DNA of 64,000 nucleotides from Azolla caroliniana (lineage: Eukaryota; Plantae; Polypodiophyta), in contig JBHGNT010000005.1 of the NCBI GenBank assembly GCA_043228905.1, positions 20,522,001-20,586,000 of the forward strand, read 5' to 3'. The first letter of the stretch is position 1, and each line of letters starts with the position of its first letter. This document shows positions 1 through 64,000 of the stretch, piece by piece. The translations under genes were made by a program, and so were the position numbers. Under the pieces are notes generated by a model, which was not told the origin of the DNA, searched no databases, and saw only the letters and a list, made by a program, of their open reading frames with translations.

Positions 1-1284
1 GATGAATCATGGTCAAAGGAAGACTTCCACCGAATTAGGAAGAAGGCCTACAAGTTCTTCCTCAAAGAAGGACATCTATGGAAGTTTCCAAAGAAGAAGA
101 ATGGAACTCCACTTCGAGTGGTGTGCAAGAAACAAGATCAACAAACACTAATTGCTTAATTTCATGATAGTGTGTGGGCAGGTCATTGAGGTATATGGGC
201 AACATTTGCAAAGCTCAAGGAGAAGTATTGGTGGCTGGGTGTTTACAAAGATGTAGCAAGCTATGTTGAAACATGTGAGCAATGCCAATTATACTCGAAT
301 ATTCAACATAGGGATGAACTTCATCCGACATATCCATTATCAATGCACTATAAGTGGTTGGTAGAGATAGTGGTTATGCCGATGGGATTGGGGGAAATGA
401 AGTATCTCGTGCTAGCAAGAGAGGATCTCACCAACCAAGTAGAAGGATGAGCGTTAAGGAATAAAACAACTTCGGCAGTTTGTAAGTTTCTCCTTGAAGA
501 TGTTATTTGTCGATACAGATGTGTTGGCAAAATAGTAGCTAATAGGAGAGAATTAGATGCAAATGAAGCTAAAGAATTCTTTTCAAGAATAGGCGTCAAA
601 CTATCGCTCACCATGGCATACAACCCGGACGCAAATGGGAAGGTGGAACGAGGACATAGTCTGATTGTAAAAGCTCTAGCAAAGGCTTGCGACGGCAAGA
701 TGGGGAACTGGCCACGATTACTACCTTATGCATTGTGGGATGATAGAACTACACATAGCACGACTACAAGATATATGTCAGCCGAACTCATATTAGGGCA
801 AAAACCAATCATGTCTATCGAGCAAAGTGTTGCTTCGTGGATATCTTTGCCATGGCAAGAGGAAATGAGTCGGGAAGACTTGCTAGCCACGAGGATTCAA
901 CAACTAGAACGAAGGCCCGAAGATGTCGGGTTGGCAATAGAACGGTTGCGCCAAGCCCGATTGAAGAACAAGGAGAATTTTGATAGAAAGCATCGTCTTC
1001 GACAAAGAAAAATTGAAGAAGGAGATTGGGTTCTTGTCTATGATAGTAGTCTCGATAATCAATATAACACTGCTCGAAAGTTCGCAAATCGATGGTTTGG
1101 CTCGTATATGGTCAAGAAAATAGAAATCAATGCAACCTATTTTTTAGCGGAGTTAGATGGAACTCGACTTGCTTTGCCAATTGCAAGAAAAAGAATCAAG
1201 ATCTTTAAGAGAAGAGAGGCCCCAAATCTTGAGATCGAAGCTCCTGATGATATAGCCTCGAACATCGAGGTTGAAAAAGAGTAA
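1..1284 (+). mobile_element. Ty3/Gypsy retrotransposon, decayed integrase (3' end of pol)
   Basis: Integrase zinc-binding region (H..WAGH..C.QCQ), core AYNPDANGKVERGH and C-terminal GDWVLVYD...RWFGSY. In-frame stops upstream of 613. PPT-like ggtgggggtgaa at ~1337-1348. Confidence 0.9.
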
Positions 1285-1348
1285 TTAAAAGAGGAACCTC
1301 ACCACAATTGGCACATATCGATGGATGTGCAAGTTTGGTGGGGGTGAA

Positions 1349-2587
1349 TGTCGTGTGGTTTTTCACACACGATATGAAAAATAGTAAAACAATTATTTAA
1401 GATTAACTTAATGTATTCATATAGAAAGATAGATGTCTTCAAGAGCTTCATAGCGTATTTTACTACGCATGAAACGGATAAACAAGTATCAAGTTACGTG
1501 AGTGTGAAGTTTGAAGAAAAAAAAAAAAGACAAAATTGTGAGATATCCCACATAGATAGGACAACATTGGAACCCAGGATATATAAAGGAAACCAAAACA
1601 TATTCATTATATCAATGTGTGGGGCATAGAATGTTCAAGGTGACTTGGGCTACATTGTGTGGTGTGCATGTTTTGGATGTATGCGTGTGTCCACAATCGT
1701 GTGGACGCTTTGGGTGTACGTGTGTGCATGGATGCGTGGACATTTTTGGATGTATGCGTGTGTGCATGTTTTTGGACGTACACGTGTGTGCAAGTTTCGG
1801 GTGTACGCGTGCACGGCCTTGTGGGACGTGTGTTGCGGACGAGCGTGCGGATGCATACACGGTGCGGTCGGGATGCGCATGTGCAGATGTGCATACACGG
1901 CATGTTGGGACATGCGTGTGTGGATGCATACATGGTGTGGTCGGAATGTGCGTGTGCATGCATGCGTACACTGCGCGGTCGGGACTTTTGCGCACGGACG
2001 CATCTACGGTTTGGTTGTGACGCACGTACGGATTGCGCACGGGCTAAACTTTATGGATGATTAGGTCATTTGGCCGAATTATACGGACGGTTGCATGCAA
2101 CTAAAAGCCAAGGTCATGCAACTAAAAGTGGACATGCAAAGTAACATTGGGAAGGAGGATCAACAAAGAGCTTAATATATGTTCCATTTTTTCCCTCTAC
2201 TTTTCTTTTTTCTTTTTTCTTCTTCTCTCTCTCATTCCTTGGGGGAAGAAATCTCTCTCATATTGATATCGGACCACTCCTTACATGGTTGTTGGCTTCT
2301 TCCTTTCAAGAATAATCTCTCATATTCATATTGGACCACTCCTTATATGGTTGTTGGCTCCTTTCTTTAAAAATGTTATCTCTCATTTTCATCTCCAACC
2401 CGTTGTAACAAGATTCTTGAATTATAAAAGAATCTATTTTCTTATACAATAAACGAACGTTTTCTCTCATCTACTCGTCTTATATGTGAATTTTGCTTGT
2501 GTTGTACATGTTGCACTAAATCCTTCTAGTCCAGAACCCCGGCGGTTCCACCTCACGATCTACACATAATGACGGATTCTCACGACA
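1349..2587 (+). mobile_element. 3' LTR of the Gypsy element above
   Basis: Begins TGTCGTG directly after the PPT and ends CACGACA (perfect 7-bp terminal inverted repeat). Confidence 0.85.
1655..2045. repeat. TG/CA-rich low-complexity degenerate tandem repeat inside the LTR
   Basis: Alternating purine-pyrimidine units such as gtgtgcatg/gcatacacgg; produces spurious ORFs on both strands. Confidence 0.8.
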
Positions 2588-5500
2588 ACGTCTCGTCGGT
2601 GAACCAGTGCCCTACCCAGCCGGGTACCGCAAGCTTGGGTCGGCAGTGACCCTCTCCATTCATTCCCAGCTGCCCTCTGGCAAGGGAGCCGCGACTGGCT
2701 TCACCTTCCGGTCCACAGTCTTGTACTTGGTGTCCACGCAGGCGGTCTGGTGCACCCCGATTTCCCCTTTGAAGTCCGCAATGACTTCATACATCTCGAG
2801 TGAGTTAACCAGTATGACCCGGTCTTCACTTAGGCCTTCTTCGATTGCCCTCTCAATTTCTCCAAGGGTGTCATCAAATGAGACCGCCTCCACGGCATCG
2901 CCGATCCCCTCGTTGTGGCCCAAGGCTCTGCACGCCTTCAAGCGCACCTCGACTTGTTTCCTTTCTCGATCGCTAATGCGAGTTATGGTACAACCTCCGT
3001 TATTGGAGAGCAAAACTTTCCTACCTACTGTACAGGTGTGGGGTTCGTTCCAATCGTTCGAACTACCGTGGCCCCACGCCTTGATAGTCCTGTCTCGACC
3101 GCTATTGCCGAGGGCGTTCCGATTACGCTCATGTTTCTACCACATTGTCAAAAACTTAATAGAATGATGGTCGTCCTGACTCTTTACCCTTGCGTAGGCC
3201 GAACCATTGTCTAGTACTTTGGTCTCCATTCGAGTCGCCGTGATGTATGGCTCGCCGAGGATGATGGGATCGGAAGATGTTTCTTGCACAAAAAAGTGTT
3301 GGTCTATCTCGACATCCCCGACACTTACTCTGACATTCAAACATGCCCCGTGCAACTCTTCTGTGGCCTTCGTAGCCGCGTGTATCTTCCAACCATGCTT
3401 GGTGTTGATCGGCCATAATTTTCCCCTTCTTGTAGAAGTCCATGGACATTAGGTTAATTTCCAACCCGTGGTCGATCAACGCTACCACTGGTTCCTTCAC
3501 ATCCCCGATACGAACCGAGGTTTCCGTTGTTGCTCTTGCCCAGTGCGGCCTTGTATAGTGGTTTTCCGCAAGCTCGTCCTCCGTGGCCACTTCGTCCAGC
3601 AGTGCTGCCCTTACCTCAATCGGCTTCTCTAGTTCCGGCTCTGTTGCGAGACGCTTCCTTTTTACAAGATCCACGATGTTGTCGTGGAACTCTCTCCTTG
3701 CTATGCCTAACACTTCTCTCAGTGTGAGTTCTACACGGCTATCGAGGACTCACTCCTCCAAGACCTTTCGCAGGTCCATTGTTTTCTCGATTTCCGAGCT
3801 TAACCAAAAGCTTGGGACCTTGGCCTTCTCCTTAACGGGTCCACTCTAGGTGTCATACCTCCCCGAAGGACCTGCTCCTCCATTTTTTTCAGCCCACTTA
3901 TCATCGACCAGAACCTCGTAGTTCTGGCAAGCGGCTTCGATGAAGCCGATACTTTCCTCAACCGGGTCGCCCCATCCAGTGACATCGCGTACTCGTTTTC
4001 CCACGCGGTTAGCTTCGTCCTTCTTCAGCCTCCTTTCGAAGAAGGTTTCCAGTACCATCGGCCAAAACCCGGGGCTTGTATCGACGTTAACCACCTTTTC
4101 ACCTACGCGAATGCCAGCCGAGGACAAGTAGTGGATAGCCTTGACATGCCGCGTCGCGGATTCCTCCATCAACCTCTTCATGCCGCCTCGTCCGGGCTTT
4201 ACTTCGAGCATTCTCCGTGTGTCACTCGCGTGCACTCTGCCATTCCAAAGGTACACAACGTTGCTCCTGATTGCTTCGCCGAAGTCGGCACAATCTCTCC
4301 GGGCATGGCCGATGGCATCATACCATATGCACCTTTGGTTGGGCCGACGGCCGCCGGTCACAGGGTTGGCCTTTGTCCCCCATTCGGGCCTAAGCGATTT
4401 GGAGATCGCGCACCATTTTTGTTAGCTCTTCTAGAGTCGCACCCCCAAACGGTCCGACGACTACGTTCGTCGGGGCTAGGCCTAACTCGAGCCACCTTCT
4501 CATTTCTTCTGTTCGGGTTGGCGCCAGCTCGGCCCTCGTTTCGACAGTCGGTCCAACTATCAAGGATCCCCTTCCTTTCCAATCTCTGTGCTTGTCAATC
4601 CGGCTACACACCCCTTTGACCATGGCCCAATCGACCGTGAGTCCGTTGTTCGTCTCTAAAAGGAGACCCACATTATCACGGTCAAGCAAGTCGAACAACT
4701 TAACAAAGAGCAGGACCTTGCTCGTGTCAAGCACGGTCAGATCCAATGTGGAGAGTTGTGCGAACCGCGACTCAAACTCTTGAAGGAGCGTCGATGCATT
4801 CCGACCTTTGCCAGGGCTATCAACCCAATCCATGAAAACCTTCTTCGTCAATTGGAGCGAGTCATCGAAGCTGTACCGTTCGAGAATCCGCTCCATGAAG
4901 TCCGCCCAATCTCGGCAACCAGCTTGTACTTCAAGCACTTCCGTGTGGATGCTCGGCGTCACGACCCAAGGAAACCCGGTCAAGCATCTATCCTCCGGAA
5001 TGTTCCTCATCTGCATCTCGGACTTGTAGGCCTCCAAGTAACTCGTGGCATCTTTCCCACCGAACCAGCCTATCTTGTCGACCGTCGCCTATATGGCCCT
5101 GTCAATGGCGCTCATGCCATCACGAGCGCTAACCAAGCCGTCTACAGCCACCGCCATTGCTTCGGCGAGTTCGCTCCCTCTCATCTTGAGATTTCTTTGC
5201 CGCCCTTCATGTCGGCTTCACCAATGATGTCGCGATATTCCGCGCAGATGCATGGAAACGAGGCAGGACCACAGGGGTCTTGAACCAAGGAATCAAGAAA
5301 AGAGGAAGGGTCTGGCTCATCGCGTACACACAAACACCGCAAACCGACAAAGAGGAGTAGGAAGGAGGTGTTCGTAGGTGTAGGACTCAATGTAGTATGA
5401 GAGAGTGGCAACACAAGAATGACACAGTAAAAAGACAATGCAAACAACGGAATATGTTATCACTGGTAGTTAGGACACGCGCGTAAAGCGCAGGGGATAC

Positions 5501-5975
5501 AACCGGTCAGAGCCAGGAATAGAACTTCGAGCTCCAGAACAAACATAAGAAAAAGAGGACCTCTGGCCGAGAGCGCGTGGGCGTCTGACGCGAGCCGAGG
5601 GTTACTTCTAAAGATTGGTTGTAGAGGTCCCAAAGAGAATGGATGAGCGAGCTCCTACCCCATGTTCGGCAACGTCCTCTACTTCTTAAGAAAGAAGAAA
5701 AAAAAAACCCAAACAGTCTAAGGCCACCCCTTTTATAGCACAAGGAGCAGCCATTACACCCAATTTAATGACCCCCCGATATTCTCTCCCTTCTTTTCGT
5801 GCCCCTATCCACGCGACATTAAATCCCCTAAAAGTGCCTTACTTCCTAGTAATCCAAAAACCCTACCGACACCTAGTACTTACACAAGTTAGTACAAAAG
5901 GGGGTGCACTTGTGCACACCCGCATTCCCATGCTTTTGGCGACGTTTCCCCCGATGGCCTGGAACCTTCACGACA
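2588..5975 (-). mobile_element. Ty3/Gypsy (non-chromovirus) 5' part: LTR, tRNA-Trp PBS, decayed gag and protease; interrupted at 2587 by a related element
   Basis: LTR 5228-5975 (TGTCGTG...CGCGACA on minus). gag MEAYKSEMQMRNIPEDR is homologous to 63272+. Knuckle remnant CIWYDAIGHARRDC; protease LIDHGLEIN...PIILGEPY; frameshifts. Confidence 0.85.
5207..5223 (-). promoter_or_regulatory. Primer-binding site, tRNA-Trp-like
   Basis: TGGTGAAGCCGACATGA, 4 nt after the LTR end; resembles the complement of the eukaryotic tRNA-Trp 3' end (TCACGTCGGGTTCACCA). Confidence 0.7.
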
Positions 5976-6232
5976 ACGTCCAAATAGTTAGGGATCAGTA
6001 TAAAACCTCAAACCTAACATTGTAAAATAGGCTTCTTGACTACTTCTTGTATCTTGAGTCTCAGAGAGAGAGAGAGAGAGAGAGAACAGATATAACAAAA
6101 GCTTCCATTAAAGCTTAAAGTTGTGTCTACGATTCCATCCATTCTCCTGCTATATTTTTTGTGTTGTTTGTTGTGCACTTCAATCTACAGGTCCTCATAC
6201 TTCTGCATACATATTGAACACCATATCCATCA
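5976..6232 (+). mobile_element. 3' part of a Copia LTR split by the Gypsy insertion
   Basis: gtccaaatagttagg...ttgtttgttgtgcac...atatccatca aligns with the Copia LTR at 37336-37619. Confidence 0.7.
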
Positions 6233-6497
6233 GCCAATTCGGTCAAGAGTGGTAACAGTTCGGAGATAGGCGATTCGATAGAGAGAAGTGATCCAGATAA
6301 GACGGATCATGTGAAGATCGGGCAGACAAGGAGGTAGCAGAAGCCGACGTCGATATGGAGGAGTCGATGGGTCGAAGGACGCCAATGTTGCAACAACAAG
6401 GGGGCTAACAAAAAGCCTGAAGAGCAAACATGTCGACCGTAGCGGTCAAGGTGCGCAGAACTAGATGGGTCGAGGAGCATTGAACCAAAGGGGTTGT

Positions 6498-6765
6498 TGT
6501 TACCCGTAAGAATATACAGGGAGGCATAAGGGTATGTGTAATGATGTGGTTTATGTGTATATGTAAAGTAAATGAGTGTGTGAGGATGACTATGTGTATG
6601 GACACAAGCACAACTATGTGCATGTGTACAAGAATGCGTAACGGTCTTATTTATAACGGTCATGTAACCGTTACATTGGATGTATTATGTAAACAGTATG
6701 TAATGAATAATTTTTTCCCTCTCATTTTGGTGTTGTTTCTTTGTTTCACTCTCCTTCTCTCTCTC
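6498..6765 (+). repeat. LTR-like dispersed repeat, copy 1
   Basis: Starts TGTTACCCGTAAGAAT; near-identical to 8258-8725. Confidence 0.8.
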
Positions 6766-6789
6766 CCACACTTAACCCCTTTGGGAGGG

Positions 6790-7325
6790 GGGTGAAGCCA
6801 TCACCGGCTAGAACAGGGCCATCATCGGCTGGAACAACACTAGAAGATATTGCAGGACCTAATAATGCTTCTTCAGCCAAATCTTCAAGAGACGACATGA
6901 TCGATGCCCATTTTAGTGATAGCTCATAGGTATGTGAATAGAGGAAAAACATTAGTATGCAAAGTGATTGAGTCTTTTAGGTGTTGTCCACATTTGGAGA
7001 TACTCACCTTGGTGGAGATGATTTTGATAAGCGTATTGTGGAATGGTGGGCATCAAATTTCAAAGAAAGATGAAGGCATGGAACTCCTCAAAGACAAGCA
7101 AGCAGAAGCTGTAGAGAAAGCAAAAATGGAGCTATCAACTTTGACTCAAACTAGAAGTGCCATCTGAAATGAAGGAGAAAGTAGAAGCCAAAATCCAAGA
7201 GTTAGAAGGATGTGGTGGCTGGAGCCTCAACACAGGCTATCAAGTATGCAATGGAAGCTCTCAACCAAGAGGTGATGCAAATTGGACAAGCTCTATATAG
7301 TCAGCCAGGAGTAGGGCCATCCAAC
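6790..7325 (+). pseudogene. Rearranged fragments of plastid stromal Hsp70 (cpHsc70/DnaK-type)
   Basis: Tail ...DDMIDAHFSDSS* (to 6929). ATPase piece [22 protein letters not shown]...[30 protein letters not shown] (~6975-7152). Lid VPSEMKEKVEAKIQEL...AMEALNQEVMQIGQALYSQPG (~7157-7320). Frameshifts and deletions present. Confidence 0.85.
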
Positions 7326-8249
7326 CATGGGTAGCAGTAGCAATGGATGAAAGACATTGCTCATGGGTTGATTCTTCATGGTCGAGGGAGGTGGAAAGGT
7401 CATCCTAATCCCTGCATCGCAGACGACTGATTGGGGTACGAATTCTAATCCATGGGCGGCTGCAGAATGGGGAGAATCAAAAGCAGAATCAGTAGGAGGA
7501 CCAAGAATGAGAAGATTACGGCGAACAGTCAACAGATGGCCAACTGACAGGCACAACCGACGGCCGACGAACAGAAACGACTTAGACAGACATAGACATA
7601 GACATAGGCACAGGCACAGACGAGACAGAGATAGAGAAGAAGGCAGAAAGGAAGAAGAGAAAGAAGTAGAAGACGACAAAGCAAAGAAAAGAGAAGAATA
7701 AGAAGAAAGCGACAACGAGGAAGTAAGAAAAGCAGTTAGAAGAAAAAGGAAAGAGGAGAAGGGCATTCTGAGTAATTTCAATAATTAGAGGGCATCAAAA
7801 CCGAATTTCAAAAGTTCGAGGGCAGATGACAGAATTTCAAAAGCTCAAGGGCATGAGACCAAATTTCAAAAACTAGAGGGGAGAAGAGAAATTTTCGAAA
7901 ATTCAAGGGCATAAAAATAAAAATAAAAACTTGAGGGCAAAATTTTAATGACCGAAAGGGTAAAAAATATAAAACTCACTTCACATGATGAAAGAAAGAA
8001 TACACAAATGTACAACACGATTTCACGACCCATGCCATAGTGAACTAGCCGATTGGTGTATGATCCAATAGTGACTTGTGTTGACCGAATGAGAAGGTTC
8101 GAGTTAAGCAAAGCACAGATTGAAGTTATCGATCGTAGAGCAGTGATCCGGTCGAGGGATTTCCGACCGTTGAGACGACCGATGGAGTTTCGATCGAGAA
8201 GAGTTGCCATGGAGAGTGGGTTCACAGTGCAATGCACTATCCCACGGGC

Positions 8250-8725
8250 ATGCCATGTGTTACCCGTAAGAATATACGGGGAGGCATAAGGGTATGTGTA
8301 ATGATGTGGTTTACGTGTATGTGTAAAGTAAATGAGTGTGTGAGGATGACTATGTGTATGGACACATGCACAACTATGTGCATGTGAACAAGAATGCGTA
8401 ACAGTCTTATTTATAACACGGTCATGTAACCGTTACATTGGATGCCATGTGTTACCCGTAAGAATATACGGGGAGGCATAAGGGTATGTGTAATGATGTG
8501 GTTTACGTGTATGTGTAAAGTAAATGAGTGTGTGAGGATGACTATGTGTATGGACACATGCACAACTATGTGCATGTGAACAAGAATGCGTAACAGTCTT
8601 ATTTATAACACGGTCATGTAACCGTTACATTGGATGTATTATATAAACCCCCTATGGGGTATGTAATGAATAACTTTTTCCCTCTCATTTTGGTGTTGTT
8701 TCTTTGTTTTACTCTCCTTCTCTCT
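8250..8725 (+). repeat. LTR-like repeat copy 2 with an internal 192-bp tandem duplication
   Basis: TGTTACCCGTAAG at 8258 and 8450, essentially identical units. Confidence 0.85.
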
Positions 8726-8734
8726 CTACTTCCG

Positions 8735-9300
8735 GGGGTGTATTAGTTTCCGTCGGTACTGCTTGTTCGTTCCGGTTATGCCGGAATCGCCTGCTATTCC
8801 GGGGTTGTTGACAGTATTCTTGTCGTGGCTCTTGGCGACGGTCGTCCTCCGAACATTCGTCATAACGGTGTGGGTCCTTATGCAGTCTATTGGGTCCGTC
8901 CCCGTTGAATCCTCGCGATTGTTTGTAGGTCGTCAATTGTCGCAACGACACCCCCCGCGATTGTATCAGTTGGTACTCCGGTAGTCTTCCTCTTCGTGAT
9001 CTTCTTCATCAGAGTATGGGTCGGTGTTGCGGTTTTTACGATACTGGCGCTCTATGCGCTGATTCCGGTCTGTATACCGGGGACGTTCCTCCTGTCGTCC
9101 TGAATCATTCCTTCGATATTGTTGTTGTGGCTCCATACGTCGTACTACGGGTGTGGGCCTATTGAGCATATTATACTCGCATTGGTCCACCGTGTGTGCC
9201 CGTGAATGGCAAATTGGACAATGTAGTCACATGTTACACTCGACCGCGGAATGTCCGGAGTTTAAACAGACCATACACTGAATGGCCTGACGAAATCGAT
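8735..9300 (-). mobile_element. Retrotransposon gag remnant with two CCHC zinc knuckles
   Basis: Minus strand reads CMVCLNSGHSAVEC and CPICHSRAHTVDQC, followed by an R/Q/D-rich region; in-frame stop present. Confidence 0.6.
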
Positions 9301-9781
9301 GTTCCGCATCTGTTTCTCCGTTGAAGCGGGGGTATGACAAAGCCATTCCAGACGTTGTGGGGACGATCGGCAGGGGAAGACTCTTGCTTTCGCGATGTGG
9401 ACTGTGGTGGTGTTTAATTGCACTACCTTGGTTGTGTGGCGACAGGGCTTCGTGGCCAACGTCGTGATGTTCTGTGAGCGTGGAGTCTACCGTGTACTCC
9501 TGAAAGGAGCAGTCATGGTCGTTGAGGCGAGGTTTTCACTTAGCGCGCTCTTCTATCTAGCAAGTGATAAACCTCATCAATGGTCGGACTTGTCGGGTCG
9601 GTTCTCTGGCTCGTCTACGGCTAGTCATCCATACCTTGCTGCTCGCCCAACAACAGTTGTGGGACGTGGGACCGAACCGGACGAGGAGCATGAGCAAGGT
9701 GAGAAGATGCCAAGAGAAACCAGAGGCAGGAACCATTTGAAGCTGACACAAGGAACCGACCTCAAGTTGAGCTTGAGGGGT

Positions 9782-10221
9782 TGTTGAGTGAACAAGCTCA
9801 ACATGGGTTGAACCGGCTAGACAAGTTGGCAAGTCGGGTCGAATATGATCCGGCCATCTAGGCCCACTTACATTTATAAGACTAAGTTCTGAACTAGGTT
9901 CCAGACTAGATGGAGAAGTCGGATAACAGATTGGATATTGGATTCACACCGGATTACAGAACGGATGAGTAAGATGATCTGGAACGTTCTGTGGCTATTG
10001 AGCATTCAAGTACTTATCAACCCTCTGTCAGGGCTTGTATAAAAAGTGCTCGCTGAGCACATCCTATGTACAGAGTTTTGCCTTTTGTAATAGAAATTAT
10101 TGTCTGCTCTATCTCTTTCTCTCCTTCTCTTATCTCTACATAAACATAATTGTTGCTCCTGTGAACGATTGGCTCGTACTCTATTTTCTTCACACAACAC
10201 TTCTACACATATCCTTTTACA
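9782..10221 (+). mobile_element. 3' LTR (Copia-like) with PPT
   Basis: PPT gcttgaggggt, then TGTTGAG...TTTTACA; TATA-like tataaaaag at ~10037. Confidence 0.6.
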
Positions 10222-10400
10222 AGCCGGCTATCTTCCTTCTCGTGTTGTTGCAGGACTCCGAATCGCTCTGATACCACTTTGTAGGCACTCAAGATGTCTT
10301 GGTCAGCTGATGTGTATGAAGTGGGTCGATTAATAAGGAAGCATGTATCAATCTTGTAGCTATGGAGTTATCAAGCAAGAAATGGATGGAGATTTCAAGT

Positions 10401-10646
10401 TGGTAAGAGTCTATTACTAATCAATAGACCAAAATAAAGTAAAAAGAAGGAAATAGATTGGATAGAAGAACTCGTTCCACCCGACCACCCCCGAGCTATG
10501 ATCTAGACATAGCCAACCTACCACCGACATCCTATAACGTTGTATATTAGGATGACTAATACCTTGGTAGAGATAAACACGATCATCGAGATGAAAGCCT
10601 AGCCCGCACCACCGGTGTCTAAGACAACAGCCTTCCGACGTAATGT
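10401..10646 (-). repeat. Left arm of terminal inverted repeat (R-U5 of LTR 10401-~10870)
   Basis: Reverse complement of 15962-16208, about 90% identical by eye. Confidence 0.9.
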
Positions 10647-13600
10647 GCTTATGAGGGTAGCTAAGCCCCATATTTATACCTTTTCCTAGGCCCCTTGAAT
10701 AGATTTTCCTTTCTAAAAGGCTCTCCATTCATTGGTTGTCCAAATCATGATAGTGCATGCACCTATCATTCCTTCTATCCAATCACATTAGTCCCCTTTT
10801 TAACATTAGTGAACATACCCTTCACTTATGTAAATATTAGTGACCTACTCTCACCTACGTTATGTGTACATAATATACTCCCCTACTTCAAAAGATTACA
10901 CTCGTGCAATATAAAGGGAGGAAATTGTGCCTTAAGAGTATGCTCGTGTTCCCATGTGGCATCATCAATAGGTTTATCCATCCATTTGATATTGAATAGC
11001 CGAATCTCTTTAGAACGTAAACATTTAGTACAAGAATCAAGAATTCATTTAGGAACACAAGGTTTGTAGGTAAAATCCTCTAATGTTACAAGATCTTGGA
11101 TTGTGATAGTGTTATCACCAAAGCCTAAAAATTGTTTTAAACGACTGACGTAAAAAACGGGATGAATACCAACATTACGGGGTGAGGAATGGTGATAAGC
11201 ATATGACCCAAGTCGCTTAAGGATTTCAAATGGGCCACAATATCGTGGGGCTAACTTAGCGCACTTGCCCATAGACAATGATGTAGAGTCAGTAGGGACA
11301 CGCAAAAAAAACTTTTTGACCAATAGTAAATGCACCAGGACGTTTATCCTGATCAGCATAAAATCGAGCATGATCTTGAGTTGTCTTGACAATTTCTTTG
11401 GAAATATGTAACATTTGGTTCATGTGTTGCAAAAATTTGTGTGTATTGTCTAATGTATCACGATGAATCGTGGCATGGATTGGGGCATGTGGCTGAAAAC
11501 CTTACATCAACATAAAATGACTATATCCAGTGGATGTATGTTTAGAGCTACTATATACGAATTCTAAGATAGGAAGGTATTGCTCCCACTTAGAATGGGT
11601 TTTTGCTATGTAAGCTCGAAGCATGTTCAGTTTGTCCATTAGATTGAGGATGATCTTCGGAACTCATGCTCAACGTAGTTTCTAGTTTCTTAAAGACCTG
11701 AGTCCAAAAGTCACTAGTAAATTTGGAATCTCGATCACTAACAATATCCATCGGTAATCCATAAAAAAGAAATAACTCATCAACAAATTGATAAGCCAAT
11801 TGTTGAGCGATTACTGTGGTTTTGGTAGGAATAGGGTGACCACATTGATAAAGGACGGCACCAATAGCATAATCACTAGCATCGGTTTCGATTGGGAAAG
11901 GATTGGAAGGGTTCGGTAATAGAAGAGTTGGAGCCTAACACACATGCTCTTTGAGTGTCTCGAATGATTTGTCAAGTTGTTCATTCCATGAAATTGGTTT
12001 GACAGACATACATGGATGACCTTTTAAAAGGCCAATTAATGGCGTAGTCAATTTAGAATAATTACGAATTGATTTTCATAAAAATCCAACAAATCCTAAG
12101 AATGATCGAAGTTCACAAATATTACGAGGAATGAGCCAAAGTTTAACCTTTTCAATACGAGAAGGTTCAATTTCAACGCCATTTTCCATAATTAAATGAC
12201 CTAGGTACACAATATATTTTTGGGAAAAATCACATTTTGAATGTTTTGCATAGAAAGAGTTGTCACATAACTTTTGCAAAACAAATTGAACATGTTGAAC
12301 ATGATCTTGCAAGGTACAGCTATATATGAGAATATCATCCAAGAAGACGACAACAAAATCACCGAGTTGATCTCGGAAAACGTCAGCCATCGCTTGTTGG
12401 AACGTGGCTAGAGCATTGGTCAACCCGAAAGGCATGAATAAAAACTCATAATGGCCATAGCGTGTACGAAAAGCAATTTTAGGAATATCATCCTCGGTCA
12501 TACGAATCTGATGATAACATGTTCGTAAGTCTATTTTCGTAAAATATCGGGCCCCATGCAAACGATCAATCAAATCATCGGCACGAGGTAACGGATATGC
12601 ATTTTTAATTGTCATTTTATTCAAACGATGATAATTGATACACATTCGCCATGAACCTTCCTTCTCTTAACTAATAGAACCGGCGCACCCCAAGGTGATT
12701 TACTATACCTAATGTGGCCCATACTCAAGTATTTCTTAAGTTGTTTGGCGATCTCATCCTCTTCTAATCGACTAAGTCGATAAGGTGGAATGCTCATATG
12801 AGCAACACTAGGAATGAGTTCAATTTGGTGGTCCACATTACGTTTTGGTGGTAAAGTGGCAATTCGTTAGGAAACATGTCTTGAAAATCGTCAAATAGAG
12901 TCAAGTAATTATCATTCATAATTTGGTAATTGTATGGCATCACGATTAAAATAATAAAATTGAAGCGCGGGATCAATTACACACAAATAAATTGATGAAC
13001 TAGAATACTCACTTAAAGATTTAGAAGGCACAAGTGAACCAGAAGGAAGTTTGGAATATTGAATAAAATGTTTACAATTATTAAGTTCAAATGTGATTGA
13101 GTGATTAACCCAATCAATGGACAAAGAAGGATTTTTATTAAAAAACCAAGGGTATCCTAAAATAACATCTGGGGATTGTAGTTTCATAACATGAAAGTCA
13201 AGCTTCTCCAGATAGCTATCTATTTGAATTGGCAGTTGACAAACAATGCCATTGATGTATTGAACGCCTCCATTTGCCATGTGAACTTGATAGATATGAT
13301 CACTTGCGTTTATGTGGAGTTGCATTTGCTGCACCAAGTGATCATTAAGAAAATTGTGAGAACTATCGGAATCAAACAAGAATTGTGCTTGTGTTCCATT
13401 GATATACCCGACTGCTCGGAGTAAATCATTAGATCCAAGTAAATGTGACGGAAAAGTGCATTTACATGAACTTAAGTGGTTGGTATGAAGTTCAATAACA
13501 TCAAAAGAATCACTTGTGTGACTCGTAGATTTGTCTTGAGAAGGGGTGTTCATTGACTTCCTCTCAAGACGACGACAGGTGTGGCCCCGCTTCTTGCAAT

Positions 13601-14699
13601 ATGCACATAAGAGGTTTGGTTTCTTTGAGTCGCAATCAAGAGTGTCACTAGATTGCTTACATTTCCCAATGAACTTGGCATTTAGAGTTTTGGCGAACTC
13701 AGGTTTATTGTGGTCTTTCTTGGAAGTCCTATGGTACCGAAGTACAATGTTGGCGGCTTCCTCGAAAGTTATGGGGTCCTTCTCATGGACAATCCAATGG
13801 TAATCCCCATTGGGAATATCATTCAAAAATCAAGCAACAAACCATTTCTTACCCGTAAGTTCCGAATTTTGGATCTAGATCCGACCATGATGCACATAAT
13901 CCTCAAGAGAGGTAAATGGCTTACTCGACAACGTGAGCAAGTGTTGTGCTTGTTCAGTTTGAGAAGGTGGTTGCAAGAAATGTTTCTTAAAAACATCAAC
14001 AAAATCTTTCCAAGTTGTGGGTAAGTTCTTTACAGTCATCATGTCGTGCCACTGTGCAGCAGCTCGGCCACCTAACTCACGACCAACATAACCAATTTTT
14101 AAAGCATTGGGCTTGGGATGGAGCTCAAAGTGAGACTCCCAACGACCAAGCCAAGTGTTAATGGCCTCCTCGGTTCTTTCTTTCTTATCTCCCTTGAATG
14201 GTGTGACTACGAAAGGACACCTTCTTTCTTGGACTCAATAGTCAATTCTTGGAATTTCTTTTCCAAAGCCATATTGGCTTGCCTCATTTCGGCCAATTGA
14301 ATCAAGGTAGTAGTGAGCAATTACTCAATAGTGATCTTAGATTGTGTTCGAGATGCGGATTGGAGTTGAGTGGTCTCATATGGAGAGATCGCTCCAACTG
14401 TGTTCAAAACTTGTTCCATGATGTAAGTTGTGTGTACGCAATATAAAAACAAGGAGGTTTAGAAAATACACAAGCAAAATGAATGCTTGAAATTTTGATT
14501 AGAAGAACTTTATCCAAGAAAGCATTTCACGTCTTTACCCCTCTAGACATATGAGATGTGATTCAAGATCCGATAACTATGGTAACACTATGGTGTTTTA
14601 AAAACCATGGGGGGAAACATAGCAAAGATGTCTTTCTCCAATCTCTATCTTGAATAACCATGGCGGCTCCCCGAGGCTCAACCTTGGTTCTAGCATCAA

Positions 14700-15599
14700 T
14701 GTAATTTCCTAGTTAGCCTTATATTAAAATGCGAACTCATCATGTATTGATATGGTCGAGAAAGTGTATTACGTGCAAAAACAAGTGCACTCGCAAGTAA
14801 TATTCTAGTCTTGCGAATGGCAAGCAAATGTTATGAAAAAAAGATAAAAATAAGTCACTATCTATAAGAGTCAAGAAGTGACGAAAACAAGGTTCAAAAA
14901 CCATGTGTTGTCTACTAAACAAAAATACCACAAATAAATGGATGGTGCGAGGTATGCACGTATCCATCCCAATATGGTGATTATAATTTGCACAATTGTG
15001 ACATAAGCCACAAGTTGATACAAATGGTGGTAGTGTTGTGCGCAAAGATGTAGTACTCAAATTTATGAGTATTTAAACATCAATAGGGGAACTCATGTGT
15101 TTTTAATCGAGTTCCAAGGCTCCATTACATGAGTTAAACCTAGAGGACACTTTGGAAAAAATATTTAAAAAGCAGCATGATGCCCACTCAATACGAAAAA
15201 AATAGACTACACAAAATCGTTACCCAATTGGGAAAGAGGTTATATCACGTGTGTTCACGACACCTTTTATAAACCCCATATAGGTATGTTTTTTACTATT
15301 TTAGATGCCCTTCTATAATAATACGGTTAATAAAAATACCCCTTAGTGCCAATATATATTTTGACAACAACTCATTTTAAATGCCCTTACATAGAAGACA
15401 CACACGTAAATAATGTAGATGAACATAAAAACTAAGGTTAAAAAACATTGATGTGTGGGTGGGTAGATGAAAATCATAAGAAAATCTTAAGAAAGGGAGA
15501 AGGTAAGTTGTGTAATTAGAAAATAGGTAGAATAGTAATCAATTAGGTGTATGAAACATTAAGCATGTTATAAGGTAAGAAACCCAAGGGCCGTTGACA
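14700..15599 (-). mobile_element. Unrelated LTR-like segment upstream of gag
   Basis: On minus: TGTCAA...TTACA with TATAAAAG at ~15263-15270, followed by a degenerate iMet-like PBS (14686-14698) and preceded by a PPT-like gaggaggtgca. No similarity seen to the 10401-10870 LTR. Confidence 0.5.
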
Positions 15600-15611
15600 T
15601 GCACCTCCTCA

Positions 15612-15850
15612 AGACCACCACATCCCATAGAATCGGCCAAGTGATGCCTCAATAGAGAGTAGAGTGGCATAAGTAAGTGACATATACCTCGTCAAGGCGA
15701 CAACATACCATAGAATCGGCCAAGCAATGGTTGAATAGATAGTAGGTTGGCATAGGTAGGCGACATACACCTTGTCAAGGCCACAACATCCCATAGAATC
15801 GTCCAAGTGATGGCTCAATAAAGGGAAGAGTGACATACGCAACATCATAT
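15612..15850. repeat. ~83-bp tandem repeat, ~3 copies
   Basis: cat(c/a)ccatagaatcg(g/t)ccaag recurs at ~15620, ~15703 and ~15787. Confidence 0.8.
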
Positions 15851-15961
15851 GCAAAAGGGCCATGAGGTGAGCGTGTGCGATTAGGGCAAGCACACTCGAC
15901 CCGATACAAAAGAATAATTATTATCGTAAGAGATGACTCAAGAGAGGGGAGAGTGGGAGAT

Positions 15962-16208
15962 ACATTACATCGAAAGTATGTTGTCTTAGACACCGGTGGT
16001 GCGATCTAGGGTTTCTTCTCGATGATTGTGTTTATCTCTTCCAAGGTATTAGTCATCCTAATATCCAACGGTATGGGATGTCAGTGGTAGGTTGGTTATG
16101 TCTAGATCATAGGTCGGGGGTGGTCGGGTGGAACGGGTTCTCCTATCCAATCTATTTTCCTTCTTTTTACTTTATTTTTGTCTATTGATTAGTAATAGAC
16201 TCTTAACA
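15962..16208 (+). repeat. Right arm of terminal inverted repeat
   Basis: acattac...gactcttaaca is the reverse complement of 10401-10646. Confidence 0.9.
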
Positions 16209-16584
16209 CAAGCAATGTTCCTGTCAAGAGAGTATACACACACACACACACACACATAGAGAGAGAGAGAGAGTTGCACAATTTACGGCTCAAGAAGACA
16301 ATTGCATTATTAATCCCACGAACTTCTTTACAATAATATAGTTCCTCATATTTAGAGTTAGGGACGTGTTCACACTATGAGTACAATAGGTGGAGTGAGA
16401 CTTTTAGCCCAACGCACGCTTCACATATTATACTGCACATATTGCACCTAACAACAAAACTATATTTTTCGAGGAATGGGGAGACCGTACATATCAATAC
16501 ATTTTAGAGCCCATCCTATTGTTTGTCATTCGAACCATTGCTTCCATGCGACTTAACTCACATGCATTGCGATGTGAGACGAGG

Positions 16585-16930
16585 CGTTTGGGCACAAATG
16601 ATGAGAGTGGTCAATTGTGAACACTTTTACCTTAACAAGTTTGAGCGTCTAAGTATCACACTTTGATACAAAGCTAAACCTTTTATCATATTTGACCCTG
16701 CTTTCCACACATCTTAAACCAAGCCCAATCCTTGGACGAATTTCTCTCACAAACACAATGTGCACTCTCGATTGCAAATTCATTAGACAATTCTTGAACA
16801 TGGAGAGTCGCTATTCACCTTCACATGTATTATGTTAAATATAATATTTTTGGTCTCATTGGTCATATTTGACCTCTGATGACGATAACGGAATTTATAT
16901 ATCTCTCTCTCCCATGGGCTAGGTTCCATC
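16585..16930 (+). repeat. Dispersed repeat, inverted partner of 33285-33632
   Basis: agtatcacactttgatacaa, cacaatgtgcactctcgattgcaa and ggtcatatttgacctc all occur reverse-complemented, in order, at 33360-33575. Confidence 0.8.
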
Positions 16931-17391
16931 TCATAGATCGTTATCAATTTCAATTTACATTAAAATCTCTCTCTCTCTAGAGCGGTGCAACATTAGAATG
17001 CCAATGGAAAACTTCCAAGAAAGTCATTTTCTTGTGCCCAACAAAATGTTTTTTGGAACACATACCTTGTATAAGAATAAAAAAATGTAGGTCAAAGGAA
17101 AAATGGTTTGACGATGAATGTCATGAAACTTAGAAGTGACTCTTGAGTTTCTATATAGTAAAGGATAACAAAAATATTTGCATTGAGTACATTAGACTTT
17201 TTCAAAGAAAGAGAACGAGATGGAAATTTAATCATTTCTCCAAACACGAGAAAAAGCATATGCATGTTCTACATTAGAAATTCAAAGTAGTATTGCGTAC
17301 AAAATTAACAATAAATACTTTTCATCCTCATGACACATATACATGAAAAGTAGGCTCGTCACATCATCACATTTTAGATTAAACATATAGC

Positions 17392-18554
17392 CATAGAACA
17401 TAATATTCGTGTTCGTGGAGGCATCCAAACGTTTGAATATGTTTGAAACGGGAAAAATGCTTGTTCCTTTTATTTTCCCCTTTTTTGTATTTATTTTTTT
17501 AAGTGACGTTGTTTCTCTGTCTCACTCCCTCTCCCCCCCTTCTCTCTCTCTCTCTCTCTCTCTCTACAACTTTGTTGTAGGCCTTGCCCCAACATCTTCA
17601 TTGCATCAGCTATAGCATACAACTTGCCCAAATATTCCAAAATTGTATGTAAAACTGACTTGCTTTTGTCTTCATCAGTAAGTCCTCAATTCTATGTAGC
17701 TTTGGCTCTACAATTTTTGTGGATTTTAGGTTATCAAATGGGTAGACAAAAGGGTGAAGAATGGAACCATGTCCCGATTCTTAAGAAGCATCCCAAAGGT
17801 ATGCATGTGATGCAATGCAGATATTGCAGCCATACTTATGTTGGTGGTCCACAACGGATTAGAGTCCACTTATTGGGATTGAGAGGACAAGGCGTGGAGA
17901 AATGTAAACATGCAAGTAATGATGTAAAACAGCAAATCAAGAGATTAATGGGGATTGCAAGTGAGGAAGTTGTTTCAAATGTCGATGTACCTATTCGAAA
18001 TGAAAATCAAAGTATTGCTTCTACATTGATTTCTAAAAAGGAAATGCATAATGTATCTCAACCTCAAGCATGTATAATGTATCTCAAAATGAAATTACAA
18101 TGGAAATGGTAAATAAAGAGGAAGATGTTGAAAGGTTATTGAACTTGTAAAAAGAGCGAGAAATTTTACATACTGAAAATTCAAATGATATCCTCAATAG
18201 TATGCAAGATGAGGATATTGAAGACAGTTATGTTGTTGGTAGTAATGAGGCACATTCTAGTGAGAATCCTCAAACAAATTACTACCTCAATTGAACTAAT
18301 AAATTTTTTTGTTAATGTCATATTTTCTTCATATTCTCCAATATAAGCTTTATGAGTTTTTGAATGTTTGATGATAGTTTATAATGACATAGTCCACTTG
18401 TTGGGATTGAGAGTGAATCAATATATAATATAGACCATATTCAATCCAATCAAACGTGTCAATCCAATCCAACTTTGAGATTATTTACCATACACGAATG
18501 ATTGAATCATTCACGAATGCGAATGCACGTATAATACGTATGGTTCATTCTATG
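17392..18554 (+). mobile_element. Non-autonomous hAT DNA transposon with BED zinc-finger remnant
   Basis: TIRs CATAGAA.../...TTCTATG; 8-bp TSD CATATAGC (17384-17391, 18555-18562). ORF 17738-18112: W..V...CRYCSHTYVGGPQRIRVHLLG...C. Confidence 0.85.
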
Positions 18555-18562
18555 CATATAGC

Positions 18563-19149
18563 CATAGATTAACACGTGCGTGATATTCGTAATATTCACA
18601 ATATTTGAGAATATGAAATGGCCCCAAGAATATTATAAAACCATTCGTTTTGCAAAATAAATATAAAAAGTAATATTTCATTTTTCGAAAATTAAAATTA
18701 AAAAAATATTTAACTCGCTAAAAAAAGAACAATCATTCCTTAATAGATTATAAAAATATGATTAGTATTAATTCTGCTTTATAGTGTCAAATAAAAAAGG
18801 GGGGATTTTATGAACCTTTTTTTATTTCTTATTTTTTATTTCAAAAAAACCAAAATTTTTATATTTATTATAGAAATATCATTAGTGTAAAGTCTCATTT
18901 TTAATGTCAGATAAAAATATCCATAAATTTTTGGAGAATAAGAAGTGGGGAATTAATGAACCTTTATTTTATTTTATTTATTTATTAAAAATAAAACGAA
19001 TACTTTTACATTTATTATAAAAATTTAGTAGTGTCAAGTCTCTTTTTTATTGTGAAGTCCCCTTTTTGTAGAAACTATTTTTTCTTTTTTTAACAAATGC
19101 TTTTCATGCATTGTTTGGGAACCCACACGAATGTGAATATCAATCTATG
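18563..19149. mobile_element. AT-rich hAT-type MITE abutting the previous element
   Basis: TIRs CATAGATT/AATCTATG; preceded by CATATAGC, with another CATATAGC at 19157-19164. Confidence 0.7.
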
Positions 19150-19512
19150 CAATGTGCATATAGCTATGGAAGTATAGAAGCATATGTCATTAAACCAATT
19201 AAATCATCACCATGAATTTGATGATAAAATGGTCTATTACAGATATTTTAATTTTGTAGAAACTTGCATGAACATGAGAAGCATGTGATGTACTTTTGAG
19301 TTCAAATTTATAGTTTAGGTCATATGGTCATCATTGTCATTGGGTTGTTTGAGTCTCTCTCTTTTTTTACTTTCGATGAATGGGTAAATACCCCTTTTTT
19401 GTTGTAAACCAATTGTCTCATGGGCCAATTTTGGTCTTAGAAGACGTTAATCTCTCTCTCTCGCTCGCTCTAATAAACCACAAAACAAAATCAACTCTAT
19501 GTAAAAAAAACC

Positions 19513-19569
<57 letters not shown>

Positions 19570-20100
19570 CGATCAAGTTCAAGAAAATGAGACTAGTTAC
19601 ATCGCCTTTCGGACTGACTACTTAATGTAAGTACCTACAGCTAAAACGGTGCCCTTCAGTGATGGTTAGTACGAGACAACTCTTGGGGTCGACAGCTAAG
19701 GGAGGGTGGTAAGTGAGCCGGAAACAGCCTGCATGGGGGCTGGTAGTTCCGCCTCAGGTCACTTCCTCCTTGTGTCACCATAGGCGTGTTCCGCCATTTC
19801 TACCAAAAGCGCAAACGGGTAGTACCCATGTCAGTGAGATGGTTGCAAACCTCATCCAATTTCCCTCGTAGGCAGCTAATAAGCCATATGTTCATGATCA
19901 CTTCCTCCGGGGGCCGCACCAAATACTGGAAGACCTTTAGGCAACGCGCTTTCCATACATACCACAGGGTGAAGCCTGCGATCAGCATCCAAATGTCTGA
20001 GAACCTAGGGGATGTGGACTGCAAGCCTCTCTCAAATCGAATCTTGGCGATTTTGCCTCTCACGCATACATAGCACCAACTATCCGCATTGAAGGCGTCC
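19570..20100 (-). mobile_element. 5'-truncated LINE (L1/Tx1-like) ORF2 C-terminus and 3' UTR
   Basis: W...FTLWYVWKARCLKVFQ resembles the WxxWxxRNxxxF motif at the end of L1-clade ORF2; ends at a (CT)n tract. Confidence 0.6.
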
Positions 20101-23013
20101 GTCCACCTATCAATGGAGTGATCAAGCCATGTTGTAGCAGTCCACAATGAAGTTAAATGGCCACACGGTACAATATATCACCAAATGATCTAGCATCAAC
20201 ATAAGCATGTCTTTCAACTTTCAAATGTATACATTTAAACTACTATGTCTACTATAATAAATGTAACACGATTTCATTCATCCTTGGGTCCATTTTGCAT
20301 GTATTGGCCAAAGACCGCCTAGGCATCAGCTACAAAACTCCATATTTCCAATAAATACTCCCAAATAGTATGTGTAGTAGGACATTGAATAAATGAACGC
20401 ATATTAATACATACTTACTATTGACAATCATTTAGTTGATTTAATAATCTCTCTTTCTCCCCATTTTTCTTTGGTAATCTTACTTTCTCTTCAAAGTACT
20501 ATTATCATGTGTGATGGAGATATAAATTGGAAATGAAATGTGGGGCTTGCTTCTCTCTCTCCTCGTGACATTTTCTCGTCAAAGTGCTTTTTTCGTGTCA
20601 AATGTGCAATATCATGGATGCACCCACGCGTAATTGGAAATTAACGTGGGCCTTGGTTGGATACTAAATTGAATGTGATGTTTGGTTGGGTTTTAAAGAA
20701 ACACATCTTTGTCAATTTGGAGTCACAATTTACAAACAATATGATCATGAGACAAAATGGGACAAATTTGTCGAGAATATTCAATTGCAATGCTTTTTAT
20801 TCCACTAACATAAACCCTCAAATGTTGGGACACAGACAAAAAATTCGATACCTACCCAACATTACATCTTCTAAGTTCTCATTCCCTATATTTTATGTGA
20901 GTTATTGAACCTAGTGTAGTTATCAACACATTCACTAAAACCATGAAAGAACTAAAAAATGCATATTTAGTTATCTCGAGCGAGTTTGTGACCTTTCTAA
21001 TTTGTGTAGTTATCTAACCTAGTGAAACATTCATGAGTGATCAATACAAGGGGATGCTGAAAAGAGGTAAGAACACAAAATTCGATTTTTTACAAATTTC
21101 CAACATCACTCTAGATGAAAGTTGGTCAAAGTGTAGGCTTGTTTCACAAAAAAATGAAGCTCTAAACAAAGCAAAAACAGCACAAAGGGTAGAAACATAC
21201 TCCATGCCAGGGTTTGACATGTACATATTAAACTTTTCATTGAAATGCAATTTACATGCTCTTAAAAAGATGATGACTTTTTCACTTTCAGATAAGACGA
21301 TAGTAATGACTTTGTAACGATAAAAACAACTATTTTCAATATCGTTTAGCAAACACAATCATAAAGGTCATGTAGCCTCAACACCGCCTATAATAGTGAA
21401 ACCCAATCAAATCAAATCCATTCATAATTATTGAAAAGAAACGGAACCTATACATAATTAGTTTCTCCCTCCTTTTCCCTCTCTAACAATAACACTTAAT
21501 GTTAATTATTACGTAAAGAACAAATGTGGAGGATAAAATTTAGGATAATAACATGATTCTCAAAATATAACTCTCTTGTGATTGTGGCATATAGATTTAT
21601 ATAGTACTATAGTGCTTATAAAAAGTTACAAAAGTGGTGCATCAAATACCTCACCGTTGATTCTTCTATTGTTCTCCTTCAGGTTCATTTAAGCTCTCTT
21701 TACAAATCATACAATGTGCATGCTCACTTTCGTTCTTTGTAGTTTTTGCCTTTTGAAATAGTATAGTTCAATATTTGATATTCATAATTTGATTTCTTTA
21801 ACCATAGTATGACATTATGAGTCAAACTATGGTATGTTATTCCAAGTTGGATTCTTCGAACCATGGTGTTTACACCTTATCATAATGATCACACTCATTA
21901 TTCCTAATATACACTAGGAAAATATATTGGTATTTGGTTTGACAAGTAACTTAGAAGATTTTATACTTTGTCAATTTGTGGTAGGCTTCTTGTACATATA
22001 TTTAATTGCAGAAATTTGAAGATTCTCAATAATAACCATGTGTTTTTTATGGCAAATGTTTTAACATGCCTCCTACATTTGGGAGGAATCTAGTTTCTAT
22101 GTATCGATGAAAGAATTTAATGCATCCATAGGGAATACATTCAAAATTTCACCATTCTCACTTAACTCACACAAGCACATATACTTGCAAATTGTAACAT
22201 CAAACTCACACATTGACAAATGCATTTGAAGAAAAGAGGTACATTATGTGACCTTCATATAAAGATACTAATCTATATGCGAAGTACTTGAGAACCATTT
22301 CATGAAGTTGTGCCTTAGTAAAGACACGAAAAACAAATGATAGCAATTGAAGGATGCCATTCTCAAAGTAGTGTATCAATATTTTTGTGCACATATAGGT
22401 GGCCATCGAATGCGTAGTTTCCCTTGTAAAAATATCTATTTGCAAATGAGGTTAAGAATTCATTCCATGAACCTCTCCTTTAGTAAAAATGTGAAAATAA
22501 ATGGTAACAAGTGAAGGATGTGATTCTCAAGGTAGGCTATCAATATTTTTGTGCGTGTGTAGATAAAAACAACAAATGCTTAGTTTTCCATATAACAAAG
22601 CTCACCTACATGCAAATGAGGTTGAGAGCCATGTCATGGACCTTTCCTTAATGCATAAGTGACGTTTTTTTGGGAGAAATTAAAAGATGGGATTCTCAAG
22701 GTAGAATAACAATATTTCAAATGCTTAGTTCCCTATGTAATCCTTGGTTCAATGAATAATGGAAGGCTTATCTCAAAAGGTTCAAGCTTCCAAAAGATAA
22801 AAATGAAAAAACCGTAAAATTGCATCAATATTGAAGAACAATGAGGAGAAAGACGAGGCAATATTATCAACTACAAGAAAGGAAGAAAACATAAATGTTT
22901 AAACTTCATCCATGAATTCATAGATAGAGAGATGAAAAGCAATACGTACACAATATTTATATTGGAAACACCATATAATGCACATGTACATTTATTGAAG
23001 ATGTTAATAGTGG

Positions 23014-23397
23014 TAGTGATGGGCACGGTTCGGTTAAACCAAACCGTTTAAGGAAAAGTTGAAACCAAATAGAACCATTTAATAAAAAATTTAAACCTAA
23101 CCATTTAAATCAAACTAATTAAACATCTAAATAAACAAAAATACATTCAATTAAATAAGCATTTAAGTTAAATTTATTAAATCAATAAAAAAACTTTAAT
23201 TGAACCATTAAATTAATAAACTATTAAGGTAAAAAAAAAGTTAACCAAAACCTATAAACCTTTAAACCCGAGTTTTAGAACCAAAATCGAACTGTTTATC
23301 TAAAATCTAAACCATTAAATTTTTTGGGAACCGATAAACCGTTAAACCATTGCTTACTAGTTCGGTTCGGTTTGAGCCGAAACTGTGCCCATTGCTA
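23014..23397. mobile_element. hAT-family MITE ~1.3 kb upstream of the glycosyltransferase ATG
   Basis: TIRs TAGTGATGGGCAC/GTGCCCATTGCTA; perfect 8-bp TSD AATAGTGG (23006-23013, 23398-23405); subterminal AACCG/CGGTT motifs. Confidence 0.9.
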
Positions 23398-24311
23398 AAT
23401 AGTGGGTCAAAAAAGATATCCAATGGCAAATCAGTAGATGCAAGTTTAATGACAAATGAGCTCGTGAAATGGACAAGCCATAAATGCACCAACAAATAGT
23501 AACCATTGAAGTTTGTCTCGAGAATTGGATTAAAGCAACCCATTAAAAAAAGAGATATATAAGTTTGGTCTATGTATTGATAAATCCGGTTACATAAGAA
23601 CAATTATATAAGCAAGTTGATTTCAAAGGAAAACATTTTATTGTTGTTTTGTGACCTTCAAGAAACCCTTCCTTTCACACGGTGTCAAGAAGTGAAATTT
23701 GGAAAAGAATGAAAGAGTGTGATGCAATTAGAGTACAGAGAAGATGTAGCATGATTACATGAGTGTTAGATATGAATTGAAAATAGATAACATGGTTTCT
23801 AGAAGCATTTCTTGAACCTGGATGTCAAGAAACGATGTCTACTCTCTCCCACACTCTTTGGTGTATGCATTGACAAACGGTAGGAAATAATAAAGAAGGC
23901 CTACAAAAGAAAAAAAGAAAAAAGGGCCCAAAACTAGCTCCATTATGAAATGGTTTAAAAGATGGGCAATAAAGATTTATTGAAGCTCTCAAATGATGCT
24001 ACAAAGTATGTGATCATCGAAGACAAACTACTGAAGGCATGACCGATGAAGCAACAAATGTCAAAATTGGAACATTACATTGCAAATGTTAACCCTTTAA
24101 ATGTCAACCCAAATACAACAAATCCAACTTTTGCATCTAACCATCCTCGTGATTGAGCCTCGGCACTTGGAGAGCCCTTTACACATCGGTGAACTCACTC
24201 ACACACAAGTCAAACTGTCGACGTATCAGAATGGCAGGATCATCACCTTATGTGTATGAAGAGATGCAAAGGTTAGTACTAGAGGACGAATAACATGACC
24301 AACTACAACTA

Positions 24312-24349
<38 letters not shown>

Positions 24350-24692
24350 TCAACATACACAACATAATTTCACGACAAAGTGTGATAAATTTTGAGTGCC
24401 AAGCAAAACCCGACGCATGAAAGGTTAAGCATCATAAAACTCAAGATGCGCGAAAACTCGTGAAGTGGCATATGTATACTAGAGAGGGGGGGGGGCTCAT
24501 CTTCGTCTTCTTCGTCTTCGTGTGCATTTCGGAACATGGAAAATGTAAAAAAACTAATCTCTATGTACACCTGTCCATTACAGACATGTTTACCTGTCAA
24601 GGTTAGATTTTCAACCCTCACCCACAAGTTCTCTAGGGGCACACACACCCACACCCACACCCCACTTATTCACCAATCAATCCACACACACC

Positions 24693-24900
24693 ATGAGCCT
24701 TGCTGGCCTTTACCCATTCCATGTCTCTGCTCATTCCCCTAGTGCCAAGCCTGCCCTCATTGGCTTCCTTGCAGGCTTCTCTGTCTTTGCTGCCCTCATC
24801 TTCACCTTCAATAACTTCAACCTCCATGATTCCCCTGTTTTTTCTGGCATCAAGCTCTCCCATGCCCCCTGCACTACAAGTAGCCCATCAATCTCAGGGG
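24693..24900 (+). CDS. Fucosyltransferase-like exon 1 (signal anchor)
   Basis: MSLAG...ALIGFLAGFSVFAALIFTF; donor ambiguous (24879 or 24900, both phase 1). Confidence 0.7.
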
Positions 24901-27900
24901 GTGCTGCCTCTACTCCCCTTCTCTTTTCATGATTTGTCAATCATAAACAATCATGAGTTTTTTATTTTATTTTGTCATGCAAAATTGATTGCCATCTTGA
25001 AGATTGATTGCCTCTGTTTTTTTGTTTTGTTTTTTGTTTTTGCCTTTGATTATATACCTCAGGAGGTTGCGAAGAAGAAGGCGACAAAGATCGGGATCGA
25101 TGGGAGCTCCTCTTGTCCATGTGGGGTGATTTCATAAAGAATGAAACTCATCCTCACCATAGCACCTTGTTCCCTAAGCCTCCATACTGGCAGAATTGTA
25201 GCGAGAAGGCGGCACACGACAAGGCCCTAGACACGCGAGGTACCGATGGATCTCCTCCGCCATGGTCTCTATGGAAAGGGAACCTCCAAGATGTGGAGGA
25301 CGACGCGCTACGCAGCAAGTTTGACCATGTCGATCTGGAAGATTCCAACATCACCCCTAGACCACCATGGGTATTAGGCTTCAGCTTGTGTATATACATA
25401 CATACATACATACATACATGGTGTATGTATGTATGTATGTATGTATGTGTGTGTGTGTGTGTGTATGTATGTACCATGTATGTATGTGTGTATGTATGTA
25501 CCATGTATGTGTGTGTGTATGTATGTACCATGTATGTGTGTGTGTATGTATGTACCATGTATGTGTGTGTGTATGTATGTACCATGTATGTGTGTGTGTA
25601 TGTATGTACCATGTATGCATGTGTGTATGTCTGTCACATTAATATGACAATATTATTGTCATTTTTTACCCTGTTTGATTAATCCCTCATAGACTGTTCC
25701 TGCACCATGCCCAAACCATAGTAATATCTAAAAATGTAATGCCCAAATCATAGTGTAATATCTGTATGTGTGATGCCCAAATCATAGTAATATCTGTATG
25801 TGGGATACCCAAATCATTGTAATATCTGTATGTGTGATGCCCAAATCATAGTAATTTCTTTGTGTCATACCCAAACCATAGTAATTTCTATATTTGAGTG
25901 ATGCCCAAATCATAGTAATATATCTATTTAAGTGATGCCCAAACCATAGTAATATCTATATTAATGATGCCCAAACCATGGTAATATCTATATTCTCAGC
26001 CATAACGGTGGAAAGACATCGGTGATCTTTTGGGATGCCCTAATTATATGATTGATCGAATAATTTGGGTCACTAATGATGGCCTCCTCACCAATTATAT
26101 AATTGACTGAATGTTCGAATGATTTATGTGAATCTTCATGGGGGCAGGTAGAAGGTGGTGATGCGGACAACTACCCCTTGACAAGGCGGGTGCAGCAAGA
26201 TCTTTGGTTGCATCAACACCCCCCGAACTGTAGCGATCCGGGGCTAAGGTTTATGTGGGTCAATTGGGAGAATGGGGCTGGCTTTGGGCTCGGGGCTCGC
26301 ATCAAGTGCATGTTGGCATTCTTCTCCATCGCGGTCCGAGAGAATCGGATTCTCGTAAGTGATTCGTTCGGAAGGGCAGATCACGCAGGATGTGAAGGTA
26401 TAATAAACAACTCTAGATATAACCTTGTCATGAAGTTCTTCCGCAAAACGTGTTTTTTACGCCCAAATATAGGAACCATTGATTTGGCCCCCTCGGATAC
26501 GAACATCAATTATATAACTAGGGCCTGGATCGAAACAATATGAGGAATATAATTGATCAACAATTCTACAATAGATGGAGGATTGGATTATAAATTGATC
26601 AACAATTATACAATAGATGCTAGGATTGGACTATAAATTGATCAATGATTATACAATAGATGCTTAGAGGATTGGATTTTAAAAATGGATGCTAAGGACC
26701 AAGAATGATGAGATTGGCACAAAATGAAAAATTGCGATAGATTAGCTTGTAACGGTCACGAGTGTGTTTTCTCTAGGGGATCGGCGCAACCAATGGGATT
26801 GTTATTTCTTGCCGGAGACGACCAAGGAGTGCAAAATGAGAGCTTTGGAACTGAGATCTCAGCCTGAGGCTGTGGAGAAAGGCATCATTGTAGAAAATAC
26901 CAAGTATGGCTGGGGGGACATGTGGAATAGCCCAATTTCCAGGTGAGTCAATATACCAATATTAGGGCTTTACTAAATAAATGACCAAGGAAACATGTCA
27001 TGCAAGGTTTTTAAGAATTTGTAGGCTAAATTTAGTCTCAGACACACCCAAAAAGGGAAAGATTATGTCATGTATGTATGTACTAATGTTAGGCCCATAC
27101 TTAAAATTGACATGGAGCAGTTGTTTTGGTTAGTACAGTAGGTGGGGGTCTCCATGGGACTACATGCAAACCACAGTGGATGTTCATGGCAAGCTCATAA
27201 GGCATCCCGCGAGTGATCGGCGTTGGTGGAGAGCTCAGGTCATTAAATCTCAAGTCTCTTTCCTATTGTCCTTCCAAAATTTTCCTAATAATGATGCCTT
27301 TTTTTTATAAAAAGCTCATAAATCTAGGGTTTGCTTGAGGACAATGCGATCTAGGCGCAGATTTGCATCATTTGGCACTAGGAAATACTTTTAATTTTCT
27401 GGGTGACTATTGGGAAGTCCTTTTCAATGTGTGTGGCATTACATATTTGAGTATATTGAAGTCTCTCTAGCTAGAATTACCCCCCTCGTCATGGTGTTTA
27501 GCTAATGTCTGATATAATCCATGTCCTCGTGGTGGTTAGCCTTAGTATGCCGTCTTGATTATCACTCGATTGGTTCACATGCCACATGTTAAGCTCTAAA
27601 TTGAGGAAATAATTTGTCTGTACATACATATATTATGCAAAACCAAAAAACGATGGCTTTTTACATAATTGCGCATTATTCACATTTGATCTTCAAACCC
27701 ATACAATGAAATCCTACTGGAACTTATCTTCACTTTTCATTACAACCATTGATAATACTCACACTCCAAAATGCACCATTATATGGCTAAAACCTCTAAG
27801 AACTTTTCAAGCATTTGTTTGTATGATCTAAATATCAAGCAAATTTGTTTCATAATGGTGTATAAATTTGAGTGACTACTTAGGAAAGGGAAACATGATA

Positions 27901-30414
27901 CTTCAAATTTCAAAATATGTGTAAACGCGTCCCCACAAATTGCAATTAAAGAATAAATGTTGGCATATGGAATATATTTAATTACTTGGTTAAGGTTCTC
28001 CGAATGCTATTTTATGCAACATTAGGTTAGAAACCTAAGAATCAATGTCAGACTAGAGCAAGATAATGGTAATGGTTTTCGATTTTTGTATAAGTATCCA
28101 TTAATGACCAGGGAGTCAACAACAGTTTTGGAAGAATGCGAGTAACTTTTTCAAGTTCTTGCAATTGAGTAATTCGAGGCAAATTGTTAGGGAATCGCCC
28201 CTAACTGAGTATCTCGTCATTAATTTCTTCTTAATGTAGTTACCTCACCTTGAACATGGGATGGCAAATCTTTTTTTAATTCACTTACCTTATCCAATCC
28301 TTTAGTGACTCAAATCCTTATTATACTTTCTCTAACACCATACTATTAATAAGTACCTTAATTATAGTTAAATATGGAGATTAGTATCACAAAACCCTTG
28401 TTTGGTAACTCGTAATGGGCTTAGGTATATAATATTAGCCTTGCAATAAGAGTAGCCATTAACCAAAATGGAATACGTCTTGTTACTCATTTTTATTAGT
28501 TTTTTGTCTAAAACTTATAGGCAATTCGATACATGATGCGATTCCCGAGCGAATACACATGTCGTCTCATGAACCAAGCTCGACATCAATATTTTGGAGC
28601 TACTGCTGCTCGAGCCATGTTATCAACCTTGCCATCGACTTGGCCTGAGGTATTGTGAATAGACTCTTTAATCTCAACTAGTTTTGTTCCACGTGAAAAA
28701 ATATCTCGAGTTAGACAAAAGAAATTTTACATCGCAAATTGCTATGCAATATCAATCTTTGAGATTTGGCAAAAAAAGTGTTGTTCATCAACACTAAGAG
28801 AGAGCTGGATTGAAATGCTAACTAGCTAGAAAACTTTTCTAACTCATTTCTTGAAAATAGATTGCAGCAAACAACATAGAGGGAGACATGGAGAGGATTA
28901 TTTGGGGGAGTCGATCACCTTGGATTCCTCGACCAATGATTAGCATGCATGTGAGGTTAGGTGACAAAGCAAGGGAAATGGAGATGGTCCCATACACAAA
29001 ATATATGGATTTGGCTTCTCGGCTACGCGCCAGCTTCCCCGATGCTATTAACATTTGGTTAGCCACTGAAATGGAGGTATATTCTCTCTCTCTCTCTCTC
29101 TCTCTCTAGGCCTAGACATTGTCTCTTTTTCAACACTAATTCACAATTGAATTGTCCCAAAATAGTTTATGAGCATTCAGTGGTTATGTATGTAGTCTAA
29201 TACAAGATAGGTGGTCCCATTTCATTGTTGTCTTATTGGTCAGAAATACATTGAATGCATGGTTATATTGGTTCACCATCAAACCATAACTAGGAGGCTC
29301 ACATGCACAATTGGTTGTAGTTTGTCAAGTTTATCCCTATTATCTCATGTTTGTTTCGTTCCTCGATTACAAATTTCATTCTAATCAACTCAATATTACA
29401 ACGAATTTCAAACTTGAAGTACCAAAGATATATTCAAGTAGAACTACAAATATTCATATTTCAATCATGCATTATCAATTAGGAATATTGGAACATGCAA
29501 ATCCAATCTTGTTTTTAGAGAGAAGAAAGTCAATCCCTATTTTACAAAAGCATGTCTTACACAATAACACACAATACGAAGCATTTTGTTTTTACATCAT
29601 TCATCAGGTTCTAAACATCTAGACTTAAGATTGTGTGATCAAGTTTGATTTGATAATATCTCCATCATAACTTATTTATATTTCTAGTTTGAGATGATTC
29701 ATCGTAATCTTGGTTGTACAACAAATTGCTCTCATAAAATAAACTTTCGGCAACAAAGTATGAAAAACGAGAATATTGTGCTCTAAAAGGTAATGATCTA
29801 ACGTTTAAAAACGAGAAATGTACAAATTCAATTTAACAACCAAGGATTTGTGCATGAAAGCAACACTTTATAAAAGTTGGTGATCCAAATTTGAAAAACG
29901 AGGTAAATTTCATACATATTCATTTCTTGTAACCAAGGATTAGAAAGCGATAGGACATTAACAGGCGACAATAAAAAGAAACCAATGAGATTAAATATTG
30001 TTTTGGCTCATCCATATCTTTTTGCTTTCTTCTTTTAAAATGAATATCTTGATAGATATAAGCATTCTTTTTTATTTCCTTAACCATGTAATTATTAATG
30101 ATTGGTTCTCACATACTAATTTATTGCAACCAAAGGACGTAATCGAGGAATCAAAGAATCATAAAGATTGGAATATCTACTACACCAACATAACTAGGCA
30201 AACTGGGACAATTAGTATGTTCGAGTATGAACAAAGCATTGGTACAGAGGCTAGCACAAACAATGGATTTGTAAACTTCCTAATGGCTCTAGAGTCAGAT
30301 TTCTTTATTGGACCATTGGGATCTACATGGAGCCTTCTTCTTGATTGTATGCGGGCTACAGGTGGAAAGCTTATGTCAGGATTTTTGAGTGTAAATCTCG
30401 ACACATTTTGGTAA
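24693..30414 (+). CDS. Alpha-1,6-fucosyltransferase-like glycosyltransferase (FUT8/NodZ fold, Arabidopsis At5g28910-like), 8 exons, ~551 aa
   Basis: Exons 24693-24900 (alternative donor 24879), 25063-25370, 26148-26397, 26777-26942, 27139-27238, 28521-28649, 28861-29076, 30136-30414. All introns are GT-AG and phase-compatible, with no stops. N-terminal TM segment; NYPLTRRVQ..W.HQHP, GFGLGA, DRRWWRAQA.RY, HVRLGDK, IWLATE, DFFIGPLGSTW; ends FLSVNLDTFW*. Confidence 0.92.
25063..25370 (+). CDS. Fucosyltransferase-like exon 2
   Basis: cag| ...PKPPYWQNC...PPPWSLWKG...PPW |gtatta. Confidence 0.85.
25388..25630. repeat. Compound (TACA/TATG/TG) micro- and minisatellite in intron 2
   Basis: Repeating gtatgtatgtaccatgtatgtgtgt-type units. 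Confidence 0.9.
25707..25993. repeat. ~32-bp minisatellite, ~9 copies, intron 2
   Basis: Unit tgatgcccaaatcatagtaatatctgtatgtg. Confidence 0.9.
26148..26397 (+). CDS. Fucosyltransferase-like exon 3
   Basis: cag|VEGGDADNYPLTRRVQ...RADHAGCE|gtataa. Confidence 0.92.
26548..26680. repeat. ~43-bp tandem repeat x3, intron 3
   Basis: ataaattgatcaacaattatacaatagatg...ggattgga. Confidence 0.8.
26777..26942 (+). CDS. Fucosyltransferase-like exon 4
   Basis: tag|..WDCYFLPETTKECKMRA..|gtgagt. Confidence 0.92.
27139..27238 (+). CDS. Fucosyltransferase-like exon 5
   Basis: cag|RWGSPWDYMQ...DRRWWRAQ|gtcatt. Confidence 0.88.
28521..28649 (+). CDS. Fucosyltransferase-like exon 6
   Basis: tag|AIRYMMRFPSEYTCRLMNQAR...WPE|gtattg. 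Confidence 0.92.
28861..29076 (+). CDS. Fucosyltransferase-like exon 7
   Basis: tag|...PWIPRPMISMHVRLGDKAREM...IWLATEME|gtatat. Confidence 0.92.
30136..30414 (+). CDS. Fucosyltransferase-like exon 8
   Basis: aag|DVIEESK...DFFIGPLGSTW...GGKLMSGFLSVNLDTFW*. Confidence 0.92.
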   Translation, partial: DVIEESKNHKDWNIYYTNITRQTGTISMFEYEQSIGTEASTNNGFVNFLMALESDFFIGPLGSTWSLLLDCMRATGGKLMSGFLSVNLDTFW

Positions 30415-33284
30415 GGCAAGAAAAGAAAATGATGCGTCCACATTGATTTGATTAATTTTATACAATAATTTCTCAAGCATCACTTTATGATACCATGTTA
30501 TTGAATTTTATAAATGTTGATGCACATATACAAAATCAAGGTTGTTTTGTTCATTATTACATTGAATACAAAATCATAGTTCATTTGTCTATTACCGGTT
30601 CCCAAATCAGCTTTTAGTTATTTGAGTTGCTTCAAATAATTGGTTTTCAAATTCTTACAAAATGGGTGATTTCTTATGGAAGAAGATATTTAAGTTGAAT
30701 TAATAGTGGGTAAGTTCAATGTACTAATGTAAATTGATTAAAATATGATACCATTTAGCAACATTTGAAAATGGTGTTTGTGTAAATGTTGTTTTACTCG
30801 ATATAAAAGAAAACAATCTATAATTATGAACGACAATAGTGTATATAAATCTTTTGTATAAATGTAAAGGGGCAACCATCCGTGGATGGATTGTGTTTAG
30901 CCCAACATATGAACATAGTAGAGTGTATGGGTAAAAATCAATGCTCGTAAAACTTGAGCTAGCAAAGAAAAAGGAACTCACTCTTAACGTAAGGCTCGAA
31001 TCTGAACACTTATAGATTGGTATCTCACGGATGGTTTATGTTCCATCGAAGTTGCACAAGAGGATCTCAAAGTGAATCTTGGGGAATAGTGGAGCAACAA
31101 CTCTTAAGCAAAAGAAAAATGTATTGTCGAATATTATGGCAAAAATACATGCTCCAAAGTGTTAAGTTATTTCAGCATAACAAATCGTAGATTTGATTCT
31201 AAGTTTATGAAACAAAACTTATCAAATAGAATTTGAATTTCGTTAGAATTCATCACTGTTTGTAATGTAATCCATAGACATCATAGTGTCACCTTGATGT
31301 TTTTGCTTGTCATCATTCTAGATAATTATTGCAATGATGATCATGTTGCACATGCTTTCCTTTATATTGCTATCAATAATCATGATTATAATATTGACAT
31401 TAAATTTTATATACAAGATGCTCTTTCATCGTGAGGTGTGCATTCACCGCAACTAACTTGCATCGCTTTCTGTTAGAGTGATGACAATTTAATTAATCAT
31501 GATTGTAATGTTAACCTTAAATTTTATATAGAAGATGCTCTTTCATTGTGAGGTGTGCATTGACTAGACTTCTTCCTCAACTCCATAAGTTGATTGTCTT
31601 ATTACTTGCACTAACTAAACTTCTAAGTCCTTACCATTCCTAATTGTCAAGATTCCTTGATGAACCTTGAAGCTAAAATGACTACCCAAGATATTATGTC
31701 CTCTTGGATGGGCAACACCTTGGCATGGCCATGGGATTTTGTGGGGAAAATACTATTCATTGCCGAATACAAATGTCAAAGCTGAAGTTTGGTGCATGTA
31801 GATTTAGCAATAGATAAGTAGATGATGAATTTGTTGAACAATTAGTAGTCAAAATTGGTCCTCAGTTGCCTTACACAATATGAGAATGTTCTCCTAACAT
31901 GGGGTTGCTCAAGTGGTGCAACATCTTCATGGAACCATATGGGTGTTTAATGCTCTCCTAGGAGATATTGGGTTGGTGAACTATTCAAATATGGGTGATA
32001 TGAAGAATAATTGTATTTGTTGAAAAATCCTTGTTTGAAAAGTAAAATAGATCACTTTAAAGCAAACTACTTAGAAAAAGGTTTTGGGGACCAAGGAGAC
32101 TTGGTGTTAAGTAGTCGCCATACATACATTTCATTCCTCGTGCCTTAGTGACAGATAAAAGGACCTCATGACTGGACATGTGTGAAAGAGGCATAAAAGT
32201 TGCTTTCATGCCTTTTTCTCAATTATGCTTCACTATTCTTACTATAGGTAGACGTTTAAAAACAATTATTCTTCACATTTCATATTGTAGTATAAAGGTT
32301 CTCTCCCTCTCTAATAAGATCACACTGATCACTCTTAAATTCTTTTCTGTACGACCAATATTCTTGTATTACTATGGTTAACTACTAAATATCCTTTTTA
32401 CATATATTTTCTTGTCTCTTAATTTTTTAATTGTCTTGATAAAGTACATAGATTGAGTGAAAGAGCTTCTTAGACAACGTAGGTAAGGTAGAATTCGACC
32501 CATACACCCGGAATATGTGGTATCACTACCATGCCTTCCCCTCTTAGGATGGACCCATTTGCCATCAACAGTTTGACGTATGAAGGGAGCATTTTAGCGT
32601 TGTTCCAATTTTGCCAATAATCATACTTGTTGATGGTCACAACGGCATCCCAGCTCGTGTCTATTACAATAAAAACCGTAGTGTCGTTCACAGTTTTAGC
32701 GATCATGAACCTACCATCATCACTTTCAAATTGTGCTCCTTATAAGGCCTCAATATGATATTTCTTATTTTGGTTCTCATTGACAATCTCCGGTCTTTTT
32801 TGTGTAATCATTATGATTGCACGATACCCAACATGCAACTCGCACTTGAGTCACCAAAGTACATCATGTCATGGCTTTGGGTTCAAACTCAATAATTCCT
32901 CACTAATGAGCTTTATGTCTTTTGATAGTATAAGGTCAACCCTTGGCCATCTAGGCCTAAACTCAATTCTTGAAATACCCCTATTATCCACCAACATATT
33001 TCACTTATATGCATATACAACATTGAGATTATACATACATCTAAACAAAATTACATATATACCCTCACTCAAGCACATACTTTAGTGCTTATAATAACAT
33101 CACTATTTAAACTTATGCACACTCTCATATATTAAATACACACATACATACTTATATCCAAGTGCATAACGCACAAGCACTTAAGCATACTTTGACTTGG
33201 TCATCGAATCACACGTGCACACACTTGAAAGAAAACACAAAGCAATTTCAAGGTCTATTGTGAAAATACGTGTCGACATCCTTG

Positions 33285-33632
33285 AAATGGAGTTAGGGTT
33301 AGCTTGGGTGTACATAGACACACATGAGAGGAGATAGATAGATAGATAGATTATATTATCGTCTTCTGAGGTCAAATATGACCTATGAGACCAACAATAT
33401 TACATTTCACGTGATACATGTGAAAGTGAGTAGCAACCAATGAATGTTGCAATCGAGAGTGCACATTGTGGTTGTGAGAGAAATTTGTGTAAGGATTGGG
33501 CTAAGTCGAAGAGATGTGGAAATCATGGTCGAATATGATGAAAGGCAGAGCATTGTATCAAAGTGTGATACTCAGACTCACGAACGTGTTTAGGGCAAAG
33601 TGTGCATAGCCGGCCACTCTCATCACTTGTGA
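33285..33632 (-). repeat. Dispersed repeat, inverted partner of 16585-16930
   Basis: See the partner feature. Confidence 0.8.
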
Positions 33633-35008
33633 GGGGAGAAGGGAAGAAGAGAAAGAGAATTTGTTTTTATTTCTGCGCTCTTTATCGGCAATGGAATTGG
33701 GCACAAAGACAAGCGTCAAAAAGCCCTCGATTAGAGCTTTGTAAGGAGATAAAGCAAGTTAAATTTGGTGGTATGTACGAGAAACATCGATAGAAATAAG
33801 GAATCTTGTGTTGTCGGCATCCACATACTCAACACACATTGCGGGTCTTCTATTGTCTTCATCCTCTTCGATCTCTCTCAATTGGGTGAGTTCCGGTTGT
33901 CTCTCTTGTTCATGGAAAATAGTTTTTATCCCGGATCGATATCACATCAATAATAATGGATATAAACATGAATTCCTCACAAATTCTGGGGGACATCGAT
34001 ATGGAAACAATTGATCGAAAAAAGAGTAATATGATGGTTGAATGTAATCGTGAAAGGGAAGACATTGGAAGCTCTAAGAGGTTTAAGGGTATTGAGGAAA
34101 TTAATGAGAAAAAATTGACATATGCCGAAGTAATACATGTAGATGAGGTTGACAAGGATCATTGTAATTGGGGTAATTTATGGGGAATTGCCAATACCTT
34201 TGTTACTCCTTTCCTAGGGAACACCTTCGATTACTCCTCCTAAGTAATCAGGTCAAGGAATCGTGGTTGTGTAAGAGACCAAGGTAGGGCCAAGTAGGGG
34301 CCGAACGTTACACCCTTTTGGTTTGGACACTCTGAGAATCGGCTACAACCGATCCATACTCACGACTTACAGAACAAATAACACAATCGGAAATATAATT
34401 GAAAATGAGACAGGCACAAAGATGGACCCAAAAAGGATACGCAATTGATTACTGAATAGATAATACAATGGTAGTACAAACTGAGTATAATGGGTATCAC
34501 TCACTCTCTTAATACAGATTTAGATTTCTAAGCTTAGTCACTCTGACTCGAATTAGATATATCGTCTGTGTCCCCTTGTCTCTCTTCTGTTTTCGCCACT
34601 TCACAATTTATATAGCTCTCTCCTTCATCGATGCATTCCAAGTACTCTCTCCTGATCCTTGGCCTATGTTTATGGTTGCTTGTATTTCAGTTACTTTTCC
34701 CCTCGGCTGCTAGTGCTCGGCTTCTTTTATCTTGACCTACTCGTTCCCTTTCACACTTTATTTTTACGATCCTTTTCACACGTTTGTCTTATTGTCCCAC
34801 AGATAGCACTTGGGGCACGCCCGTGGGACGATGCCTTGCATGTCGAACCCAAAAATCAACTAAAGAAATCAACATCGAAAAGTGAAATTATTGCCATCCG
34901 AAATGAAAGAATCAAAAAAAAATTCTACGATACATTATTCTTCTTCCAAAATTGCCCAAAGGCCCTCCTCCTATTTTGGCTCGTCCGGTTTGATCGTGGC
35001 CGAAAGAT

Positions 35009-35940
35009 CTAGCGCTTGGTTTGCCAATTCCGGAACGGCCTCTTGGGCGTCGTCTCGTTGAGTTGCTTCCTCATATGCTTTGGCTCCCTGCTTTGTTTGG
35101 CCACCGGTTCGATCTCCTGGTCCGGGTGCGTCACATCTTCTACTTTCAGCTCTTTATTTTGTTCTGACCCTGTTTCTGGTTCTGGTTCTTTCTTCTCTTC
35201 TATCGTCGGTTCATGGTCCTGATCTTGTCCTTGTCTTTCCTTGGTGATGAACTCTTCAATGTGTGGCTCTTGTGTTGCATTTCCGGGCAAGACTTCCAAT
35301 TTTGCTTGTGCACCAGTTCTTCCTTCTCGGCCTGGAGGCGCTCGCGTTCATACCTATCCGCTTTGATGGCGAGGAGTTGATCGTCGTTGAATTTCTCAAG
35401 GAGGGTTCTGATGGTTGTGGTGTGTGTTCACACCAAGGATTGGAATTCCTTGGTGAGGTCTTCGTGGAGAATCTGAATGCTATTCTCGTCCATTTTTGTA
35501 AAATCCGCGACCCTCCTTTTTTTGGTTCTCGGCATCTGTTCGGAAGACTCGTAATTCGGCTGCTTGAGCCAACCACTCTTGCCAGCCGCGAGTGCCTCTT
35601 CGACCTTCTGGTTAAGCTTCATCCGGTGTTTTGCAATCAATGCCTTGACTCGCTCTTTGCCCATTTCATACTTGACACGGAGAATGTTCATTGCAACTTT
35701 GGCAGTCTCGACATTGAGTTCGAGCTGAGCTGTCTGGATTTGGTACGAGGTGCTTAGGCCGACAACCTTCTGCCCCATCAGCTCTACGTGTTGTTCGTAC
35801 CATCGGAGGAGCCAATTCTTTTTCTCTTCCAGCTTTGGCTGGTACCGTTCCCGATCCCATTCTCGGTCTTGTTGCGCGGAGGTTTGTAGCTCGTGGAGGG
35901 ACTCAAACAATGTATACTTTTCTTTTTTCTTCCTCCAACT
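35009..35940 (-). pseudogene. Frameshifted coiled-coil, charged ORF, probably an accessory ORF of a retroelement
   Basis: Overlapping ORFs 35428-35910 and 35009-35299 with coding-like composition; no recognisable domain; intronless; repeat context. Confidence 0.4.
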
Positions 35941-36031
35941 CCTGTAGCATTTGATGCTACCTACTAAAGTGTTGTTAGAGTTCTGTGTGCTCGTTTTGGA
36001 GAATTAGAAGTTGGTCGTTTGTTATGGTGTA

Positions 36032-36551
36032 TGTCACGGGCATGACAATAATCATGTCAAGATTCGAACTCTTCACCTCTTGTATATAGTCAAGTGTTAT
36101 ATTCTAACCAACACATCCAAATACATAACCATATTATTTATATCTTAGTAGATTATTAGTAGATTATCTATTCCATGTTCTAGGAGTTTTTAGAAGCTTC
36201 ATGAAAGTTCCAGAAGCATCTACATGAAAATGGGCCGATGCATGGAACTACATGTAGAGGCCACAAACATGTATAAATACTTGTAACTTCCTTGATCCCT
36301 TTCAAGGGATTCAATGCTAGTCATTGACACATCAATCTAGTATTCTCGTTTAACCCCATCTTCTCTCCTTGATTTACATCTCTGTCTTTATGCTCTTGTG
36401 TCGTAAGTTCCTCGTCTTGTCGCTCCCAACTTCCTGAGTTTCTAGCCTCATCACGTCGAGTTCCACATTCGTAACCTTATCGGTCTTAGCCTCGTCATCT
36501 GTGCTTTGTCGTAGTCTAGGGTTGGTGTGTCTGTGACAATTTGAATCCCTT
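36032..36551 (+). mobile_element. Tcn1/Tf1-like chromovirus 5' LTR (36032-36538) with self-priming PBS (36541-36551)
   Basis: TGTCAC...GTGACA; similar to the LTR at 43323. PBS TTGAATCCCTT is the reverse complement of 36304-36314. Confidence 0.8.
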
Positions 36552-36559
36552 CCAACTGG

Positions 36560-37220
36560 AAGCATCACTCGTCTTCGTCATCGCCCTTGCTTCTAGAGTT
36601 ACCATCTTCATTGTCCTTGCTTCCAGAGTTACCGTTCTCAACGTCCCTTCGTTTTCTATCTTCCTCACCATCTCTATCTCTTAGTTTTCTTCTCATAATC
36701 ATTTTTTTCTTTTAGATTCTTCGCATCCTCTCCACATCTCTATCTCCTAGTTTCATCTCATCTCATCATCGTCTCTGTCTTTTAGTTTCTTCACATCCTC
36801 CACATATCTATTTCAGTGTTTCTTATCATCATCATCGGGCCTATATCTTTGTGTTTCTTATCATTTTCCACATCCCTATCTCTGCATTTTTTGTCATTGT
36901 CATCCTTCTCCCTGTGTTTCCTACCGTTCTCATCTCTAGTTATGTGTTTCTTATCAGCTTCGTCCCTGTCATTGTGTTTTCTATCATCATCTATATATGT
37001 GTCTTTGTGTTTCTTTTTATCCTCAACATCTTGATCTTTGTGTTTCTTATCCTCTTCATCTATTTCTCTGTTTCCATCATTGCCATAGTTATAGTCATTT
37101 ATTCCAAAGACGCTTCGTCAACATCATTGACTTCATTGCATCATCTTTGACATCATCATCTTCAACCTTGTTGTTGTCGTCATCAACACTACTTTGCCTA
37201 GCTTTCATCGTTAAGTGTTC
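36560..37220. repeat. Pyrimidine-rich low-complexity degenerate repeats
   Basis: Recurrent tgtgtttcttatcatc / catcctc motifs. Confidence 0.7.
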
Positions 37221-37335
37221 CAGTCTCTGGCGAGGACCATATAGGGTTGCTCATGCTCGTTGGTGTTCCAATATCTGGTGAGGACCATATAGGGTCGCTC
37301 ATGCTCGTTGGTGTTCTAGTCTCCGGTGCGGACCG

Positions 37336-38107
37336 TGTTGGCATAAAAGGCCGACTCCGTCCACTTTGTATCTTAATGTGAACATGTCCAAATAGTTAGG
37401 GCTTAGTATATAAGCTCTAACCTAACACTATAACAGTAACGATCTTGTAGCTTGAGTCTTTGAGTGTAGAGTTACAGAATAACGAGAGCTTCCGTTAGAG
37501 CTTGAACTGTTTCTACATTTCCATCATTTCTTCTATCATACTCTCCGCATTGTTTGTTGTGCACATAACCTACAAGTTCTCACATACCTCTGCACACATC
37601 TCGAACCCTATATCCCTCAAGTGGTATTAGAGCGACTTTTTGTTTAGTGGCAAGAAAACAACAGAGAAAGTGGAAAGAAAAGATAGGTTAGTAAAATCTC
37701 ACTTTCAAAAGAAGAACATGTATGGCTTCAACATTCAGAATAGGAGTTGAAATCTGAAAGTTTGATGACAAAAACTTTGCCTTGTGGAAGGAGATGATGC
37801 AACATGTGTTGATCATTAGAAGATAGGTCGAAGCATTTGATACAGTGAAAAACTTGTTTCGATGACAGCCGAAGAGTGGAGATCCATAGACGAAATTGCG
37901 CGCTCCACCATCCGAATGCATCTGGCCGAAAGTGTCTACTTCAGCATGTCCAAGGAGACAACATCATTCTCGTTATGGGAGAAGTTGCAGGTTGTGTATG
38001 AAAAGAATTCCTCATCTTCGAAATTGATACTGATCAGAAAACTGTTCAACATGAAGATGAGAGAGACCGATCTAGCCACCTCCCACATCAACACCTTTAG
38101 CCGAGTA
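37336..38107 (+). mobile_element. Copia 5' fragment: LTR 37336-37619, iMet PBS 37622-37633, start of gag
   Basis: TG...CA, then TGGTATTAGAGC; gag ...ARSTIRMHLAESVYF...LWEKLQ; truncated by the next element. Confidence 0.8.
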
Positions 38108-41100
38108 TGTAACTATCTTGCTGTATTCTTTGCGCATAACTAACTACATGAACAAGGATACAACAACCTCATGGTTACTCTACTCTTGCTTGTTTCTCAT
38201 CAAGAAGATCCACACATGCTTCCTAGCAAGTCGACCAACCTCTCTCACAACAATCAATTAGACACATCTAGTGTTATCAATTGGTATTAGAGTGATCTTG
38301 GAGACAAGCAACATCAATATAAGAAGAGGAAATTTTTTTTAAAGGAAAGGACCGGGCTGACCAATATTGCCATAAGAACAATGGCTTCAACATCCAACAC
38401 AGGCTGTGAAATCAGAAAGTTCGACGGCAAAAACATTGCCCTATGGAAGGAAATGACACGGGACGTGCTGATCATCAGACACCAGATAGAGGCGATTCAG
38501 CACAACAACAAGACGATAATGATGGAAACTGAAGAATGGCAATCACTCGACAAAATTGCGAGGTCGACCATTAGAATGCATCTAGCCGAAAACGTCTACT
38601 TCAACATGGTCAAAGAGACGACTGCATTCACCCTATGGGAGAAGCTAAATTCTGTATATGAAAAGAAGTCGAGGTCTTCAAAAATCATCCTAATTTGGCA
38701 ATTGTTCAATATGAAGATGCGGGAGATAGAGCCGACTACCTCCCATATCAACACATTCAATCGGGCGTTGACCAAACTCACCCCACAAGGCTTGAATTTC
38801 GAAGAAGAAATCAAGGCGCTTGCACTTCTTTCGAGCCTCCCAATGAGTTGGGAAGTGTTCTACACCACCGTCACCAACAACTCGACGAAGCTAGCACTTG
38901 ATGAAGCAATTGGGGCGGTGTTGTCTGAAGAGCTTCAAAGAAAATCGATGGGACTCACCGTCAATGACAGTGCCGAAACATGCTTCTTCAGGGGAATGAC
39001 TCAAAGGATCGGCCAAGATTAGAGGAAGCCAAGAAGGAGAAACAACCGACCGTGATCGAAGTCAAGAAGTGGAATGTCGAACACCTACTTCACACATTGT
39101 AGAAAGACTGGCCACAATGTTTCCGATTGTTGGTCATTGAACAAAAAGGGTAGAAGCAGAAGGATTGAGTGGAACGTAGGCTCTTCTGACTCGAACTAGT
39201 CATTAGATGGCAACCGAATTCATGTTGCCGAATCCCAGTTGGGAGAATTCCTCTCATTAGAAGGCTCGTTGATTGACGAAATCTTGTACAATGCACAAGA
39301 TGTACAGATGTGGTTGCTCGATTCGGGCGCCATCTTTCATGTGAACCCCCATAGAGAATGGTTCTTGGACTATTGACCTATGTCGGCTTAGTTCGACTCG
39401 GCAATGGGTATGAGTGTCAAATCGTTAGAATAGGCGAACTACCCATTCGACCACTAAATGGAAATATTATCACCGCGCACCAAGTCTAGCACGTACCCAA
39501 CCTAAAGAGGAGCCTTATCTCCATCGGCATTTTGGCTGAAGATGGGTACAAGATGACATTGAGTGAGTCTTCATGACAAATTTCAAAAGGAAATATGCAC
39601 GTCAACCATGGTGTGAAGTACAATAATGTGCAACCACTTATAGTGATCAGTCGAGGGGATCCCTCAATGTAACCAAAATGCTGACCTCGTCACTGTGGCA
39701 CGACCGACTCGGTCATATGTCACAAACTGGGATGGAAAGACTTTCAGCACTTCACTACATCCCGAAGCTTAGACATGAAGAGTCTGACTTCTGTGAGCAT
39801 TGTCAATACGGGAAGCAAACCCAAAGCTCTCACTCAACTCACTACAAGACGATACGACAACCCCTAGAACTAATACATAGAGATATTTGTGGGCCGATGC
39901 CCGAGAGATTTCTAGGTAGTGCACGGTACATTATCACATTCATGGATGATTGTACACGCAAGGTCTGGGCGTACTCAATTAAGTCCAATGATGAAGCACT
40001 CGAGACGTTCAATCGGTGGATAACCGAAGTCGAACACTGATCCGACCATAAAGTGAAGAACTTATGGTTAGACAACGGAGGAGAATACACCTCTAGAGCC
40101 TTCAAGAAGTACCTGTTTGAAAGAGGGATCTGTCATCAATGAACCGTTCCTTACACCCTGGTGCAGAATGGTGTAGCCAAATGGATGAACTGGACAATCC
40201 AAGAAAGAGTGATGGCAATGCTCCAGAATGGGAAACAATATACTTTTCATTTATCCCAAGAAAAGTACATTGAAAAAGTGTTGGACAAATTTAATGTGGT
40301 TGATGCTAAGCCTATTGGATTGCCATTGCAGCCACATGTTAGGCTTTCTAAGGATGATTGTCGCAAAGATGATGATGTTATCAATTACATGAAAAATGTT
40401 CCATATGCATCAGCTTGTGGTTCACTTATGTATGCTATGGTTGCCACTCGATCAGACATTGCTCATGCAGTCGAAGTTGTTGCAAGTTCATGGCTAATCC
40501 CGGTAGAGCTCATTGGGAGGCAATCAAATCTATATTGAGATATTTGAAATTGACCAAAGGTAAATGCATCTATTTTGGAAAGGGTCAATTAGAGTTAAAA
40601 GGATTTTGTGATTTAGACATGGCAGGTGATATGGATACATGCAAGTCCACAAATGGCTATGCATACATCCTTGCAAGTGGAGCTATTTCATGTTGCTCTA
40701 GATTTCAAAGGATAGTTGCACTATATACTACAGAGGCTGAATATATTTCAGCCACAGAGGCGTCCACATAAACCATTTGGTTAGCTAGCTTGTGTAGTGA
40801 GTTTGGGATGCCTAAAAAGGCTTCTATTCTTGGGTGTGATAGCCAGAGTGCCATATGTTTGGCAAAGAATGCAATGTTTCATGCTCGCACAAAGCATATT
40901 GATGTGAGATACTACTTCATCAGAGAAATGCTAGAGGATGGTTGATTCACTTTGATCAAGGTCAATACTTGACATACTCTGACAAAGTGTCTACCCAAGG
41001 CACAACATCAACTATGTATAGAGATGGTGGGAGTTACTTAGCTTAAAGGAGCCTCCTTGGTCCTTTAAGTGGGAGGTTGTTGGGGATGAAGGCTCCAAGG

Positions 41101-41657
41101 ACTCTCCTTTTTGTATATTTTGACCCTTCCATGTGAAAGCCCCTTTCAAGAACTTTCTAGACACATCTTTACTATATTTTTGGCCCGAATTTCGGGGGTT
41201 ATAGGCATTTACATTATCTTTATAACTTTTTGCCATTGGCCATGCGAGAAAATGTCCAAATGACCTAAAAGTTACTTATCAATAAGAATTGGTCCCAAAT
41301 ATCACATAATGAGAAAGGGACCTTATTGGCTACCATTTCCTCTCCATTTTTTGCATAGTTTTCTCTATTTTCTCTCCCCACACAACAACCCACTCCCTTA
41401 GTGTTTTGGATCTAACCACGCTACCACCATCATCTCTCTTTCACCTCTGAGTTTATTAGCTCAATCACACTCTCGCTCTAGCTTCCTTCTTTCGAAAAGG
41501 GATTTCTATCTTGCTTGCCCAAACCTAAGGTTCTTCAACCTCGATAGTTTGCTCACAACATTCTCTTGTAATGTTATGTTGAAAGTCAATGTGCTGATGT
41601 GGCCTATTTGTTTGTATCACAACTTTATGGTTGTCAATGTGCCATTTTGTGCGAACA
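38108..41657 (+). mobile_element. Decayed, probably chimeric Copia element (gag-PR-IN / RT end-RH)
   Basis: Short LTR-like 38108-38279 with PBS at 38282; gag 38381-39022; WLLDSGA; LWHDRLGH; IN to ~40228 fused to the RT end; RH TTEAEY...HIDVRY; PPT 41067-41077; different LTR from 41078 (right end ~41657 uncertain). Confidence 0.75.
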
Positions 41658-43130
41658 TTACACTCAATATCTGCTTAGCCTATTATCATTGTTGATGTTG
41701 AGTTCATGTTGCACCTCTTGAAATTGTTTTACTTGGGTAAGGGTTAGCGTGAGAATACACAAACACACATGAGAGAGTATGCACAATGAGCTACAATATT
41801 TAGAAATACGGATTGGCTTTATATAGCTTTGATCACAAAAATGTGGCTAGCCGTATATACTTTTCACATGAGATTCCCTATCTAGGGTGTGTTCACATAC
41901 TAGTGTAAGTTTATATTTCTAACAATCCTCCTTAAGCCTAGGTCCTACAATGTAGGATTACAAAATGTCCAACATGGATTGTGTGGTTATGTGGTCTTAA
42001 AAAATCCCCGTTATGGACTAAGTATTGTGCTCTATTGCTATCTTGCCAACTCACCAAGTAGCTTGCCCTTGCTAGTTATTGTTTAGCCTACTCCGATAAC
42101 TATTCATCTGCTATTGCTAACCGTTGTACTCCAATTCCTCTTCTAAACTCCTCTTGCTCCACTCCTAGAGCCTTTGTAAACACATTCACAATTTGTTGTC
42201 TTGTGTTTACTTGGAAAATATTAATGTCATTAGAAAGAAGTCATTCTCTAATGAAGTGATAATGTATTTCAATGTGCTTGTGCACACATGAAACACAGGG
42301 TCCTTAGCGAGCTAAATATTGCTCATGTTGTTGCACTATATCATTCCTGTGCTTGGCGCTTTGATCCCTAGATCAAGTAGAAGACACGTCATCCCCATAG
42401 AAACTTATTGTCGCCCCTTTGTAATCTACTTCTATGTTGGAGAGTGTAACCATTGGTTGCTTCTCGTTGCTCCACGTTACTGCTTCGCTACCTAGTGATA
42501 ACATGTATCCACTCATAGATCTTCTATCTACTAGGCTTTCCACCCAATTAGCATTTGTGTACCCGACCACCCCAACTAGCGGTAATGCATTGTATCAAAC
42601 TCCATAGTCCGTGCGAACTCAACATGTCCCAGGATCCTCTTGACATAATCCAAATGGGGTTGTTGAGCGTTTTGCATGAATTGACTCACCATTGCACAAC
42701 CCAAATATTGATGAGTGATCATGAGGTAGATCAATCCGCCCAAAATCTTCCTATACATGATTGAGTCCTCCAATATTGGTCCAACATCCGCTAGGATCTT
42801 CGTGTTCTGATCTAGAGGGGTGGATATCCCTTTGCAATCCACCAAGCCAAAATTCTTCAGCAACTTCATGGCATATTGATATTGTGAGAGCCATACCCCA
42901 TCAACCAAATGCATGATCTCAATCCTTAGAAAGTAATACAACTCTTGTAGATCCTTGATCTTGAACTTTTCTTCAAGAATGTTCTTCACTTCCTCAATAT
43001 GCTATGTTATATCTCCTCCTATTATGAGATCATCGACGTATATTACGATGAAGATGATGTTGTCCATGTGCTTAAGGACTTACAACGAGTAATGAGATAT
43101 CAACATTTGAAAACCAATCCGCTCCGAGGT
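41658..43130 (-). mobile_element. Copia 3' remnant (RT end, RNase H, PPT, part of 3' LTR starting at 41924)
   Basis: YVDDLII-like, YRKILGGLIYL, DRRSMSGY, KHIEIHYHFIRE; PPT cttaaggaggat, then TGTTAG. Confidence 0.75.
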
Positions 43131-46100
43131 TGGCTATGGACAACATGACAAAGGAGGACAACAAACACATTGTCATGATGTGGCATGCCCGAAGGTAGAA
43201 AAGTGGAAAAGGGAAGGTCTACTCACATCATAGAAATATATGAATTGTAAATAAGTGGAGAGTGTAAGTGATCTTGTGGAGCAGAAGGAACTCTATGTGT
43301 GTGTCTTGGTTGTTTGGCTCGGTGTCATGGACATGACAATAGTCATGTCATGCTTCAAACTCTTGACCTATTGTATTTAATCAATATGTTTTAACCAATA
43401 CATCCAATACATAATCATGTTACCTTACTAGATTATTGTAGATTATCTATTCTACCTACATGTAGGATTTTAGAAGCTTCCAGAAAGCTCCAGAAGCTAG
43501 AACATTCTAGAAGATTTTGCATGAAAATGAGTCTTTGGATGGGGCTACATTTAGAGCCCATAAACATGTATAAATACAGGGGTTCACCTTGGCCTTAGTC
43601 AAGGTGAACAACACCAGTTACAGAATCATAATTCAGTTCTTGTTCTCTTGAGTACTTTCTCTCTCTCTTTCTTATTATCTTGTCTATGATCTCTCTCTCA
43701 CTCTCTTAGTATTGAGCCTCGTCTACTTGTCTATGACAGTTTGTTCACCTTCAGTCTCGAAAGCCTCATCATGCCAGACTCTACCGAGAACATAAATCAA
43801 CTATTGGTAGCCATGCATCAATTTCAACTTGAAAATGAAAATCTTCGGGAATCTCTCCAGAAACTCCAAGCTAGGACTCCAATGGAATTGGAGAATGAAG
43901 AACCCAAGTGCCCTCCTACATCAAGGAATCTCCAATCTGTAGAGCTTGGCTCCTCGTCAATCCTCGCTCCAATTCCTCTTCACCCCACTTCAACTAAAAA
44001 ACCCAATGTTAGTTTACCCGACAAGTTCGATGGCACAAGGGCGCGATTCCGAGGGTTCATAAATCAGATTGTGAATGATTTTTGCCGAGTTGGCCTTGTT
44101 GGGACTCTCCTCTCGGGAGCTGCACAAAGCTGGTTTGCACCTTTGGTCAAAACATCATCGCCAGTTCTCGACAATTTTTTGCTTTCCTAGAAGAGTTCGA
44201 GGCAACATTTGGGGATACAAATCGAAGTCGAACAAGCCTTACCAAACTCTATTCATTACATCAAGGTAAGCGTCCAGTGTCTGTTGATGCATCCGAATTT
44301 AGACAATTGGCATGTGATGTTCAGTGGGATGACCAAGCCCTTTGCGACCATTTTCGTCGGGGCCTTCGAAGTGATGTTAAGAATCTACTACTAAACTTCC
44401 CGGAGCCGATTTCATTATCGCAAGCCATCAAGCAAGCAGTCAGTTGTGACAATTGCCTTTTTGAACTTCGACAAGAGGAATGAGCGACTTCTAAGTTGTC
44501 GCCCTTTCTCCACGTTAAACCTATCGTACAACCCCAAGTGACTACGAGATATTCTCCAACGACATCGTTCAATGATCCTATGCCGATGGAAATTGATTGA
44601 GCTCGAGCCCCACTCACCACAACCGAACGACACCATCGACGAACTAATGGGCTATGTCTATACTGCAGCGCCTCTACCCATCTAATTCATTTTTCCCCAC
44701 TCAAAAGCAATCTGCGACAAGTCTATCGGGACAATCCAACTAGTGGGTCCCAACATTCGGAAAACGACGATGTCCAACTACAGCAGGAGCCATGTGGTTG
44801 GACAACAAACATACATGCGGCTCCCAAAGTTGTACTAACGACTTTTCCTTCGAGGTAACTCTCAGTTTCCGGTCTATTTCAATCAAATCCTTAACGCTAC
44901 TCGATTCTGGGGCCACGACGTGTTTTATGGACGAAACGTTCGTTCGTAAACACAACTTTCCTGTTGTCCGGTTGTCCAAACCTATCCCAGTTGAAGCTAT
45001 CGATGGGTGAATGCTCTCCTCTGGCGCAATCACCAAAGCCATGGTCCCCCTCATTTTGCAGCTTGGGACCCATCAGGAGGCCTTATCATTTTACCTCATC
45101 ACTTCACCGCAGCATCCAATCATACTTGGGTTGTCTTGGTTGAAAGCGAATAACCCTCTTATAGATTGGCACAACCACTCACTTACTTTTCAACCGCAAA
45201 CTCACATGAAGGTTGGAGAGGCTTCCAATGTCGTCATGTCAGAATGGCCCAAATCATTTTCTGTTGGGCACTCCTCCATTCAACTCGAACCGATGCACTC
45301 GGATGCTCATGCCCCAGTCACAATGCACTCCATCTCAATGGGCAATGACTCAGAGTTAAGTACCCTAGTTTTGGTTCCTATGAAAGCCAAATTGGACTTG
45401 CTTCCATCCAAATATGGTGACTTTGCTGATGTGTTCGAGAAGAAGAATGTAGATCACTAACCGGAGCATCAACCATATGATTATCCGATCAATCTATAGG
45501 AGGGCACATCTTCACCCTTTGGGCCCATCTATGGTCTCTCTAAACCAAAACTAGAGGCTCTTTGCACATATCTCGATGAAAATTTGGAAAAGGGCTTCAT
45601 CCAACTGTCTAAGTCACCAGTTGGGGCCCCCATCTTGTTTGTGAAGAAAAAGGATGGATCATTGCATCTGTGTGTGGATTACCGTGGCCTCAATAAAATC
45701 ACGATACGTAATCGATACCCTTTACCTCTCATCCCAAAGCTCCTCGATCAACTTCGTTGTGCACAGGTCTTCCCCAAGATTGACTTGCGGGGGAGCATAC
45801 AACTTGGTTCGGATTAAACTTGGCGATGAATGGAAGACGACATTTCGTACGCGATATAGACACTTCGAGTACAAGGTAATGCCTTTTGGACTCACCAATG
45901 CTCCAGTTGTTTTTCAACATATGATGAACGACATATTTCGAGAATATCTCGATCACTTTGTCGTTATTTACCTTGATGATATTCTTGTCTTCTCGTTGAG
46001 CATTGAAGAGCATACTCACCATGTTCGATTGATTCTCTCGAAACTCAGGGAGCATGGCCTTGATGCCAAGAGAGAAAAATGCGAGTTTGATTGCAATTCC

Positions 46101-49100
46101 ATAGAATTTCTTGGTTATGTTATCTCCCCCTAGGGCATCATCATGGATCGGAGAAAAATGAGGACAATTCAAGAATGGGCCACTCCAAAACGAGTAAAGG
46201 ATGTCTAGTCATTCCTTGGTTTCGCAAATTTCTATCGGCGATTTATCAAGGGGTTCTCCATCATAGTCCAACCCTTGATTGAGCTTACTCGTAAAGGGAT
46301 GTCGTTTCAATGGACTCCATCTACTCAACACGCCTTCGACCTACTCAAGGAAGTTTTAACCTGGGCTCCAGTTGTCACGAGTAGAAGATATACACAAGAG
46401 AGTAGAAGATAACCAAAGGGATGAGTTGATTAATTGAAAGACTCCGTAACTGGTGTTGTTCACCTTGATTGTAATCTAGGTGAACACACATATTTATACA
46501 AGTTCTGAGATTAAATATCTCTAGAATATACCCAAGAAATATCTGTAGAATATACTCGTCTAGAATATACCATTGAACATTTCTAGAATATACTAAACAC
46601 TAGAATATTCTATATGCTAGACTATACAAGATTAACCATATACTTTACATATAACTTAAGGATTTCCAAATGGTTTATCTAATTGTACTAAGTATTGGGT
46701 GTGTTATAGGTCAGAGGTTCGAGTTTATGACATTATCCCCCTTCCCAAACCTGTCGCCGGTTTGTGGGGATATCAGAGATGAAAATCTTGAACCACCTCT
46801 GGGGCATTTTGTAAATTCTTCGCGGGTTCCCACGTGGCATCAGACAAGGGGTAACCTTTCCACAAGACGAGGTATTGCAGGTGTTGACGGTGCAAACGTG
46901 AGTCAAGTATTTGGTCGACCTCGCATTCCTCGCCGGTCGTCAATTGCACAGGTGGGGGGGGGGAGGGTTGGCGTTCTGGGAGTTGTGAAGCATAGTGGGG
47001 CTCAAGGAGGGAGACATGAAAAACATCATGAATCCGGAAATGGGATGGAAGGGCTAGCCGGAAGGCGATGGGATTGATGCGTTCAACTATATGAAATGGT
47101 CCCAACTTCTTGTAATCAAGTTTCTCACATGGACGGGTAGTAGAGATGTGTCGTCGTAACAACCAGACCATGTCGCCAACAACAAAGGGTGGAGTGCTAG
47201 ATCAATGGCGATCAATGTGCTTCTTGTATCGTTCACTAGAGAGACGAAGCTCCAAGGATAAGTCATGATGTAGCTCCTCTAAAACGCGGGCTCAACCTTC
47301 TGCCGAAGGATTCACAGAAGTGGTATGGAGGGAAATGTTGAAGTGAGGATGTAAACCATAGTTTGTAAAGAACGGAGTGACATCAGTCGATGCACGGACA
47401 GAATTATTGTAGGCGAATTCTGTGAGTGAAAGTAAGTTGACCCAATCATCTTGTTGGTAACTAACCAAGCACCGAAGATATTGCTCAAGGATTTGGTTGA
47501 CACGCTCCGTCTGACCGTCAGTCTGAGGGTGATAAGTGGAGGAAAACTTGATGGAGATGCCTAAAGTTTGCAGCAGGCGCTGCCAGAAGTGAGAGACAAA
47601 TTGGGGTCCGCGATTAGAGACGACATCGTTGGGGAGGCCATGCAAACGAACCACATGATTAAGGAGTAGATGTGTCATTCCTTCTCCGGAAATGGTTTTT
47701 GCGCATGGAGTGAAGTGATCCATCTTTGTAAACTGACCAACACTGAGTCATAGCTATTGCCCAAGGGTAGATCGCTTATGACATCCATAGAGATAAAGGC
47801 CCAGGCGCGACTAGGGCATGGAAGCGATTGGAGTAAGCCATATGGCCGATGATGAGCAACTTTGGAGTGAACGCAAACCTCACAAGTCTTAATGTATTCT
47901 TTGACCAACTTCCATGGTTGTGTCCACTAGTACCCTCGAGAGATTAGTTCGAGGGTTTTTGCAACTTTGAAGTGCCCTGCAAGGGGGTCATCGTGGCATT
48001 CCCGCAACACTCGGGTGCGACACGGGCCCTCCGGGACATATAAGAGATGATCGTGGAATAACAAACCATCTTGTATGGTGAAGTGGTTAAGGTCTGTCCT
48101 TCTCGGCGTCTTGGAGGGATTTTGTAGACTATCTCGAATCTTGTTGGCAAATCCATCAATCATGGATGCGTCAATGACCTATTAGAGTAATGAATCATCC
48201 TGCAACATACAAATGGCAAAAAGATGCAATTGGTCGGGTTTCAGAAAACAACGAGATTGTTGAGCATGAGCTGCATCCACAGGGCGGATGACAAATTCGG
48301 GTTGACGAGAACGAGCATTGGCCTTCCCATGTTGGCCACTAGGTCGAAATACGATCTCCAAATCATAGTCAGCGAGAAATGTCGACCAACGAACGTGCCT
48401 TTGATTCAAAGTACGAGTAGTGGAAAAATAAATTAAATTCTTATGATCAGTCACTACCTGGACATGGTGTTGTGCTCCGGCCAAATAGGGGCGCCATTCT
48501 TCAAAGGCGGCAATGATAGCAGCAAGCTCCTTGCCGTATATTGGATAATTGATTTCGGATGTCGTGAATTTACGGGAGTAGTACGCCACCGGGTGCATTA
48601 TGTTGGAGTCATCGGTCTGGGATAAAATGACACCAATGGCGAAGTCAAAGGCACCAATTTCGACCTGGAAAGGTCATGTGGGGTCAGCATGTAGAAGCAC
48701 GAGGGCAGTGGTGAATGTGTGTTTGAGAGAGTCGTACGCATTTTGTGCCGCCGAGGTCCATACAAAGGGAGTACCTTTGCGCATGAGGACAATAAGAGGA
48801 TGAGATAGAGTGGAAAACCCCTAGATGAAGCGACAATAAAAATTGGCAAAGCCAAGGAAGGATTGTACATCTTTAAGTCGAGTTGGAGTCACCCACTCAC
48901 GAATGACGAAAACCTTCTTCATATCCATCGTGATGCCATTGAGCGAGATGATGTAGCCCAAGAATTCAATCGAGGTACGGTTGAACTCGCATTTTTCACT
49001 TTTGGCATAAAGGTCGTGCTCCCGAAGTTTTGCAAGAACTAATTGGACTTGACAGGTGTGCTTCGCCATGTTTGGCGAAAAAATGAGAATATCATCCAGG

Positions 49101-49341
49101 TAGAAAACCACAAAATGATCGAGATATTCCCAAAATATATTGTTCATCATATCTTGAAAAACAACTGGGGAGTTAGTAAGGCCGAAAGGCATTACCTTAT
49201 ATTCAAAATGCCCATATCGTGTTTGGAAGGTGGTTTTCCATTCATCACTGGGCTTGATGCGGACCAAATTGTACGCGCCACGCAGATCAACTTTGGAGAA
49301 GACATGTGCTATGTGGAGCCGGTCGAGGAGTTCGGGGATAA

Positions 49342-49596
49342 AAAACCAGTGAAGAATTCGACATAAGAAAGTATGATCAATACAATTACTTTGTAATTGG
49401 TGGATTGCATTCGGTGGAGGCACGTCGGCAACTTGTGAGAGAACATCCAACGACTTTCTTCTTCAAGTATGCCAAGTGCAAAATTTACGTGGGCCTCACA
49501 ACTGAAGAGGCAAAGCTATTGGCATGGGACCACAATAATGATAATGACCATAGGCAGAAAATGTCATCGATTGAGCGTATAAGGTTCTTCCACCAC
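49342..49596 (+). pseudogene. Fragment of a ParB/Sulfiredoxin-like domain protein
   Basis: Open 85 codons: YFVIGGLHSVEARRQL...KIYVGLTTEEAKLLAWDHNNDNDHRQKMSSIERI. Motif spacing resembles ParB-N (G.H...A; LT.EEA..LA...N). Confidence 0.55.
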
Positions 49597-50378
49597 CTCC
49601 GCTTTTGCCATCGGAGATCGAGTATGGCTCTTACGTCGTCACATCAAGACAACTCGACCATGCGACAAATTGGATTAACGACGACTCGGTTCTTTTCATA
49701 TTATCGGCAAGATTAATGATGTCATGTTCCGCCTTGATCTTCCTCCGCACCTTCAAATACATCTGGTCTTCCATAGTTCTCTTCTCGAAGCTTATTAGGC
49801 CAACACTATTCTCGATCATGTTACACCACCACCGCCCTCGCTTGAGTTGGACACCATCCCGGAGTATGAAGTTGTTGTCGTCCTCAACTCCAAGTTTGTT
49901 CGCAACAAACTTTATTATTTGGTCGATTGGCTCGGCTATAGTCCGAGCGACCATACTTGGGAACCCGTCGAGCATGTCACCAATGCTCAGGATCTTCTTG
50001 CTGATTTCCACCGAAAGTATCCGGACAAACCCGGTCCACAATCAGCGCCGACTTGTGACACTCGTCGTCTTAAGTGGGGGACAGTGTCCTGATATGGCAA
50101 GACTCGAACCCATAACCTTATGTTATATCGATCGAGCTCTTGACCATTACATTATCTATTGTAATACGTAAAATATTATTTTCATTTAAGTTTTACTATA
50201 GAAAATTATTGTATATTCCAGATTTCTCTGGAACATTCTAGAAGCTTCAGGACTATTCCTGAGAACACTATAAAAAGAGGCACAAGGCATTATTTCAAAC
50301 CAAATTGGTTTAACGCCAGTCTTAAGCCTCATAGCTATTTTGTACTTACTCTTCACATAATATATCATCTGTTATCAT

Positions 50379-50417
<39 letters not shown>

Positions 50418-50479
50418 TACTAATAGTAATTCCCTTCTCTAGTACTAATTCTCTCTCTGTTTTAGTACTATTCCTGACA
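49590..50479 (+). mobile_element. Chromovirus F 3' end (IN C-terminus, chromodomain, PPT, 3' LTR 50085-50479) inserted in gag of D
   Basis: GDRVWLLRRHIKTTRP; EYEV..VLNS...YYLVDWLGYSPSDHTWEP; PPT aagtgggggacag; TGTC...GACA. Confidence 0.85.
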
Positions 50480-53400
50480 CTAGTTGTCGAAATTCCGAAG
50501 CATAGACAAAAGTTGCACGCAAACCTTGTTCGAGTGCATAAAGCTTGGTGAGTGTTGTATATCACTGGTCCGCCTCTCCAAATGTGGCCTCTAACTCGGC
50601 GAGGAAGGCAGGAAAGTCCTCTAATAGAGGTGACGAAGTTTCCACTAAATGTGCAAACCAAGCTTGGGCCAGACCGGAGAGGAAGGTGCCCACAAGTCCA
50701 ACTTGTCGAAGACCATCAGCATAACGTTGAGGTTGTAGCCAAATGATTAGGCGAATTTGGTTGATGAACCCCCGGAAACGTGACCTCATTCCATCAAATC
50801 TTAGGCTCAAGAAAATGAGAAGAAGTTAGATTAGATGTTGGTAGAAGATTGGGCTTTGGGCTAGGTTGTGGTGGGATATTAGGCTCTATGGGTTGTGAGG
50901 ATAGGGAGGCACCGACTTGAAGTTCTCGTAATGAATTCCAAAGGGCTTCATTTTCAAGCTGGAGTTGTTGTAAGTCTATCGTTATCTGGCTTAAGTCACA
51001 AGCTGTGTCGGACATGGCTACGGCTAATGAGGAGAAGAGCTACGAGGATGGGAAGGTGAACAAACTGTCATGAGTGGAAGATATACACAAGAGAGTAGAA
51101 GATAATCAAAGAGATGAGTTGATTAATTGAAAGACTCCGTAACTGGTGTTGTTCACCTTGATTGTAATCTAGGTGAACACACATATTTATACAAGTTCTG
51201 AGATTGGATATCTCTAGAATATACCTAAGAAATATCTCTAAAATATACTCATCTAGAATATACCATAGAGCATTTCTAGAATATACTAGAAACACTAGAA
51301 TATTCTATATGCTAGACTATACAATATTAACCATATACTTTACATGTAACTTAAGGGTTTCCAAATGGTTTATCTAATTATACTAAGTATTGGGTGTGTT
51401 ATAGGTTAGAGGTTTGAGTCTATGACACCAGTCCTCCTTCACGTTGTCGCGGAGAAAACCGGCCTTAGGAGGAATCATGGAATTCGGCGCGTGAAACGGC
51501 ACTTATGCATGTGCACTCAAACCAACACACTGTACATAACTAGGAATAGGCCGGCGGGATGTGTATATCCTAGGGAGAATATATTAATAGGCTAGTAAAT
51601 CGAAGCGGATCTTTGTCCGGAGGGACAGAGAATAAAGATGATGTGACCCGGATGGAACCGAGCTCCCTCCTCCTCAATCGTTGTTTTCTACGGGTTTTTT
51701 GAGTTGGTTGCTTCTGCTTCGAGGAAAGCCCGTGTGCTTTCCGGCAAAGGCTCTAATGCGTGCGTGCGTGGGTGTGTGATTGTCTGGGTTGGGTCTCTCG
51801 CCGGCTATTCGACTGTAATCCTGCGAACACTGTAAACTTTACTGTTATTGGAATCGAATCTCCTATTTCCCTCTCTGTGTTTCTATGAGCCTCTCTTTTA
51901 CGCGAGTGTGCATCTTGTTTAGATACGCATTAGTGGTTCATTCAGTCGGCAAGCGTTGTCAGTTGCTAACGGCCCTAGCTGGCCCTACGCTTGCGCTCTT
52001 CTCCCGCTCCGCCTTCTTCTCTCTCTTGCTCCTTGGTTCAGGGCCCCCGCAGTCCCATCTTATTTCTATTAGGATTTCAGTCCCTCTGGATGGGATGATG
52101 AAGGCCCGGTGTGAACCGGATGTTGCACGCCCGGTGAGAACCTCTCACCGGATGAAGGGACACATGAAAATATGTTCCAGAGAGCCCATTGTGGCTATAT
52201 TTGTAAATAGCCCGAAAGTCATATTAGTATAAACGTGACATAGGGCAAACACTTGAGTGTGGTTAGTTGTTGTATAGAGTTATTTGGTGGAACTACTGGA
52301 TAGAGCGTAGCACACACAGAGAGAGAACGATACAGAGAGTGTGTCTTTGTTGTAATCGCCGCCAGGCGAAGGTTGAGAGCAAGAGGTCGTTGCCTTTGTG
52401 CTCCTTGTTGTATTTTCCTTGACATAGTGATAGTCTGGAGTCTGTGGGCTCCCGTGGTTTTTCGCTCACAGGGTTTTCCACGTTAACATATTGTGTACTC
52501 TCTCTCATATTGGCTGTGTATATGTGCATTTACCTTCATTGCCCATTTCTTCTGTGGTTGTGATTCTAACGAAGTGATTGAAGTATCGGTGGTGGCCGAG
52601 CATTATTCTGTATATTATTGTCAATCTGGTATCAGAGCGAAACGACACAGAAAGTGGAAGATTCGTTTGGAGGCATGTTCAAGCTCACCGGCTCCAACTA
52701 CTTAGTGTGGAAGTCGAAGATGAGGGACATGTTCATGGTTAAAGATCTCTGGTTGCCGGTTTAGTTCAGGGACAAGAGACCGAACAAGATTGACGCCACG
52801 GTGTGGGAGGTGATGCACATGAAGACAACAACTTACATCCGGTGCTTCATCGACATGAGCCTGTACAACAACTTCAATGAAGAGAGCAAGACTCATGAGC
52901 TCTGGGAGAAAATCGGCATAATGTTTCAATGAACAGAGCAAGGCTCATGAGCTCTAAGAGAAGATCGGCATTATGTTTTAGAACAAAAATGTTGTTAATC
53001 GGGTTTCGGTATTTCGGAAGCTAGTAAAGCTCCAGTACCAAGACGACTCTAGTATGGCGGAGCACATGAATGCCTTCCAGGGGCTGATTAACCAGGCAAC
53101 ATCGTTGGAAGTACCTCTTGCCGATGAGGTACTAGCACTGCTCCAGCTCGGTTCCCTCTCGGATAGCTGGGAGATGTTAGTTGTCACTTTGGGCAACGTC
53201 GAGACGGAAGGGAAACAGTTATCCCTGGCAAGAGTCAAGTCGAGCTTGCTAGATGAGGAGGCGCGTCGAAAAGACAAGGATACGAGCTCCGACTCCAAAG
53301 CGCTCCTTACCGAATGGGAACGCGGAAGACAAAGGAACCGGAGTCCCCAGAACTGGGAAAATGTCGGGAACTCAACACTCCTTTTGCAGAACGCTCGGCC

Positions 53401-53845
53401 ACAACCGAGCTTAGAATCATACACAGAAAACAGGAAACGAAAAAAAAACACGACACAAAGGAGAGAAAAGGTGCACAGGATGTTTACGTGGAAAACCCAA
53501 ACTAAGGGAAAAACCACGGCAGCCCACAGGCTACAAGCTATCACTATGTTGGAATGTACAAACAGTGAGTTCACGGAGGCAACGACCTCGTGCTCACGAT
53601 CTTCACCACAGGCGGCGGTTACAACAGAGGCAATGAGCTCTTTCTCTCTCTCTCTCTCTGTACACTGTTACGTGCTCTCTCTTCTTCTTCTTGCACCACC
53701 AAGAAAAAATGACAACAACCGTTACTAAAAGTTTGCCCTAAGTCATATTTATACTAATATGACTTTTCGGTTATTTACAAATATAGCCTCGATGGCCTCT
53801 CAGAAACATATTTACGAATATGTCTCTTCGTCCGGTGAGCATTCC

Positions 53846-54114
53846 TCACCGGGTCAGCACCATCCGGCTCTCCGTAGCCGGGTACTTCTCATCCGGTTCT
53901 CACCGGGTCTGCACCATCCGGCTCTTCGTAGCTAGGTACTCCTCATCCGGATCTCACCGGGTCAGCACCATCCGGCTCTCCGTAGCCGGGTACTCCTCAT
54001 CCGGATCTCACCGGGTCAGCACCATCCGGCTCTCCGTAGCCGGGTACTCCTCATCCGGATCTCACCGGGTCTGCACCATCCGGCTCTCCGTAGCCGGGTA
54101 CTTCTCATCCGGTT
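53846..54114. repeat. 54-bp tandem repeat x5 in U3 of Copia B 3' LTR
   Basis: ctcaccgggtcagcaccatccggctctccgtagccgggtactcctcatccggat. Confidence 0.92.
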
Positions 54115-57100
54115 TGTTTATCGGCACTGTTGTTCTCTCTTCCCATTCGGAGGGACCTGTCTCCCAACAAACTCCCCCTTCACTCCGGCATGGGGTGTCT
54201 TCCCAGTCCGATCCGCTTCCGGCATACACCCAACTTGTCGGGTATCAGAACTTTGGTCAGCATATCAGACCCGTTCTCGGCCGTGTGGATCTTCGACAGT
54301 GCGAACTCCTGGTCATCTACTCTTTCCCGGATCCAGTGATACCTTCACTGGATATGGTTCGTCCGGGAATGGTAGCCCACATTCCTCGCAAGGTGGATGG
54401 CACTTTGATTGTCGCAATAGAGTCGGTATTCATCTTGTTGCATACCGAGCTCTCCGATGAAGTCCTTCATCCATAATATTTCCTTGCCGGCTTCCAAAGC
54501 CGCCATGTACTCCGCCTCCGTGGTTGACAATGCAACTGTCTTCTGCAGCCTCGACTGCCACGAAACAGCTCCCCCTGCATATGTCATTACATACCCGGAT
54601 GTAGACCGGCTAGTATCCACATCAACCGACATGTCCGAATCGGTAAAACCGTCAAGTTGAGGTTTTCCGGAGCCGAATCGGAGACACATATTTGAAGTGC
54701 CCTTCAAATACCAGAGTATCCATTTGACCGCGTTCCAGTGCTCCTTGCCGGGATTGCTCATGAACCGGCTCACCACTCCGACTGCGTATCCTATATCCGG
54801 TCGGGTACACACCATTGCGTACATCAAGCTCCCGACGACAGAGGCATATGGAATCTTCATCATATCCGCCTTCTCTGCTTTCGTCTTCGGGCTTTGCTTA
54901 CCGGATAGCCTGCAGTTTGCCGGAAGTGTCGATCCGACCGGTTTCGCTTCTGACATGTTGAACCGGTGAAGCACCTTTGTCACATACTTCTCCTATGACG
55001 GCCATAATTGCTTCTTTAACCGGTCCCGAATGATGTGCATCCCTAGCATCTGTCTTGTCGGACCCAAGTCTTTCCTTTAGAAGGTCCGGTTGAGAGCTTC
55101 TTCAGCATCCGTATTTTGACTTGGTCACGTTCGACGATCAACATGTCATCCACGTACAGAAGGAGTATCAGGAAGTCGCCTCCTTCGAAGTTCTTCACCA
55201 ACACACAGTGATCGGCCTGCGTCTTGTGGTACCCTTGATCGATCATGAAGGAATCGAACTTCCGGTACCATTGTCGGGGAGCCTGCTTTAGTCCGTACAA
55301 GCTCTTCTTCAGCCGGCATACCAGGTGCTCCTTCTCTTTCTCCACAAATCCCTCCGGTTGCTGCATGTAGATCTCTTCTTCGAGGTCGCCGTGAAGGAAT
55401 GCCATCTTCACGTCGAGCTGCTCTACCTCAAGGTCCATGCTTGCCGCTATACTCAGCACCGTCCGGATGGAGGTCATCTTTACAACCGTGGCAAATATCT
55501 CGTCGAAGTCCACGCCCTTCTTCTGCTGGAACCCCTTCACCACGATCCTGGCTTTGTATCTCGGGGGGTTGTCGGCATCTCCCGGTTTCAACTTGTACAC
55601 CCACTTGTTTCGGAGTGCCCGTTTTCCTTTCGGCAACTCCACTAATTCGTACGTATGGTTCTCATGCAGGGAATCCATCTCATCCTGCATGGCACTTAAC
55701 CATTTGCGGCTATGGGTGTCATCCTTCGCTTCTTCGAAGCTTTCCGGCTCCCCCTCATCGGTCAGCAGCACATGCTCTCCATCCGGAAATCTCCGGGGGG
55801 GCCTTCTCTCTCTGAGAGGATATCTCCGTCTTTGGGCTTCGGTAGCCGGCTCCTCCATTTGCTCTTCATCCAAATCTGATTCGGGGTCTAGGCTGGTTCC
55901 GGTTTTAACTTCCTCTACTTCTTCTTCAGCCTGTTCGGTATCCTCACCGTAACCGGCTGGTCCCTCGAGTGCTAACCGGTCTCTTGCCGGTTGGGTCTGC
56001 TCATCGTAGGGTCGATCCTTACCGGTTGACTCGGAGTTCATTATCTTCTTCTCCGACTCCCAGTTGGCGAGCGTCTTGTCCTCCATGAAGATAATATCTC
56101 GACTCCGGAATACCTTCTTGTTGACCAGGTCCCACACTCGGTAACCGAACTCATCATCACCGTAACCGAGGAATATGCATGGCCGGGTCTTTGGATCTAA
56201 CTTTCCTCTCCGTTCCTTAGCTACATGCACGTACGCGAGACACCCGAATACCTTCAGATGCCGGTAGGACACTTCCTTACCGGTCCAGACTCTCTGTGGC
56301 GTGTCTCCGTCCAAGGGTACTAAGGGTGATCTATTTATCATGTATGTCGCTGTCGACAGTGCCTCAGCCCAAAACTTCTTGGGTAGTTTTGCATGCGCTA
56401 GCATACTCCGGACCCTCTCCATTATGGTCCGGTTCATCCTCTCGGCCAATCCGTTTAGTTCCGGCGTCTTCGGCACGGTAAATTCGAGCCGGATTCCCTT
56501 CGAGCGGCAGTACTCCTCGAACTGCCCCCGGTATTCCCTCCGTTATTTGCTCGAACCGCCTTCAGCTTCCGGCCGGTTTCTCTTTCCACTCTCGCGTGGA
56601 TCTCTTTGAAGACGGATAGCACTTGATCCTTCGTCTTCAACGGTGTGGCCCACAACTTCCGGCTGTGGTCATCTATGAACGTCACGAAGTACTGCGCTCC
56701 GGCATGTGACTTCGTGTCTAATTGACACACATCCGTATGCACCAACTCCAGTGGTGCATTACGTCTCATCGGTGGCCTTGGTCGGAAGGAGGTCCGGTTT
56801 TGTTTACCGGCCAAACAATCAGTGCACTTCTCCAAGTGCACGTTCTTCACTGGAATGAGGTTGTCGTCTGCGAGCCTCTTCATCCCCTTCTTGCTCATAT
56901 GACACAGTCTCTTGTGCCACAGCTCACCGGCAGTGTCGGATGCCACGTTCACCTCTTCCGGACATAACCGAGCATTCATCAGGTACAGTGTGTTGACCTT
57001 CCGGGCCCGAGCCACAATCAAGCTCCCTTTTTTGAACTTCATGACACCGTTCCGGATGCTACCCGTGTAGCCTTCATCATCTAGCCGACCGGCTGATATC

Positions 57101-58525
57101 AGGTTCAGACGAACCTCCGGAACGTGTTGAACATCCTTCAGCAACAACTTGCATCCGGTTGGTGTTGACAGCCACACGTCTCCTATGCCGATAATTCGGC
57201 ATGTACCTTCATTCCCCATCTGGACACAGCCGTGATCACCGGCTGAGTAGGATGAGAAGCATTTTCGGTCCGGGGTAAGGTGGAACGATGCTCCGGAGTC
57301 TACCACCCAGGTCATCTCGTCGCCGGCAAGGTTTATCTCACTCTCCTCGGTGATGAGCATCAACTCTTCTTCACTTGCCACGATTGTCGTCGTTCCCTTC
57401 CGGTCCGTTCCCCTCCGGTCTTTACCGTTCCGGTCCGGGGTCCGCTTCGAATCGGTACCGTCGGTTTCCTTGTCTTTACGGAAATGCCGACAGTTCTTTT
57501 GGAAGTGTCCCGGCTTGCCGCAATAGAAGCAAGTGGGCCTCCCCCTTGACTTTGACCGTGTCCCTGACTTCTCCCGGTTCTGGGGACTACGGTTTCTATG
57601 TCTTCCGCGTTCCAATTCGGTAAGGAGCGCTTTGGAGTCGGAGCTCGTATCTTTATCTTTCCGACGCGCCTCCTCATCTAGCAAGCTTGACTTTACTCTT
57701 GCTAGGGATAACCGCTTTCCTTCCGGCCGGGCGTTGCCCAAAGTGACAACCAATGTCTCCCAACTATCTGGGAGGGAACCGAGCAGGAGTAGCGCTAGTA
57801 CCTCATCGGCGAGAGGTACTTCCAATGAAGTTGCCTGGTGGATCAGCCCCTAGAAGGCATTCATGTGCTCCGCCATGCTGGAGCCATCTTGGTACCGGAG
57901 TCTTACTAGCTTCCGGAATACCGAAACCTGATTAACAGCATTTTTGTTTTGAAACATTATGCCGATTTTCTCCCAGAGCTCATGAGTCTTGCTCTCTTCA
58001 TTGAAGTTGTTGTACAGGCTCATGTCGATGAAGCACCGTATGTACGCCGTTGTCTTCATGTGCATCACCTCCCATATCGCGGCGTCGATTTTGTCCGGTC
58101 TCTTGTCCCCGAACTGAACCGGCAGCCAGAGGTCTTTAACCACGAGCATGTCCCTCATCTTCGACTTCCACATTGAATAGTTGGAGCCGGTGAGCTTGAA
58201 CATGCTGCCAAACGATTCATCCATTTCTGTGTCGTTTTGCTCTGATACCACTTGTCGGGAACTCAACGCTCCTTTTGCAGAACGCTCGGCCACAACGGAG
58301 CTTAGAATCATACACAGAGAACAGGAAACGAAAAAAAAACATGACACAAAGGAGAGAAAAGGTGCACAGGATGTTTACGTGGAAAACCCAAACTAAAGGA
58401 AAAACCACGGCAACCCACAGGCTGCAAACTATCACTATGTTGGAATGTACAAACAATGAGTTCACGGAGGCAACGACCTCGTGCTCACGATTTTCGCCAC
58501 AAGCGGCGGTTACAACAGAGGCAAC

Positions 58526-58563
<38 letters not shown>

Positions 58564-58745
58564 CACTATTACGTGCTCTCTCTTCTTCTTCTTGCACCAC
58601 CAAGAAAAAATGACAACAACCGTTACTATAAGTTTGCCCTAAGTCATATTTATACTAATATGACTTTTCGGTTATTTACAAATATAGCCTCGATGGCCTC
58701 TCAGAAACATATTTACGAATATGTCTCTTCGTCCGGTGAGCATTC

Positions 58746-59177
58746 CTCACCAGGTCAGCACCATCCGGCTCTCCGTAGCCGGGTACTTCTCATCCGGTTC
58801 TCACCAGGTCAGCATCATCCGGCTCTCCGTAGCCGGGTACTTCTCATCCGGTTCTCACCGGGTCAGCACCATCCGACTCTCCGTAGCCGGGTACTCCTCA
58901 TCCGGATCTCACCGGGTCAGCACCATCCGGCTCTCCGTAGCCGGGTACTCCTCATCCGGATCTCACCGGGTCAGCACCATCCGACTCTCCGTAGCCGGGT
59001 ACTCCTCATCCGGATCTCACCGGGTCTGCACCATCCGGCTCTCCGTAGCCGGGTACTCCTCATCCGAATCTCACCGGGTCTGCACCATTCAGCTCTCCGT
59101 AGCCGGGTACTCCTCATCCGGATCTCACCGGGTCTGCACCATCCGGCTCTCCGTAGCCAGGTACTTCTCATCTGGTT
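58746..59177. repeat. 54-bp tandem repeat x8 in U3 of Copia B 5' LTR
   Basis: Same unit, 8 copies. Confidence 0.92.
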
Positions 59178-62100
59178 TGTTTATCGGCACTGTTCTTCTC
59201 TCTTCCCATCTGGAGGGACCTGTCTCCCAACAGAAAAGTTGGGGACACGGTCAAAGTCAAGGGGAAGGCCCACTTGCTTCTATTGTGGGAAGCCGGGGCA
59301 CTTCTAGAAGAACTGTCGGCATTTCCGGAAAGAGAAGGAAACCTACAGTATTGATTCAAAGCGGTCACCGGACCGGAAGGGTAAAGACCGGAGGGGACCG
59401 AACCGGAAGGGAACGACGGCAATTGCGGCAAGTGAAGAAGAGTTGATGCTCGTCACCGAGGAGAGTGAGTTGAACCTTGTCGGCGATGAGACAACATCGG
59501 TTGTCAAATCCGGAGCGTTGTTCCACCTGACCCCGGACCGGAAATGCTTCTCATCCTACACAACCGGTGAGCACGACTGTGTCCGGATGGGGAATGAAGG
59601 TACATGCCGAATTGTCGGCATAGGAGACATGTGGCTAACAACACCAACCAGATGCAAGTTGTTGCCGAAGGATGTTCAACACATTCCAGAGGTTCAACTG
59701 AACCTGATATCAACCGATCGGCTAGATGATGAAGGCTACACGGGTAGCATCCGGAACGGTGTCATGAAATTCAGCAAAGGGAGCCTGATAGTGGCTCGGG
59801 CCCGGAAAGTCAACACGATGTACCTGATGAATGCCCGGTTATGCCCGGTTATGCTCGGAAGAAGTGAACGTGGCATCCGACACTGTCGGTGAGTTGTGGC
59901 ATAAAAGATTGTGTCACATGAGTGAGAAGGGAATGAGGAGGCTTGCCGATGACAACCTCATTCCGGTGAAGGACATGCATGTTGAGAGGTGCATTGACTG
60001 CCTGGCCGGTAAACAAAACCGGACATCCTTTCGATCAAGACCACCGATGAGACGGAATGCACCACTGGAGCTTATGCATACCGATGTGTGTCAAGTGGAC
60101 ACGAAGTCACATGACGGATCGCAGTACTTCGTGACGTTCATAGACGACCACAACCGGAAGCTATGGGCACACCGCTGGAGACAAAGGATCAAGTGTTATC
60201 CATCTTCAAGGAGCTCCACGCGAGAGTGGAAAGAGAAACCGGCCGGAAGCTGAAGACGGTTGGAGCAGATAACAGAGGAGAATATCGGGGGCAGTTCAAG
60301 GAGTATTGCCGCTCTAAGGGAATCCGGCTCGAATTTACCGTGCCGAAGACGCCGGAACTAAATGGGATGGCCGAGACAATGAACCGGACTATAATGGAGA
60401 GGGTCCCGAGAATGTTGGCACATGCCAAGTTACCCAAGACGTTTTGGGTTGAGGCGCTGATGACAGCGACGTACGTGATAAACATATCACCCTCAGTACC
60501 CTTGGACGGAGACATGTCGCAGACGGTGTGGACCGGTAAGGAAGTGTCTTACCGACATCTGAAGGTGTTCGGGTGTCTCGCTTATGTGCATGTGGCAAAG
60601 GACCGGTGAGCAAAGTTGGATCCAAAGTCCTGACCTTGCATATTCCTTGGATACGGCGATGATGAGTTCGGCTACCGAGTCGAGATATTAGCTTCATGGA
60701 GGACAAGACCCTTCCCGATTGGGAGTTGGAGAAGAAGATAATGAACTCTGAGTCAACTGGTAAGGATCGAACCGATAAGATTCGAACCTACCCGGCTAAG
60801 AGCCGGTTGACACTCGAAGAACCGGCTGGTTATGGTGAGGATACCAAACCGGCAGAAGAAGGAGAGGAAGCTGAAACCGGAACCGGACAAGACCCCGAAT
60901 CGGATTTAGATGAAGAATAGACACAAGAGCTAGTTACCGAAAACCGAGGACGAAGATATCCTCTCCGGGAAAGAAGTGCCCCTCGGAGATTTCCGGATGC
61001 AGAACGCGTGTTGTTGACCGATGAGGGGGAGCCGAAAAGCTTTGAAGAAACGAAGGATGACACCCATAGCCGCAAGTGGTTGAGTGCCATGTAGGACGAG
61101 ATGGATTCCCTGCATGAGAACCACACATATGAATTGGTGGAGTTGCCGAAAGGAAAACGGGCACTCTAGAATAAGTGGGTGTACAAGCTGAAACCGGGAG
61201 ATGCTAGAAACCCCCCAAGATACAAAGCCAGGATCGTGGTGAAGGGGTTCCAGCAGAAGAAGGGCGTGGACTTTGACGAGATATTTGCCCCAGTAGTAAA
61301 GATGACCTCCATCCGAACGGTGTTGAGCATAGCGGCAAACACAGACCTCGAGGTAGAGCAGTTAGACGTGAAGACGGTGTTCCTCCACGGCGACCTCAAA
61401 GAGGAGATCTACATGCAGCAACCGGAGGGATTTGTGAAGAAAGGGAAGGAGCACCTGGTCTGTCGGTTGAAGAAGAGCCTCTACGGTTTGAAGCAGGCTC
61501 CCCAGCAATGGTACCGGAAGTTCGACTCCTTCATGACAGATCAAGGATACCACAAGACACAGGCTGACCACTACATGTTTGTGAAGAAGTTTGAAGGTGG
61601 AGACTTCCTGATACTCCTCCTGTACGTGGATGACATGTTGATCGTCGGACGAGACCAAGTCAAGATACGAACGCTGAAGAAGGCTCTGAACTGGACCTTC
61701 TCAATGAAAGACTTGGGTCCGACAAGACAGATACTGGGGATGCACATCATCTGGGACCGGTCAAAGAAGCAATTGTGGCTGTCATAGGAGAAGTACATGA
61801 CAAAGGTGCTTCAGCGGTTCAACATGTCAGATGCAAAACTGGTCGTATCGACACTCCCGGCAAACTGCAGGTTATCCGGTAAGCAAAGCCCGAAGACGAA
61901 GGCAGAGAAGGCGGATATGATGAAGATACCATATGCCTCTGGGGTCGGGAGCTTAATGTACGCAATGGTGTGTACCCGACCGGATATCGGATACACACGC
62001 GGAGTGGTGGGCCGGTTTATGAGCAATCCCGGCAAGGAGCACTGGAATGCAGTAAAATGGATACTCCGATACTTGAAAGGCACCTCAAGTATGTGTCTCC

Positions 62101-64000
62101 GATTCGGCTCCGGTAAACCCCAACTTGACGGTTTCACCGATTCGGATATGTCGGTTGATGTGGATACTAACCGGTTAACATCGGGATATGTTATGACATA
62201 TGCAGGGGGAGTTGTTTCGTGGCAGTCTAGGCTGCAAAAGACAGTTGCGTTGTCAACCACAGAGGCGGAGTACATGGCGGCTGTGGAAGCCGGCAAGGAA
62301 ATACTATGGATGAAGGACTTCATCGGAGAGCTAGGGATCTGGCAAGAGGAATACCGGCTCTATTGCAACAGTCAAAGTGCCATCCACCTTGCGAAGAACA
62401 CAACGTATCATTCCAGGACGAAGCACATCCAACGTAGGTACCACTGGATCCGAGAGTGAGTTGAAGATCAAGAGTTCGTGTTGATGAAGATCCACACGGA
62501 GGAGAACGGGTCAGATATGTTGACCAAAGTGTTGACACCTGACAAGTTGGACGCATGCCGGAAGCGAATTGGACTAACCAGTCATCCCATGCCGGAGTGA
62601 AGGGGGAGTTTGTTAGGATTTCGAGCCCTCCGTATGGGATGATGAAGGCCCGGCGTGAACCGGATGATGAAGGCCCGATGTGAACCGGATGTTGCACGCC
62701 CGGTGAGAACCTCTCACCGGATGAAGGGACACATATGAAAATATGTTCCAGAGAGCCCATTGTGGCTATATTTGTAAATAGCCCGAAAGTCATATTAGTA
62801 TAAATATGACATAGGGCAAACACTTGAGTGTGGTTAGTTGTTGTATAGAGTTATTTGGTGGAACTACTGTATAGAGCGTAACACAGAGAGAGAGAGAACG
62901 ATACAGAGAGTGTGTCTCTGTTGTAACCGCCGCCAGGCGAAGGTTGAGAGCAAGAGGTCGTTTCCTTTGTGCTCCTTGTTGTATTTTCCTTGACATAGTG
63001 ATAGTTTGGAGTCTGTGGGCTCCCGTGGTTTTTCTCTCTTAGGGTTTTCCACGTTAACATACTGTGTACTCTCTCTCATATTGGCCGTGTATATGTGCAT
63101 TTACCTTCGTTGCCCATTTCTTTTGTGGTTGTGATTCTAACGAAGTGATTGAAGTCTCGGTTGTGGCCGAGCATTATTCTGTATATTATTGTCAATTTCC
63201 TACGCGAAAGCGGAACAACACGACATAATTTGGTGAACCCGATGTGAAACAAGGAGGCAGAGGAGTAGAAGATGAGGGGATCAGAGCTCGTTGAAGCCAT
63301 GGCGGCAACAGTCGATCACATAGTAAGTGCTCGCGAGGGCACATGCGCCCTCGATAGGGCCATTGAAGCAATTGTCAGCACAATAGGCCGGTTCGGTGGG
63401 AAGGACTCCACGAGCTATTTGGAGGCCTACCGAGTCGAGATGGTCATGAGGGACATTCCGGAGGATAGGCGTTTGGCCGGGTTCCCTCGGGTGGCGACAC
63501 CGAGCATCGACACAGAGGTGCTCGAGGTATAGGCTGGATGCCGGACCTGGGGAGAATTCGAAGCACGGCTCCTCAAAAGGTACGGGCTTGATGACGCGCT
63601 TCGGTTATTGAAGCGGGACTTCATGGAGTGGGTGGAAACCCCTGGAAAGGGGAGGAACGCGTCGGCGCTCTTCCGGGAGTTCGAAGAATGCTTTGCACGG
63701 CTCTCGGCACTAGACAAGACCGTGCTAGACACAAGCCGTGTTCTGTTGTTCGTCAAAGTGGTGGACATGCGGGATCGGGATCAAGTGGGTCTCCTGGTTG
63801 AGACAGATGATGGGCCGACGACCGATTGGGCCACGGTCAAAAGAGTCTGCAACTATTTTGACAAGCGGCGTGAGTGGGGCGATTTGGGATTGTTGGCGGT
63901 GAGACCCGTCTTGGCAAGGAAGTTCGACGAGCCTTCGCTGGCACGAAAGGAGGAAACCCGGGATTGGCTTGAGACGGGCTCGACCTCGACCGGCGTGGTC

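What the first reader, a model, noticed from the sequence alone, without database searches (positions are those of the whole stretch)
10396..16213. Gypsy/chromovirus unit bounded by inverted R-U5 repeats instead of direct LTRs
Seen: a gag-PR-RT-(RH)-DDE integrase-chromodomain unit whose two ends (10401-10646 and 15962-16208) are reverse complements. They start TG and end CA, and are flanked by CAAGT/CAAGC inside a host LTR that appears to continue across the insertion. The shared sequence begins 32 nt after the TATA box of the left LTR (10678), the same spacing as the predicted start sites in the Tcn1-like LTRs here, so the repeat equals R-U5 without U3. About 20 differences separate the arms by eye, roughly half of them transversions, whereas decay of methylated repeats is usually transition-rich. 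The sequence next to the PBS (14700-15599) is a different LTR-like segment. Known: Ty3/Gypsy elements have direct LTRs; inverted termini typify DIRS (tyrosine recombinase) and Ginger (no RT). Inference: either a retroelement family with a distinct inverted-terminus replication scheme (and fold-back RNA potential), or a one-off integration of a chimeric cDNA using two U5 ends.
Basis: partly seen in the sequence, partly recalled or inferred. Interest (0 to 1): 0.85.

Follow-up and report, generated by a model that had tools for sequence, protein, structure and literature searches.

The report
Retrotransposon copy with two U5 ends
This is a dead copy of an ordinary plant jumping gene whose left end is replaced by a back-to-front copy of its right end, and a second, separately formed copy of that shape lies on another contig; both are likely copying errors made during reverse transcription and still inserted in one step, not a new family.

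Summary
The inverted ends are real: 246/247-bp arms, 20 substitutions, and a 5-bp duplication supported by empty host sites. There is no inverted-terminus family. The parent chromovirus family has direct ~474-bp LTRs, a tRNA-type PBS and a PPT. The stretch 14700-15961 is its ordinary 5' leader, not a second LTR, and the 'PBS' at 14700 is not one. This copy lost its 5' U3, PBS and 312 bp of leader. An inverted R-U5 is joined on through a 4-nt microhomology. The arm starts at the family's micro-indel hot spot, which likely marks the RNA 5' end, so the arm has the length of minus strong-stop DNA. A screen of 345 U5 ends found one more, independent, young case (C14; perfect AAGAT duplication, 293-bp arm, different junction). 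Best explanation (0.7): a short nascent minus strand primed on a second minus strand, and integrase inserted the product by two U5 ends. Transversion excess is weak. Reads did not confirm the internal junction. The scan noted similar inverted-end Gypsy copies in other genomes (unchecked). This is a recurrent by-product, not a replication scheme.

The parts
10265..10276 (-). PBS of the host element (TGGTATCAGAGC); shows that the insertion sits in the host's 5' LTR
10280..10400 (-). host LTR, part left of the insertion
   Evidence: 9 homologous loci
10396..10400 (.). target site duplication, left copy CAAGT
   Evidence: empty sites
10401..10875 (-). complete 3' LTR, 475 bp (U3 10875-10647; R-U5 10646-10401 = left arm); TG start decayed to TA
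   Evidence: aligns end to end with direct LTRs of the family
10671..10678 (-). TATA box TATAAATA of the 3' LTR
   Evidence: sequence; conserved in the family
10642..10649 (-). predicted U3/R boundary: the family's most variable 8-nt window, coinciding with the arm start
   Evidence: inferred RNA 5' end; no RNA data
10876..10889 (-). polypurine tract GAAGTAGGGGAGTA
10886..14458 (-). decayed gag-PR-RT-RH-IN-SH3-chromodomain frame: six pieces, 11 stops, deletion of about 820 bp at 11833/11834
14459..15961 (-). ordinary 5' leader of the family with three 83-bp repeats (15596-15842); not an LTR, no PBS
15962..15965 (.). strand-switch junction; ACAT/ATGT microhomology shared by leader and R start
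15962..16208 (+). inverted R-U5 arm, 247 bp, ending TTAACA; replaces 312 bp of leader with PBS and the direct 5' LTR
16209..16213 (.). target site duplication, right copy CAAGC
   Evidence: one contig of run X1 matches 16182-16240 with 0 differences (27 letters on the U5 side, under the tool's 31-letter rule)
16214..16413 (-). host LTR continuing right of the insertion (far end not mapped)

Best explanation
This is a dead copy of an ordinary direct-LTR chromovirus family whose 5' end is replaced by an inverted R-U5, likely because a short, tRNA-primed minus strand primed on a second minus strand during reverse transcription, giving a cDNA with two U5 ends that integrase likely inserted in one step. 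SHOWN: parent structure, lost segments, junction microhomology, target duplication, a second independent case, and a variability hot spot at the arm start. INFERRED, step by step: (1) minus strong-stop DNA (u5'-r', 247 nt, 3' end AATGT) missed the normal jump to the 3' R; (2) its 3' end paired through 4 nt with ACAT in the leader part of a longer nascent minus strand; (3) each strand was extended on the other, so the short strand became the coding-sense strand; (4) after tRNA removal both ends were U5; (5) integrase made the usual 5-bp staggered insertion; (6) both arms then decayed. At C14 the short strand was 293 nt (it had jumped and copied 47 nt of U3) and primed inside the protease gene through 2 nt. 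Without PBS or 5' promoter neither copy can be copied again by the normal route.
For: Parent family has direct LTRs: 10 of 38 loci with both, 9 of 10 with a readable perfect 5-bp TSD. Junction unique. Of 36 R starts not preceded by the window's own GC, only this arm lacks U3. TSD supported by empty sites. Second case L117, C14:3005309-3009465, was found by orientation alone and then showed a perfect AAGAT/AAGAT TSD (chance about 0.001), arms differing at 1 of 293 nt, and a junction in PR with AG microhomology. The other 5 of 7 outward pairs have no shared TSD and are separate insertions. The arm starts at the most variable 8-nt window of the LTR (entropy 9.35 vs median 1.55, 60 copies). Among 27 scored young LTRs there are 15 variants at this site, identical in both LTRs of 8 of 8 elements, with 77 minority cells in 11 nt vs 67 in 441 nt. 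Errors at the -1 position from cap read-through at minus-strand transfer are described for HIV-1 and MLV (PMC11998490, passages). A random LTR breakpoint would hit this window about 2.5% of the time. Both arms share five minority alleles, a haplotype in 0 of 56 other copies, so they come from one lineage. Arm divergence (K 0.086) fits twice the copy's private divergence (3.7%) and the range of old LTR pairs (0.056-0.079). L125 shows another strand fold-back inside a young TSD-flanked unit of the family.
Against: Only two cases. The C14 arm does not start at the RNA 5' end, so strong-stop length is not required. Microhomologies of 2-4 nt also fit host end-joining and replication template switches. 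The LTR's own termini are 5-bp inverted repeats (TGTTA/TAACA), which could guide a later in-place inversion. How the tRNA-derived tail at the new end was removed is unexplained. The RNA start is inferred from polymorphism, not measured. The right arm carries 14 of the 20 substitutions, 8 of them in its first 55 nt, which this model does not predict. The internal junction is not confirmed by reads.
Confidence: 0.7

Rival explanations
1. Two-molecule integration: integrase paired the U5 ends of two cDNAs, and host repair trimmed and joined the inner ends by microhomology.
For: Gives the same precise ends, TSD and 2-4 nt microhomology. Concerted integration of separate donor ends in vitro is recalled; one search gave only listings.
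Against: Both arms are shorter than one LTR (247 and 293 bp of a 7.1-kb element), and one starts at the inferred RNA 5' end. Resection gives no reason for either.
Confidence: 0.13
2. Rearrangement after insertion: a normal copy inserted, then a replication or repair template switch inverted part of the 5' LTR (ACAT out, TAACA back) and deleted U3, PBS and 312 bp of leader.
For: LTR termini TGTTA/TAACA give a 5-nt return microhomology exactly at the TSD. A small inversion at PBS/leader exists in L092. Arm age cannot tell this apart from the best explanation.
Against: It needs exact hits at the U5 end, the U3 end and, here, the RNA start. The C14 copy is very young (1 of 293 differences) yet shows the same exact ends after loss of 3.2 kb.
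Confidence: 0.12
3. Misassembly of the window locus.
For: No laid contig bridged the internal junction (not counted as evidence, see Tried and rejected). The second read test could not be run.
Against: The arms carry different private substitutions yet share a five-site haplotype absent from 56 other copies. The host LTR continues across one 5-mer. A second locus has the same architecture.
Confidence: 0.03
4. A replicating family with inverted R-U5 termini (DIRS-like scheme).
For: Two loci with inverted ends and TSDs.
Against: The two have different junctions, arm lengths and ages. Each lacks PBS and 5' promoter. The window junction is unique. There is no internal complementary region or second PBS. 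The family has direct LTRs.
Confidence: 0.01

Closest known systems
Plant chromoviruses, Ty3/gypsy (Neumann et al. 2019, PMC6317226; passages read)
   Same: Parent family has gag-PR-RT-RH-IN-chromodomain in one 1479-codon frame, direct TG...CA LTRs, PBS TGGTATCAGAGC, PPT and 5-bp TSD.
   Different: This copy has inverted ends, no PBS and no 5' U3. The tRNA-type PBS and a chromodomain that by eye lacks the first and last cage aromatics argue against Tcn1; the clade was not tested by phylogeny.
Template-switch complex LTR insertions (Sabot and Schulman 2007, PMC1950507; first half of the text read)
   Same: Abnormal template switch in reverse transcription, one integration, flanking TSD used as the proof.
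   Different: Theirs are longer three-LTR elements with LTRs in the usual orientation. Here the switch goes to the opposite-sense strand and yields two U5 ends.
Defective HIV-1 proviruses with asymmetric LTRs or inversions (PMC9278108; passages)
   Same: Reverse-transcription misalignment products that integrase still inserts; inversions in 2 categories of 1.3% each.
   Different: The passages seen describe deleted direct LTRs and internal inversions, not a U5 at both ends.
DIRS-1 (PMC5633606; passages)
   Same: Inverted terminal repeats around gag and RT.
   Different: DIRS-1 uses a tyrosine recombinase and an internal complementary region; neither is here.
Ginger DNA transposons (PMC2836005; abstract and passages)
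   Same: Gypsy-type integrase, TGTNR ends, TIRs of 40-270 bp (Ginger1) or up to 297 bp (TDD-5).
   Different: Ginger are multi-copy cut-and-paste DNA transposons with mostly 4-bp TSDs. These units keep RT and RH, are single copies and show no sign of having moved.

Membership tests
Chromovirus (Ty3/gypsy) parent family | domain order gag-PR-RT-RH-IN plus C-terminal chromodomain | tested here: met
   Pfam on an uninterrupted family frame incl. PF00385; window copy maps to it at 77-88%
Chromovirus (Ty3/gypsy) parent family | direct LTRs, PBS, PPT, 5-bp TSD | tested here: met
   10 of 38 loci with both LTRs; 9 of 10 readable perfect TSDs
Intact LTR retrotransposon (this copy) | two direct LTRs and a PBS | tested here: not met
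   inverted R-U5; no PBS within 2 mismatches inside 10401-16208
Tcn1 clade | no tRNA PBS (self-priming) and aromatic-cage chromodomain in most members | tested here: not met
   PBS TGGTATCAGAGC (its match to tRNA-Met is recalled); chromodomain by eye lacks first and last cage residue; criteria from PMC6317226
Chromovirus clade (Galadriel/Reina/Tekay/CRM/Tcn1) | placement in RT-RH-INT phylogeny against REXdb | not tested
   no reference set fetched
DIRS | tyrosine recombinase instead of integrase | tested here: not met
   rve, Integrase_H2C2 and SH3 hits; no recombinase hit
DIRS | internal complementary region | tested here: not met
   R-U5 matches only the two arms inside the unit
Ginger | DNA transposon without RT/RNase H | tested here: not met
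   RVT_1 E 2e-32 in the window copy
Ginger | several copies sharing the same TIR-bounded structure | tested here: not met
   window junction unique among 40 scored of 1225 candidates; the C14 junction was not searched
Template-switch cDNA integrated in one step | one TSD around the whole unit | tested here: met
Template-switch cDNA integrated in one step | junction present before integration (in unintegrated cDNA) | not testable with these tools
   needs sequencing of extrachromosomal or particle DNA

The most novel reading that the evidence does not exclude
Mutual priming of two nascent minus strands is a regular minor output of chromovirus reverse transcription, of the order of 1% of insertions. 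In one step it turns an LTR retrotransposon into an integrase-coding unit with terminal inverted repeats and a TSD, i.e. raw material for Ginger-like DNA transposons. When read through from a flanking promoter, as the host 5' LTR could do here, it would also be a source of fold-back RNA against its own family.
Probability: 0.2. Interest if true: 0.7.

Novelty: new variant of a known kind. Interest (0 to 1): 0.37.

Why it matters
LTR finders look for direct repeats, so insertions like these are likely missed or mis-annotated. Two independent cases in one family, one with an arm of exactly the inferred strong-stop length, give a genomic record of a reverse-transcription error and suggest that a plant integrase accepts two U5 ends in vivo. 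The micro-indel hot spot offers a way to infer an LTR's RNA start from copies alone. The link to Ginger-like elements or to silencing RNA is speculation. As a single locus it is a dead fossil.

Tried and rejected
New family: rejected. Second LTR and PBS at 14700: rejected. Transversion excess as a sign of unusual synthesis: not significant against the copy's own background. Five other outward-facing U5 pairs (C2, C11, C16, two on C18): separate insertions without a shared TSD. Search for units with two U3 ends: only the first 100 of 344 places were listed; one facing pair (L125) turned out to have normal ends with an internal fold-back. G at -1 as a pure cap signature: the tree was too unresolved to count origins (12 changes for 14 rows, 104 of 500 shuffles as low, bootstrap unsettled), so only the hot spot itself is used. 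Hairpin at the junction: not special (z -0.58). Sequencing runs: no RNA holder listed. Contigs of 4 runs gave no cover at 15976-16003 and none bridged the internal junction; the tool warns that a hole proves nothing. A second read test was not obtained. Literature: ten searches answered and none listed a paper on Gypsy insertions with two U5 ends. The library lacks most subscription papers and older retrovirology (PMC1169686 and PMC2738136 not held), so this is weak evidence of absence. No supplements were read; those of PMC6317226 could bear on the clade.
Full report
1. Observation. The arms 10401-10646 and 15962-16208 are reverse complements over 246 aligned nt, with 20 substitutions (9 transitions, 11 transversions) and one indel. 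They are flanked by CAAGT and CAAGC. The window is G000:C5:20522001-20586000 in a 523-Mb assembly; I did not identify the organism, which is plant-like by its elements. The left flank found 9 homologous host loci. Aligned separately, the two flanks run on across a single 5-mer, e.g. L072 GAGATATGAAGT|AATGTTCC against the window's GAGATTTCAAGT|insert|CAAGC AATGTTCC. So the 5-mer is duplicated and no host sequence is lost. The host PBS at 10276-10265 places the insertion in the host's 5' LTR.

2. The family. The arm gave 1315 candidates, of which 40 were scored. I fetched up to 10 kb inward for 38 of the 39 non-self hits. Ten hold a complete second LTR in direct orientation, two hold a partial direct one, and none holds an inverted one; many others are 5' or solo LTRs whose partner was outside the stretch. 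Normal copies have LTRs of about 474 bp (TGTTA...TAACA), PBS TGGTATCAGAGC one base after the LTR, a PPT, and perfect 5-bp TSDs in 9 of 10. An uninterrupted family frame of 1479 codons carries capsid, protease, RT, RNase H, zinc finger, integrase core, SH3 and chromodomain. It is a chromovirus. The tRNA-type PBS and the chromodomain, read by eye, speak against Tcn1 by the criteria in PMC6317226 (passages); no phylogeny against references was run.

3. Anatomy of the window copy. It is colinear with normal copies from 10401 to 15965. The 3' LTR is 10401-10875 and the PPT 10876-10889. The coding region lies in six frame pieces with 11 stops and lacks aa 905-1156. The stretch 14700-15961 is the normal leader, and the motif at 14700 is not a PBS. 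Where normal copies go on with 312 bp of leader, the PBS and a direct 5' LTR, this copy has the inverted arm, joined through ACAT/ATGT, present in both leader and R start. The missing U3 and PBS are not elsewhere in the unit. Only the window spans the junction among 40 scored of 1225 candidates. Two patterns for R starts not preceded by the window's GC gave 17 and 19 matches, and only the window's arm lacks U3. These patterns cover only the older subfamily.

4. Is the arm R-U5? No RNA data were available. Among 60 LTRs not chosen for this site, the most variable 8-nt window is LTR position 228-235 (numbered from 10876), and the arm starts at 231. In the young clade, otherwise under about 1% diverged, 27 scored LTRs show 15 variants there (2 of 29 rows could not be scored). 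The variant is the same in both LTRs of 8 of 8 elements. This is what errors at first-strand transfer would leave; cap read-through at the -1 position is described for HIV-1 and MLV (PMC11998490, passages). So the RNA start is inferred at the arm start, and the arm has the length of minus strong-stop DNA (steps as in PMC5371799, passages). A uniform breakpoint would land there about 2.5% of the time.

5. Recurrence. A 19-mer near the U5 end has 726 exact matches. I listed ends not followed by the PBS-type GT: 345 of 388 places. They form 24 neighbour pairs within 40 kb: 15 direct, 2 inward and 7 outward. Five outward pairs have no shared TSD. One is the window. The other is C14:3005309-3009465 (L117): 99% identical to young copies, TSD AAGAT/AAGAT, arms differing at 1 of 293 nt, the arm reaching 47 nt into U3, and the junction in the protease gene with 2 nt of microhomology. 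The TSD was not a search condition there. The two units differ in age, arm and junction, so they arose separately. Two is a lower bound, since both ends had to match exactly. L125 is a third aberrant product: normal ends, TSD TAGCC, internal fold-back of U3.

6. Divergence. Arm distance is K 0.086, against 0.056-0.079 for four old LTR pairs and under 0.01 for six young ones. Most differences are private to one arm, more on the right. Both arms share five minority alleles, a combination in 0 of 56 other copies. Transversions make up 34% of private changes along the copy, like other old copies (p=0.66). The arms' 55% is not significant against that (p=0.087), though it is against old R-U5 pairs (p=0.0096, post hoc). 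The cluster of right-arm changes near the junction is unexplained.

7. Mechanism. On the coding strand both units read: minus-sense DNA from the tRNA-proximal end (247 or 293 nt), a 2-4 nt microhomology, then coding-sense sequence to the normal U5 end. The simplest source is a short nascent minus strand priming on a second, longer minus strand, giving two U5 ends for integrase (0.7). Two-molecule integration with host end-joining (0.13) and a later inversion guided by the LTR's TGTTA/TAACA termini (0.12) are not excluded. Misassembly (0.03) and a replicating family (0.01) are unlikely. One contig of run X1 matches the right end and flank without differences, but the internal junction was not bridged.

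8. Comparison and novelty. It works like the template-switch insertions of Sabot and Schulman (PMC1950507, first half read) and defective proviruses (PMC9278108, passages), but with a strand switch. It fails the tests for DIRS (PMC5633606, passages) and Ginger (PMC2836005, abstract and passages). Ten paper searches listed no description of two-U5 Gypsy insertions; the library is incomplete. Unchecked notes of this scan report inverted-end Gypsy copies in other genomes and one hybrid in this genome; they are leads, not support. Verdict: a real, recurrent by-product of an ordinary family; new variant of a known kind; interest 0.37.

Noticed in passing
L117 (G000:C14:3005309-3009465): Second, young two-U5 unit with a perfect AAGAT TSD; it keeps the pol region at 99% identity to young copies. 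Its junction was not searched for further copies.
   Followed up: partly
family LTR positions 228-235 (window about 10642-10649): Micro-indel hot spot, concordant within elements and variable between near-identical sisters; a likely footprint of first-strand-transfer errors that marks the RNA start.
   Followed up: partly
L125 (G000:C4:14527511-14528733): Young 1.2-kb unit, TSD TAGCC/TAGCC, normal U3 and U5 ends, with an internal inverted duplication of the first 75-95 nt of U3 and loss of nearly all internal sequence.
   Followed up: partly
L092:1725-1847: Small inverted pieces of PBS-proximal leader next to a truncated U5.
   Followed up: no
L080 and L124: Neighbouring family copies in opposite orientation with U5 ends facing inward; in L080 one follows directly on a partial copy of the other.
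   Followed up: partly
L058:4173-5253: Three tandem repeats of a joined protease/leader segment (about 424 bp) inside a direct-LTR copy.
   Followed up: no
window 52093-63196: An element with a related element nested in opposite orientation (LTRs 53362-54112 and 58253-59013, 54-bp tandem repeats); this explains a 3.4-kb inverted repeat at 86% identity.
   Followed up: partly
window 17507-18112 (+): 201-codon frame with a Cys/His pattern recalling a BED zinc finger of hAT elements (recalled); no Pfam hit at E 0.01.
   Followed up: no
window 16593-16911 and 33333-33631: 319-bp inverted match at 78% identity; an unassigned dispersed repeat.
   Followed up: no
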